Positions 1 to 64,000 of a stretch of 64,000 nt of DNA are shown here, piece by piece. The stretch is from Eledone cirrhosa. Taxonomy: Eukaryota. Every line of letters starts with the position of its first letter. Position 1 is the first letter of the stretch. The stretch covers positions 91,946,001-92,010,000 of the forward strand of contig OZ024741.1 in NCBI GenBank assembly GCA_964016885.1, in the 5' to 3' direction. Under the pieces are notes generated by a model that saw nothing but the letters and a program-made list of their open reading frames with translations, was not told the origin of the DNA and made no database searches. Position numbers and translations under genes: made by a program.

Positions 1-874
1 CTTTCTATTCCACTATAGATTATTGAATATATACAAGGGCCTGCATCTAGTGCACGCTGATTGTACTATGTGATTTGTCTATATTTCTTCAAATATAATT
101 AGTAAATGACTGCATGCAGAAAGGTTTGAGATAATTGTCTTAACATTAATGAATATAGCTTCGCTATCTTAAAGCATGATTGGAAAATGTACTTCAGTAA
201 CAGAAAAACAGTGTTTATACAACCGTGTATGTGTATAACAGTGTAACATATATTTGTATATATATATATATACACGCATATATATATATTTATGTATCTT
301 AACAAAGTTCGGTCACACACACACACACACACACACATATATTTACATACATACATAAATACATATATGCATGCGTACATACATTCATACATTCATACGT
401 ACGTACATATGTATTATGTATTATGTATGTATGTATGTATGTATGTAAGTATGTATGTATGTATGTATGTATGTATATGTGTGTGTGTGTGTGTGTATAT
501 ATATGTGTGTGGGTGTGTATGTGTGTGTGTGTATGTGTGTGTATGTGTGTGTGTGACCGAACTTTGTTAAGATACTTATCAGAACACATGATCGTGTCAC
601 CACCGAATAACAAGTTCAATGATACCTTCATTAGTATTTCTGTCATTTATTTGTTTTTAATTTGATTTTGTTGTTTGTTTGTTTGTTGTCCATTATCTTT
701 GTATCTACATGGACTGTGACTGAAACAAGTGAAAGCAATATTTGTTTGCAAGAAGAAGAAGAAGAAGAAGAGGAAATTGACAGTAGATGTAAGAGGTTTC
801 TTTCGTCGCCACATTAATTACTATAATTATTTTCGTGGTGTGTGAGTGTATGTGTGTGTGTGCGTGTGTGTTTT

Positions 875-981
<107 letters not shown>

Positions 982-2460
982 TGTAGGAATGAAGTGGAGA
1001 TTTATTTGGAAAAGAATACATGAATCAATAAGCTAATCAAATTGATAAAGAAAACTAAATGAGAAATTGTTTGCTTCAAGGTTAAATAGGACTTTATTGT
1101 ATTTTAGGACGAGACAATGAGACAATGATGTTATATATATATTCATGTTAAAATTATCTTGTGTGTTCCTTGATGATAACCCACCAAAAGTAAACTAATT
1201 AACGTTGTTGACTTGAAAGCCAAACAGCAGTCACTATTTTGTATAATAAAAAGGGGAGAAAAGAAATGGAGGCTACCGTCGTCAGATCGGACCAAGGAAA
1301 CAGTGTTTTTCAGTGATTTTCCCATAACTGATAATACTAACTCAGACCTGCCAACCTCTAAAATCCCAAACGGGAGTACCATGAAAAAACGTGTCCCAAA
1401 ATAGTAAGAAATGAGGCAAAATGGGGGGATTTTACATAATGAAAGCTTATACCCCTTTTTACAAGAGAAGACATCACTCACCCATCCCAAAGTGGGTGGG
1501 TGATCTCATCCGAGATGGACAATTGACAATTCTGCTACCTACCATTCGTAACTCCTTGTGGAAAGAGGTGGAATTTGAACTCAGAATGTACAGAGATGGA
1601 GGATGTACCGCAAAGCATCCTTAGTGGACGATTTTGAACGGAAAACATTTATTAAAAGCACCATCCTTATATCCGATTAAGGAAACTCGTTTTCTGTTTC
1701 TCTTTTGCTGATAAAATTTGTCGGCTGCAACTCTTGGAAGAAGTATTACTACTTTTACAGTGATACGGGTGGCATTTGAATTCAAAACGCACAAAACCGT
1801 ATCAGACGCCGCAAAGAATCAAGTACGACTCTTTTATAATTCCGCCAATCGGTCATGTCTAGATTGGTACTTTATTTATCGACCCTAATAGAATGAAAGG
1901 CAAAATTTACCAAGGCATGATTTGAACTGAAATCGTACTGAGCCGGAAAAAATACCAATGATGTTACATTTAACCCGACATTCTAACGACTGTATAATAA
2001 CAGAAGGAAAAATAATTTTAGTGATCTCTTTCTTTCATACTTTATTTCATCTTGCTTCCTATGGAGAACTGGGCAACAAAAGATCTCTACTTAGCACAGT
2101 CGTAAGCATGTCATGAGCCTGCTCCTGGATCTGTCCCATAACTATAAAATCTTCTTCCAGGACCTCAACTAAATCTTGATGTGTCTTTAATGCCCTCTTT
2201 CTTCTAATTTTCATTCCAAGGAAGCTTTCAATGTTCTCGTCGTCGTCTTAAGCTGATGGTATTTCATAGATTACTCCAGCCTGGCTCACTCTATGCCCTC
2301 TTCATTCGAAATGTGATCACAACAAAATATTCTTAGTCTAATGGAGATGCCAGTCTATTCATTTCTCAACCCGGTTCTTTCTATAACCTCTTCATTTGTT
2401 ATGTGGGGAAGCCAAGATATTCTAGGTATAGTGATATATATATATAAATATCTATATATC

Positions 2461-2578
<118 letters not shown>

Positions 2579-2911
2579 CGCGCGCGCGTGTGTGTGTGTG
2601 TATGTAATTAACCAACAAATCCCGAAATATTGCGGTACATGTAACACAGCTGTTCCCAGCTTGGAGTCCACAAAACTAGTACTAGCGGCTCTTGAGTTAA
2701 TGTGTATATTATGTTATAAACATAATATACATATACTATTGGATATCCATTCTTCTATAAGTATAACCATGTCTCTTTTATGATTGTTATTATCATAGTA
2801 TAACAATCTTCTTCTTCTTCTTCTTCTTTTTGAGAGGGTCGTGGGCGAAGAATCCTCAAACACTCCGTCCATGGCTCCTGTCAAAAACAACTATTATTAT
2901 TACTGTATAAA

Positions 2912-3100
2912 GGCGGTGGATTGGCAGTATCGGTAGAGGGTCGGACGCCATGCTTTGACGCATAGAGTTATGGCCCTTGCCATTCTGAGTTCAAATCCCG
3001 CCGAGGATAACTTTGCCTTTCATCCTTACGAGGTCGATAAAATAAAGTAGCACTAATGCACTGGGTAATTGCTGGCCTTGTGCCAAAAGTAGAAACAATT
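2912..3100 (+). mobile_element. tRNA-derived SINE (young family)
   Basis: Box A TGGCAGTATCGG, box B GAGTTCAAATCC; 16-bp TSD ATTATTACTGTATAAA (2896-2911, 3098-3113). Confidence 0.9.
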
Positions 3101-3319
3101 ATTACTGTATAAAAATCTGGGAGGGGAATATTTGCTGCAGAGTGCCCGTGGGAAATTTCATTTAAATAAAATGGTTCCTTTCAAGAAAAAGTTTGTGAAC
3201 TCCTGACCTAAGATTTCTTGCAGCACACTGGTTGGGAAAAATTGTCTTTGATAAAAAAATTGCTAGAATGAGAAACAAACACTAAATAAAAAGAAAGAAT
3301 GGAGAAGAGAAAAAGAGCC

Positions 3320-3480
3320 AACTGTCTTCGTTCGTGATGTAGTCCCACAAAGAAATTCTTCGTATGATGTTCTGTCATCTTACATCGATATTTCGTTGAT
3401 TACTAAGCCCGGTTTTTTCCATACCCGCTTCATGCTAAATATCATCCTCAGGCAATCTCTGTGGAAGACATATACGGTTC
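3320..3480 (-). pseudogene. Highly decayed LINE RT C-terminal fragment
   Basis: VFHRDCLRMIF resembles the FHRRCLRRIL motif. Confidence 0.35.
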
Positions 3481-3861
3481 TATAGATTTAGTCATAGTTA
3501 CTCAACAAAATCTGATTTCTCAGATCAATTGTCCATAATGGAGACAGTGTTTTGTGTTTTAACTGTTTGGAATTCTATATTTAAAATAGTCTACATGTTT
3601 GTTTTGCGAGCAACCAGACAAGTTCTGAGTAAACAATGTCCACAGCGGTTTTATGTATGTTGATATTGATAACATTCCGGATGAATATATGGGAGTCACA
3701 CAATAACTTTTATCTCTTCGTAGGAATTTAATCTATAAATATACGTGTATGTGCGTGTTTGTGTGTATACATACAGGTACATACACACACACACATACAG
3801 TATATGTGTGTGTGTGTGATAGGTCTTGTTACTCAGACGTTTCACTTGTGTACTCCCAATA

Positions 3862-3960
<99 letters not shown>

Positions 3961-4210
3961 TACACACACATATTTATATATATCACTTCAGCAATAGGCC
4001 AACACAAAGGTTAGATTTTATAATATCTTTAAATGCACAATATCCATTATAGGTTTTTCTGTTACGAAACGATTACATGATGATGCCATGACGCACTCCG
4101 TATCACCCCTTTATCAGCTGGCACAAGCAAATGGAAATGTAAAGTAGTAATACGGAGAGAGACCTGTAGAGGCAGGCTATTAAAATAACACCTCTGTAGA
4201 GATGTGTGTC

Positions 4211-4257
<47 letters not shown>

Positions 4258-4395
4258 ATTTTTGCGTCTCAGCCTGTTTGTGATCGTCCTAAACGGAAGG
4301 AGATCGATACAAAGGTACCATACGTGAAACATTAAGGACTGGAATTGATATGGTACCCCAGCATGGCTGCACTTTAATGACTGAAACAAGAAAAA

Positions 4396-4582
4396 TAATT
4401 GTTTCTACTTTTGGCACAAGGCCAGCAATTACCCAGTGTATTACTGGTACTTTATTTTATCGACCCCGTAAGGATGAAAGGCAAAGTTAACCTCGGCGGG
4501 ATTTGAACTCAGAATGGAAAGGGCCGTAACTCTTTGCGTCAAAGCATGGCGTCCGACCCTCTACCGATACAGCCAATCCACC
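4396..4582 (-). mobile_element. Same SINE family
   Basis: Near-identical reverse complement of 2912-3100. Confidence 0.9.
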
Positions 4583-4997
4583 AAAAGAATATGAGCGCCC
4601 GATAGTTAAAATCACAACTTCAGAAATTCTGCTGTTATTTACAAAATGTATGTTATTCATTTGTGTTATTCATTTAAACCAGTGTCTGTATGACGGCGTG
4701 GTTAATTAGTCTCCCTCACATCTATGTGAAATTCATTCACACTGCATGATACTCGGGTTGACCAATGCCCTGTGCATGAATATTGGTTGACGGAAACTGT
4801 TCAAAAGCCCATTGTGTATATATGTATATATATTTAATATAGAAATGGCTTCTACAGGACTACGGGAGAAATCATCAGGGCTTCTGATGATTTCTCCCGA
4901 ATGAAACAGTTCTAGTTTCTATATTAAATATATATATACTCTGCTATGTATTGGGTACCTTACTTACTGTGGTTACCCACGATTTAACCCGTGATAA

Positions 4998-5048
<51 letters not shown>

Positions 5049-5054
5049 AACACA

Positions 5055-5153
5055 CAGGGTGTCCCGAAAAATGTATACACTCATTGATTACCTATACAGG
5101 TAATATTTATTAGAATGCTGTTGAAGTGTGTATACATTTTTTGGGACACTCTG
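5055..5153. mobile_element. Tc1/mariner-type MITE (about 99 bp)
   Basis: TIR CAGGGTGTCCCGAAAAATGTATACAC / GTGTATACATTTTTTGGGACACTCTG followed by TA. Confidence 0.75.
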
Positions 5154-6039
5154 TATTACATTTGGCGCGAAACCAGTTCGCGCTAAAATCAATTTAAACA
5201 TTCACGTGACTTCTACCGACCAATAAAAATTGTTTTGACTATAAGAATTTTTGCAACACGAATTGGCGCGAATTTATAGTAGTTATTCACGTGACATTCA
5301 ACAACCAACCAAATCTTAATATCTCCCAAGCCACTTTTTTCACATAAAACAGGAAGAATTTCCAAAACTGATCAGATTAGAGCAAAAATCACGAGCACTC
5401 TATCTCAAAATTATTTTTGAAAAGCATTAGAAATGCGCAACCGGTAAAAACTTAAAACTAAAACTGAATACTAACTAATACTTATTACTAGTTTATACTT
5501 ATTCCTAATTAAACTATTTTTCACTGGGAAAAATTTGTCACCATTTTCTTTTCCTTTTTACTAATATATCACAACTCGTGTGTCACATATATATGGATGG
5601 GACGGTGTTTACGCTCGCTGTTTGTTTATGCCCATAATCTAGTGGTTCGAAAATTGAGGTCGATATAATAATTACCAGATTTTGGTCCACATGATTGACT
5701 AAAGTCCCTTCATAGCAGTGTCGCAACATAGACACATAGTCAAATCACTGAAGCCAATAAAAGAGTTATCTATTCTGTAACCTGATGCTCGATTGTACAT
5801 ATTCACAATGTCCAACTGCGAATACCAACAATTCAATCATTTCCCCCAAAGTGAGAATAACAGCCGAAAGAGAAATGTGTATACTTCTAAAAGAATGGAA
5901 ACACAATAACGTGTGTGTGTATTTTGATTTGACAACATTATTCAAAATTTTAACTTTGCTCACGGAACCCTACGGTTAACTTAGCAGACCCCATATTTGG
6001 GACCACTGACTAAAATCTTTTGAGAGAAGATATCAATAG

Positions 6040-6460
6040 GCATCAAGTCACAAGCCAAGGCAAGGTGTTTTGTGAAAGAACAGCAGTCATCCAGTATACC
6101 AGTTTCGTCGTTCCACGGCACCGATGCTGCCCAAAGGAAAGGTAAATAACGATATAGCTTGACACCAGTGTCATTGCAAGGAGTAACGTGAAATAAATTA
6201 TCTTTGGCTGGGAACTGCAGGCTACAATATTTTGATATGCAATATGCAGGCAGAAAGGCCTTCTTCAGTCATGAGTGACTAGGGGTTTGCACCTGGTAAT
6301 TTCCTCACTAAGTTACAAGCCTAAAAAAGGTAGTGCTTAATATGTGAGGAAGACCAGCAGTAACCCAGTACGCCAATCTCCTCTTTCCACTGCACCGATG
6401 TTATCCAAGGGAAAAGCAAAGTCCGATACAGCTTGGCATGTGTCATCGCAACCCTAACTA
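6040..6460 (+). repeat. Two diverged pieces of an older SINE-like family
   Basis: GAAGACCAGCAG..CACCGATG..AAGGGAAA..GATACAGCTTG block occurs at about 6070-6180 and 6350-6450. Confidence 0.55.
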
Positions 6461-7017
6461 CTAAACTACGCCACTTCACTATACAATACACAAATGAATG
6501 TTTTTTATTAGGTTTATTGTGATAATTTTATTTATTCCTTTATCTATAGTTCTTTAATCATTTGAAAGTGTTACTGATACTGTATAGCAGTGAATTAAGC
6601 CCAAAACGTTTCTTTTTCCCGTTTAACAAGATTACGTTTTAGTATGCCCCCGTAATATTAGCAGATATATTACAATCGATCATTTTTGTTCTAATTGATG
6701 GAATATATGAAGCATATTGTCAATATTTTCTCATTTCTAGGGAATATTAATTTGCAAATATAAATTAATATTCATTGTACAATTATTCATTAAGTCAGAT
6801 GTCATAAAAGCGTTTGTAATGCACTCTCGTTTCTAAATTAATCAGACAACTCGAAGCTGATTAAATAGACGGATTAATTAAAACCAATCAAGTGTTCTAC
6901 AATACAAACGATATATTTATATAAAGCCCTGTTTACAGATAATAACTTGGAGAGTGAAACTATTCTTCCTTTTTAGCAATCCGTCCAGTCCATTGTGTCA
7001 TAACTCCTGATGGTGTC

Positions 7018-7229
<212 letters not shown>

Positions 7230-7285
7230 TATATATATATATATATATAAGTATATATATATATAAGTATATATATATATATATA

Positions 7286-7847
7286 TGAATGAAAAAATGG
7301 CGTGCTGCGTTGTTGCGAATATGAACATATGAATAAAAATAGACTGAGAAACAGGAAAAAGTCCGTCATCAGTAGTCTGCTGATTCTCATTGGTATTTCT
7401 GCGCATTAAAGACTAGATACCTAAAATCAGTGCGAGCGATAACTCAATTAAGTTATCGGGACAGAGGAAAGTGAACAAACAACATGGTAGTAACTCAACG
7501 TAAAGAGAGGAAAAGAGAGACAAGTCAATGAATTTTGTGGGCATAAGTCCGACAAATCAAATGACGAGAAGAAAATATACACGTCCGAGCCACGAAAAAA
7601 GTGAGAGAGGAAAGAATTAACGCAGGTCAGACGGGAGGAAGTGAGAGAGGAGGAGTAGCAGAGAGTGAGTGAGTGAAAGTGTGAGGAAGGGGCCAGCTGA
7701 GAGTGTGTGACAAGCAGCGGGGATGGAGGAAAGCAAGAAGTAAGGGGGAGAGAGAAAGAGGAAAGCAGTAAGGTAACAGAAAAAATACAAACCACAGCGA
7801 AGGGAAAACATATGTGAATGAAAGAATGGCGTGCTGCGTTGTTGCGA

Positions 7848-7850
<3 letters not shown>
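7286..7850 (-). mobile_element. Unit of about 530 nt with 35-nt terminal direct repeat inserted in (TA)n; broken HHR-like core
   Basis: GAATGAAA.AATGGCGTGCTGCGTTGTTGCGAATA at 7287 and 7816; minus-strand CTGATGA at about 7365-7371 without GAAA. Confidence 0.55.
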
Positions 7851-7883
<33 letters not shown>

Positions 7884-7985
7884 GTATATATATATATGTA
7901 TATATATATAAATTTAGTATAGGTGCTCCAACATAGTGTTATACATAAATATGTACATGCCGTGTGTGTGTGTCTGTGTGTGTGT

Positions 7986-8078
<93 letters not shown>

Positions 8079-8772
8079 ACGACCCTAAATTTTACTAATT
8101 TGTTGAGTTGCCTTAAATGGGACTCTTTCTAACCCTTATAATGTCCTGTCTTCTTTATATCTACCTTGCTGTTAAACGCTTTTTTCTTTTCTTATTTGAC
8201 ACCATGGGGAGGTGATTTAAAATCCCTCCTCTCTACAGATATATAGTGTTTTGTACAGTGTGAGACATATATTACGACTATCCCCACTGATGAGTCTTGG
8301 TGGCTTAACCAAAATCTATAGTTGCTAATCGTTGATCGATTTCTTAGATCGGCGGTTTTGCATTATTCTTTGGATCTAGAAAACAACCGAATGGGAGACT
8401 TTGCAGGTCGACAAAAAGACATCGATAAAATACGTACCACGCTTGAATAAAAAGTACTGGTGTCAATAGGATTAACAATTTTAAGGCGGTACCCCAGTAT
8501 GACCGCAGTCGAATGATTGAAACTAGTAAGAAAATAGAAGACTAGAAGAATATTGATCGATGTCGAGACCAATACTGTTGACTGAGAGTGGCGATATGAG
8601 GTTAGACTGATCAAAAGTGAAACTGATAAAATTAGACATGAGAGGATAATATGAAACATTTGATTTGGATTAGAGAAATAGTTGAACATATGAGAGATCA
8701 GAATCAGGGAGCAATTTATTGAAAGAAATGTGTAGAAATTTAGATACGAATTTTATCTATACATTTATATGC

Positions 8773-8827
<55 letters not shown>

Positions 8828-9439
8828 CATGGTGGCTGCCAACTCGTTTTCGAGTCCGGCCACTACCTTATATCCATGTAGGAGAACCCCTACCGATGCG
8901 CTGAACGAGTGTGACTTTTTAGTCAAGCCAGCGACTTGAAAACTCTGGTACAAAGACTACACCTGTGACAATTATTGACACATAGTGCTGGGCCCATGGT
9001 ACCATGTAACGACAAGTGCAGAGAGATCTCCAGATATAAAGCAATGCCTGTGCCGTGAAGCTTTTATAGTGAGCAAATGCACTGCACAAAGCCAGTCCCA
9101 CTCTCTTAACCAAGATGTTATTTACCAAAAAGAAGAACAAGTCAACATCATTGGATACCATCAGGGTTGCAGGTGTTATATCAGAGTTTTCCTTCTCCTA
9201 GAATTCTGCCTTGACAAAGGCTAAGGGGTCATCTCTCCCGGAGATTTTGGATGGCCATTGACTCTTAAGAGCGTCTTTGCCCTTTGACAGGTTTTGTTTT
9301 TAGTCCTGCAGGATGTCCAAAGTCACCCTCCTCACCAAGAAACCTTGGTGGGGTTGCCAGTTTAGTCGCCAACGACCAGACCATGAGACAGGTTGTACTG
9401 GGATACATGTTACCAGTAGCCCCAACTGGTGACCTGACA

Positions 9440-10240
<801 letters not shown>

Positions 10241-10514
10241 GTATAATCCTAAGGATTAACATCTCTTCAAATAGATCAAAATAGTTTTTAAAAACTTTTA
10301 CTTTTATATGAAAGAAACGTTTTTCCTATGAAATCGAAAACGGTAACTTCATGGCAACCGTGATGAGATTAATTTAGTGGTAGGGGGGGTGCATATAGAT
10401 ATGTGTGTGTGTGTCTATATGGGGGTGTGGGTGTCCGTCACCCATCGCATTTCTGCATTATATATTCAGGTTTTTATCTCCATCTTTCCCTCATTCTCTA
10501 ACTCTCTGTCTCCC

Positions 10515-10560
<46 letters not shown>

Positions 10561-10626
10561 TCTCACTCTCTCTCTCTCTCTCCCCCTCTCTCTCTCTCTC
10601 TGTATATATTTATATATATTTGTATG

Positions 10627-10658
<32 letters not shown>

Positions 10659-10668
10659 TGTGTGTGTA

Positions 10669-10739
<71 letters not shown>

Positions 10740-11332
10740 ATATGTATATATATATAGGATTTATTAATATTGTACGTAGATTTCATAAAGCTGATATCTG
10801 AGATTAGTCTGAGACGTATCTCAAGAGAGATAACTCGTATTATTTCTCTGTTCTTGTTGTTCTTTTTCTATATAGCTCCAGAAGAAAAACAACGAAACAT
10901 CAACATAAAAAGTATTTCCTAACATATGACGTTTGATGTTTGTCTGCTGATTTCTAGCAATTTTCTTAATCTATTTCATCTGATTTATAGAAACGAGAGA
11001 CGCGAGACTATATACGTCAATTATTATTATTGTTATTATTTTATATTAAAGAAGGAAATATGTAAACCAATCAGACTGCTCCAATACGTTGCATTTCGGT
11101 ATCGAAAGTCATCTATATAATCAAGATTTATATATATGTGTGAGTGTGTGTGTGTGTAACTCTGTGTGCGAATGTTTGTGTGTGCATGTATATATATATA
11201 TATATATATATACATGCACACACACACATAAATATATATATACACAGAGTAAAAGCGTATACATATATATATATATGATGTTCATTTATTTAAGGCTACA
11301 AGGTTTCACTGGAGTTTCGCATATTTTTAAAC

Positions 11333-11392
<60 letters not shown>

Positions 11393-11426
11393 ATATACGT
11401 ATATATATGTATGCATATACATACGT

Positions 11427-13256
11427 AAGATCAACCACAAGCATATCTCTAGGGAAACTACCCCGCCAATACACAACATACCACCAAACACTAAACACAA
11501 ACACATAACAGTATCACAACCACAAACGCTTCGAAACACACTAAAGCAAAACTTCAATAGGCATGAATCGCATAACAATTTGCAGAACCGCAATGTGAAA
11601 GCTGCACGGAATAATACTTCAAACTGCAATTGCCACCTACCAGATAAGTGCCCATTAGCGAATAGATGCCTAGATTCTAGCTTAGTGTGCATGTGTACTG
11701 TAAACTTGGGCAACTCCACCTGGCACTACATTGGATCCACCGCAGGTTGTTTTTTTTTTAAATGGTATGTACACAGACATTCAATGAAGAACCGTGCAAT
11801 GGTGAATTCCACAACCCTCGCCAATAAAATCTGGCAACTTAAGGACAAAAACCTTGATTACAATATTAGCTGGTCGAAATTAGCGGCCACAAAGGCCTAT
11901 AGCAGCGGTGTGTCCCATTGCGGGCTCTGCAACCTTGAATTGCTACATATCTTAAGGTACGATAAAATGCTACTTAACAGCAAAATAGAAAAGTCAATTT
12001 TCTGCTGACATAGGATTGCTACTAAATTTACGAGATTTAAACCACCGTGATACGAACCAGCATCCTCAAAATTAATGGAAAATCACTTAGAATTTCACAT
12101 ATGAAATCCGCATTCTCACACAGCCCACTTCAGAACCACAATCTTCTATAAACACCTTCCAGCCTACCTACATCTATACCACCAAGCTGGGGCAATAATA
12201 TCTACAAACATCTACCAATTATCATGTCAGCCCATTAATCAATCTAGCCTTTGCTGTTGTTTATTCTTTCGGACCAAACAATTATATCTATATATCTCAT
12301 ATTAGCATCCATGATCTCTAACAGATAAACTTAATTCTAAGTACATTACTTATTACCCTTACACCCCTTGAAACTCTTATTTTCTTATTTTCTTCTTATT
12401 AGTATTATGATCATCTCAATGTACCCTATCCCTAATTTTATTCATCATGTTCTCTATCTATTTACCATGCATATTTTATTGTTGATTTATTGTCTTAATT
12501 ATACGCTATTTGTCATTGATGTTGTGAAAACTAAACCCCAGGATTCGAACTAGCAATCCCAACATTTAGAATTAGCCACATAAACCTTAAAATACTGAAT
12601 CTACAATTTCACTTAATACTACCTAAGAACCATATATAATACTACCTAAGAACCATATATCTTTATACACTCACTCTATCATTCTAACTAAGTTGATACA
12701 ACTAAAATACTTATCTGTCAAACCATAAATCAATCTCTAGTTTATTGCTAGCGTGCTTTTAAACCCACAGCGCGCTTCTATCTGGATTCCTCATAATTGC
12801 ACTTAAAGGGTAGATTCCAAAAATCTGACTCTAAGTAAATTTTATTAGTTATCTCTTCATCCCTCAAAACTACATCTACTGTAACCTATAGTAGTTTCAC
12901 ATGTCAACTTCATACATTTGTATCATATCAGTTCGTTTACCATGCTAGTTTTATCATTATATTCTACATCTTACTTATATTGATGTTATTATTTTAACTA
13001 TTCAGTATCTAGTTATTTTGTTATTGATATTATTGTTCTGGTCTAATACCACTCCTCTATAAAAGCCATGCCTGGCGTATTATCCTCACATTCGCTCGCT
13101 CTGGTGAATTAACTGGTTATAAACAAAGTATTGGAGATCGATTGACGCAACATCTAGCGATTAGCGAACTCTAGACCTATCAGATAAAAGAAACAATTGT
13201 CAGCACTGTGAATAAAGCCCTTATTGTACAGACAACCATGTTACTCTTATTTCTTG

Positions 13257-13260
<4 letters not shown>
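11427..13260 (+). mobile_element. 5'-truncated Naiad-type PLE (GIY-YIG + 3' UTR + pLTR with HHR), same family as 49735-52868
   Basis: ORF 11580-12008 closely matches the C-terminus of 50876-52162. Reading continues past a TGA to FKPP* at 12050. Flanked by TA-rich microsatellites. Confidence 0.9.
13098..13204 (+). ncRNA. Hammerhead-like motif with about 82-nt stem II domain (PLE pLTR)
   Basis: gct CTGGTGA [82 nt] GAAA caattg TC| agc; homologue at 49959-50064 (-). Confidence 0.55.
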
Positions 13261-13295
<35 letters not shown>

Positions 13296-13332
13296 ATTAA
13301 ATAAATGGAAACTATATTTATAAAACCATATT

Positions 13333-13398
13333 TATTTCATTATATATATTTCAGGGATATCATATTAACAATATGTTATGCCTTCTTCAGACAAAATA
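13333..13398 (-). ncRNA. Hammerhead ribozyme in a unit of about 200 bp between two (TA)n runs
   Basis: attttgt CTGAAGA agg...cct GAAA tatata TA| atgaaat. Confidence 0.75.
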
Positions 13399-13559
13399 CA
13401 ATATAAACAGTCTTATAAATAAATAGATACGACATACCTTTCAATCGACTTGCATTTAACCCAACAATTTAAATATAACTTTCCATATATATATATATAT
13501 ATATATATATTTATTTATTTATTTATCTATTTATTTATTTATCTATTTATTTATTTAAA

Positions 13560-13826
13560 AGCTCACAGCAACCAGTAGTCTGAGGTCGATTGTGTTACTG
13601 GCCTCCCCGAATGACCTGCAGGATATTTGTGTCAGTTTTGCGACTCAAGCGGCACATCTGATTGCATAAGGAGGCAGTTACAGACTATCCAGGAGCCTCG
13701 TGTGTGTCACATCTGTAAAACATTATGCAGGAGTGAGGCAGGTTTGCAGAGACATTTGCGGGTTCATAAACGTTCAGCTCAACGTTGAAATGATGGCCCT
13801 CTTCTGTAAAGATGTGGCAGTTATCA
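13560..13826 (+). mobile_element. C2H2 zinc-finger-coding fragment, probably the 3' end of an RTE-BovB-like LINE
   Basis: 13705-13788 encodes CHICKTLCRSEAGLQRHLRVHKRSAQR*. A decayed second finger lies upstream. A short UTR follows, then TA repeat. Confidence 0.55.
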
Positions 13827-13918
13827 TATATATCTCTCTCTATATATATATATATGTGTGTATGTGTATGTGTATGTGTGTGTGTATGTGTGTGTGTGTG
13901 TGTGTGTAGGTGTGTAGG

Positions 13919-13972
<54 letters not shown>

Positions 13973-14214
13973 AAAATGTTGTTTTTTTAAATGAAAAATA
14001 AAAAGATGCCCTACATATATATATGTGTGTGTACATATGTATATAAATATATATATACACACACATATATATATACATATATATACATATATATATATAT
14101 ATGTACACATGCATACATACATACATACATACATACATACATACATACATACATACATACATACATACATACATACATACATACATACATACATACATAC
14201 ATACATACATACAT

Positions 14215-15572
14215 GTCAGATATGATGGACCCATAAATAAGGAGAAAACCAGAACTGAATACCTCAGAAGAGTAAAGAAAATATGGTCATCAGAACTGTC
14301 AGCGTACAACAAATACATTGCCCACAATACTTATGCTGTGCCAATTCTAACGCCAACATTTGGCCTGCTGAACTGGTCATTGCAAGAACTAAGTGAGATG
14401 GATGTTAGAACTCGCAAACTTCTCAGTGTTACTGGGAACTTTAACATCAATGGTTATGTGGATAGGCTATACTTCTCACGCAAAGAAGGTGGCCGGGGTC
14501 TAAAATCCATATTAACATCATATGAGACCCGGATAGTAACACTGAAGCAACACCTTCAACAGAGGAAAAAGGTTGGCAACCATCTTGCCCAGGTTTATGA
14601 GCATGAAAAAAAAATATCATTAGAATAGCCACTGGTCTGGAGGAGAGATATGGAATAAAGCCTGATATAAATCTCTCACCCAGAGAAATCGGAAGATCCT
14701 ATTCAACGTTCAAACAAGATGAAAAGATTGACCAATTTACAGAAAAAGTTGTGCATGGATACTTGAGACGTAAAACACCGACCATAGAGGGGATAAACCA
14801 CTCAAAAAGCCTGGCATGGAGTTCCGACAAGTTTATGACATCACACCTTGAGGGATATCTCTATGCAATACAGGAACAAGAACTCCCTACCAAATATCTG
14901 CTGCACAAAAGGGGAGGGCCATCAGCTGACAATAAATGTAGGTTATGTAAAACAAAGATCATTGTTGCCAGCTGCGAAAGAATGTCATCTCGCTACTACC
15001 TCCCCATGAGACACGATGGGATGGCTAGAACCATCTCGAACGCACTTCGGAAAACAAAATTAACAACAAACGAGGAAGAATATATTGAGACAGATGGCAC
15101 TAAGGAATACTGGTGGAACCTGGAAATAAAAACTGCCACCAAATTAAAGCACAACTGGCCTGATATTGTTGTTTGGGACCACACATTGAAAACGTGTTCT
15201 GTTGTGGAGATCAGCTGCCCATTTGATGTAAACGTTGTCAGAAAAATACAGGAGAAGGAGGACTTCTACGGACCATTGATGAGGAGTTTGAAAATCTAGT
15301 ATCCAAGATACACCTTTAGCTTCATACCCATCATTATTGGAGCTGCGGGTTATATACCAACCCGTTTGGACCAAAGTATGACTGAACTTGGATTTGCGGA
15401 CAAAGAGCGCAGCTCCCTAATTCATAGTCTACAAATGGCTGCGATAGCTGACACCTTCAAAATTTGCAAAACATTCTTGCGATTCAAGGGATGACAATTT
15501 CTTTTCTTTTACAACCTTGCCACCAGGAAGGTGGCCGGTCAAAAAAAATACTCGAAATTAAGAGAAAGAGAT
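14215..15572 (+). mobile_element. R4/Dong-type non-LTR retrotransposon 3' part (RT thumb + Zn knuckle remnant + restriction-like endonuclease)
   Basis: NTYAVPIL..FG..NW..EL..D.RTRKLL, VDRLYFSRKEGGRGL, CRLC..IVASC, RHD, PDIVVWD..VVEISCP..K..Y. Flanked by (TACA)n on both sides. Confidence 0.88.
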
Positions 15573-16049
15573 AACATACACACATACATACATACATACA
15601 TACAATAGCCATTTCTCTATGTATCTCTATCTATATTTCTATCACTACTAAATCATTTCTCCACAATTCTCTCTTATATATTCACGACAGCACAGCGTGT
15701 TTAAGAAATCAATCGATAGCTATGTAGATCTATTGAATGTTTTTCTCTATTTATAAGTATAACAAATCCAACAATAACTGAGCAATAAAACAAGCAGTCT
15801 CGCCATTAAAAGACTTGTTGTTAATTTGCCCTTGTTTTTAACGTTTTTGCTCTTTACTGTCTGACTGAATCCGCAGGAGAGACGTTAGAGGCTATAGCTT
15901 TAACGTTAATCGATTACCGATGACCTCTCCTTCAAAATATATTTTTAAGGAGCAATGAGCAATACGTATTATCATAACAAAATCATTGCTGAGAGTTTCA
16001 ATATTATTATCTTATGTAGGTGTGATGGTAGTGAATATATATATATATA

Positions 16050-17146
16050 CGTGGAAAAGTAAGAAATAGGAGAACAGACCGTTAATACATGTTTATTTAA
16101 AACAGCACCTACGTATGTTTCGCCCGGATGGGCTTCTCAAGGGCATAAATAACTAAAAGTGTTTCTTACATGGCCCGGAAAGTGTTTTGCGAGGTAAGTT
16201 CACGTCAGAGTTCATTCTTCGCAAAAAAGCGTATTTTGATTTTGCTGTAGGTCAAGGGGGATAACTCTGGTCGGTGTTAGGGCAGTATTTCCCGGACAAA
16301 TTTTTTATCCGTTACAAGATGTGGTTACAACCTTACCATTGTCGATACGCACATGGTCAGGTAAGCAACGTTTGTTTTGAGAGGTTTTTTCTGCACCTAC
16401 CCGCCTGGGTCGTTTGAAGCTAGGCCTGGGATGCGTGGTTAGTTTCCGGATGTTTTTTGCAGCGCATGCCCGCCGGGTGTTAAAGCTTGTTGCAGGGAGA
16501 CCCGGTATACGGTTTCACTCCTCATCCTTATCCCATCTGAAGAAGGATATTTTTAAGCGATGTGTACAGCTTATCGCCGTTTCAGCTCTGCTGTTGATGA
16601 GCTCGTGGGGTGCCGTTATGATGTGTTAGAGCTCCATGAGGCAAATATGGCACTTCCTCTTGAAGTTGTACGGTGCAGCCCTGCCGACAATATCCCAGTG
16701 CGTGGAGAAGCTTATGTTTAAGTCTTTTAATGATGTGATGTAGTCTGCGAGCGAAATGGAGTGTCTTAATTTCTTATTTTTGAAAGAGTGGAGATGTGTT
16801 CGAAATCTAATTTTGAACGGGCCAGAGGTAACCCCTATATAATGTTTAACGCTATTGTGGCTAGTTACAGTGCACCTATATATAACCCTATCAGTCAAGC
16901 AGTATCCCCTAAGGGGGCAGCGTCCCCTGTCGCGGCAGTTGCAATTTCGGTCGCGGTCCCTTCTAATTCCCACGGTAAGGCAATCATTATTGCTATCTAC
17001 GTTGTTACCTATTCTCCCGCACCTGACGCTAGCACCCTTACAACCCACTGTGCGCGGGGGTGGTACCATTATTATTCCGCACGTCATGTCCTGCATGTTC
17101 CCCAGTCATGTCGCGGTTATGTTGGTTGCGTCTGTAGAGGCTGTTG

Positions 17147-17148
<2 letters not shown>
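16050..17148 (-). mobile_element. 5'-truncated Naiad-type PLE (GIY-YIG + 3' UTR with HHR)
   Basis: CNCRDRGRCPLRGYC, VIY..YIG, CHIC..E. After an internal stop it continues LINSRAE..SCTHR to about 16515. Both ends abut (TA)n. Confidence 0.88.
16105..16145 (-). ncRNA. Hammerhead ribozyme (U3-A8) at PLE 3' end
   Basis: gccc TTGAGAA gccc atcc gggc GAAA catacg TA| ggtgc. Confidence 0.7.
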
Positions 17149-17190
<42 letters not shown>

Positions 17191-17214
17191 GCATAGTGTT
17201 AACCATAGTGTTAT

Positions 17215-17557
17215 CCCTTCCATATACTGTACCGATTGTGTTGTTATTTCTGTTCTAAGACGCATTAACATCGCATTTAAGTAAATACCAATTTGATGGC
17301 GATGTCTATACACAACGAAACATACGTTTCATATGTGTCCCATATACATACTTATAGAGATGTCACCCTGAATAGACCTGTTATTTTTATCTAAAGACAT
17401 TTTTTCCAATTCCAACCCGCCCGTCCCCTCAATCTATCTTATTTCTCATTCTTTCTTTTGATGAAGCACTAGCGTCCGAAACGTCAAAACCCTCTTCCTC
17501 CTATTTCAAGCGTTAACCTAATATATTCCTTCCATATACTGTATCGATTGTGTTGTT
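17215..17557 (+). mobile_element. Solo pLTR / retrozyme-like unit (about 313 nt plus terminal repeat); sibling at about 43800-44116
   Basis: CCTTCCATATACTGTA.CGATTGTGTTGTT at both ends; minimal HHR-like motif 17455-17489. Confidence 0.7.
17455..17489 (+). ncRNA. Minimal PLE-type hammerhead (mutated); siblings about 44016-44048 and 57474-57506
   Basis: TTGATGA a gcac tagc gtcc GAAA cg TC| aaaa; palindromic ACGT stem III. Confidence 0.5.
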
Positions 17558-17585
17558 ATTTGTGTTTACCCTTTACATACATATA

Positions 17586-17619
17586 TCTATACATATATAT
17601 AAAACTGAAATTGTGTGTG

Positions 17620-17683
<64 letters not shown>

Positions 17684-17688
17684 CGTGC

Positions 17689-17786
<98 letters not shown>

Positions 17787-19167
17787 TAATTTTTGCAAAG
17801 TCTATACAAATCCACATTTCTACTCCGATTGACTTCAAACTTGCATTTATATATTCCTTGCGGTCTAAAGATATTAACTGCAGCTTTTATTTTTCAATTT
17901 TCTGTTGTTAAAGGGGTGTTAGACGCCGGTTATCGATCTCTCTGTCTTTCTTAGTCTGTCTTTTTAGATAGATACATAGCTATAACGTCGCACCCTTATA
18001 ATATCTGTCTGTATGTCTGGCTGTCTGTATGTCTGGCTGTCTGTATTACGACATTATGACAAACATTGCTCTCATTGATCACGTATTATCTTCGCTATTT
18101 TCCGTTCATTGCCAGGGAACGTCTTCACGAACCAAAGTATCGTCTTCCTGTTTTCCTTCAGTTGCAACGTTTTTCGAAATATTTACTTCTGCGTTCACAG
18201 ATTGATTTTTTTAGTTTCAGAAGATCCCGTTAAGGGTGAAAGCACACGTTGTAAGCAATATCAATGTTACTACTGCTACATAGGACTCCCATTACCACTG
18301 AACTTTCACCTTTGCGTTCTGCATTTCCATCCGCAGGCCAACATGGAATGGTCTTCATAGTAGTCAGTTTATTGAGGGGGAAACAGAAGGGTCTAGAATT
18401 TGCCGTCAAAAAATCCATTGACAATAACGAAAACCGCTAGCATCAACGCAGAATGATACATTGTAGGTCGCTTTAAGCCGTCTTTTATTAATCAAAAACT
18501 TCTTGCCAACAAACATTAACCATTTGTGCGCCATTCATCTAACTGTAGACCAACAAATACCACCTAAACGGAGCGTTGACAAGAACGATGGCGAATGAAT
18601 CTTCGAGATAAGCAGTTTCCTCCCGAGCTGTTAGTTCACGCGAGATTCTCTGCTACACCTTTTCATAATAATATCGAACAACGTACTGCTGGTCACTCCT
18701 TCCTCCAAAAGCCGTACAAAGCGGACATGTGCATCGGGCAGATGGATCGGTTGCAAATCTACACCAGGCCTAAGCGAGAAATTCGTAAGGAGCTGCACCG
18801 AGAGGGATAGTGAGAAAGAGTAACTTAGTGGAAAGTACTTGAGGTAAGTAGCCTACGCCTTACTGCTATGACACTGGAACCTTCTGCCAACTTAACCTGT
18901 GACGTGACTTTCTCTTTCTCATTTACTCCAATAGGCCAAAACTGATTGGAAACGCCGGGGGACAACTGTCACAGAAGGAGTATGAAAAGAAGGGGCTCAA
19001 CAATATTTCTATGAACAATGCACGTAGACAGCTAAACTGTACTTTCAACAAGTTCCCTGTCGGTATATTTTCGTGAGTTTTTAACAGGCACCCACAAATA
19101 AACGTTTCTCATTGGAGGTTCTATTACCAATGTTCTTACACCCGTGCAACGCCGGGATACACTGCTA

Positions 19168-19168
<1 letters not shown>
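17586..19168 (+). mobile_element. Non-autonomous Helitron
   Basis: A|TC 5' end followed by GT microsatellite. 3' hairpin CCCGTGCAACGCCGGG then CTAG|T at 19165-19169. Confidence 0.75.
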
Positions 19169-19216
<48 letters not shown>

Positions 19217-19285
19217 AACATACATATATACATACAAACATACACGTCTGTACGTATTGCGAGAGAAGTCTATATCAGTAGAATG

Positions 19286-19345
<60 letters not shown>

Positions 19346-19522
19346 GGTGCCATCAAAATGCAAACATGTCCGTGCAGCCACAGACTCATCAGCTATACCA
19401 CGATTTAGACGTGTTTTTGTGTAGAAACTGTTAAGTCAATGTCTTAATATAAATATATTCAACGTCTACATTAAATGTTGATCTCTTTTCTCTTTCATTT
19501 GTACCCACAGCTGCCTATATAC

Positions 19523-19562
<40 letters not shown>

Positions 19563-19865
19563 GTGCGTATATACACACACGTACATATATATACACACAC
19601 AGTGGCGGACTGGGTCTAAACATTTTGGTTGCCAGGAGATGAAGGGGGCCCACCTACATATAGAATGCTATCATTTAATTTTTATAATGAATAAATAACA
19701 TTTTCGAAAAATACATAAGTGGACACAAAACAGTGAAATCAAATTTTTGCGAAAAAATATCTTCCCTTCTCCAATAAAAAAATATTATGTATTTTGCGAA
19801 ATCCAGAGACTTTCAATAATGACCAGAAGTCGACCCTAAATATTACTAATAGCTCTAGGAAAGCC

Positions 19866-20226
19866 ATGAACGACACCACATCTTTTTAATTTTGATTTTG
19901 AAAGTAGATTTATAATTATCAAGTTTCATTATGCTTTTGTAGCTGTCTCGGTGGCCTAGCTGGAGGAATCATAGACGATGGTGATCCTGGTCTGAAGTTC
20001 GATCCTAGTAGGAATCCGGGTAAACCTTTTCATTTTTTTTTCTCTGAGTTGTAAAATAAAAAGTGAAAGAGGTTACACGTACCGCTTGACCAAGATTGAA
20101 CCCAAGGTCAGGATCTCCACCGTCTCAGGTAGCTAGCACAGAGACAACTACGAAAATGTTATGAAAATTCATACTTATAAACCTACTTTCAAAATGTTCA
20201 AAACAAAGTGTTGTGGTGTCGTTCAT
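19866..20226. mobile_element. Foldback MITE with two inverted tRNA-like heads
   Basis: Terminal IR ATGAACGACACCACA/TGTGGTGTCGTTCAT. Arms remain similar inward. Box A 19952-19963, box B 19997-20005, inverse box B about 20093-20102. Confidence 0.6.
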
Positions 20227-20407
20227 ATCTTAATGTTATTGCTCCTACTTAATGTCGGCTTCTAAATCGTTTGGGTGTTTCATATACTACATCCACGTTT
20301 TGTTTCACATCAGTCTAGACTATATTTTAACCTGTAATCCATGTTTCATTTCTGTTGCACCTCATTCCCCCCTCTCCCCCCCCTCTCCCCCCCCCTCTCT
20401 CTCTCTC

Positions 20408-20445
<38 letters not shown>

Positions 20446-20514
20446 ATATTTGAATCTAGTATGATTTGGGCTTACCTCATTCCTATGTATATGTTTTTGC
20501 ATGTCAGATTCAAA

Positions 20515-20575
<61 letters not shown>

Positions 20576-20578
<3 letters not shown>

Positions 20579-22839
20579 GAAGTTTTAGTCTATTATACAA
20601 ATTAGTGTCGGATATGTTTAAATCACAGTAGATTTAAAATAAGCCGTTGAAGTATGGAAAAAAGGGAAAGAAAAGAAAAAGAGAAAAAAGAGAAAAAGAG
20701 AAAAAGTGAAAAAAAAGAGAAAAAAGAGCAAACTCTAAGAGGAAAATAAGAAAACAAGAGAAAGAGAAAGAGAAGAAAAAAGAAAAAAGAAAAAAGAAAG
20801 AGAAAGAGAAAGAGAAAGAGAAAGCCCTAAGTGATAGGTTGTTGTATTAGCGTAACTTTTAAGATGAAGTGAAAAAATAAATGTTTATTGGATGAGTTAG
20901 GAAGAGTAAATAAGCGTGAATAGAAAATAAATAAATAATAATAACTGGAGAATTTTATCCGGTGTTTAAATATGATTAAATGTTTAGTTTATCAATTAAA
21001 CTATCAATTAAATTATTGAGATCCATAGATTAAAATTGAGATCTATATATTATTAAAATCTATATATTATTAAAACTATATATTATTTAAAAAATCTATA
21101 TATTATTAAAAGAATATATTCATATATATACATACGCACACATATATATATACATATACATATATACATACATACACATACATATATATACATACAATAA
21201 AAGATTTTTTTATGTTTAAGATATAGGAATTTTTCTAAACTTATAGATTTTTCAGAGAAATCGGAGAAAATATCGGAGAAAAATCATTTCTATGTAATAG
21301 CAAAACAGCGTGAAGGAAATTAAGTTATTTACTTATATTAAATGTTATAAATGTTAAGATAATAAAGGAAATTTAAGATTATACAAACCTTATATTATTT
21401 AATAGTAAGTTATAATTTTATAAATTTTATAAATTTTATATCTAATAAATCCACCTGTTATGTAGTTGTGACTGTTATTATATAAGTTTGTTTAGCATAA
21501 ACCGTAAGAAATCCTTTATAACAGAGTGCATTTGAATTGTATGTATATATACATATACATAACCCCTACATAGATACACACACATATATATACACATACC
21601 GGTAGACATGCATCATACACATATATATATAGAGAGAGAGATAAATATAGAGAGATAAATATAAAGTACATAATATAATTAAAGTACATAATATATAAAA
21701 TAAAATAAAATGAATTATAGTTTTAAAAGGAATTACGATTTGGAAATATATTCATACAATTTTAAGCAATATAACTTTAAAGCAATATAATTTTTAAAAA
21801 TATTTTTAAATATTTTAAGATATAATTTTAAAATAAGAATATGTCTAAAAATTCAGTATAAAAATGAACTTAAATTTTTTTTATATATAATATTTAACTC
21901 TCAGTATTTTTATAACCATATGAGAAATTTTCAAAGAAAAAGAAAGAGAAACTTTCAAAAAGAGAAACTTTCAAAAATAGGAGAAACTTTCAAAGAAAAT
22001 ATTTTCCCCCTTTAAGAGCTTTCAGTATGTTTATCTAGAAAAATTTTCTAGGAAAATTTTTTTTATAATGAGAGTTTTAAACAGTCAAATGAAAGAATCT
22101 AATGATTTATGGATAGGTTCAATATATTTAATAGAATGAGTTATATATTACATTTTAAATTTATATTTAAACGTTGAATTCAATCTATGTTTGCAGCAAC
22201 TGAAAAGATTGCTTCTTACGTTCAGGGAATTTTTGCTTTTTAATATAAAGAATATTTCCTCTATAAAGATCGCAATTTTCGGAAGAGGAGTTAAATGGAG
22301 TAGCTTTTGAAATAATATTCCAAAGTAACGAATATTTAACGTTCTTTAATTTAAGGTCCCATAATAAGCTAGATAGAGAAATTGAAGATTTTTTGTTTAA
22401 ATGCGTAAAAGAGCATTTATGGTTATTAAAACGAGATTTAAAATCTGTGGAAGTAGATCCTACATAATTAAATGAATTTAAATTAGTTTTTACATTACAA
22501 TTATATACTATATTTTTAGCTAAACAATTGTTATTTAACGGACAGTTAGATTTATTTCTACAGTAGTTACATTTATCAAAATTTAAGTCACTAGGAGCTG
22601 TATTATTAAATTGAGCTGTAAATTGGATATTGCTGGGGTTATTAGTGGTATTTTGGTTAGGTTTTAAATTTCTATTAATTCTATTAATATTCTGCGCTAA
22701 ATTTTTGGTGTATGAATAAGTTAATTTTATAGTATGTCTATTAAATATTGAGTAATATCTATGTGTTCTAGGGAAGCATTTGTCAAGAGCTTTAAAGAAT
22801 AGTTTAGCAATAGGAGTTTTAATATTTAATGAGAAAGGA

Positions 22840-22841
<2 letters not shown>
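20576..22841 (-). mobile_element. AT-rich Naiad-type PLE 3' fragment (coding 22148-22841, not in the ORF track) plus long putative 3' UTR
   Basis: Manual translation from 22841: PPFSLNIKTPIAKLFFKALDKCFPRTHRYYSIFNRHTIKLTYS...CNYCRNKSNCPLNNNCLAKNIVY...YVGSTSTDFKSRFNNH...LWDLK...CDL, then a frameshift near 22262, then EEIFFILKSKNSLNVRSNLFSCCKHR...*. Bounded by (TA)n on both sides. Confidence 0.88.
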
Positions 22842-22893
<52 letters not shown>

Positions 22894-23713
22894 TGGCGGA
22901 CTAGTTGTAAACATATTGGTTGCCAGATGAAGGGGACCTGCCTAAATATAAAATGCTATCCTTTAATGTTTATAATGAATAAATACATAAGTGGAAACAA
23001 AACAGTGAAATCAAATTTTTACGGGAAAAATCTTACCTTCTCCAATAAAAATGTATTTTGCGAAATCCAGAGACTTTCAATAATGACCTTTGGTTTTTCA
23101 CACTCACTCAATTTATAGGAGGGAACATGATAATAGTACCACTGATGATGTTGCGGATTTGCAACGAAAAAAATTTGATAGACTATATATATATATATTT
23201 ATAATTTATATCTGTATTTTTAACAGTTGGTCAATCAATGATAAACATTGAATGCCAAATAAATTAATTATGGAGATATAAAAGATACAGAAAAGAAAAC
23301 CAACCAAACAGTGAGTGTGTTCTGTTATTATTTCTGGCAATAATATTACAATATCACCCTCTCAGCCAACAGCAGAGGACACGCTCCATTCCTCTCCGAC
23401 AGATAACCTCCCCCACCCCCCACCCCCCCAAAAAAAACCAGCCATTTGATGGATGCGAATCCGAAATATAGGGACAATTAAATCTCTCCAAAGGTAACTC
23501 TATTTCGTGTTATTATTTTTATTTATTACGCTCTTTCCTACGTTCCTCTACACACTATACATCACATTCTACATTCCCTTACGTCTCTCTCTTCACCACC
23601 GGATCCTGTTACCCGGAGAATTACCCATCTGCATTGTTGAGGCCTCCAAAACGACCAAAAGATAATAAATCTTATTATTCCACAATACTTCAAGCAAACT
23701 TCAATACTCTCAT

Positions 23714-23778
<65 letters not shown>

Positions 23779-23888
23779 TGTATGTATGTATGTATGTATG
23801 TATGTATGTATGTATGTATATATGTGTGTGTATGTGTGTGTGTGTGTGTGTGTATCTATATATCTATATCTATATCTATATCTCTCTC

Positions 23889-23920
<32 letters not shown>

Positions 23921-24304
23921 AAGATTTACATATATATATAAAGTCACAGATATATATATGGCAACCGGTCACGTTGTGGCTCAATGAAGAATTAATAAAT
24001 GAAATAATCAGAGCAATATATCATAAATCATGTCCCTAGAATTATTAGATAAAATATATACCATTTCCTCTCCCAATTAGCATAATTAACCATATAAAAA
24101 ATCAATTAGACCAGGCTATAAGAATAAAGGATCCTATGAAGAAATATTTGATAAATAACCGAAAGCGGCCTCTTCGCGGGGACCCTAATAGAGTATTTAC
24201 CCAACATTTCAACAGCATGTAGAAACTGACTAAATATACCGACAACCATACACAATTAAGTGTAAATTTAAACTTAGAAGAAATGTGTACATACCGTAAT
24301 TACA

Positions 24305-24381
24305 TCTCTACCATGGTTTCGTCCGTATTTTTAGATATCCTATTGTTAGGATGAATCTAGAGTAACAGACTCTTCAGGAGA
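24305..24381 (-). ncRNA. Hammerhead ribozyme with extended stem II (inverted twin)
   Basis: Reverse complement of 24776-24852. Confidence 0.82.
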
Positions 24382-24775
24382 CAAACTCTGTTGGACAGTT
24401 AATTTTCCAAATGCTAATTGGGAGATGAAATGGTATATATTTTATCTAATAATTCTAAGGACATGATTTATGATATATTGCTCTGATTATTTCATTTATT
24501 AATTCTGCATTGAGCCACAACGTGACCGGTTGCCACATATATATCTGTGACTTTATATATATATATATATGTAAATCTTTATATTTAATAATCTCCCGTT
24601 GGGTTGAGATGCAATTGGGCGATATTTGGCTGCGCTTTCTAGCAACCAGCCTGTGGCCGTAAGCAACTAATCACATTCTTTCTAACTTGACCACTGCCAC
24701 GTCACGATTCTTAGCCATTTTCGAATCTATTTTTGGCGCGATCGCTTTGGAAAATTAACTGTCCAACGGAGTTTG

Positions 24776-24852
24776 TCTCCTGAAGAGTCTGTTACTCTAG
24801 ATTCATCCTAACAATAGGATATCTAAAAATACGGACGAAACCATGGTAGAGA
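24776..24852 (+). ncRNA. Hammerhead ribozyme with extended stem II
   Basis: tctc CTGAAGA gtctgt...acggac GAAA ccatgg TA| gaga. Confidence 0.82.
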
Positions 24853-25013
24853 ATTGGTGCTCTGAAATAGCGATATATATATGAATATATATATATAGTG
24901 TATTTTGAATACACTCTATGCTTAATTAAAAGCATTTCGAAGACCTTACGCTATTGTTTTAGAGTAGTGATAGTCTCACTGACTTTAAATGTTCAGCAAA
25001 CAGGGGGAGATAA

Positions 25014-25058
25014 AGCTGACAGAGCTCTGTTTCGTACTTTTTGGTACTTATCAAAGCT
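25014..25058 (-). ncRNA. Hammerhead ribozyme, U3-A8 variant
   Basis: As above, with perfectly palindromic stem III ACAGAGCTCTGT. Confidence 0.8.
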
Positions 25059-25423
25059 AAGTACTCCATCTGTTTGCTGAAAATCATGAATGTATGATTC
25101 TTATAGAATATAAGTACCAAAAAGTACGAAACAGAGCTCTGTCAGCTTTATCTCCTCCTGTTTGCTGAAAATTTAAAGTAAGTGAGACTGTCACTTCTCT
25201 AAAACAATAGCGTAAGGTCTTCGAAATGCTTTTAATTAAGCATACAGTGTATTGCAAAATACACTATATATACATTCATATATATATCGGTATTTCAGAG
25301 CACCAATTCTAATTTTCAATTTCTGCTTGACCGGCAATCGCTCTGTATAATCAGTTCCTGATTATTACTAGAATTCTATAAGAATCAAACATTCACGAAT
25401 TTCAGCAAACAGGTGGAGTACTT

Positions 25424-25468
25424 AGCTTTGATAAGTACCAAAAAGTACGAAACAGGGCTCTGTCAGCT
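25424..25468 (+). ncRNA. Hammerhead ribozyme type I, U3-A8 variant
   Basis: agct TTGATAA gtac caaaaa gtac GAAA cagggctctg TC| agct; distal stem I 25400-25413/25478-25491. Confidence 0.8.
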
Positions 25469-25595
25469 TTATCTCCCCCTGTTTGCTGAAAATTTAAAGT
25501 AAGTGAGACTGTCACTACTCTAAAACAATAGCGTAAGGTCTTCGAAATGCTTTTAATTAAGCATACAGTGTATTGCAAAATACACTATATATACA

Positions 25596-25634
<39 letters not shown>

Positions 25635-25643
<9 letters not shown>

Positions 25644-26138
25644 CAAATATAGATTCAGCGAGAATATAAGCTTTAGGTATAATGATCGAACAAGGAATAT
25701 CACGTTATCAACAGGTATTTTGCTCCGTATCAAATTTGTGAGTGACACAGAGGCAAGTTAAACCACGTGTGGAAATCACAAGGGGAAATAACCCCAGATT
25801 TTGGCAAAAGAATTCAGTAAGTGTATACCATGCAAAAAATTGCATAAATAGCACAAATCGAATAAGTTCTCAACCGGGAGATTTTGAAAATAAACTTATA
25901 CAATTAACCTAGCAATAAAAATTATTAACAAGTTAATTGTAAGATACGAGAGATTAATACAAATATAGATTCAGCGAGAATCGCATTTCGGCGGGTAGGA
26001 AAGACGAAACGAAACGCAAAAATCATAAATGACACTGGCAAAGTGGTCAATAGTTAAAACCAGAGCCAAACAATATGTTAAGAAGCCATACAAAACTGAA
26101 AAAGTGGTCAAGAAAGCATCAACCAACTAAGCCAAAAA

Positions 26139-26140
<2 letters not shown>
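25635..26140. repeat. (TA)n-flanked unit with an internal direct repeat at about 317-nt spacing; related to 36210-36600
   Basis: AATACAAATATAGATTCAGCGAGAAT at 25640 and 25957; AGCGAGAATCGCATTTCGGCGGGTAG inverse at about 36560-36587. Confidence 0.55.
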
Positions 26141-26198
<58 letters not shown>

Positions 26199-26683
26199 GC
26201 TTGTGTGTCTGTGTCTATATATGTATGTTTGCATGCATGAATGAATACACTAAGCTTTAGATTTAGTAGAATGTACAACCACTGAATCCAGCTATTTGTA
26301 CTATCGTATATTTTGGTTTCTAGTAATTCCCTGGGGAATTGGTTGACCAAATGCTTTGCTTAATTGCTTTATTTCTTTTTTCTCTTAGATTTCAGGTATT
26401 TTTTGAAAGCAAACATTGGTCCCTCAAATACTACAGTGGGCTCTGCAATGCTACGGTGGGCTCTTACAATGCTACCATGGGGCCCATGGGGCCCACCTGC
26501 CATTGGGCAACCTGGCAACCTGGCCAGTCCGCCACTGCACACACACAAACACACATACATATACACACACACATATATTTATATATAAATAAATATATAT
26601 ATGTGTGTGTGTGTGTGTATTGTCATATTTGGGGAGGATCATGTTATCCAAATATTGCCAAAAATAATGATAAAACACTCACT

Positions 26684-26772
26684 GTTTGGTTTGATTGGGT
26701 TTGGTTTGGTTTGGTTTGATTCGGTTTGGTTTGGTTTGGTTTGGTTTAGTTTGGTTTGGTTTGGTTTGGTTT
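26684..26772. repeat. (TTTGG)n microsatellite inside an HHR-bearing element
   Basis: Directly visible; the sibling copy near 23300 has only AACCAACCAAAC. Confidence 0.9.
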
Positions 26773-27045
26773 TTCACTTCAGTATATCTTTACATTTTCA
26801 TGATTAATTTAGTTGGCAATCAATATTTATCGTTGATTGACCAACAGTTAAAAATATAAATATAACTATAATTTCTCAAAGTTCTTTCGTCATACATTTT
26901 TCTGTGACATCTTCAGTGATTTCCTCCACTTGAGTGTGTCTTATTATTATTTTTAGAAATATTAGGACAACATGACCCTCCCCAAATATAACAATATCTG
27001 TTTCAAAACACGATTTCATATCAAAAAACCTTGCAAAACAACTAC

Positions 27046-27083
<38 letters not shown>

Positions 27084-28516
27084 GGGGGGATATGTGCGTA
27101 TGTGTGTGTTTTTATATGTATTGGGTTATTATTCGGTGTAATGTATGTATGTGTTTGGGTCTTACCAAATTTGTAACCAATATCTCTATGATCCTCTATA
27201 TATCTTGTGCACCAAAGAAGAGCTGCTAAACAAAAAAGATGAACTTGGTATAACATGTAAACATTTGATCTTCAAATCTTGCCCCAATTACAATGTTTCC
27301 AGTCTGGGTATAACTTGCTGCCTTCGTCCCACTAATCTCAGAAACCATTGAAAGAGTTAATGGGTTCTGTTCATCTTCCTCTGACAAAATCATGTAAAAG
27401 AACACTTGCGTAGTTGATACCATCCCTCGTTTATCTTTAATATTTCGTACACAGGCTGCTTATTTGGATGATTGTCCAAAACCCATTCATCAACACTACA
27501 ACCATTTAATTTAGAGACGTTCTGTTTTATTCCTCTTCCTACTTCATAGCTCCTACAGTAGTCGTTAACCTCTCTAAACTAACAGGATGTGTAACACTTC
27601 CCCCTTGCTCCAAATCGATGCATCTGTCCTTATCCAACAAGAAATCATGCACTAACCGCCGTTCTTCGATTCCCTCCATGCCTATATTTTTCTTGAACAT
27701 CATTCTTCTCTCACTGTTTTCTAATTTAGACACAAGGCCAGAAAATTTGAGGGAGAGAGAAATGTTGATAAAAATTATTACAATGTTTGGCGGTTAATTT
27801 ATTTTATCGACCTCGGAAGAGTGAAAGACAAATTTGGCTTCGGCAGAATTCGAACTCAGAATGTAAGGAGCCAGGACGAATACAGCAAAGCATTTGTCCG
27901 ACGCTCTAACGATTCTGCCAACCCACCATTTCTAACTAATTAGCAATAAAACAGAAAATGTTCTCCAAACAAAAAGATTATAGTTAGCTTCCTGCGGATT
28001 TTTGGAATGTCGACTGGAGATTAACTCCAAAAATAGTTTATTGCAAGATTTATCATAATATTTTATTTTCATTTTTTTAATTAAAAAATTGATGCTGGTA
28101 GTACTTCAATTAATCCAGTAGCTCATTAACTAGGATTAGTGAGATTGTTTCCTTTCTTGGGCCCATTTCATTAAATTTAAATTTAGTTTACTAACCACAA
28201 TTTAATGTATAATGCGACAACTTGGCATAGAAAGTTTTATAAAATGCTTGCTAGTACTCGTTCCGGCTCTCTGCACTCCGAATTCAAGTACCACCAAATT
28301 TGTCTTTGCCTTCCCTTTTTTCGAAATCGATAAATAAAGTAGCAGTTCAGTGCCGGGCTAGATCCCCCCCCCCCCCTCTATCTCCTCTTTGCTCTGTTTT
28401 CCTGGAAGAAATCGGCTACGTTCAAGGATGGAAATGTCCATGGCACGCCATATAACCCAACGACCCCCCTACTTATAGGATGATGAATAGATTGATGGAC
28501 GGACTTTAATAAATTA

Positions 28517-30256
28517 TAGCGTGTAACATATTTTATGTTCCCCAATTCTATATGTCATTTCCTGGTTTGTTATATCCCATTATTATAAAAAAAAACACTA
28601 TTATTTAATCAGAAGTTTGGGTTTGTGGTCAGGAGTTTGATATTTTCAAATTTTCATATTTTTCAAGAAAAAACACATTTATTTTAAATTTATCAGTTCA
28701 TATAATTAAATCAACAGAGTATATATTTATTTTATTACACAAGCTTATCAAAAGCAAACAAGTAAAAACAAATAACACTTATAAAGCAACTTATACACGT
28801 CAGAAATGACTGGATTTCCTGGATTTGCGGTTGTAGTCCAGGTCGCATTCCCGCACTAGCCCCCAGATATAGTACCCCATCATTTTTTCATTGTAGTGGC
28901 CCTGGTACCTCCGCTCTATCTCTTTCACATCTTGGTGGAATCGTTCGCCTTGTTCTTCTGAGTAGGCGCCCATATTGTCCTTGAATTTTTCTAGGTGAGC
29001 GTCCAGCATATGGAGTTTAAGCGACATCCTGCATCCCATGGCGCCAAAAGCCTTTATCAGATCCTGCACCAGTTGCTGGTAGTTTTCAGCTCTGTAGTTG
29101 CACAGGAAGTCCTTAACAACTGCCTTGAAACAGTTCCATGCTGTTCTCTCAATCCTATTGAGCTTATTGGAGAACTCGGTAGACTCAAACACCTTCTTTA
29201 TCTGAGGTCCAACAAAAATTCCACATTTGATTTTGGCCTCAGATAACTTGGGGAAGAACTCAAGAAGGTACTTAAAAGCGGCTGATTCTTGGTTGAGAGC
29301 CTTCACAAACTGCTTCATCAACCCCAACTTAATGTGCATGGCGGCATGAGCACAATCCTGGGATCAACCAGTGGCTCCTACATGACGTTCCGGGTCCCAA
29401 CTACAAATTCTGTTCGCTGCCCCCAGTTCTTTCTTTTGTAGTGGTCAGGGGTGGCTCTGCTGTCCCAAAGGCAGAGGAAGCATTGGCATTTGATAAAGCC
29501 TCCTTGGAGTCCAAGCAAGAAAGCCACCATCTTGAAGTCTCCAATGATTTCCCAATTGTACTGGTTGTATTGCAGAGCTTCCAAGAGGACTTTCACACTG
29601 TAGTAGTCTTCCTTCAGGCAGGCAGAATGAGCTAGGGGCAGTGTCGAGAACTTGTTTACATTGTGGAAGAGGACAGCCGTCAAACTTATGGTGGAGCTTT
29701 CTATAAATAGCCGCCACTCCTTGGGCACAAACGGCACCCCAATAACGTCAAACAGTCCAGGCACGTCATGGAGAAGCAGAGGCCATCCCTAAGAGTGTAA
29801 AAGCCTGAGAAAGGTTCGTGTCGATTTCTCTGGCTTGTCACCTGCACTTCCTCCTTGACCAAGTTCCACTGCTTCATCCTGGAGATGAATGCTTAAAACA
29901 CAACTTACACTTTATTCAGGGTGCGAAAATCCAGTATCAATAAATCTCTTTAATCCACTTTTTAACAATTTTATACTTTATTGCACCTTTATAATTTTCT
30001 TTAGGTATTACTCTTTATTTTATAATTTTAATTTAACCTGAAACATATATTAAAAAATCATTTAATATAAGCAACTTAAACTTACATACAATGTAAAATC
30101 CAGCATACAAATAATTCTAGTGAATAGCTTAGAATGTTTACAAACCCAAACATTTAACTGTTTAACAGCACTTTTTTATTTGTTTGGGACCTAAGCAACA
30201 CAAAAAAAGTGATTACAAGCCAGGAACAGAGAAAAAACTTTTTTTGTTACACGGTG
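28517..30256 (-). mobile_element. Chapaev3-like (CMC) DNA transposon, internally deleted
   Basis: Transposase pieces 28800-29885 (GDFKMVAFLLGLQGG..CFLCLWDSRA; HIKLGLMKQFVKAL; MSLKLH; SEEQGERFHQD). Terminus CACCGTGTAACA at 30256 (minus strand), degenerate partner TAGCGTGTAACA at 28517, TTA on both flanks. Family assignment from recalled motifs. Confidence 0.75.
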
Positions 30257-30647
30257 TTATCCCATTTAGACTGTCATTAGAAATGAATGTAAAAACGATT
30301 TCAGTGGCTTTCTCTAGTGATATGACTTTTAACAGTATTAAGTATATGCATTAATTTTTATCAATTTATTTCGACTTAGAAACAAATATATATGGAATAG
30401 AACCAAATGTTCTAATTAGATCCAAATACCTGTCAAAACTTGACATACATCAGCAAATGATTCGGTCAGATTTCTAAAAATAACCTACTTTATTTATTTA
30501 TGAATGGAATCCAACATTTTTAGGTGGGGGGGGGGGGGGGGGGGGAGATAACAGACACTTATAAATCACTTATTTTAGGATATAAAGAAGTTTTAACTAA
30601 AAATGATCGGTGAAACTTTCAGAACGCTGAATTATAGATCTTATGCT

Positions 30648-30829
30648 ATAATTGTTTCTACTTTAGGCACAAGGCCAGCAATTAACCCAGTGCATTACTG
30701 GTACTTTATTTTATCGACCCCGTAAGGATGAAAGGCAAAGTTAACCTCGGCGGGATTTGAACTCAGATCATAAAGGGACGTAACTATGCTGGAAAGCATG
30801 GCGTCCGACCCTCTACCGATACTGCCAAT
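30648..30829 (-). mobile_element. Same SINE family
   Basis: Near-identical reverse complement. Confidence 0.9.
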
Positions 30830-31689
30830 ATTCTAAACATATATTCTGAATGGGCAAAAGACCAGCTGGATCAATGATAGCGTTTTACTACGTTTTACTA
30901 AGGCAAGTATTTGTATAATACTTATTTATGTCCAGCTGTCAACCGTATTAATGCCCAGATACTCACAATATTATTTAAAATCTTATAAGTAGTTCTTCAC
31001 TACCTTTTTTGGCAGTTTAGAAAGCAGAAATAGGTTATTCCTGATGAGTCTTAGTTAAAAGTTACATTCTCTCCCAAATCCAGGGATTCGTTGGCCCGGC
31101 ACTTATCTCGGTTCCCTTGGTGTTAGGCGACTCAGAGCACAAAACACCAGTGCGTCACCGAGTTAGCCTCAGCTGCAACTGGCGCTCATTCTTTTCAACT
31201 TAGTGAACAGGAACAACGTGAAGTGAAGTTTCTTGTTCAAAGGAACAACGCACTGCCCGGCTCATGAATTGAACCCATGATCTCATGGTAGTCAGCTGAA
31301 CACCTTAACTACTTATGAAAAATGAAATTAGATAGTTCAATCCTCATATCAAGCTGCTGGAAGACCTGTGGTATGACCACGGAGATAAATTTAGCAAGTT
31401 GTCTAAATATAATTTAATAGATATATAGATATGATTCCGAATACATATGCCAATAAAAATTGAGTTTATTCATATATTAGTGAAATATGAGTTTAATTTT
31501 GGAAGTATTGTTTCAGAATTATAATGTATTTTTTACATTAAAATCTTTCTGCCATGTTGGCGTTTGTGGATAGGTCAGGAGTTGAAACAATAATGTTTAG
31601 TCTGTTGGTTTCGTTGAAATATGGCTCTAAATCAGCCCTGATTCAGCAGTTCCGAGCTAATATTTTCCTGAACTGTTTGTTGTATTTAT

Positions 31690-31920
31690 CTTGAGCTAGA
31701 GAAAGCGGTTGTGAAGGTGGGGTCAGGATGGAAAGACTGGACAAAAGAAAGAAAGGAGTCGAGCTGTTCACAGGAGAGGGAGGTGGCGCCGATACAGTCG
31801 TCGATGTAACGACCGTATAGCTCAGGGGTCGGACGAATGTACAGGGTTAAGATCGTGGCTTCAACATAGCCAACGAACAATTCAGCTTAGTTAGGGCACA
31901 TTCTTGACCCATGGTTACCC
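31690..31920 (-). pseudogene. Neptune/Poseidon-type PLE RT fragment
   Basis: LFVGYVE...PELYGRYIDDCIG...FLSFVQSFHP. Confidence 0.75.
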
Positions 31921-32919
31921 AAGAGACCTTCTCTGGGAAAGGAAAAAAACCGTAATATACATATATATATATTCATGGAGTTACGTTTATGTGTATTTAG
32001 TATCGCAAGGGAATTCGGTCCTCGTGGGCATTTTCGGTATATAGTAGTTATAATAAATTATAGTAGTAAGTCATATTTCTTAAATTCTACACCAAAATCA
32101 ATATTTATGTGCTGTGTACTTTATTTAGAACAAACTATTCTTGCAACTTTTGCCGTTCTCGTGATAAACTCGGTTGGTACAATTTCAAGAAAAACAACAT
32201 ATGTGTGAAATGTGACACAAGGTCACAAATTTGTATGGCAGGAATGTAATGAACACTTTTTCGACCTCTGTAAAATGCAAAGTTGAACCCTAGAGATATC
32301 GAACTGAATACCGAATACTATTTAGACCAATACTTTAAAGGTTATGCCTCTACCTATAATTCTGGTGCTATCAATATTTATATTTTCGACATTTCTTTAG
32401 CATTCTGTCAGAGTAAAGTGAGAATCAGTAGACTATGTAAATTCTACATCTAAGATGAGTCCTTAGTATATTTATCAGTGTGTTTAGTATGTCACAGATA
32501 ATCTAATTAATCCCAGGTACTATTTTAGTATCACGTTACTCATTAAATTTATATAATAGTTGAATGCTCATCGTCGAAACCGACGCTCAATTCACCTGGT
32601 TGTAGGTAATCTTTTTTTGAGGCTTGCTAAATTAACCAGTAATTTTGTTTAAATGTCCTCCCTCCAGGGGCACTTAATTCCTAATAGAGTCGGAAATGCC
32701 TCATCTTGATATGGCGTGTCTCGGGTATTTAAACCTGGTAGAGCTTATACTTCTTCACGTCTGAACACAGCCAACATCTTTAGAGAAAATGAGAGTGAAT
32801 CACAGAGAAAGTAAGGAAGAGATAATGAAGAAAAGTTGACACCTGTAGCGGACTGGTACTTATTTATCGAAACGCTGAAAGGAATATTTGAACTCAGATT
32901 TGAACGGGATTTTAACTCA

Positions 32920-34005
32920 GGGAGTGGAATTCCCTACTCTACATCAACTTCATAGACTACGAGAAAGCCTTCAACAGTGTGGACAGAGAGACACTGTGGA
33001 AGCTGATGCTGCACTACGAAATGCCTGGGAAGATTATCTCCATCATCCTTTGCACTTACCAAGACAAGAGCTGTAAGATCTCCCACGCCAGCCAAGTGTC
33101 AGAGAGTTTCGAGGTGAAGACAAGAATTCGTCAGGGCTACTTGCTGTCACTGTTCCTCTTCTTTCTGGTCATTGACTGGATAATGAAAACCACTAAAACA
33201 GACAGTGGACACTTTGGACACAACTGGATGGCCGATTTTACTGATGACCTAGCACTCTAGTCACACAGTTGCGACCAGAATTAGGACAAGACCTCACGTT
33301 TGGAGACCACGGCAGCCGGGACAGGGCTCAAGAAAAGCAAGAAAAAAACCGAGCTGAAGAAGATCAACACTACTGCGAACACACCAGTCACAGTTGATGG
33401 AGAGCCCATCAGAGAGGTGGAGTCATTTGTCTACCTAGGAAGTGTGGTTGATCGATGTGGAGAAACCGACAATCTGAGGATTGTCAAGGCAAGAGCAGCT
33501 TTCATCATGCTAAAAACGTCTGGGCATCAAAAGAGATCTACCAAAGAACTAAAGTTCGCATCTTCAGCTCCAACGTGAAAACAGTACTGCTGTACAGATG
33601 TGAAACTTGGAGGACAACAAAGAAGGTGCAGTAGAAGATCCAGACATTCTTCAACACTTGTCTGAGGTGCATCTACAACATCAAATGGCGAGAGATCAGA
33701 AAGGAAGATATGTGGGAGTGAGCTAGACAGGAACCAGTGGCAAAGCAGATTCTGTGGAGAAAGTGGAGCTGGAAACTAAGAAACTAGCATCCCACCAACC
33801 TTTACCTGGAAACCACAGAGTAAGAGTAAGAGCGGTCGGCCCCGTGGCAGCTGGGGGAGTGATACTGAGGCTGGATTAAGAAAACTGGAAGCAAACTGGA
33901 GTGGAGTGGCGAGAGCAACCCAGGATCGTGTACGATGACGGAGGGTTGTAAATGGCTTATGCGACCACAGAGAACGATGGGGCTGAATGAATGATGATGA
34001 ATGAA
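32920..34005 (+). mobile_element. RTE-clade LINE 3' part (decayed RT)
   Basis: FIDYEKAFNSVDRETLW, RQG.LLS, DFTDDLAL, FVYLGS; ends in a (TGAA/TGA)n tail. Confidence 0.88.
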
Positions 34006-34184
34006 TGTTATCCCATGTACTAACAACTAGGCCTCTTCGGGACCTTGTTTACATTTGTCAATAAACCTTATTTTATTTATAGTTTACTTATTTGCACTTA
34101 ATGACTTTATAATTTTTGGTATTATCATATAGCCTGTATATGTGTTTGTGTGTATGTGTGTGTGTGTATGTGCGTATATATATA

Positions 34185-34241
<57 letters not shown>

Positions 34242-35166
34242 TTATAACGCACTGCAAATGTGGTTTCTTTGTCACATATTGTGTCACGCTGATTCTGCGT
34301 AAGCATCACGTTGAGGATACACTTGTTTGTAGAATTCCCAACCATTTACACGCTAATCCACAAATAGGATGTTCTGTTGAACGACTGAATGCTCGTCGTC
34401 GAATCCGACAGAGAATCCATCATATTAAGTTATTACCATTTGTAGGCAAAAACTGTGTGGATGTTGGTCCAGCCTTGTCACTCACTGTGTCATACTGATT
34501 CTGTCTGAGAATTGTGTCAAAGCTACACGCGACTGTGGAATACTCAACCATTTACATTTTAGTTCATGAGTCGGTTGTTCGGTTGATGGCACGCCTGAAA
34601 GCTGAATGCCGAAATCAAAAAAGGATTATTCATAATTTACTGATGATTTTTAACCACTTTCTACTAACATCATTTTTTTAACAAAAAGAACCATGAGAAC
34701 ATCTATTCAAAATGTGTGTTAATATATTTGTCAGAATAAATATTGGTTTGCGTTAGTTTTTATTTTATATATACGATTTGACTGCTCCATCTTTGTCTCA
34801 TAAAAAAGAAATATTTTATAAGATAAAAGCAAGAGCCAAAGTGTTTCTAAAAGTACAGTAAAGAAACGTGGTCACTATTTAAACCTGAAGTATAGCGGTG
34901 AATTAAACGAAAGAGTTCAATTCATAAATTCATCACTGACCTGATGAGAAAAATAGAAGAATAACGAAGGTAAAGATCTATTTTTTACATTTTTACATAA
35001 ATTTCTTGCAATGAACATACTTATATTTGCCACGGTGTCAGCCAATCTGATATATTTAATGGGATGGTTATTGCTATATAGAAGCACCATAAAAATGTAT
35101 GAAATATTGATTTCTTACGAAGGCATAATGCCAATTTTCTATAGAGTTGAATGTATCGAGCTTAGA

Positions 35167-35296
<130 letters not shown>

Positions 35297-35524
35297 GCGC
35301 GAACACACATTGCTATATATATATATATGTGTGTGTGTGTGCGTGCGTGCGTGCGTGGTCATTAATTATAAGACCTCGGAGAATTGAAACTGCAAATTCA
35401 TCCATTTTAGGCAGAATTTCAACTCTGAAACAAGACAGGCTTAAATATATTCTTGCACCCATTAAAAGCCAACGTTAACCGAAGATAGGGATGGATACCA
35501 TTCATATTTCAAAGCAGTTGTCTC

Positions 35525-35562
<38 letters not shown>

Positions 35563-35659
35563 CGAAGGAAATGTGGTAAGGAACCAGATGGACCATAACG
35601 CACCAAAGTACTCAATACTTAGGGTAGTAGAGTGGGTAATAGGAACAAGTAGGACCCAT

Positions 35660-36198
35660 ATATATATGAATGTATGTATAGTATATTTGGCAATATAGCG
35701 TATGTTTATTTTAAAACATTTAGAAGACAATACGCTATCAGTTTTAAAGTAGTGACTATGTCAATTACTTCTTTTCGGCGAAAGAAGGGAGAGAGGCTGA
35801 CAGTCTGTTTCACATACAGTATATTGCCAAATATACTATACATATATTCATGTATACATCGCTATTTCAGAGCACCAATTCTAATACCTATTTTTTGCTG
35901 GACTGGCAATCGCTCTGTATAATCAGCTCCTGATTATTACTGGAATTCTATAAGAATCCAGCTTCTATAATTTTCGGCAGAAGCAGGGGTGTGCCTGGCT
36001 CTGATGAACGCCAATCAGCGTGAAACAGACTGTCAGCCTCTCTCCCTTCTTTCTCCGAAAAGAAGTAAGTGACATAGTCACTACTTTAAAACTGATAGCG
36101 TATGGTCTTCTAAATGTTTTTAATTAAACATACGGTATATTGATAAATATACTATACATACATTCATGTATACATCGCTATTTCAGAGCACCAATCCT
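35660..36198. mobile_element. Retrozyme-like unit, family A' (diverged subfamily with canonical HHR core)
   Basis: Inverted piece 35660-35812 plus tandem 35813-36198; shares CGCTATTTCAGAGCACCAATTCTAA etc. with family A. Confidence 0.82.
35997..36038 (+). ncRNA. Hammerhead ribozyme type I (canonical core)
   Basis: ggct CTGATGA acgc caatca gcgt GAAA cagactg TC| agcc. Confidence 0.85.
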
Positions 36199-36595
36199 TA
36201 TATATATATATTAGATTCTCGCATGTGCTTTCATAACCTGCAAGAGTCTGCCGACAGAAGAACAAAATTCCGTTGAGAAAGCGATGCCTTGTTCGGTCTC
36301 TATACCAAAAGCTTATTTTTATAAGCAGACAGTATTATTGATTTAGGCGTTGCAGAAACCAACTTTCGGAACATTCCATCTTCCAATGAAGGGTCCGGGT
36401 AAATATTTCAATCATATCTCATTTTGTTTGACCCGTTTTAGCTTGTTCGCTTTTTTGGCTAAGGTGGTTAATGGCTTCTTAACCATCGTCTCAGCGTGTA
36501 TGACCTTTTTAACTTATGTTTATAACTCTGGTATCTTCTTCAATTCCATCGAGCTAATTTCTACCCGCCGAAATGCGATTCTCGCTAAATTATAT

Positions 36596-36661
<66 letters not shown>

Positions 36662-36841
36662 CATATATATATATATTATAAATTGGTGCTCTGAAATAGC
36701 GATATATATATAAATATATATATATAGTGTATTTTGCAATACACTGTATGCTTAATTAAAAGCATTTTGAAGACCTTCCGCTATTGTTTTAAAGTAGTGA
36801 CTATGTCACTTACTTCTATTTTCAGCAAACAAGGGGAGATA

Positions 36842-36885
36842 AGCTGACAGAGCTCTGTTTCGTACTGTTGGTACTTATCAAAGCC
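36842..36885 (-). ncRNA. Hammerhead ribozyme, U3-A8 variant
   Basis: ggct TTGATAA gtac caaca gtac GAAA cagagctctg TC| agct. Confidence 0.8.
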
Positions 36886-37253
36886 TAGCACTCCTCATGT
36901 CTGTTGAAAATTATGAATGTTGGATTCTTATAGAATTCCAGTAATAATCAGGAACTGATTATACAGAGCGCTTGCCGGTCCAGCAAAAATGTTTGCTGAA
37001 AATAGAAGTAAGGGACATAGTCACTACTTTAAAACAATAGTGCAAGGTCTTCAAAATGCTTTTAATTAAGCATACAGTGTAATTCAAAATACACTATATA
37101 TACATTCATATATATATCGCTATTTCAGAGCACCAATTCTAATTTTCAATTTCTGCCTGACCGGCAACCACTCTGTATAATCAGTTCCTGATTATTACTG
37201 GAATTCTATAAGAATCCAACATTCATAATTTTCAGCAGGCAGGAGGAGTGCTA

Positions 37254-37297
37254 GGCTTTGGTAAGTACCAACAGTACGAAACAGAGCTCTGTCAGCT
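37254..37297 (+). ncRNA. Hammerhead ribozyme, U3-A8 variant with A6G mutation
   Basis: TTGGTAA core, otherwise identical to 36842-36885. Confidence 0.65.
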
Positions 37298-37422
37298 TAT
37301 CTCCCCTTGTTTGCTGAAAATAGAAGTAAGTGACATAGTCACTACTTTAAAACAATAGTGCAAAGTCTTCAAAATGCTTTTAATTAAGCATACAGTGTAT
37401 TGCAAAATACACTATATATACA

Positions 37423-37473
<51 letters not shown>

Positions 37474-37912
37474 CAATATATTGTTGGAAAAGAAAAGCAG
37501 CAATTAACGTGAGTCGAAAAGAAGACAAACAGTTGAAGAAAGTGTGAGGTTAAACAAGGGAAACAAAAGAAACAAAAGAAAGTACGAAGTGGACAAATAG
37601 GTTTATTTACAATAGTTTATAACTATGCCTATTAATCCGTATGGTGAGAAAATTGGGTCCCACGTGCTGGCCTCCCCACAGCCACGGCGGAGGATGATAA
37701 GGGAGATGCGCTGGAAGAGCCATTGCAACTCGCGAGGCTCACACCTGCGGTTAGATAACTCAGTGCCTATGGTGGTGAATAGGGAGGTAGCCCTAGGGCC
37801 AGCTGAAAGAAATGAAAAAGAAAGTTTCGTTTTAAGCTCTTTTTCAAAGTAGATTAAAAGAAGAAAAAGTATAAGAATGAAATGTGAAAAATCGGAGAAC
37901 TATATCAAGTTA

Positions 37913-38105
37913 ATAATTGTTTCTACTTTTGTCACCATGCCAGCAATTATTGTAGTGCATTACTGGTACTTTATTTTATTGATCCCGTAAGGATGGAAGG
38001 CAAAGTTAACCTCGGTGGGATTTGAACTCAGACCGTAAAGGGCTGTAACTCTATGCTGCAAAGCATGGCGTTCAACCCTCTACCGATACTGACAGTCTAC
38101 CGCCT
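37913..38105 (-). mobile_element. Same SINE family
   Basis: Near-identical; TSD TATCAAGTTAATAAT on both sides. Confidence 0.9.
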
Positions 38106-38124
38106 TATCAAGTTAATAATACAA

Positions 38125-38660
38125 GGCTGTCTCTGTTGGCTACGTTCTCCCAACCATTCTAAATCTTAAGCTCCCTGCTCCCATCCCTACGTCTTCGCTG
38201 CCTTTACAGCCAAAACACTAATGGCCGAGTATTTTTTGCGGTGTGGCTACACACAATGCTCTTCTTGGAGCCCGTAATGTTAACTGTTCCTCACATTTTA
38301 CACTCTGCACCAGCCCCACCCTTGATCATTTTAACATTCTTCTCACCTTCCATTCTAACATCTTACCTCTTCAACGGTTGGTCCTATTCCATATCCCATG
38401 AACGCCCTCACTGTTCCTTTCAACTGACCCCTAATTTGCGTAACCTCATAGTCTGTAGCTCTTCTACTGCTCAGATTCGCGTCGGATCCTGCTTTTGCTC
38501 CCGTTGCATCAATTACCTTTGCATCCATAACACTAACACCCTCCTTGGACGAAACCACTAACCGACTACTCCATATGTTCAACCAGAAATGTCATCTACA
38601 TCTATTACATTAAATGCCTTTTTTGTGAATGTGGACTAAATGACGGTTCAGACATTGACA
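38125..38660 (+). pseudogene. Decayed Neptune-type PLE linker/GIY-YIG fragment
   Basis: FQLTPNLRNLIV, CxxCSRC, then CSTRNVIY-like motif after a frameshift. Confidence 0.5.
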
Positions 38661-38728
38661 AAGAATGGGTAGGTATCACAGCAGGAGCAGGAATTGATCC
38701 AGGTGTAATTCTAGACGATGAAGTGGAA

Positions 38729-39108
38729 ATAATTGTTTCTACTTTTTTGGCACAAGGCCAGCAATTAACCAGTACATTACTAGTACATTATTTTATCGAC
38801 CCCGTAAGGATGAAATGCAAAGTTAACCTCGACGGGATTTGAACTCAGACCGTAAAGGGACGTAACTATGCTAGAAAGTATGGCGTCCAACCCTCTACCG
38901 ATACTGCCAATTCACCGCCCTTTGAAGAGGAAATAATTGTTTCTACTTTTGGCACAAGGCCAGCAATTAACCAGTACATTACTGGTACTTTATTTTATCG
39001 ACCCCGTATGGATGAAAGGCAAAGTTAACCTCGGCGGGATTTGAACTCAGATCATAAAGGGACGTAACTATGCTGGAAAGCATGTCCGAGCCTCTACCGA
39101 TACTGCCA
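38729..39108 (-). mobile_element. Two tandem copies of the same SINE
   Basis: Copies at 38729-38918 and 38933-39108. Confidence 0.88.
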
Positions 39109-39149
39109 GGAAATAATGTGGACGAGAATGTCACGGAGTTTACGTGCGC

Positions 39150-39430
39150 GCTTACTACTCGGATGAGTAGGTTGTGAAGGACATTTGAAAAGTGGCACGA
39201 TCAGAGTGGGGGATTTGGAAGCATTAAATAATACGGCACTGGTGGAGTACGGTTGAAGAGTCGTAGGTGCGGGGAAAGGGATGGCTGATGCTAAAAGGCC
39301 TTTGAAGGGTAAGATGGCTCAGATGCAGTCGACTTCACGAACACGGGTGAGGGCTACTTGGAACAAAGTATCGCGCCACACTGGATGAAACAAGAGGGCA
39401 TATGATGTGACTGGGTCACAAAATCAGAGT
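39150..39430 (-). pseudogene. Decayed Neptune-type PLE RT C-terminal fragment
   Basis: IPFPRTY...FQIPHSDRAT resembles the PLE IPFxxTY...F.IL.SDP motif. Confidence 0.35.
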
Positions 39431-39560
39431 CTCAGCTTCAAAGCCGACATAGACAAAGGATGCGTGTGTATGTGTGCGTGAGTGTGATTGTTTATATGTA
39501 TACATCACAGCTCACAAAAAGGAACGTGCAGGACAGAACAAAGAGACATAAAATAACAAA

Positions 39561-39610
39561 GATAGTCACTGATGAGGTCAGAGAATGTGTGACGAAGAAC
39601 TTTGACAATC
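39561..39610 (+). ncRNA. Hammerhead-like motif (siblings 26876-26919 minus, 23138-23185 plus)
   Basis: gtca CTGATGA g gtca..tgac GAA gaac TT| tgac; sibling tca CTGAAGA t gtcac..atgac GAAA gaac TT| tga. Confidence 0.55.
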
Positions 39611-40407
39611 AACAAATAAACAGAGCTCCGGTTTTAAACTAATCGATTGGTCGTTTATAATAAATTGAAGTAGAAACCAACTGGTCCGCGTGTTTTTAGT
39701 GGTAGCATGATTCCCCCAAAGTATAACTATATAGTCGTATATATATATAGTAAAAATTAGGACAAAGAGAAAACAACAGAAAACAAGACGAACGAAAAAA
39801 AAATGTTTTAAGTGGAAACCTTAAAAAAAATTTTATTTTGTAAATGAAAAACAATGGCAAAAAAAGACAAACTAATGTCACAGTGCCCCAATGTCTTCCG
39901 CCGTTGAGATAGACTTAGGCAATTCCGACCCTTGTCAACGGTAGAGCTGGTCCACCCAGGGTCACAGCGTTTGACAAACAAGCCAAAGCGCTGTCCCTGG
40001 AGTAAAAGACAAAACAAGACAAATACTTCCAGCAATTAAGCCATAACAGGTACACATGGTATTTCATGTGGCTAGAAGTATGTATTGTGTATTTAGCAAC
40101 GAAAGTCTTGTGTGACTGAATAAAGAAGGTAAAAACGAAAAAGAAAGGAAAAATGGCAGAAAGCAAAAGTTATGTAACTTCTGTCTGAATGTTTATTTCA
40201 TACATGGTAACTCCGTTAGGTTTGATCAGCACCTTTAAGGTGGATAGATACAACTAACGTGGAGTGCTCTTACCTGTTTAAACCCGTTTATCAACGAGAA
40301 GTCATTATTCAACTTTTACGGATAAAGAATACACCAACTAGCAACTACATATTTACATACATATATATATATATGTGTGTATGTATGTATGCATATATGT
40401 ACATATA

Positions 40408-40515
<108 letters not shown>

Positions 40516-40545
40516 AAAGAATAGAGGTGTAACACACAAGTTATT

Positions 40546-40887
40546 ATATATTGGTAAACGGAATAGAAAATGCTGACAAATTGTTCACAGTTGAAAAATG
40601 GTTTAATTAGGAATAAAAGAGTATTAGTGATTGTATGGGTTAGTATTCAGTTGTGGTTTTAAGTTTTTAAGTTTTTACCGGTTGCGCATTTCTAAATGCT
40701 TTTCAAAAATAATTTTGAGATAGAGTGTCCGTGCTGTTTGCTCTGATCAGAGCAAACAGCACGGACAAAACTTAAAAACTTAAAACCACAACTGAATACT
40801 AACCCATACAATCACTAATACTCTTTTGTTCCTAATTAAACCATTTTTCAACTGTGAACAATTTGTCAGCATTTTCTATTCCGTTTA

Positions 40888-40897
<10 letters not shown>
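40546..40897. repeat. Long foldback (about 130-bp arms, perfect 42-bp central palindrome); single-arm relative at 5360-5570
   Basis: 40546-40677 is the reverse complement of 40768-40897; 40726-40767 is self-complementary. Confidence 0.88.
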
Positions 40898-40946
<49 letters not shown>

Positions 40947-42049
40947 TTAAACTTATTTATTTAGGTATAAACATTTGCGTTATCAATATAGATTAGTCTG
41001 GCGTAAGTATGTGTATTATAAATATAATCTGTTAATTATATGTATGTGTATGTATATTAATATCTTTATTCAAAGATGTCTACATTCAGTTGATCTTCAT
41101 AATAACAATGAATCTCTTCATGACATTTTTATTTTCGCAAACAATTTGTTGTGACATTTCAATTTGCTTCATTAAATTTATAACTACGTTTTAAATATTT
41201 TTATTTTATGAAAATAAATTGATATTTAATTAAAATTTAACTCATAAATCAATTTTTAGAACCTAAGTTTTGTCATGTAGTAGTCATGAATGCGTCTGAA
41301 GAATATAAATATAAAACGTAAATGGGTTTTATAAAGTTTACATTTGTAGCCGAAATACCTCTCCCCTAATTTACTGTTTTATTCGTGAACTTGGAAACAG
41401 CACGATTGCCACAAATGTTCTTAATAGAGTCTTCCATTTGACCCTTTTGATAAGCAGCTTTGTTAAACCGCATTTTGTTGCATAAAACAAAACCACCCAT
41501 TTTAAAAAGTTTCTATTTAAATATAAATCTTCCAACATTATTTTATATAGTAATGTTTTGTTACATTACGAATACCACGTTAATGATTCTTTCTAACGTT
41601 GGTTCAATGCGAGAAATTTAGGAGAAGGTCAAAGTCGGTTATATCGACACCAGTACTTAACCGGCGTTTTATTTTATCAAACCTGGAAGAATGAAATGCA
41701 ACGTTTACTTCGGTGTAATGGGAACTGAGAACGTAGAATGGCGTCACTAAACACCACAAAGCATTTTTCCGACGCTCTACTAATACAACCTTAACAATGA
41801 TGTAATTGATAATTCGGTTAAGTCTCTCCATTATTTAATTTAATCACCGTATTTCATTGGAAATACGGTCACCACATGTTGGGTGTTTATAAACTTAGAT
41901 ATTTGGTAAACAGAATATCTCGCCGTTTTTCAAGAGGTATTTTGGTAGCATTTTCTGGAAATCTTGAAGATTGCACATGCGCACATATATAAGAAGTGAC
42001 GTTGGTATACACTATGTGCATTTTTCATTTTATGTTACGCTGTCAAAGG

Positions 42050-42370
42050 GAAGCAGCCCGGATCTATCCAAATCATTTATTCGTGAGTGTTGACATTATG
42101 ACTTCAAATTTGACCTAAGCGCAGCAACATAAAATCGTCGCATTATCGACGCAGTGCCAGGGACTGGTTCGCACGCTTGCGTTCCAGTGATCGACCTTAA
42201 AGATCGACCTCGCTCGGGATGTCCATCCGACTTCAATGACGAGCAATTACGTGAGCCGGTGGAAGCTGACCCATGCTAATTATCACGCCAACTCGTCGAA
42301 GTGCTTGGGGCATCGAAAACAACCATCTTCAATCTCTTACAAGCAATAGGGAAAAGAAAATTGAAAACTG
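42050..42370 (+). pseudogene. mariner transposase N-terminal HTH remnant
   Basis: RDWFARLRS..LKDRPRSGCPSDFNDEQL..VEADP..SRQL...LGASKTTI..L.AIGK. Confidence 0.75.
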
Positions 42371-42804
42371 ACGAGATCATATAACAACAGTTATTCTCAT
42401 AATATCACATCCGCGTTTCGTACTCATATGCAACTCGTTCTCTTTCATTCGTGTAAAAGATTTAGTTCAGTACTGCAAATTAACTTAAACACTAATTTCT
42501 CATATATTGCACTTGCCTTCCACAACGATTCAATATACGATATGACAAAACTACGAAGTAGATTTATTGAACTATTAGTGGCAAGAAGCGTAAAGAGTGC
42601 AGGAAGGTTAATAATGTTTCATGAAAGGAAGTGGTGCGGGTGAGGGTGGGGGTGCGGCACAGCAGAGCCAAAAGCCATTAATCAAAAATATTTTTGTCAC
42701 TTATAAGATCTGAGCGCACTTCATATATTATTGGATCTCTTTGTTTTTAACCAGGTAACAACGTATGCATGAGGAAGACTTCGTTTCTACCACTTTAGAA
42801 TGTA

Positions 42805-43090
42805 CTAGCAGAATGGCCCGGCGTTGCTCGGGCTTTGCTCTAGGGTTCTTATATATTTGATATATATTTATCCTTATCGAGCCTCGTGAAATAAATACGT
42901 TTGTTTATATTTTGTTATTGTGTATGCAAAAATATCTGTATACGAATATATAATTATATATATATTTATATATTAAAATAACAGATTAAAGTTTAAGCAA
43001 AGAATCGCTGCTTTCACTCTTAACAGGATCTTCTGAAACTATAAAAATCAATCTGTGGACGCAGAAGTAAATATTTCGAAAAACGTTACA

Positions 43091-43162
<72 letters not shown>

Positions 43163-43737
43163 TAGTCTTAGATTCTTATATTCTTCCGCGCCGTTCGGCG
43201 CTCGAGCAGTAAGTACTCGCCAACGGTCACGATCAGCGGCAACTTTTACGAGATCATGCCAGGTGATGTTGGCTGCCATCAGGTCCTTCTGGAACGTTCG
43301 TCGCCAAGTGATCCTTGGGCAACCCCGCCTCCGTTTACCGCCAGGCGGAGTCCAGTTCATCGCTGTTTTCGAATGCCGTTCATTTGGCAGACGCAGAATA
43401 TGGCCAGCCAGACGGCACCGACGCTCCGTGACTACTCTCTGTAGCGTCATAATGTCGGAATGCAGACAGCCAGACATACAGACAGATATTATAAGGGCGC
43501 AACGTTATATCTATGTATCTATCTAAAATGAAAGACTAAGAATTATAGAGAGAGATCGCTAAATCACCTAATGCGGTCCCTAGGGCATTGAAAGTTTGAA
43601 ACATCTTTTGCTCAAAACACTCACAGGACCATAAGTATTACATGTGTAAAGTTTGAAAATAATCAGTTGGGTGGTTCTCGAGTTTTAGGGAGTCTGACAG
43701 ACAGACAGACGGACATTCTCTGTTTTAGATATATAGA
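42805..43737 (-). mobile_element. Non-autonomous Helitron, related to 17586-19168
   Basis: Minus strand A|TC start with (GTCT)n, 3' hairpin GCCCGAGCAACGCCGGGC + CTAG|T. Shares internal blocks with 17935-18060 and 18165-18244. Confidence 0.78.
43170..43445 (-). pseudogene. RTE LINE C-terminal fragment embedded in a Helitron
   Basis: RLAGHILRLPNER..WTPPGGKRRRGCPRITWRRT..AADRDRWR. Confidence 0.8.
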
Positions 43738-44179
43738 TAAGTTACATCATGTAGTCCCGAATATACAATACACCGTTTTGATACGTTTTGCATACACACG
43801 CACACAAGTATCGCTCTATATACAGAACGGTTTTGTTTCCATTTCAGGTAGACGCGCTCCATCATCCACTTTTCTAAAAACATATACACAAAACGCCAGC
43901 ATCAACAGTTTTCCAACAGATGACAGCATGAATGGACCTGTTATTTTTCTCTAAAAACATATTTCCGATTCCGCCCTGCCCGTGCCTTCAATTTTTCTAA
44001 TTTCTCATTCTTTCTTCTTTTGAAGGACTAGCGTCCGAAATGTTAAGGCCCTCTTCCTGCCATTTCAGGCGTTAAAATAATAAATCCCTTCCATATACTG
44101 TACCGATTGTGTTGTTCTCTGTAACCTACATAGAGCACTCTTTTTTCCTGGACCTTTCCGACGGAATTACTTCATTTAT

Positions 44180-44242
<63 letters not shown>

Positions 44243-44339
44243 GAGAGTGAGAGAGAGAGAGAGTGAGAGAGAGACAAATAGTGGTAGAACACTGGAAGGT
44301 AATATCCGTAGTGGTAGAGCACTCAGTCCATTGGACGAG

Positions 44340-45865
44340 TTAGGTACACTACCGTCGATGGTTTAGACAGGTTAATCATCGCTCACTGCCAGAAAACCAT
44401 CTTCTTCAACAATGGAGTAGCCTGGACAAAGAAGTCAACAACTGCACATCTATTCGACGTCTCCATGGGATCGTTTGACAGTGCTGACGTATGCGACTTG
44501 GTTGGCCTATTTATTTTAGATATATTACATGTTAGATTCCCGGACTTCCACACGGGAATATACCGCGACGATGGACTGACCTTATCGAGCCATAAAGGTG
44601 GTCACGACCTCGACCGGTTTAAAAAAGAAATAGCTTCTACCTTCAATGAGTTACGACTTAGGATAACAGTAGCTACCAACCTCTCTAGCGTAGATTTCTT
44701 AGATTAATTTAGACCTTCGCACACACACCTACAGACCCTTCCATAAGCTAAACGAAAATCTCAATTACATTCACAAGGACTCATGCCACCCTGTTTTTAG
44801 AAACTTCATAAATAATATCAGTACTAGAATCTTAAACCTCTCCTCTAATAAGGCTATCTTTGGTAGCGCGGCACCCTACTATAACACGGCGTTAGCTAAC
44901 AGCGGCTTCTCGCAACCTATCACTTACTCTCCCACTAACAACAACAGCAATAAGAAAAGAAAGCGTAGCAATAGACAAACTATCTGGTTGTCTCCTCCCT
45001 TCTCACTCAACGTTAAAACCAATGTGGGCAGACATTTCTAGCCCCCTTAGATAGTCACTTTCCCATAAGTCATAAATACCGCTCCATCTTTAACCGACAC
45101 AAAGTAAAACTAGGATACTTCTGCGCTAAGAACATGAAGGCCCACATCACCAACAGCCCTGAGAGCAACACCACACCAGGCTGCTCCTGCCGTAAGCCCG
45201 AAGCTTGTCCCCTTCAACAGCAATGCAACACACCCTCTGTAGTTTATGAAGTTGTGGTCACTTCCAACCGACTAAATCAACCAGAGGAGTTCAAAACCTA
45301 TGTGGGTATGGCGGAGGGCCGATTTTAGGAACGCTTCCTGAACCACCAGTCGACCTTTAGGTACCCGGACAGACGTTCATCCACGAAACTCGCGAGCCAC
45401 GTATGGTCCCTCAAGGACTCAAGTATAGACTACTCCATTCAATGGAAAGCCAACACTAAATCCAAGCCATACGCAAGGGGCAATCCGTCGTGTGGACTAT
45501 GCATTGATGAACGAATTAATATTCTAAAGAGATTACGCAATAGTGATTGCCTAAACACGAGAAATGAATTCTTCACACGTTGTCCACACGTCTGGAAACA
45601 CCTCTTACATAACTACAAAGCTCCGGATTGAATTACAACAACATCCTAATTTTCTTATCGACTAGAAACGTTCGGACTTTCGCAGTTATCTCCCTTACAC
45701 CTCTCGCACGCAATTTAGTATTGCCTGTGTGAAGTGATCGTTTCTGTGCATGCGCGTTCGTACGCTTGTCCTTCCTGTTCCGTATAACCATGCCCATTAC
45801 GAGCTGAGGATCCGCTAAGGTGAAACGATTGTTCTCGGTATGGTGAACTAACTGTTGTGTAACCA

Positions 45866-45868
<3 letters not shown>
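44340..45868 (+). mobile_element. Naiad-type PLE, 5'-truncated, decayed RT + GIY-YIG + HHR
   Basis: FDVSMGSFDSADVCDLVG, GIYRDDGL, VDFLD; CSCRKPEACPLQQQC, VVY..YVG, CGLC..E, CPH..* at about 45631. Ends in (TA)n. Confidence 0.9.
45800..45837 (+). ncRNA. Minimal hammerhead ribozyme at PLE 3' end
   Basis: cgag CTGAGGA t cc gctaa gg t GAAA cgattg TT| ctcg. Confidence 0.72.
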
Positions 45869-45954
<86 letters not shown>

Positions 45955-45956
<2 letters not shown>

Positions 45957-46700
45957 TTTATCAAATGATTATATGGACATACTTCATCGTATATTGCTCT
46001 GATTGTTGATTAATTAATTAATTAATTCGTCATTGAGCGCCATCGTGAATTGGTCGCCAAAATCACACATATATATATATATATATCCATGACTTTGTCT
46101 AGTTTATGTATATGTAAATCTTTATATTTGATAATCTCCCATATGGTTGAGATGCAATTTAGGCAGTATTAGGCTGCGCTTTCTAGCAACCAGCCCACTC
46201 GCCGTAAGGCACTAATCACATTCTTTCTGACTTGACCACTAGCTTCGTCACAGTTCTTAGCCATTTTGAATTCGTTTCTGGCGGGGATTATTTAAGAAAA
46301 ATCTTCGTCCAATTGAGTTTGTTTCCTGATGATTTCGAAACTCGTGAATTCATCCTTGATCGGATATTTCCAAAAAGCGAATGAAACCTCTTGGGGTAGA
46401 AACATAATTTTGGTATGCTTATACACATTTTTTCTTCTAACTTTGATTTTGTACCTAATTGTGTATGGTTGACGATATATCTAGTCGATTTCCACGTGTT
46501 ATTAGAAATGCTGGGTAAATATTCTATGGCTGTTGATCGCGGATAGATAGCTATCGTTGATTTATCTATTGTTTCTTCATAGATGCCTTTTAATCTTATA
46601 GCCCTGTTTAATTGTTTTTTGTGTGGTTGATTATGCTGATTGGGAGAGGAAATAATGTATATATTTTATCAAATAATTCTATGGACATACTTTATCGTAT
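45955..46700 (+). mobile_element. Retrozyme-like unit, family B' (one monomer of about 710 nt plus about 40-nt terminal repeat)
   Basis: TATTTTATCAAAT..ATGGACATACTT.ATCGTAT at both ends; colinear with family B; HHR 46320-46404. Confidence 0.8.
46320..46404 (+). ncRNA. Hammerhead ribozyme with extended stem II
   Basis: tgtttc CTGATGA t ttcg...cgaa t GAAA cctcttgggg TA| gaaaca. Confidence 0.75.
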
Positions 46701-46730
46701 ATATATATATATACATGGGAGGTCTATGTG

Positions 46731-46765
<35 letters not shown>

Positions 46766-46769
<4 letters not shown>

Positions 46770-46816
46770 TCAGAAGATCCCGTTAAGGGTGAAAGCAGTG
46801 ATTCTTTGCTTAAACT
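46766..46816 (+). ncRNA. Hammerhead-like motif, U4A core variant (siblings 42990-43040 minus, 18213-18244 plus, partial)
   Basis: agttt CAGAAGA t ccc gttaa ggg t GAAA gca gtgattctt tgc TT| aaact. Confidence 0.6.
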
Positions 46817-47002
46817 TTAATGTTATTTTAATAAATATATATAGGTCAAATACCAATCCTACTAGCATCTACAAACTGACCAATGAGAATTAAGAGTATT
46901 CCTGCTGACAACATTAAATTATTGCTAACAAGCTCATGTGTACCAAGGCTCTGATACCATCAACACTATAAACACAGAGCTGGCATATCTAAGAACTGAC
47001 TA

Positions 47003-47058
47003 ACTGCCTGATGAGGTCATAGCCATTCAATGGCTATCATCGAAATATATATAGCAGT
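47003..47058 (+). ncRNA. Hammerhead ribozyme
   Basis: actgc CTGATGA ggt c atagcca ttcaa tggctat c atc GAAA tatata TA| gcagt. Confidence 0.85.
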
Positions 47059-47285
47059 AAATAAAGGATTATGAGTTCATGCAATTGACTTATGTTTCGT
47101 CACTATATATATATATATATATATGAAAATGTTAGACCCCGACGGCAGAGCTCAAGCCGTTTCGACGGCTATTTCAGTCCAGAAATAGCCGAAACTCTGC
47201 CGTCGGGGTGTAAAATTTTCCTATTACCCACTCTACTACCCTAAGTGCGTGATGGTCCATCTGGTTCCTTACCACACCCCCTTCG

Positions 47286-47328
<43 letters not shown>

Positions 47329-47427
47329 AAAAAGTATGTCCCCGACGGCAGAGCTCAAGCCGTTTCGACGGCTATTTCTGGACTAAAAAACAAAAAAAAA
47401 TCTGGTTTCTTACCACAACTCCTTCGT

Positions 47428-47471
<44 letters not shown>

Positions 47472-48360
47472 AGAATGTATATATACATACATATATACAT
47501 ATACATATATATATACCTATATATATTCGTGTATGTATATACGTTTATATCCAAATGTATATCTATCTAATGAAGAATACATGCATACAAATAGACGCAG
47601 GTATAAATATACTGAAAGCCTTCAACGTCTAATTATAGAGATTGAACATGGTTGATCATGTGCCTGTGTGTGTATTGATATATATAGGTGTGTCAATGTG
47701 ATTATGTGTGTGATTATAAACGTGGATATATCTATGTGATTGAGTGTTTATTTATGAATGTGGATGTGTCCATGTGATTGTGACTATTTATAAATCTGGT
47801 TGTATCTATCCGTGTGAATGTGTGTATATTTATGAAGTTGGATGTCTATCCGTGTGATTCTTTGTGTGTTCGTGTTTATTTAGGTTTATGTATTTCACAT
47901 AAAATCTCTGCAGATTTTCATCATCAGTGCCTAGACCAGCATGGAGTCGTATAAGTCATTCTTAATATATAACAGAGCGGAAGGTACCTATCGACTATAC
48001 ATTCAGCTTACTGTCAGTTGGCCAACTTAACTACGTAGAATCTCATAATACCATTCTTGTTTCGAAGCTGTGTATGCTGTTTGTATATCCGCTGCATCTG
48101 TCTAAATAGATCAGCTGCCAGTGTAGTCTTTAGTCTTTAGTAACTTTCCAAACGAAATCTACTAAAGAATATACAACTACTCGAATAAACCATAATCGTA
48201 CTACTTTCTCAAGAAAAATTCCGTCTATATATATATATATATATATTTATATTCATACATAAATACATGTATGTGAAAGTGTACCCACACATACATGTAT
48301 ATGTATATGTCTATGTCTATATATATATATATATGTATATACATATATAAATATGTACAT

Positions 48361-48400
<40 letters not shown>

Positions 48401-49958
48401 AGTTAAGAGAAAGTGACGGTGACCTTGACCTTTATAAGCTCCACTCTGTTATTAAAGTAGATATACTTTAGTATCATACTGTATGTAGTGTATCCTACGG
48501 GGTCGTTGTTGTATTACATTTCTGTATTGTCTGAACCGATTCTCATCATGCTTTTAGCACGCAGCTACCATCTCGTGACTCCGCCATTGTTTTGGTTTTT
48601 ATTGGGATCCTTCATAGATGAACGATCTCCATTGCCTTTTCCCTCACACAGAATTTCTTGTGGAGATTTACTTACTATTTATTTAATAGATTTTAGGAAT
48701 GTTTACAGGGCCAAGAACATATGCTGCCAAACTTAAATGTCAATATGTTTCTCTTTTTTATTAATTGAATAACTATAGGTAGCATTTTTCACAAGCAACA
48801 ACTAATTTATATTCATTGTTCCTTTCATCTATCATTCCTCGTTGCATCCAATAATCCAAAGATCCTTTATATTCCTCTCCTTTCCAGTGCTCTACAGGAG
48901 TCTCCCAGCGCCCTCAATGGAACATTGGTGCCTATATTAGCCATTATCTATCTAAACTACATAAATCTGCTTTTTTCCAATCCATCACTCTCCGCATTAC
49001 ACTATACTCACAATAATATTTCAACTCCGCTATGGAAGTTGACAAAACAAAATACTCGTTTAGTATAAACTGCTTGCACGATTTAAATGAATTAATCTGC
49101 CTATCCATGGTACCTATTTTTAGGTTAAATGGATCGTTAAATCATATACGATTGTATCTCCTATGTAAGAGGATATATCGTGTGGCATGAATATGTTATT
49201 CATTTCATTACTGGACATATACTAATTGGCAATTCCCCTTGGCATCTATTTTGCCACTTCGCTGCATAGATAATTGTCATTAATTTATCAATCTAATTTC
49301 ACAAAATTAGATCATTTAAGAAGATGAAGCGATTCTTTATATTCTAGATGGTCCTATATGTAACAAATCATCACAAAACCATTTTCCACATTTCCACGCC
49401 CTTGGTTATATCTGTATGAATGCGTATATGTGTTTACCTACGTGGTTGTATGCATTTGTATATGCGTGAATATATATATATGTGTATGTGTGTATGTGTA
49501 TATACATATATGTGTATATATATATACATATATATATGTGTGTATATAATATATATGTGTGTGTATATATATATATATCTATACATACATGCATATATAT
49601 ATGGTAAATGAAATAATTATCTTATGTTGTTTATTACATAACTAAAAAGCTCTGTAGCCTACATAGAGCACTCTCTTTTCCTTTACCTTTCCTACGTAAA
49701 TACTTAATTTATATATATATATATATATATATACGGATTAACAAATAATAGTTAAATGCAGTCCACTTAGGTGAAGTCCAGTTATGGTATTCCAGGTAGT
49801 GGATGATATTAACGCTTGGCTTGGTTTGACTCAACAAGGCGTTTTCATAGTGATGCTGCGGGTATGCTGTAATTCCTATGTTGTAAACACTTGGAGTAAT
49901 AATAAATCAGGAAAGAAGGTTTACATGGTTTGCTATACAAAAAATTTTTAATCACATA

Positions 49959-50064
49959 GCTTACATTTGTTTCACTGAGCTGGTATGTCTAGAGATCGCT
50001 ATCCGCCTAATTTTGCGTCACTCGATCGCCAATACAGAATTATAACCAGTCAGATCTTAGGAGC
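49959..50064 (-). ncRNA. Hammerhead-like motif with long stem II, mutated core
   Basis: gct CCTAAGA t ctga ctggt...accag c tcag t GAAA caaatg TA| agc. Confidence 0.5.
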
Positions 50065-50448
50065 ATGCGAGAATGAAGAAAATACACAGGCAAGAAAATA
50101 AAAGAAAATATGGAGTAGTTATGGCATTCAATAACAACAACAATTATTACAACAATGCTATCAATAAACTATTTAAGGAGACCCTGACATTACTTAGGTG
50201 GGGGGTATATAATGTATCTAATGTTACGGCGTGAAAACCAGCTGTCATAAGGCAAAAAGTATCGTAGTGTGTATCAATTTTAAATTATAAAGATAAGCTA
50301 GTTTTTACAGTCTTTCTCTTCATCTTCAACAGTATACATGAGTGGGACCACTGTCAAAACTCAATAGTTGTAGAGTTAATACAGAGTTGTAGAGTTAATA
50401 CAGTTAATATATGCGTATATTAATACGAATTAATATACGCATATATCT

Positions 50449-50541
<93 letters not shown>

Positions 50542-50875
50542 AATATAAATATATATACACATATATGTGTACATAGACACATACATGCACATTAATATAC
50601 ACTCGTACAAAAATATACATACATGCAAAGAGAAAAGCGTGCTAATTGTAATATGGCAAAAAGAAGGTAAAGTAACATTGTAGTAGTGAAATGAGAAAAA
50701 CTAGGATCTAGGATCAAATGATTGCAGCAGCTGAGAAGGAGTAAGATTGTTGGTAGATGAGGTATTTACAGACTATTGTGTGGTATCGACTTGTGAAGGA
50801 AATAGTATACTTAATGAATATATTTTTTGTGGGTAGTAGGTATCCTAATTTAAAGCTATGTTATGTTGGTTCGAT

Positions 50876-52162
50876 TCACGGAGGTTTGAATCTTATGAAT
50901 TTAGTGGCTATTCTATGTCTGCAGAAGATAGATCTTTCTAACTTATTATTAAGTAGCCTTTTAACATTTCTAAGGATATACAATAGCTCAAGATCACACA
51001 GCCCGCAATAGGACATACCTGTACTATAGGTTTTAGCAGCCGACAACTTCGACCAGTTGATAGTGTAGCTAGCGTTGCTGTCCTTCAATTCCCATATTTT
51101 TCTGGCGAGGGTGGTGGAACCCATAAGAGCTCGGTTTTTCATCAAGTGCCTGTTCACATACCATCTTTTCTTAAAAGAGCCCGCGGTGGATCCTATGTAA
51201 TTCCAAGTGGAGTTACCCGAGATGACAGTGCACATGTACACCAGGCTCGAATCGAGACATCTGTTCGCCAATGGGCACCTATCTGGGAGGTGACAGTTGC
51301 AGTTTGAGGCGCTATTATGTGCAGCTTTTACATTCCTATTTAGTACCCTGTTATAAGTGGGTTGTGATATATGCCCAATGGGGTTTTGCTGCTGCGCGTT
51401 TGTATGCGCTTGTGGTTGTGATGTTGTGATGAGTTTGTGCTTATGTATAGGTGCAATTGATTTACTTGAGATATTTCTGCGGTTGATCTTGCGTATGTGT
51501 GATTCTATGTTAGCTGCTGTTGAAAAAGAGAGTTTTATAGTAGATCTATTGAGTATTTTGTGATATCTATGCGAGATAGGGAAGTGTTTATCTATTAGTT
51601 TAAAGAATGTAGAGGGCATTCTAGTTTTTATAGAGGAGTTGAATATTGGGTTGAACCATAGGTATTTTCTTTGTCTGTTTCTTCTATTGTTTCTAGGGTT
51701 TACGTTATTAGTGTTTTGGCCGTTTACTCTAGGTGTTACATGTCTAACCCTATGTCTAGTCAAGCTATTCCTATTATTATGTGAGCGGTTGGAGTAGAAA
51801 TTACTAGGATTGTTTATGTTGTCCTTATTCACTATATACTGTAGTTTATCTTTATGACCGGCCCTACTTAATGCTGCATTATAATAGTCAGCATGCTCGT
51901 TAAAGATTTCTAGGTTTGAAGATAGGCGGGATATTCGGAGGGATATACTACGTGCTATGAATTTAATTATGGATTTGGGGTGATTTGAGTTGTAACTAAT
52001 GTAGGCAAGATTTTCATTATTTTTGTGGAAAGGTTCTATTAATCCAGTATTTAGATTTAGAGTTACATCTAGAAAATTTACCTTCTTATGGTTTAGTTCG
52101 TAGGTAATACTTAGGCCTAGTTTTTTGAAGAATATTCTAATATTTTTCCTTAGTCTTTCCAT
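50876..52162 (-). pseudogene. PLE RT thumb + Zn-finger + GIY-YIG endonuclease
   Basis: NFLDVTLNL, SNHPKSI, WFNPIF, CNC-x5-CPL-x3-C, VY...YIG, CGLC, CRH. Confidence 0.9.
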
Positions 52163-52857
52163 GCTCTAAGTAACGTGTCGTCCCTATAAATTCCTCCTTG
52201 GAGGTTACTGAATTCCTTATGTAAGTTGTGTGCTATGAATAGCCCCACGATATCTGTAATTTGCGCAGAATCATTTGAACCCATTGTAATATCGAAGCTA
52301 TTTATTCTATCCTTTCTTACCCAGTAGTTATTTTCAAATTTTACGATAGTCCTTCTAGCTGCTATTATTATTTCAATTTCATCATGGGTAAGATCAGAGT
52401 TATTTTGGGCAAATATAAGCGCCTTATCTAGGGTAGCTGGGGATATGGATGCATAATAGTCGTCTATATCAAATTGTATGAAGTTACACGTCTCCCTATT
52501 TTGTATTTTATTGAACCATTTAATTGCCTCGTTAGTGTTGCCCCATAGATTGATTTCTAGTTTACCCTTTATTTGTGCGATTACCCTATCTAGAATGTTT
52601 TTGCTAATTTTACCTATGTCTGACTCGGATGGGCATATTAATCTAATGGTAGGATTAGTTTCAAAGTTATTTTTGTGATCTTTCAGGTTAAATGTAGGGT
52701 TGCACGGGGTCTGCGGTTCGGTCCTATCTGAAATTCCGAGTTTATTAACTATCTTGAGGCCCTCCGTGTTTATGCTGGTGAGTGTAGATTCATTTGTTTT
52801 TTTGTATTTTTTATGTAGTTCACGCTGAATAAAGTTATTGTATGTGTTAATGTCCAT
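52150..52857 (-). pseudogene. PLE reverse transcriptase core (frameshifted)
   Basis: RT motifs KDHK, IRLICP, FDIDDYY, MGS, YRDD. Confidence 0.9.
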
Positions 52858-52889
52858 AGAGTATACGTTTGATGTTTTGTCTGCTTTTA

Positions 52890-53635
52890 CTATTATATTA
52901 TATTATATTATATTATATTATATTATATTATATTATATTATATTATATTATATATTATATTATATTATATTATATTATATTATATTATATTATATTATAT
53001 TATAATATATTATATCATATCATATCATATCATATCATATCATATCATATCATATCATATCATATCATATCATATCATATCATATCATATCATATCATAT
53101 CATATCATATCATATCATATCATATCATATCATATCATATCATATCATATCATATCATATCATATCATATCATATCATATCATATCATATCATATCATAT
53201 CATATCATATCATATCATATCATATCATATCATATCATATCATATCATACCATACCATACCATACCATACCATACCATACCATACCATACCATACCATAC
53301 CATACCATACCATACCATACCATTATATATTATATATTTTATATTTTATATTATATTATATTATATTATATTATATTATATTATATTATGGGCGGTGGAT
53401 TGGCAGTATCGGTAGAGGGTCGGACGCCATGCTTTCCAGCATAGTTACGTCCCTTTACGATCTGAGTTCAAATCCCGCCGAGGTTGACTTTGCCTTTCAT
53501 CCTTACGGGGTCGATAAAATAAAGTACCAGTAATGCACTGGGTAATTGCTGGCCTTGTGCCAAAAGTAGAAACAATTATATTATATTATATTATATTATA
53601 TTATATTATATTATATTATATTATATTATATTATA
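52890..53635. repeat. Compound pentanucleotide array (TATTA)n-(TATCA)n-(TACCA)n-(TATTA)n interrupted by a SINE
   Basis: Directly visible. Confidence 0.95.
53391..53578 (+). mobile_element. Same SINE family within a (TATTA)n array
   Basis: Full-length copy; tail runs into (ATTAT)n. Confidence 0.9.
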
Positions 53636-54260
53636 GAAGGTGAAGTTGAGTCGTTTGAGCATCGGATGAAATGTTTCGGATTTTGTTCTGGCCTTCAGCA
53701 CTCTGAATTGAGATCTTTGGTTTTCATCCTATCGACTACACATTCAGCTTACTGTATGTGTTGGTCAACTTAACAACATAGAATCTCATGATACCATTCT
53801 TGCTTTGAAGCTTTGTATGATGTTTGTATATCTGCTGCATCTGTCTAAATAGATAACTATAGTACCAGTTCATGAACAAAGGAGTTGCAAAATCGTTAAA
53901 AGTCAGGCCGGATGCTATGCGATATCTCTTTTGGCTCAGTACTTTCCGAGTACAAATCGAACCTCCATCCGTGACCGGCAAAGCGGTGACGCTTATGCCA
54001 GGAGTTACGACTAGTTGGTAGTATACTTTCTTCCTAAGCAGGATGGTCTATCGTGGGAAGTAATTAACATAAAAATGCAATCATGGACATTCCGGAATAC
54101 CAACTGAAATATTTTTATGGTGTCGTGTACTCTGCTGTAAGTGTTAGAAAAAATAAAGTGAAAAATATATCGATACTCAAAGACATGCACACACACTGAC
54201 ACAGACATAGCTATTCTATTTATATATATATGAATACACCCCACCCATCCACCCCCCCCC

Positions 54261-54291
<31 letters not shown>

Positions 54292-54426
54292 GTGTGTGTG
54301 TGTATGTGTGTGTGTGTGTGTGTCTGTCTGTATGTGTGTGGATCCCGGGTTCAAGAGTTCAATCGGGGTTAACCACAGCAAGTAAGGTACTTAATACATA
54401 GAGAAAATGAAATATGTAATATAGAA

Positions 54427-54482
54427 ATGGCTTCTACATGATTAGAACTATTTCAATCGAAGGAAATCATCAGGAAAGCCAT
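54427..54482 (-). ncRNA. Decaying hammerhead ribozyme; rearranged sibling at 4826-4990
   Basis: atggctttc CTGATGA tttc cttc gatt GAAA tagttctaatcatg TA| gaagccat; the sibling supplies cag/ctg stem III. Confidence 0.55.
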
Positions 54483-55807
54483 ATAGAAAACATATAGTAC
54501 TATATCCTCACTTACGCACTCGGAATAAAACTTATTTTAGAACAAAATGATTTATTAAACACTTATACAACTCTTACACAATCATCTAGTTTATTTTGGT
54601 TAAGTCCAGCTTCCTTTCTTAAGCAACAATAACATAAAATAATTCAAATGTTTCCCGGTTCAAACAATGTAATTTTATATACACTATGAGGCATTCGAAC
54701 AGAAGCATGACTGCAACAAATGTCCAATTCTTTGCTAGGATTATGCCTAATAAACAAAAAATCTATAATTGATTTATTTTAACAAAATAAGGTCGTTAAT
54801 TCCGTGACGGATCCATCAGTTTTGCTTCACTTGCATTTTTAAGCTCTCGAGTATCGACATAATGCAACACACTTTTGTTTGTTTGCAAAGATTGCGTCTG
54901 GTACAAAAAAAAAGCAAGGCTATTAAATTCGTCGCCAAGTTAAACACCACCACGTGACTTTCAGCCGTCGTTAGCTGAATTATTTCTAATGCAAGCATTT
55001 GGATTTAGGCTCTAATCTGAGGTTAAATCTCTCCCATCTTTCCACCATTTTTAGGGGCCATCCCTTCTTTGCACTTCGTCTCACTCTCTGAATAAGCCGT
55101 TTAAAATATGATACATTTGGAGGCAGAGGGGGTCAACGATTTATTGTTTCGTATCCAATCCAATCCAGGGCCTCCTGTTGGAGGAACATCTCACGGGTTG
55201 ACCTCCACCGCTTTCTCTTTGGTTTTGGTCATATCAGGAGTATAGCCGTACTCACCACGCTTGGGGTGGATTGCCGTTGACTCTTTTAACAGCCTTCTAA
55301 CAGCTGTTGTTTTTTGTGTTGCTGTCGTCCCATTTACCCTCCTCACTAGACCAGGGCCTGGTGAGGGCACCAGTTTAGTCACCAAGCACTCCACTATGAA
55401 GCAGGTTGTACTGGGTTACATGGTACAAGTAGCAGGCAAACGTCTGGCCTGACAAGTTTTGTATCGAATCCCCTTAATTTCAATGTGACGATTTCTGTTT
55501 AGAACATTAAGAGTCGTAACTAAATAAAACCCAACATTTTCTTTAGCTTTCTAATGTTTCTGTCATTTTCCACTTTTGATTGCAGTACTTCATTCAAGTC
55601 ACCCTGTGGTCATACACCATGCCAGAAACATTGACGTAATGATTCTGTTTGACCAATTATTTTCTAACGAAACCATCATGTGTTGGATATGAAATTAATC
55701 CCTAGTTTATATTGCAATACGAAAAATTACTTCAAATGATTTTGGATAACTATGTACTTTTACATAAATGATGTCTGCCGCAAGATGATTTATAAGAGGT
55801 AAAGAAA

Positions 55808-55820
55808 GTTGCTTAGCAAC
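55808..55820. promoter_or_regulatory. Candidate RFX X-box
   Basis: Palindromic GTTGCTTAGCAAC about 57 bp upstream of ATG 55878, in sequence not repeated within the window. Confidence 0.35.
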
Positions 55821-55877
55821 GAAACTATAAATTCACCATAGAGATAGAATATAAATTGCATTAAGTAGACACGTGGG

Positions 55878-56081
55878 ATGGCCGATACTACAGAAGACAC
55901 TGAGCCAACGGGAGAGTCTCTTGATCTAGTAGAAATAGTATCCAAATCTCCCCCAAATAACATCTTACTGACTTGGAAAGGAAATGTTACATTAGATAAA
56001 TGTAGTTCTATACATAATTCAGATGAAAATGAAAAGAATGATGGGTATAACTGGAATGTCTTTCATCATAAGTCTGATTAA
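55878..56081 (+). CDS. Possible first coding exon of an unidentified host gene
   Basis: Non-repetitive acidic ORF MADTTEDTEPTGESLDLVEIV.. with GGGATGG start context; no recognisable domain; splice donor uncertain. Confidence 0.2.
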   Translation: MADTTEDTEPTGESLDLVEIVSKSPPNNILLTWKGNVTLDKCSSIHNSDENEKNDGYNWNVFHHKSD

Positions 56082-56408
56082 TCATAACTGATTTGGAGCA
56101 AAAATGAAAATTGAAGACAGAAGGAATTAACTCTGTAATACTGGTGCCAATATTTAACTCTATAACGCCCATTATTAATAATCCTGGAATCTTTAAGTAT
56201 TACGCTCATCTTGACATATTATCATATTTTTGGTTTAAATTACATTTTATGAATAAATGTTTACAGGTTAACAAAGGGCAATCACTAGTTCATGGCATTT
56301 ACGATGGCGTGGGTGACAACGAATGGTTGTGCACCTGGTTTCGAACGAATAATTCATACACACGCCCACACACATATATATATATATATATGAATCATAC
56401 ACACACAC

Positions 56409-56536
<128 letters not shown>

Positions 56537-56825
56537 AATAATTTTTTTTTAATTATCGCTCTACATAACTGAATACAATAAATGTAATCTGAATTTTTCG
56601 ATTATTAATAATAATATTCGATTCGTTTGCAATTATGTAAACAGCCTCTTTTTTAAAGCCATGTCAGTAGAATGAGCTTCTCATTCTTGCTCTTGTCTAG
56701 GCATGTAACTATTGTGTTGGCATGCAGACACTAATGTTTCTGGGTATCACTTTCATCAGTACAGTTCACTGTTCACCAGCCAACTGTCAGAGCTAGTGAA
56801 AATATATATTTTCTAAAATATACAG

Positions 56826-56935
56826 TGACTGATCGGCCTGCTTTGCATATTAGCCGACTGACTGATCAGTCAGATCTGCATATTAGCAGATCCACTGATC
56901 AGCCAGATTTGCATATCAGCAGATAGGTCAGTCAG
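56826..56935. repeat. Minisatellite of about 33 nt, 3 copies
   Basis: ACTGATCAGCCAGATTTGCATATYAGCAGA-like units. Confidence 0.7.
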
Positions 56936-57013
56936 TTTCCTGTATACGAGCGGTTAAAGCCGGCTTTGCCACATTCAAATAAATAAAAAATAAACAAATA
57001 AATAAAAAATAAA

Positions 57014-57078
<65 letters not shown>

Positions 57079-57583
57079 CACACACACATATCTATCTATA
57101 TCACACACTAATCATATTTCCTTTATCCTATGTCACAAACTCGTTAATACATTACACGCTTACATACATACACACGTCAAAATTTAATCATACACTCACA
57201 CATACAAGTCCACTACCACATAGCACACGGATAACACACACGCTAACTTTGATACTTTACAATATACCTTAAAAAAACACATACATTTAAATATACACAT
57301 ACATTCACAAATAATATCGACACTAATACACACATATTCCACTTTACGTTCCAAATTCGTTACCAAGACTACCTAACGGTCTGTCTTGTTTACACTCCTT
57401 ATTTTCGTTTTTTTTTTTGTTTTTTTTTACTTTTCTGTAATCTATCCTTTGTGATCCTGTCTCTATTTTTGTACTCCTGATGAAGGGCTAAAACCCGACA
57501 TGCTGAACTTTCTTTCCCCTTCTCCATATAAAGCGTGAAACTAATAATTTGTACCGCTATTTGTTGTCTCCTTAAACTATATA

Positions 57584-57709
<126 letters not shown>

Positions 57710-57757
57710 CGTGTGTATCCCGGTATATATATATATATGTGTGTGTGTGTGTATCCC

Positions 57758-57796
<39 letters not shown>

Positions 57797-58080
57797 GTCG
57801 AAACGGTCGGAGCTAAGCCGTCGGGGTCCTCACTCTTTTCCTACTACCCACTCTACTATCCAGTATTGAGTATTTTGGTGCGTCATGGACCACCTCGTTA
57901 CTTACCACACTTCCTTCGTTATATATATATATAATATATTTAAAGGTTAAACAAGGTTCAATGAATAAATCAAAGAATGAGTTTTACAATAGATTGGAAG
58001 CACTCAACAGGAATGGTTTTCCGGAGTTATTAATATTAATTCAAACTATTAACAAAAATAGACATTCGTGTGATCAAGTA

Positions 58081-58147
58081 TATTTTATTATACATATTTC
58101 AGAGGTGTTGAGCTAACTTCAACAGTACGTCCTCATCAGATAAAATA
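58081..58147 (-). ncRNA. Hammerhead ribozyme
   Basis: tattttat CTGATGA gga..tgttga agttagc tcaaca..tct GAAA tatgta TA| ataaaata (8-bp stem I). Confidence 0.82.
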
Positions 58148-59183
58148 AGATGATGCATGACATACCTTGACATAGTAGATGGTTAAGATTCAGTCATGGT
58201 AGTGAATAAGATATGACAAAACTCAATATTTATATACCTTAAGATTGAGACATGAAAAAATGTACATATAATACAGAGGGTGCGTGTCAGAAAGCTTAAA
58301 AATACATAATAACAGTTTACATAACTGTTAGAGATTCAAATAATTTAAATTATTGAAGAAAGAAGAAAGAAAGAAGAAAGACAGAGAGAAACAGATGGGG
58401 AGAAAATATAGTTACTAGAAGTATAGAAAGCAAAAGAGAATTGATCAAGGATAGAGAGACAAGGAGGAATAATTTTTATAGTATAAAGCATAGGGAGGGA
58501 GGTTTGTATTGTCGTGCATGAATAGGGTGTGATTAGATAATGCAAAAATTATATATATCTATACAAACACATGAATATACATTTAGGCATAGCTTTGTGA
58601 AAGAGTAAACTCGAATCTTTGAATTATTGAATTATCTAGAAGTATCCATCAATCTAAATATTAAATATATCTGGGTGTAATGATATGAGGGTTTAATTTC
58701 GAGTCCTTAGTTAATTAGAAATATACTAAGAATTAATTATATACACTATATATATCCAAACGTATCCGGCTCTCCGTTAAATTTAAAATCATTTATGTTA
58801 GTTCAGAATAATGAATTAATCAAAATGTATAATATTTCAGGCTATAAAAGTTTATAAATATCTATATTAATATTAAAGTATACTATCATATTTAATTTAT
58901 AAAATCATATTTAAAGTATTTTCAAACATGAGAAGGAAAACTTAATATTTTCATCCTCACGAGGGTAATCCATATTGTGCCAAAAAGTAGAAACAATTAT
59001 TTTATATTATATTAAAAAAAAAGATTTTATATTGAAATAATTCACATTATATAATTTAGAAAATAATTAGTTATAACTTTAACAATTTTAAATTAACAAT
59101 TAGAATGCCTTAAAGTATCTAAAGGCCTTATAATTAAACTTTAAAAAAAGGTATTATTAAATTAGATATAAGGCAGTGGATAT

Positions 59184-59376
59184 AAGGCAGTGGAATGGCA
59201 GTATCGGTAGAGAGTCGGACGCCATGCTTTGAAGCATAGAGTTACGTCCCTTTATGATCTGAGTTCAAATCCCGCCGAGGTTAACTTTGCCTTTTATCCT
59301 TACGGGGTCGATAAAATAAAGCACCAGTAATAGATTGGGTAATTGCTGGCCTTGTGCCAAAAGTAGAAACAATTAT
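59184..59376 (+). mobile_element. Same SINE family
   Basis: Full-length copy; TSD ATTATTAAATTAGATATA. Confidence 0.9.
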
Positions 59377-60589
59377 TAAATTAGATATATGCATTTGTCT
59401 AAATATATACAAAAAGCATATTGTCTAAAGTTCAAGACGATATTAGTCAGTTATACATAATATAATATAATATAATAAATAAGTTACAGTTAATATTGTT
59501 AAAAATTAAGGTTTTAGATCAATTATTATATTAGGATCATGTAATACATATATACTATAAATATACAAATCAAACTTCATGAATCATAAGGATAAGAACC
59601 AGATTCAAAGTAAAAAAGTAAATTGTTTGCGATCATAAAAGTGCCAAATACCTAAGCTATATAATTTTAAAATACAAGAAAAATTTTTAAGGATCTATAT
59701 TGTAGTATAATATCATATTTAAAGTGTCTGCAAACATGAGAAAGAGAAAACTTAAGATTTTCATTGACCCGAAGATAACCCGAATTTAATTAAATTAAAA
59801 AATAATAATCGTTATATAATTTAGAAAATATTTAACAATTATAACACTAGAATGTCCTTAAGTATCTAAAGTACTTATAAATGTAGCTAGAAGCATGTTA
59901 TTATGCTAGATATACACATTTGTCCAAATATATATAGAGTATTCTGTTCGGAACTCAAGACAATATTAGTGATCCATATACATATAATAAGTAATAAATA
60001 CAATCATTGTTAGTAAAGTTATAATTGAAGGATAAAACGATAAACAGCACAGCAAACCGATACAATACAATGAAGATTAATGTTGGATATAGAAGGAAAA
60101 TAGTATTTTTTCCACATTAGTCCTTCTCTAGAAGATAGAATGAGAAATAAAAGAAGACATAGAAAGGTGAATGAGAATAAGAAAAGGAAGATACAGAAAA
60201 ACATTGGAGAGAAAGCACGTGTGGTTGCAGTTAGCCATTTTGGGGAAAGTGCTGGTCAGAATGTAGCTTAGATATTAGAGTGGTTTTAAAAGGGAGACAA
60301 TCTTTGTGTATTTTGAGTGGACATAAGCGTGTAAATATATGTGTGCGTGTGTATGTGTGTTTGTTTGTACAAAGTTGTAAGTGTATATTTCTCAGAATAT
60401 ATATGTATATGTACCTGTGTGTGTATGTGTATGTAAGGGGTGTTTGTATGTAAGAAATTGAATTACACTAAATAAAATCTCATTCCTATTGATATCTGAA
60501 AGTTAATGATACGGTAGTGCTCTATATTTGGAATACAGTAATTAAAATATCTGTACAGTTAAATACCCATATATAACATATTATTCCTT

Positions 60590-61410
60590 AACAATTGGAA
60601 CCTGGAACATCACAACCTTTACAGGTAAGGTGCAGGAACTAGTTGATAAAGGTAGATGATACCGGCTAGTTCTAGTCGGGGTTTCCTCAACAAGGTTCCA
60701 TGGCCCTGATACTTTAGATTTGTGGGGATACTCACAAGCCCCGGCTGTTAGAATGTGTTATCGACTGGATACCATTAGGAGGGAAGATTTGCCTCGTGAA
60801 GCTTGGGCTGAAAAATACGTCTCTGTGGGTGGTGAAAGTTTATGCATCAAACAAGGGTTCCCAATACAGATCCTTCCTTGATGAAGTCACTGCAGCATTA
60901 AATGCAGTTAAGACTGAGTCATATATCCTGATGCGAGACTTCGATGTAAATGTTGGCACTGACCACCTGACATGGAAAGAAGTGATAGGAAGCAATGGTG
61001 ACTCCGATCTAAATACGAATGGAGAGGCCTTGCTAGACTTCTGTTTTAGCTATGGACTCTCTATTGTGAACACCTTTTTCAAGTATAGATACATCCATAA
61101 ATATATATGGTATAAGAGTAATCGGGGACAGAGATCAATAATTGATTTTGTTATTGCCATTGATTTCGTCGATTCTGTGCTGGATGTTCGTACTAAGAGA
61201 GGGGCTGAGCTGCTAACTGATCACCATCTAGTTATCTACAACCTGAGGCTACTTAAAACCTAAGAAGCTCACAAAACTGGCAGGTCCAGAGCGACCTACA
61301 GGATAAAGTTGGGATTGTTGATGGATAAGGAAGTCAGGACCAGGTATGCAGATACTATTGCATCGAAATTCAGAGAATCCACTGAGGAAACTGAGAACGT
61401 TACACCAAAT
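60590..61410 (+). pseudogene. LINE (RTE-like) APE endonuclease fragment
   Basis: GTWNI near 60597; VYA, LMRDFDVNVG, NTNGEALLDFC, IVNTFF, SIIDFV, TDHHLV. Confidence 0.85.
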
Positions 61411-61575
61411 CCAAATTCAGAGCTTCTCACTCTTGTTGAAGAGGCCTCTCCCTGGTTGTCCTCCACTGTTTCCTATCTCTGGTCATACTGGGTCATGCGA
61501 GGCCGAGGTATCGGATCATATCGTTGCGCCATCTTACTTTTGGCAACCGTCTAGTTCTTCTCTACTGCATTGGTG
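61410..61575 (-). mobile_element. RTE LINE 3'-terminal fragment in opposite orientation
   Basis: Reverse translation RRTRRLPKVRWRNDM...DRKQWR. Confidence 0.6.
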
Positions 61576-62564
61576 TCCACTCTGGCTCTATATGTACATA
61601 AATTCACATATATATCCGTATGATTCTTTATAATTTGATGTCTCAAAATTTCATGTGTTTCATACGCATTCTGCAATGAAGAAAGATCGGTCTTATAAGC
61701 ATCACAATCATACTTGTTTTAGGCGTGCTTTCCGTAAACGACCCAAAACACAACTCAACAAGCGGAATACTCAACCATAAGTGTAATATATACATGCGTC
61801 TCTCGACTCAAATAAGATGTGACTATATATAAATATATATGTGTGTATGTGTGTGTGTGTATGTGCGTCTGTGAGCGTGTGTGTCTGTCTGTCTGTCTGT
61901 GTGTGCGTGTGTACATATATACATCTACGACTGGCATTCCTATAGTTTCCTTTTACCAATCAACAGCTGTGAACCTACAGCCTGCCAAATAGTATAAATC
62001 TGTAACTGTGATGTTCATGCTTCTCTATGACCGTTAGAAACTTAAGGGATATGTTATAACACCAATAGACCTCTTCAACATATTACTATCCTAACTCATC
62101 GAGCTAACCTCCAGCTGCATATCGCTGTACTGTAACTGCAAGATATATGTCTCTAAAATATTGTTTTGTTTCTGACTAATCACAAAACTTTCATATAATT
62201 GAAACAAACGAAGTGAAAGAAATTTAGTTCATCCAGGAATGTTAACGCAATGATTTCGTCTCAGCTTGCCGGAAGCTTCTCTCTTGTCTGCTGCATGGCT
62301 TTCATCACAGATACTTTAAAACATTGCTTCTGTAATTACGAGTTGCTATGAATTGAATAAATTTATATTTTCTGAAAAAAACTACTCTACTCTTCAGTAA
62401 TCGCTGAGAATACATTATAGAGTAGTTTATTGTAATGTAATGTGCGTAGAACAACTGAATGTGACAACTGATGCGTCTTTCATAATTTCAGCCTCGGGAT
62501 GATTGTAGAAACAAACAAAAAATTGGTTTGATTAATAATTCTCTCTCTCTCTCTCTCGCTCTCG

Positions 62565-62615
<51 letters not shown>

Positions 62616-63024
62616 GCACACACACACACACACGCACACACACACACGCACGCACGCACACATATACGCACACACACACGCACACACACGCACATACAGA
62701 GCTGTGCCTAGAATGGATATCTGTTGGTTTCGACGATGAGTGTTCCAGTTGCACGCTCGATCAATGGATCAGCATGTTCGTGAAATTAAAATAAATACGG
62801 CTGGGCATTTTATTCCATAGACCATGAAACTTTAATGTAATACTCATGGAGGTTCATCATATTAACTGAAACATTTATCATCCGAACCGATGTAGACTCA
62901 ACACATGCGTACCTTTTTCTAACAGCCTCGTAAATCGCTATCAAAAGAATAATTTAATATATATATCGTATGTAGAACGGAGTAAACCATCAAATCATTG
63001 AAATGTTTCGAAGAAAAAGCGTAG

Positions 63025-63190
63025 GTGCAGCAGTGGGTGTGTGGTTAAGGAGTCCACCTCACAACCTCGTTGTTTCATGTTTAATCACACTGCGCAGTAC
63101 CTTGGGACAGTATTTTCTATTATAGACTTGAGTTGAAAAAATGCCTTGTGAGTGGAATACGGTAGACGGAAACTGTTAAGGATCGTTGTA
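63025..63190 (+). repeat. Older tRNA-headed SINE (related pieces at 4690-4815 and 61926-61958)
   Basis: GTGTGGTTAAG head; GCCTTGTGAGTGGA..GGTAGACGGAAACTG tail. Confidence 0.55.
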
Positions 63191-63217
63191 TATACATACA
63201 AACATACATACATACTT

Positions 63218-63310
<93 letters not shown>

Positions 63311-63441
63311 GAGATTGGAAATAGCACGGAAAATATATTTAAGGGTCTGTTTGTCTTTTTTTTCTTTTATTTGATTTGTCAAAGTGACATTATTGAAAAA
63401 ATGAGAGGGACAATTCTTTTTAAAAAAAATTTTCTAATGTA

Positions 63442-64000
63442 CTAGTTGGCCCGGCTAGGTATACCGGGATTTTATCTTTGCACTCCAGTGCAAAGATACC
63501 GCATGCCCTCTCAAGTCAGCGGGATGGGAGGGGGGGTTAACGTGCTCTGATGTTGGGTTTGAATAGTTTTTAGGATTCCCCAGTTCAGCAAATTATTTAA
63601 ATTACATTGTTAGAGCCTCAGAGTATACAATATTTTTTGTTCCTCCCTCCGGAGCAAAGATGAAGAGATTGTTTGGTGAGCTCACCCTAGAGCATCCTAC
63701 ATACAATTGACCATGGGAGAATCAATGATTTCGTAGCTTGTCTCGCGGAGAAGCTCTGTAGACGTTGACCTCTGGACACTCCTTTCAGGAGCAGGTAAGC
63801 TGTAGTGCCTTAGAGGCCTACCACCATTCTCCAGGACACTGTTTTCAAGACAAATGAGCGCCTCATTGAAAATTGGATTGTGTCTGCGTGTGCGGTGGAG
63901 GATGTCCTCAGCTAGACTTTCACGGTGGTTGTTCCACAGTGCGAGAGGGTCGGCGAGATCGCAGTTGTGCAGCATAATAGCAAAAAGTTTTCGCAGCTGA
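63442..64000 (-). mobile_element. Helitron deletion derivative with RepHel coding fragment
   Basis: QLRKLFAIML..C..ADPLALW..H...LAEDI..NEAL..LE (Rep-helicase linker) at 63697-64000. 3' hairpin CCCGG..CCGGG and CTAG|T at 63442. Confidence 0.8.

Follow-up and report, generated by a model that had tools for sequence, protein, structure and literature searches.

A non-coding hammerhead repeat with inverted, differently phased arms in microsatellite-rich animal DNA, probably a non-autonomous derivative of Penelope-like elements

The 64-kb window, by which we mean the whole stretch of DNA that was analysed, is animal-type DNA of 35% GC in which (TA)n and other microsatellites are abundant, and which also holds decayed copies of Penelope-like elements (PLEs), LINEs and short repeats. 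The window was compared with itself by BLAST after masking of the microsatellites, which otherwise swamp the matches. This comparison placed a repeat, referred to as family B, at two loci, 23916-24852 (B1) and 45949-46702 (B2), and a search of the 64-kb window with nhmmer and a covariance model returned no third locus. The features considered here are:

23721..23919, no strand: (TA)n/(TATG)n microsatellite, left flank of B1 and its likely target
23916..24411, minus strand: B1 minus arm, block order C-D-A, 0.75 unit; its 3' end is a 5-nt TATAT match to the microsatellite
24084..24304, minus strand: block D, 221 nt, read from 24304 to 24084 in the minus arm; present once in B1
24303..24383, minus strand: minus-arm hammerhead motif of type I, which is intact and was read through; cleavage predicted after 24309
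24411: head-to-head junction of B1, 1 nt common to both arms
24411..24852, plus strand: B1 plus arm, block order A-B-C, 0.67 unit; its 3' end lies 1-4 nt beyond the predicted cut
24411-24584, plus strand: block A, 174 nt
24585-24745, plus strand: block B, 161 nt; present once in B1
24746-24852, plus strand: block C, 107 nt; contains the hammerhead
24774..24852, plus strand: plus-arm hammerhead motif, with cleavage predicted after 24848; the junction shortens stem I to 4 bp
24850..25598: family C composite C1 adjoining B1 (minus arm 24850-25109, plus arm 25110-25598), tail-to-tail with B via AGA; hammerhead degenerate
24850-25598, 35668-36198 and 36681-37428: the three family C composites
45949..46702, plus strand: B2, a 708-nt monomer plus a 46-nt overrun, with (TA)n on either side; its 3' end is a TATAT match
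46320..46404, plus strand: hammerhead motif of B2; predicted cut after 46398
11331-12050 (plus), 16530-17105 (minus), 22188-22800 (minus), 44318-45631 (plus) and 50879-52902 (minus): decayed RT/GIY-YIG PLE fragments

Several other repeats share the window. The masked self-comparison recovered a SINE-like family of about 190 nt, whose 11 copies, full-length or partial, are 70-98% identical (at 1865, 2895, 4393, 27795, 30634, 37901, 38719, 38931, 41650, 53390 and 59182). Further palindromic inserts lie at 40552-40890 and 5369-5587, which are relatives, and at 19866-20226 and 47125-47220; the arms of the 40552-40890 insert stand head to head, are near-perfect and end at (TA)n. LINE-type or transposon-like frames were seen at 32916-33257, 60718-61260 and 14215-15296 on the plus strand and at 28803-29788 and 63700-63999 on the minus strand, among which Pfam recognised RVT_1 (E 1e-7) and Exo_endo_phos_2 (E 4e-6), the others having no confident match.

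Family B is confirmed as a real structure, a hammerhead-bearing repeat unit that lacks a coding signal. The unit measures 663 nt in B1 and 708 nt in B2 (GC 0.35 and 0.34, respectively), and the two copies are 76% identical, with 503 matches and 159 mismatches in their alignment. In B1 it takes the form of two inverted arms with outer limits at 23916/20 and 24849/52, which differ at 5 of 275 aligned positions (98% identity) and match each other over 23960-24083 and 24411-24534 (97.6%, E 2e-54) and over 24305-24411 and 24746-24852 (99.1%, E 6e-48). Jointly the arms span the full 663 nt, sharing the 174 nt of block A at one junction and the 107 nt of block C at the other. A first-pass annotation of this DNA had read them as different circular permutations of one unit; their phases do differ, but each is an arc and neither is a full permutation. 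The order it gave for the minus arm, namely hammerhead, body and terminal block, is borne out as C-D-A from 24411 to 23916/20. Its course for the plus arm, from the terminal block to the hammerhead, likewise stands, while the end that it put about 4 nt past the cut becomes a range of 1-4 nt, with AGA common to family C. B2 had been described as a monomer with an overrun, and so it is, although the overrun is 46 nt rather than 40 nt and the copy reaches from 45949 to 46702 rather than from 45955 to 46700. Its block order is A'-B-C-D-A'', the overrun being 91% identical to the start of B2. With 1.06 units B2 is the longest family B copy in the 64 kb and a partial tandem, which neither B1 arm is; a tandem array with two same-strand hammerheads was not found within the 64 kb. 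Since all four block junctions are present in B2, the block order is not an assembly artefact of one locus.

Conservation between the loci is highest over 46109-46268 and 24571-24730 (82-90% per 40 nt), a stretch comprising block B and the end of block A that lies upstream of the hammerhead and not inside it, and which may represent a promoter or a protein-binding element. Block D (24062-24310 on the minus strand of B1, 46396-46660 in B2) carries in both copies a motif resembling a splice donor about 15 nt past the cut site and, about 150 nt beyond that, one resembling an acceptor; the block may be a retained intron of the kind seen in PLE 5' regions.

The hammerhead core and its three helices are present in all three family B arcs. 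A descriptor scan for strict-core type I hammerheads found eight in the window, three of them in family B, while 20 block-shuffled windows gave two in total. In the minus arm the motif consists of a 6-bp stem I, a 50-nt stem-loop II and a palindromic 8-nt stem III. Despite the 76% identity of the copies, 12 of 12 invariant core positions are kept between B1 and B2 (chance 0.04 at 76%), and 95% of the helix cells are paired in the true register compared with 26-56% in slid registers. Covariation had been claimed for stems I and III. Stem I, like stem II, indeed shows one two-sided change between B1 and B2, but stem III does not covary, as its three pairs are invariant and it is lengthened by a 4-nt insertion; with two independent sequences only, and 53 of 500 shuffles scoring equally high, the covariation is not significant and is suggestive only. 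Cleavage by this hammerhead is a prediction, and the folding results speak against activity: the active fold is 3.3-4.3 kcal/mol less stable than the predicted minimum, and that of B2 is no better than its shuffles (z +0.46). In B2 a U-U mismatch replaces G10.1-C11.1. The 8-nt palindrome of stem III in B1 gives a self-duplex of -11.2 kcal/mol, whereas stem III of B2 is able to close as a monomer.

Rfam yielded 0 matches at the gathering score over the whole window, and among the 150 of 208 matches listed by its E-value search nearly all were microRNA models on microsatellites. In focused searches the family B hammerhead had no match and family C alone matched, to Hammerhead_HH9 (E 0.008; its 23 bits fall short of the cut-off of 52). 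A conserved 22-nt motif found nothing in prokaryotic genomes, a comparison that is uninformative for an animal repeat. Further single hammerhead-like motifs were noted at 47008 (plus), 58139 (minus), 13390 (minus), 3451 (minus) and 45804 (plus), several with a long stem II and an AT-only stem III. The motifs at 47008 and 13390 are each part of a short insert flanked by (TA)n runs; the 45804 motif, which is weak, follows a PLE stop codon.

A coding origin of family B was considered and ruled out by short frames, missing periodicity, indel lengths and the lack of a protein match. The longest ATG frame is 47 aa, the B1/B2 mismatches show no codon periodicity (p 0.87) and of 14 indels only one has a length divisible by 3, which upholds the first-pass statement that there is no ORF. 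A stop-to-stop frame of 125 aa on the antisense of B2 matched neither Pfam nor any of 74 candidates of 220-2000 aa, and among the matches listed by a six-frame tblastn nothing but B itself appeared at E < 0.4.

Family C served as an internal control for the arrangement of the arms. It is a hammerhead repeat with a 321-nt unit, found in three independent head-to-head composites, and its hammerhead core is intact only at 36001, the others reading UUGAUAA or UUGGUAA. All three composites have one arm that stops in the TA run around unit position 170 and a second that continues for about 30 nt, to near 200, which corresponds to the one-sided tail known from PLEs; the long arms amount to 1.52, 1.36 and 1.21 units. 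Given that 3/3 composites have inverted, differently phased arms, such arms are the rule for repeats of this kind here. Within one window, family C starts at two fixed sites, in contrast to family B, which apparently starts at several. The similarity between the two families is weak (score 34 against a null maximum of 28) and is probably an effect of TA runs.

The scattered, homology-bearing 3' ends are the remaining oddity of family B. Placed on B2 coordinates, they fall at 46 (B2), at 178 (minus arm) and just beyond the cut site (plus arm), and the 5' ends lie near 685, 707 and 345. Of the four outer ends that B1 and B2 have, three border on (TA)n and the fourth on family C. TATAT is found at both TA-flanked 3' ends, even though 5-nt TA runs occupy 25 of 663 and 20 of 708 positions of the unit (joint chance of about 0.001). 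This pattern favours priming by short RNA-DNA pairing, although a later deletion between TA runs could also have produced it. No target duplication was readable in the (TA)n flanks of B. Moreover, the usual two-site tail of 30-40 nt is not seen among the three ends of B, which belong to two subfamilies and include one end that is possibly truncated. At the plus arm the last 3 nt (AGA, which occurs 7 times on the unit) are common to the natural end of the adjoining family C copy, and the probability that one of three ends lies so near the cut site by chance is 0.02-0.04. This end may reflect AGA priming on the family C end, copying from a cleaved RNA end or later truncation by family C.

Family B also had to be placed relative to the PLEs of the window. 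Four of five C-terminal PLE fragments carry a CxCx5C linker and a CxxC motif, and DKT is present in the one N-terminal fragment examined; PMC8557442 gives these as marks of the Hydra clade and describes that clade as inserting into (TA)n. The longest fragment has no Pfam or PDB match, and its 52 homologues (24-38% identity) are mostly unnamed, three being named from a stony coral (28-29%), so that the clade call is based on motifs. A DNA link between family B and the 3' regions of these elements was sought and rejected, as similarity did not rise above shuffles in any of the five. Between B2 and the nearest PLE stop codon upstream, 318 nt away, come the 3' region of that PLE itself and a (TA)n run. 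Both observations indicate that family B is therefore not the fixed pLTR of any PLE ORF in the window. Copies always abutting a PLE ORF as a fixed linear pLTR, together with an absence of circular reads, had been named beforehand as the finding that would speak against the first-pass reading; in the window the unit instead closes on itself in two 76%-identical copies, with 0/5 links to PLEs. A helper from the Hydra clade, represented by the decayed copies in the window, is nevertheless likely, and is suggested by co-occurrence, since 0/5 PLE ends are linked to B.

Taken together, we consider it probable that family B is a non-autonomous PLE derivative of the retrozyme type, mobilised in trans and copied from a source longer than one unit. 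The requirement for such a source follows from the arms: a single linear template would have to measure at least 770 nt (C-D-A-B-C) or 837 nt (A-B-C-D-A), compared with a unit of 663 nt, and would have to run through the hammerhead, which is intact in the minus arm; this points to a source that is circular or tandem. The arms of B1 would also be compatible with two templates from a locus with terminal redundancy. The earlier proposal of reverse transcription around a circular or tandem RNA thus holds as far as a source beyond one unit is concerned, but the three arcs cannot separate a circular from a tandem-linear template.

The DNA itself shows a unit that closes in two diverged copies, arms joined head to head, flanking (TA)n and TATAT at both TA-flanked 3' ends; from this we infer the following course. 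A tandem locus would be transcribed beyond one unit, and its RNA may or may not be cut by the hammerhead and circularised. A PLE reverse transcriptase/endonuclease acting in trans would then cut both strands of AT-rich DNA at a (TA)n microsatellite, and each DNA end would pair over a short stretch with the RNA, at differing points of the unit, and so prime a separate cDNA. The two cDNAs would stop early and join head to head, leaving arms in different phase. The idea of twin priming comes from LINE-1 work. In vitro, a PLE protein cleaves and extends both strands and prefers AT-rich DNA, as described in PMC11167929; there it uses two fixed start sites that are not homologous to the cut DNA, and hammerhead cleavage is not needed. 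Several features temper our reading of family B as a trans-mobilised derivative. There are only two loci with three arcs, and neither a tandem array, a link to PLE ends nor a two-site tail was found; the predicted active fold is above the minimum and in B2 resembles shuffles, B2 has the U-U mismatch, and Rfam gave no match.

The alternatives weighed below concern sub-steps of this course and overlap with it. The best of them, although we regard it as doubtful, is that B1 originally consisted of an inverted short arm and a plus arm of more than one unit, the remainder of which was removed by family C, making the end at the ribozyme site a secondary breakpoint. Long arms do exceed one unit in 3/3 family C composites and in B2, compared with 0.67 in B1, the 5' starts of the B1 plus arm and of B2 are only 22 nt apart (chance 0.19), and the junction coincides exactly with the natural tail end of family C. 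Such a loss would however need a deletion of about 290-400 nt, no B remnant is present to the right of C, and the breakpoint would have to fall by chance within 4 nt of the cut site (the 0.02-0.04 given above for one of three ends). The arms of C1 are also more diverged than those of B1 (4.0-4.4% against 1.8%), a difference that is not significant (p 0.17) and does not settle the order in which B1 and C1 were inserted.

A true circle, that is, a circular RNA of 660-710 nt ligated from monomers that the hammerhead releases and copied by two reverse transcriptases from two start points, each overrunning the start of the other, is in our view unlikely as the specific template. It would account for the coverage of all 663 nt with overlaps of 174 and 107 nt, for B2 as a monomer with a short overrun and for the three different 3' phases; the circle of B1 folds better than its shuffles (z -2.96, 25 shuffles), and retrozyme circles have been described as abundant in coral, mussel and axolotl. 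The same footprints can nonetheless arise from a tandem transcript, the circle of B2 folds with a z of only -1.52, the 5 differences in 275 positions suit two templates as well as later mutation, and the main substrate of the PLE in vitro is described as uncleaved RNA. An even more specific version is improbable to us: that two reverse transcriptases at both ends of one break copied one 663-nt RNA circle made by the ribozyme, jointly with one start at the ligation site and each enzyme displacing the cDNA of the other. If true, this version would directly demonstrate the copying of circular RNA by PLE enzymes, with priming guided by homology and independent of phase. A literature search, outside of which most subscription papers fell, returned no demonstrated circular template and no retrozyme ends mapped on a circle.

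We give a similarly low probability to a fixed linear mini-element A-B-C-D-A whose terminal direct repeat is block A, or to a solo pLTR tandem derived from an autonomous PLE located elsewhere in the genome, copied in either case from an ordinary linear transcript. An 837-nt A-B-C-D-A RNA would supply both arms, block A contains or borders both TA-flanked 3' ends and two of the three 5' ends, and non-autonomous PLE derivatives that form pLTRs have been described. Yet the two 3' ends within block A are separated by 106-132 nt, both subfamilies, at 76% identity, have a unit that closes without an ORF, and neither an ORF remnant nor a link to the PLEs of the window was found. An assembly or fold-back artefact is hardly credible, for although inverted repeats between microsatellites are hard to assemble, as has been noted for PLEs, the arms are not mirror images, each has a block that is missing from the other, 5 positions differ between them, and the independent B2 copy confirms the block order.

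The derivative reading that we prefer can be set against several known systems, as far as these are described in the sources cited here. PLE insertions are reported to comprise partial tandems, an adjacent inverted and 5'-truncated copy, a tail of 30-40 bp and microsatellite targets (PMC8557442, PMC3846280), with permuted halves in inverted orientation and antisense self-priming as an alternative route to head-to-head copies (PMC3846280). Family B resembles such EN+ PLE insertions in its head-to-head, inverted and 5'-truncated copy, its partial tandem, its (TA)n target and a hammerhead with a palindromic stem III, but it has no RT/GIY-YIG ORF, and the two-site tail of 30-40 nt is found in family C and not among B's three ends. 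Likewise, the anole PLE of PMC11167929 initiates without homology, whereas the 3' ends of B have microhomology to the target. The minimal or variant hammerheads of PLEs in PMC4209133 share with B a short helix I, an enlarged helix II and a small palindromic helix III suited to a dimer, palindromic stems III being linked there to dimeric activity; stem-loop II of B is far longer (50 nt), and stem III of B2 can be closed by a monomer. The same paper, which in 2014 proposed circular templates for more-than-unit copying, describes opposite-strand hammerhead pairs 100-700 bp apart, comparable to the hammerheads of B1, which are about 400 nt apart. The non-autonomous Chlamys elements, such as MRC1 (PMC8557442), are short PLE derivatives that form pLTRs and head-to-tail copies; they share 3' sequence with an autonomous partner, and most Chlamys are described as having no canonical hammerheads, while B has no partner among the PLEs of the window.

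With metazoan non-LTR retrozymes family B shares a non-coding unit, one type I hammerhead, a GC content of about 35%, co-occurrence with PLEs and dispersed copies of monomer type, and a circular-RNA template is the published model for these elements. PMC7229834 (2020) describes circles of 170-400 nt, proposes PLEs as helpers and holds a circular-template hypothesis. The first-pass annotation called the unit large for this class, which is true relative to these 170-400 nt; B also differs in its 50-nt stem-loop II, in place of a 4-bp helix. Its length nevertheless falls inside the 51-972 bp (mean 650 in ray-finned fish) that a preprint reports for retrozyme units tied to pLTRs (bioRxiv 10.64898/2026.07.22.740005), where in vitro cleavage was absent in 8 of 9 retrozyme dimers tested. 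Active retrozymes are defined by at least two tandem hammerhead units; with a longest copy of 1.06 units in 64 kb, B fits the monomer class of the preprint. Plant LTR retrozymes also are non-coding, hammerhead-bearing and form circles of 600-1000 nt, but their hammerheads are of type III and lie in LTRs, with PBS/PPT and 4-bp target duplications, whereas that of B is of type I. Neither unit size nor inverted permutation is therefore exceptional, and a circle is possible. Little in this is new, as PLEs ordinarily insert with truncated arms standing head to head and with partial tandems, circular templates are already in print as a hypothesis, and so is the unit size as a reported value. Family B extends a known class by one long unit of the retrozyme type. 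It is useful as a test case, in that the positions of its ends on the unit bear on circle versus tandem copying by PLE enzymes and on the use of the hammerhead cut site as a start.
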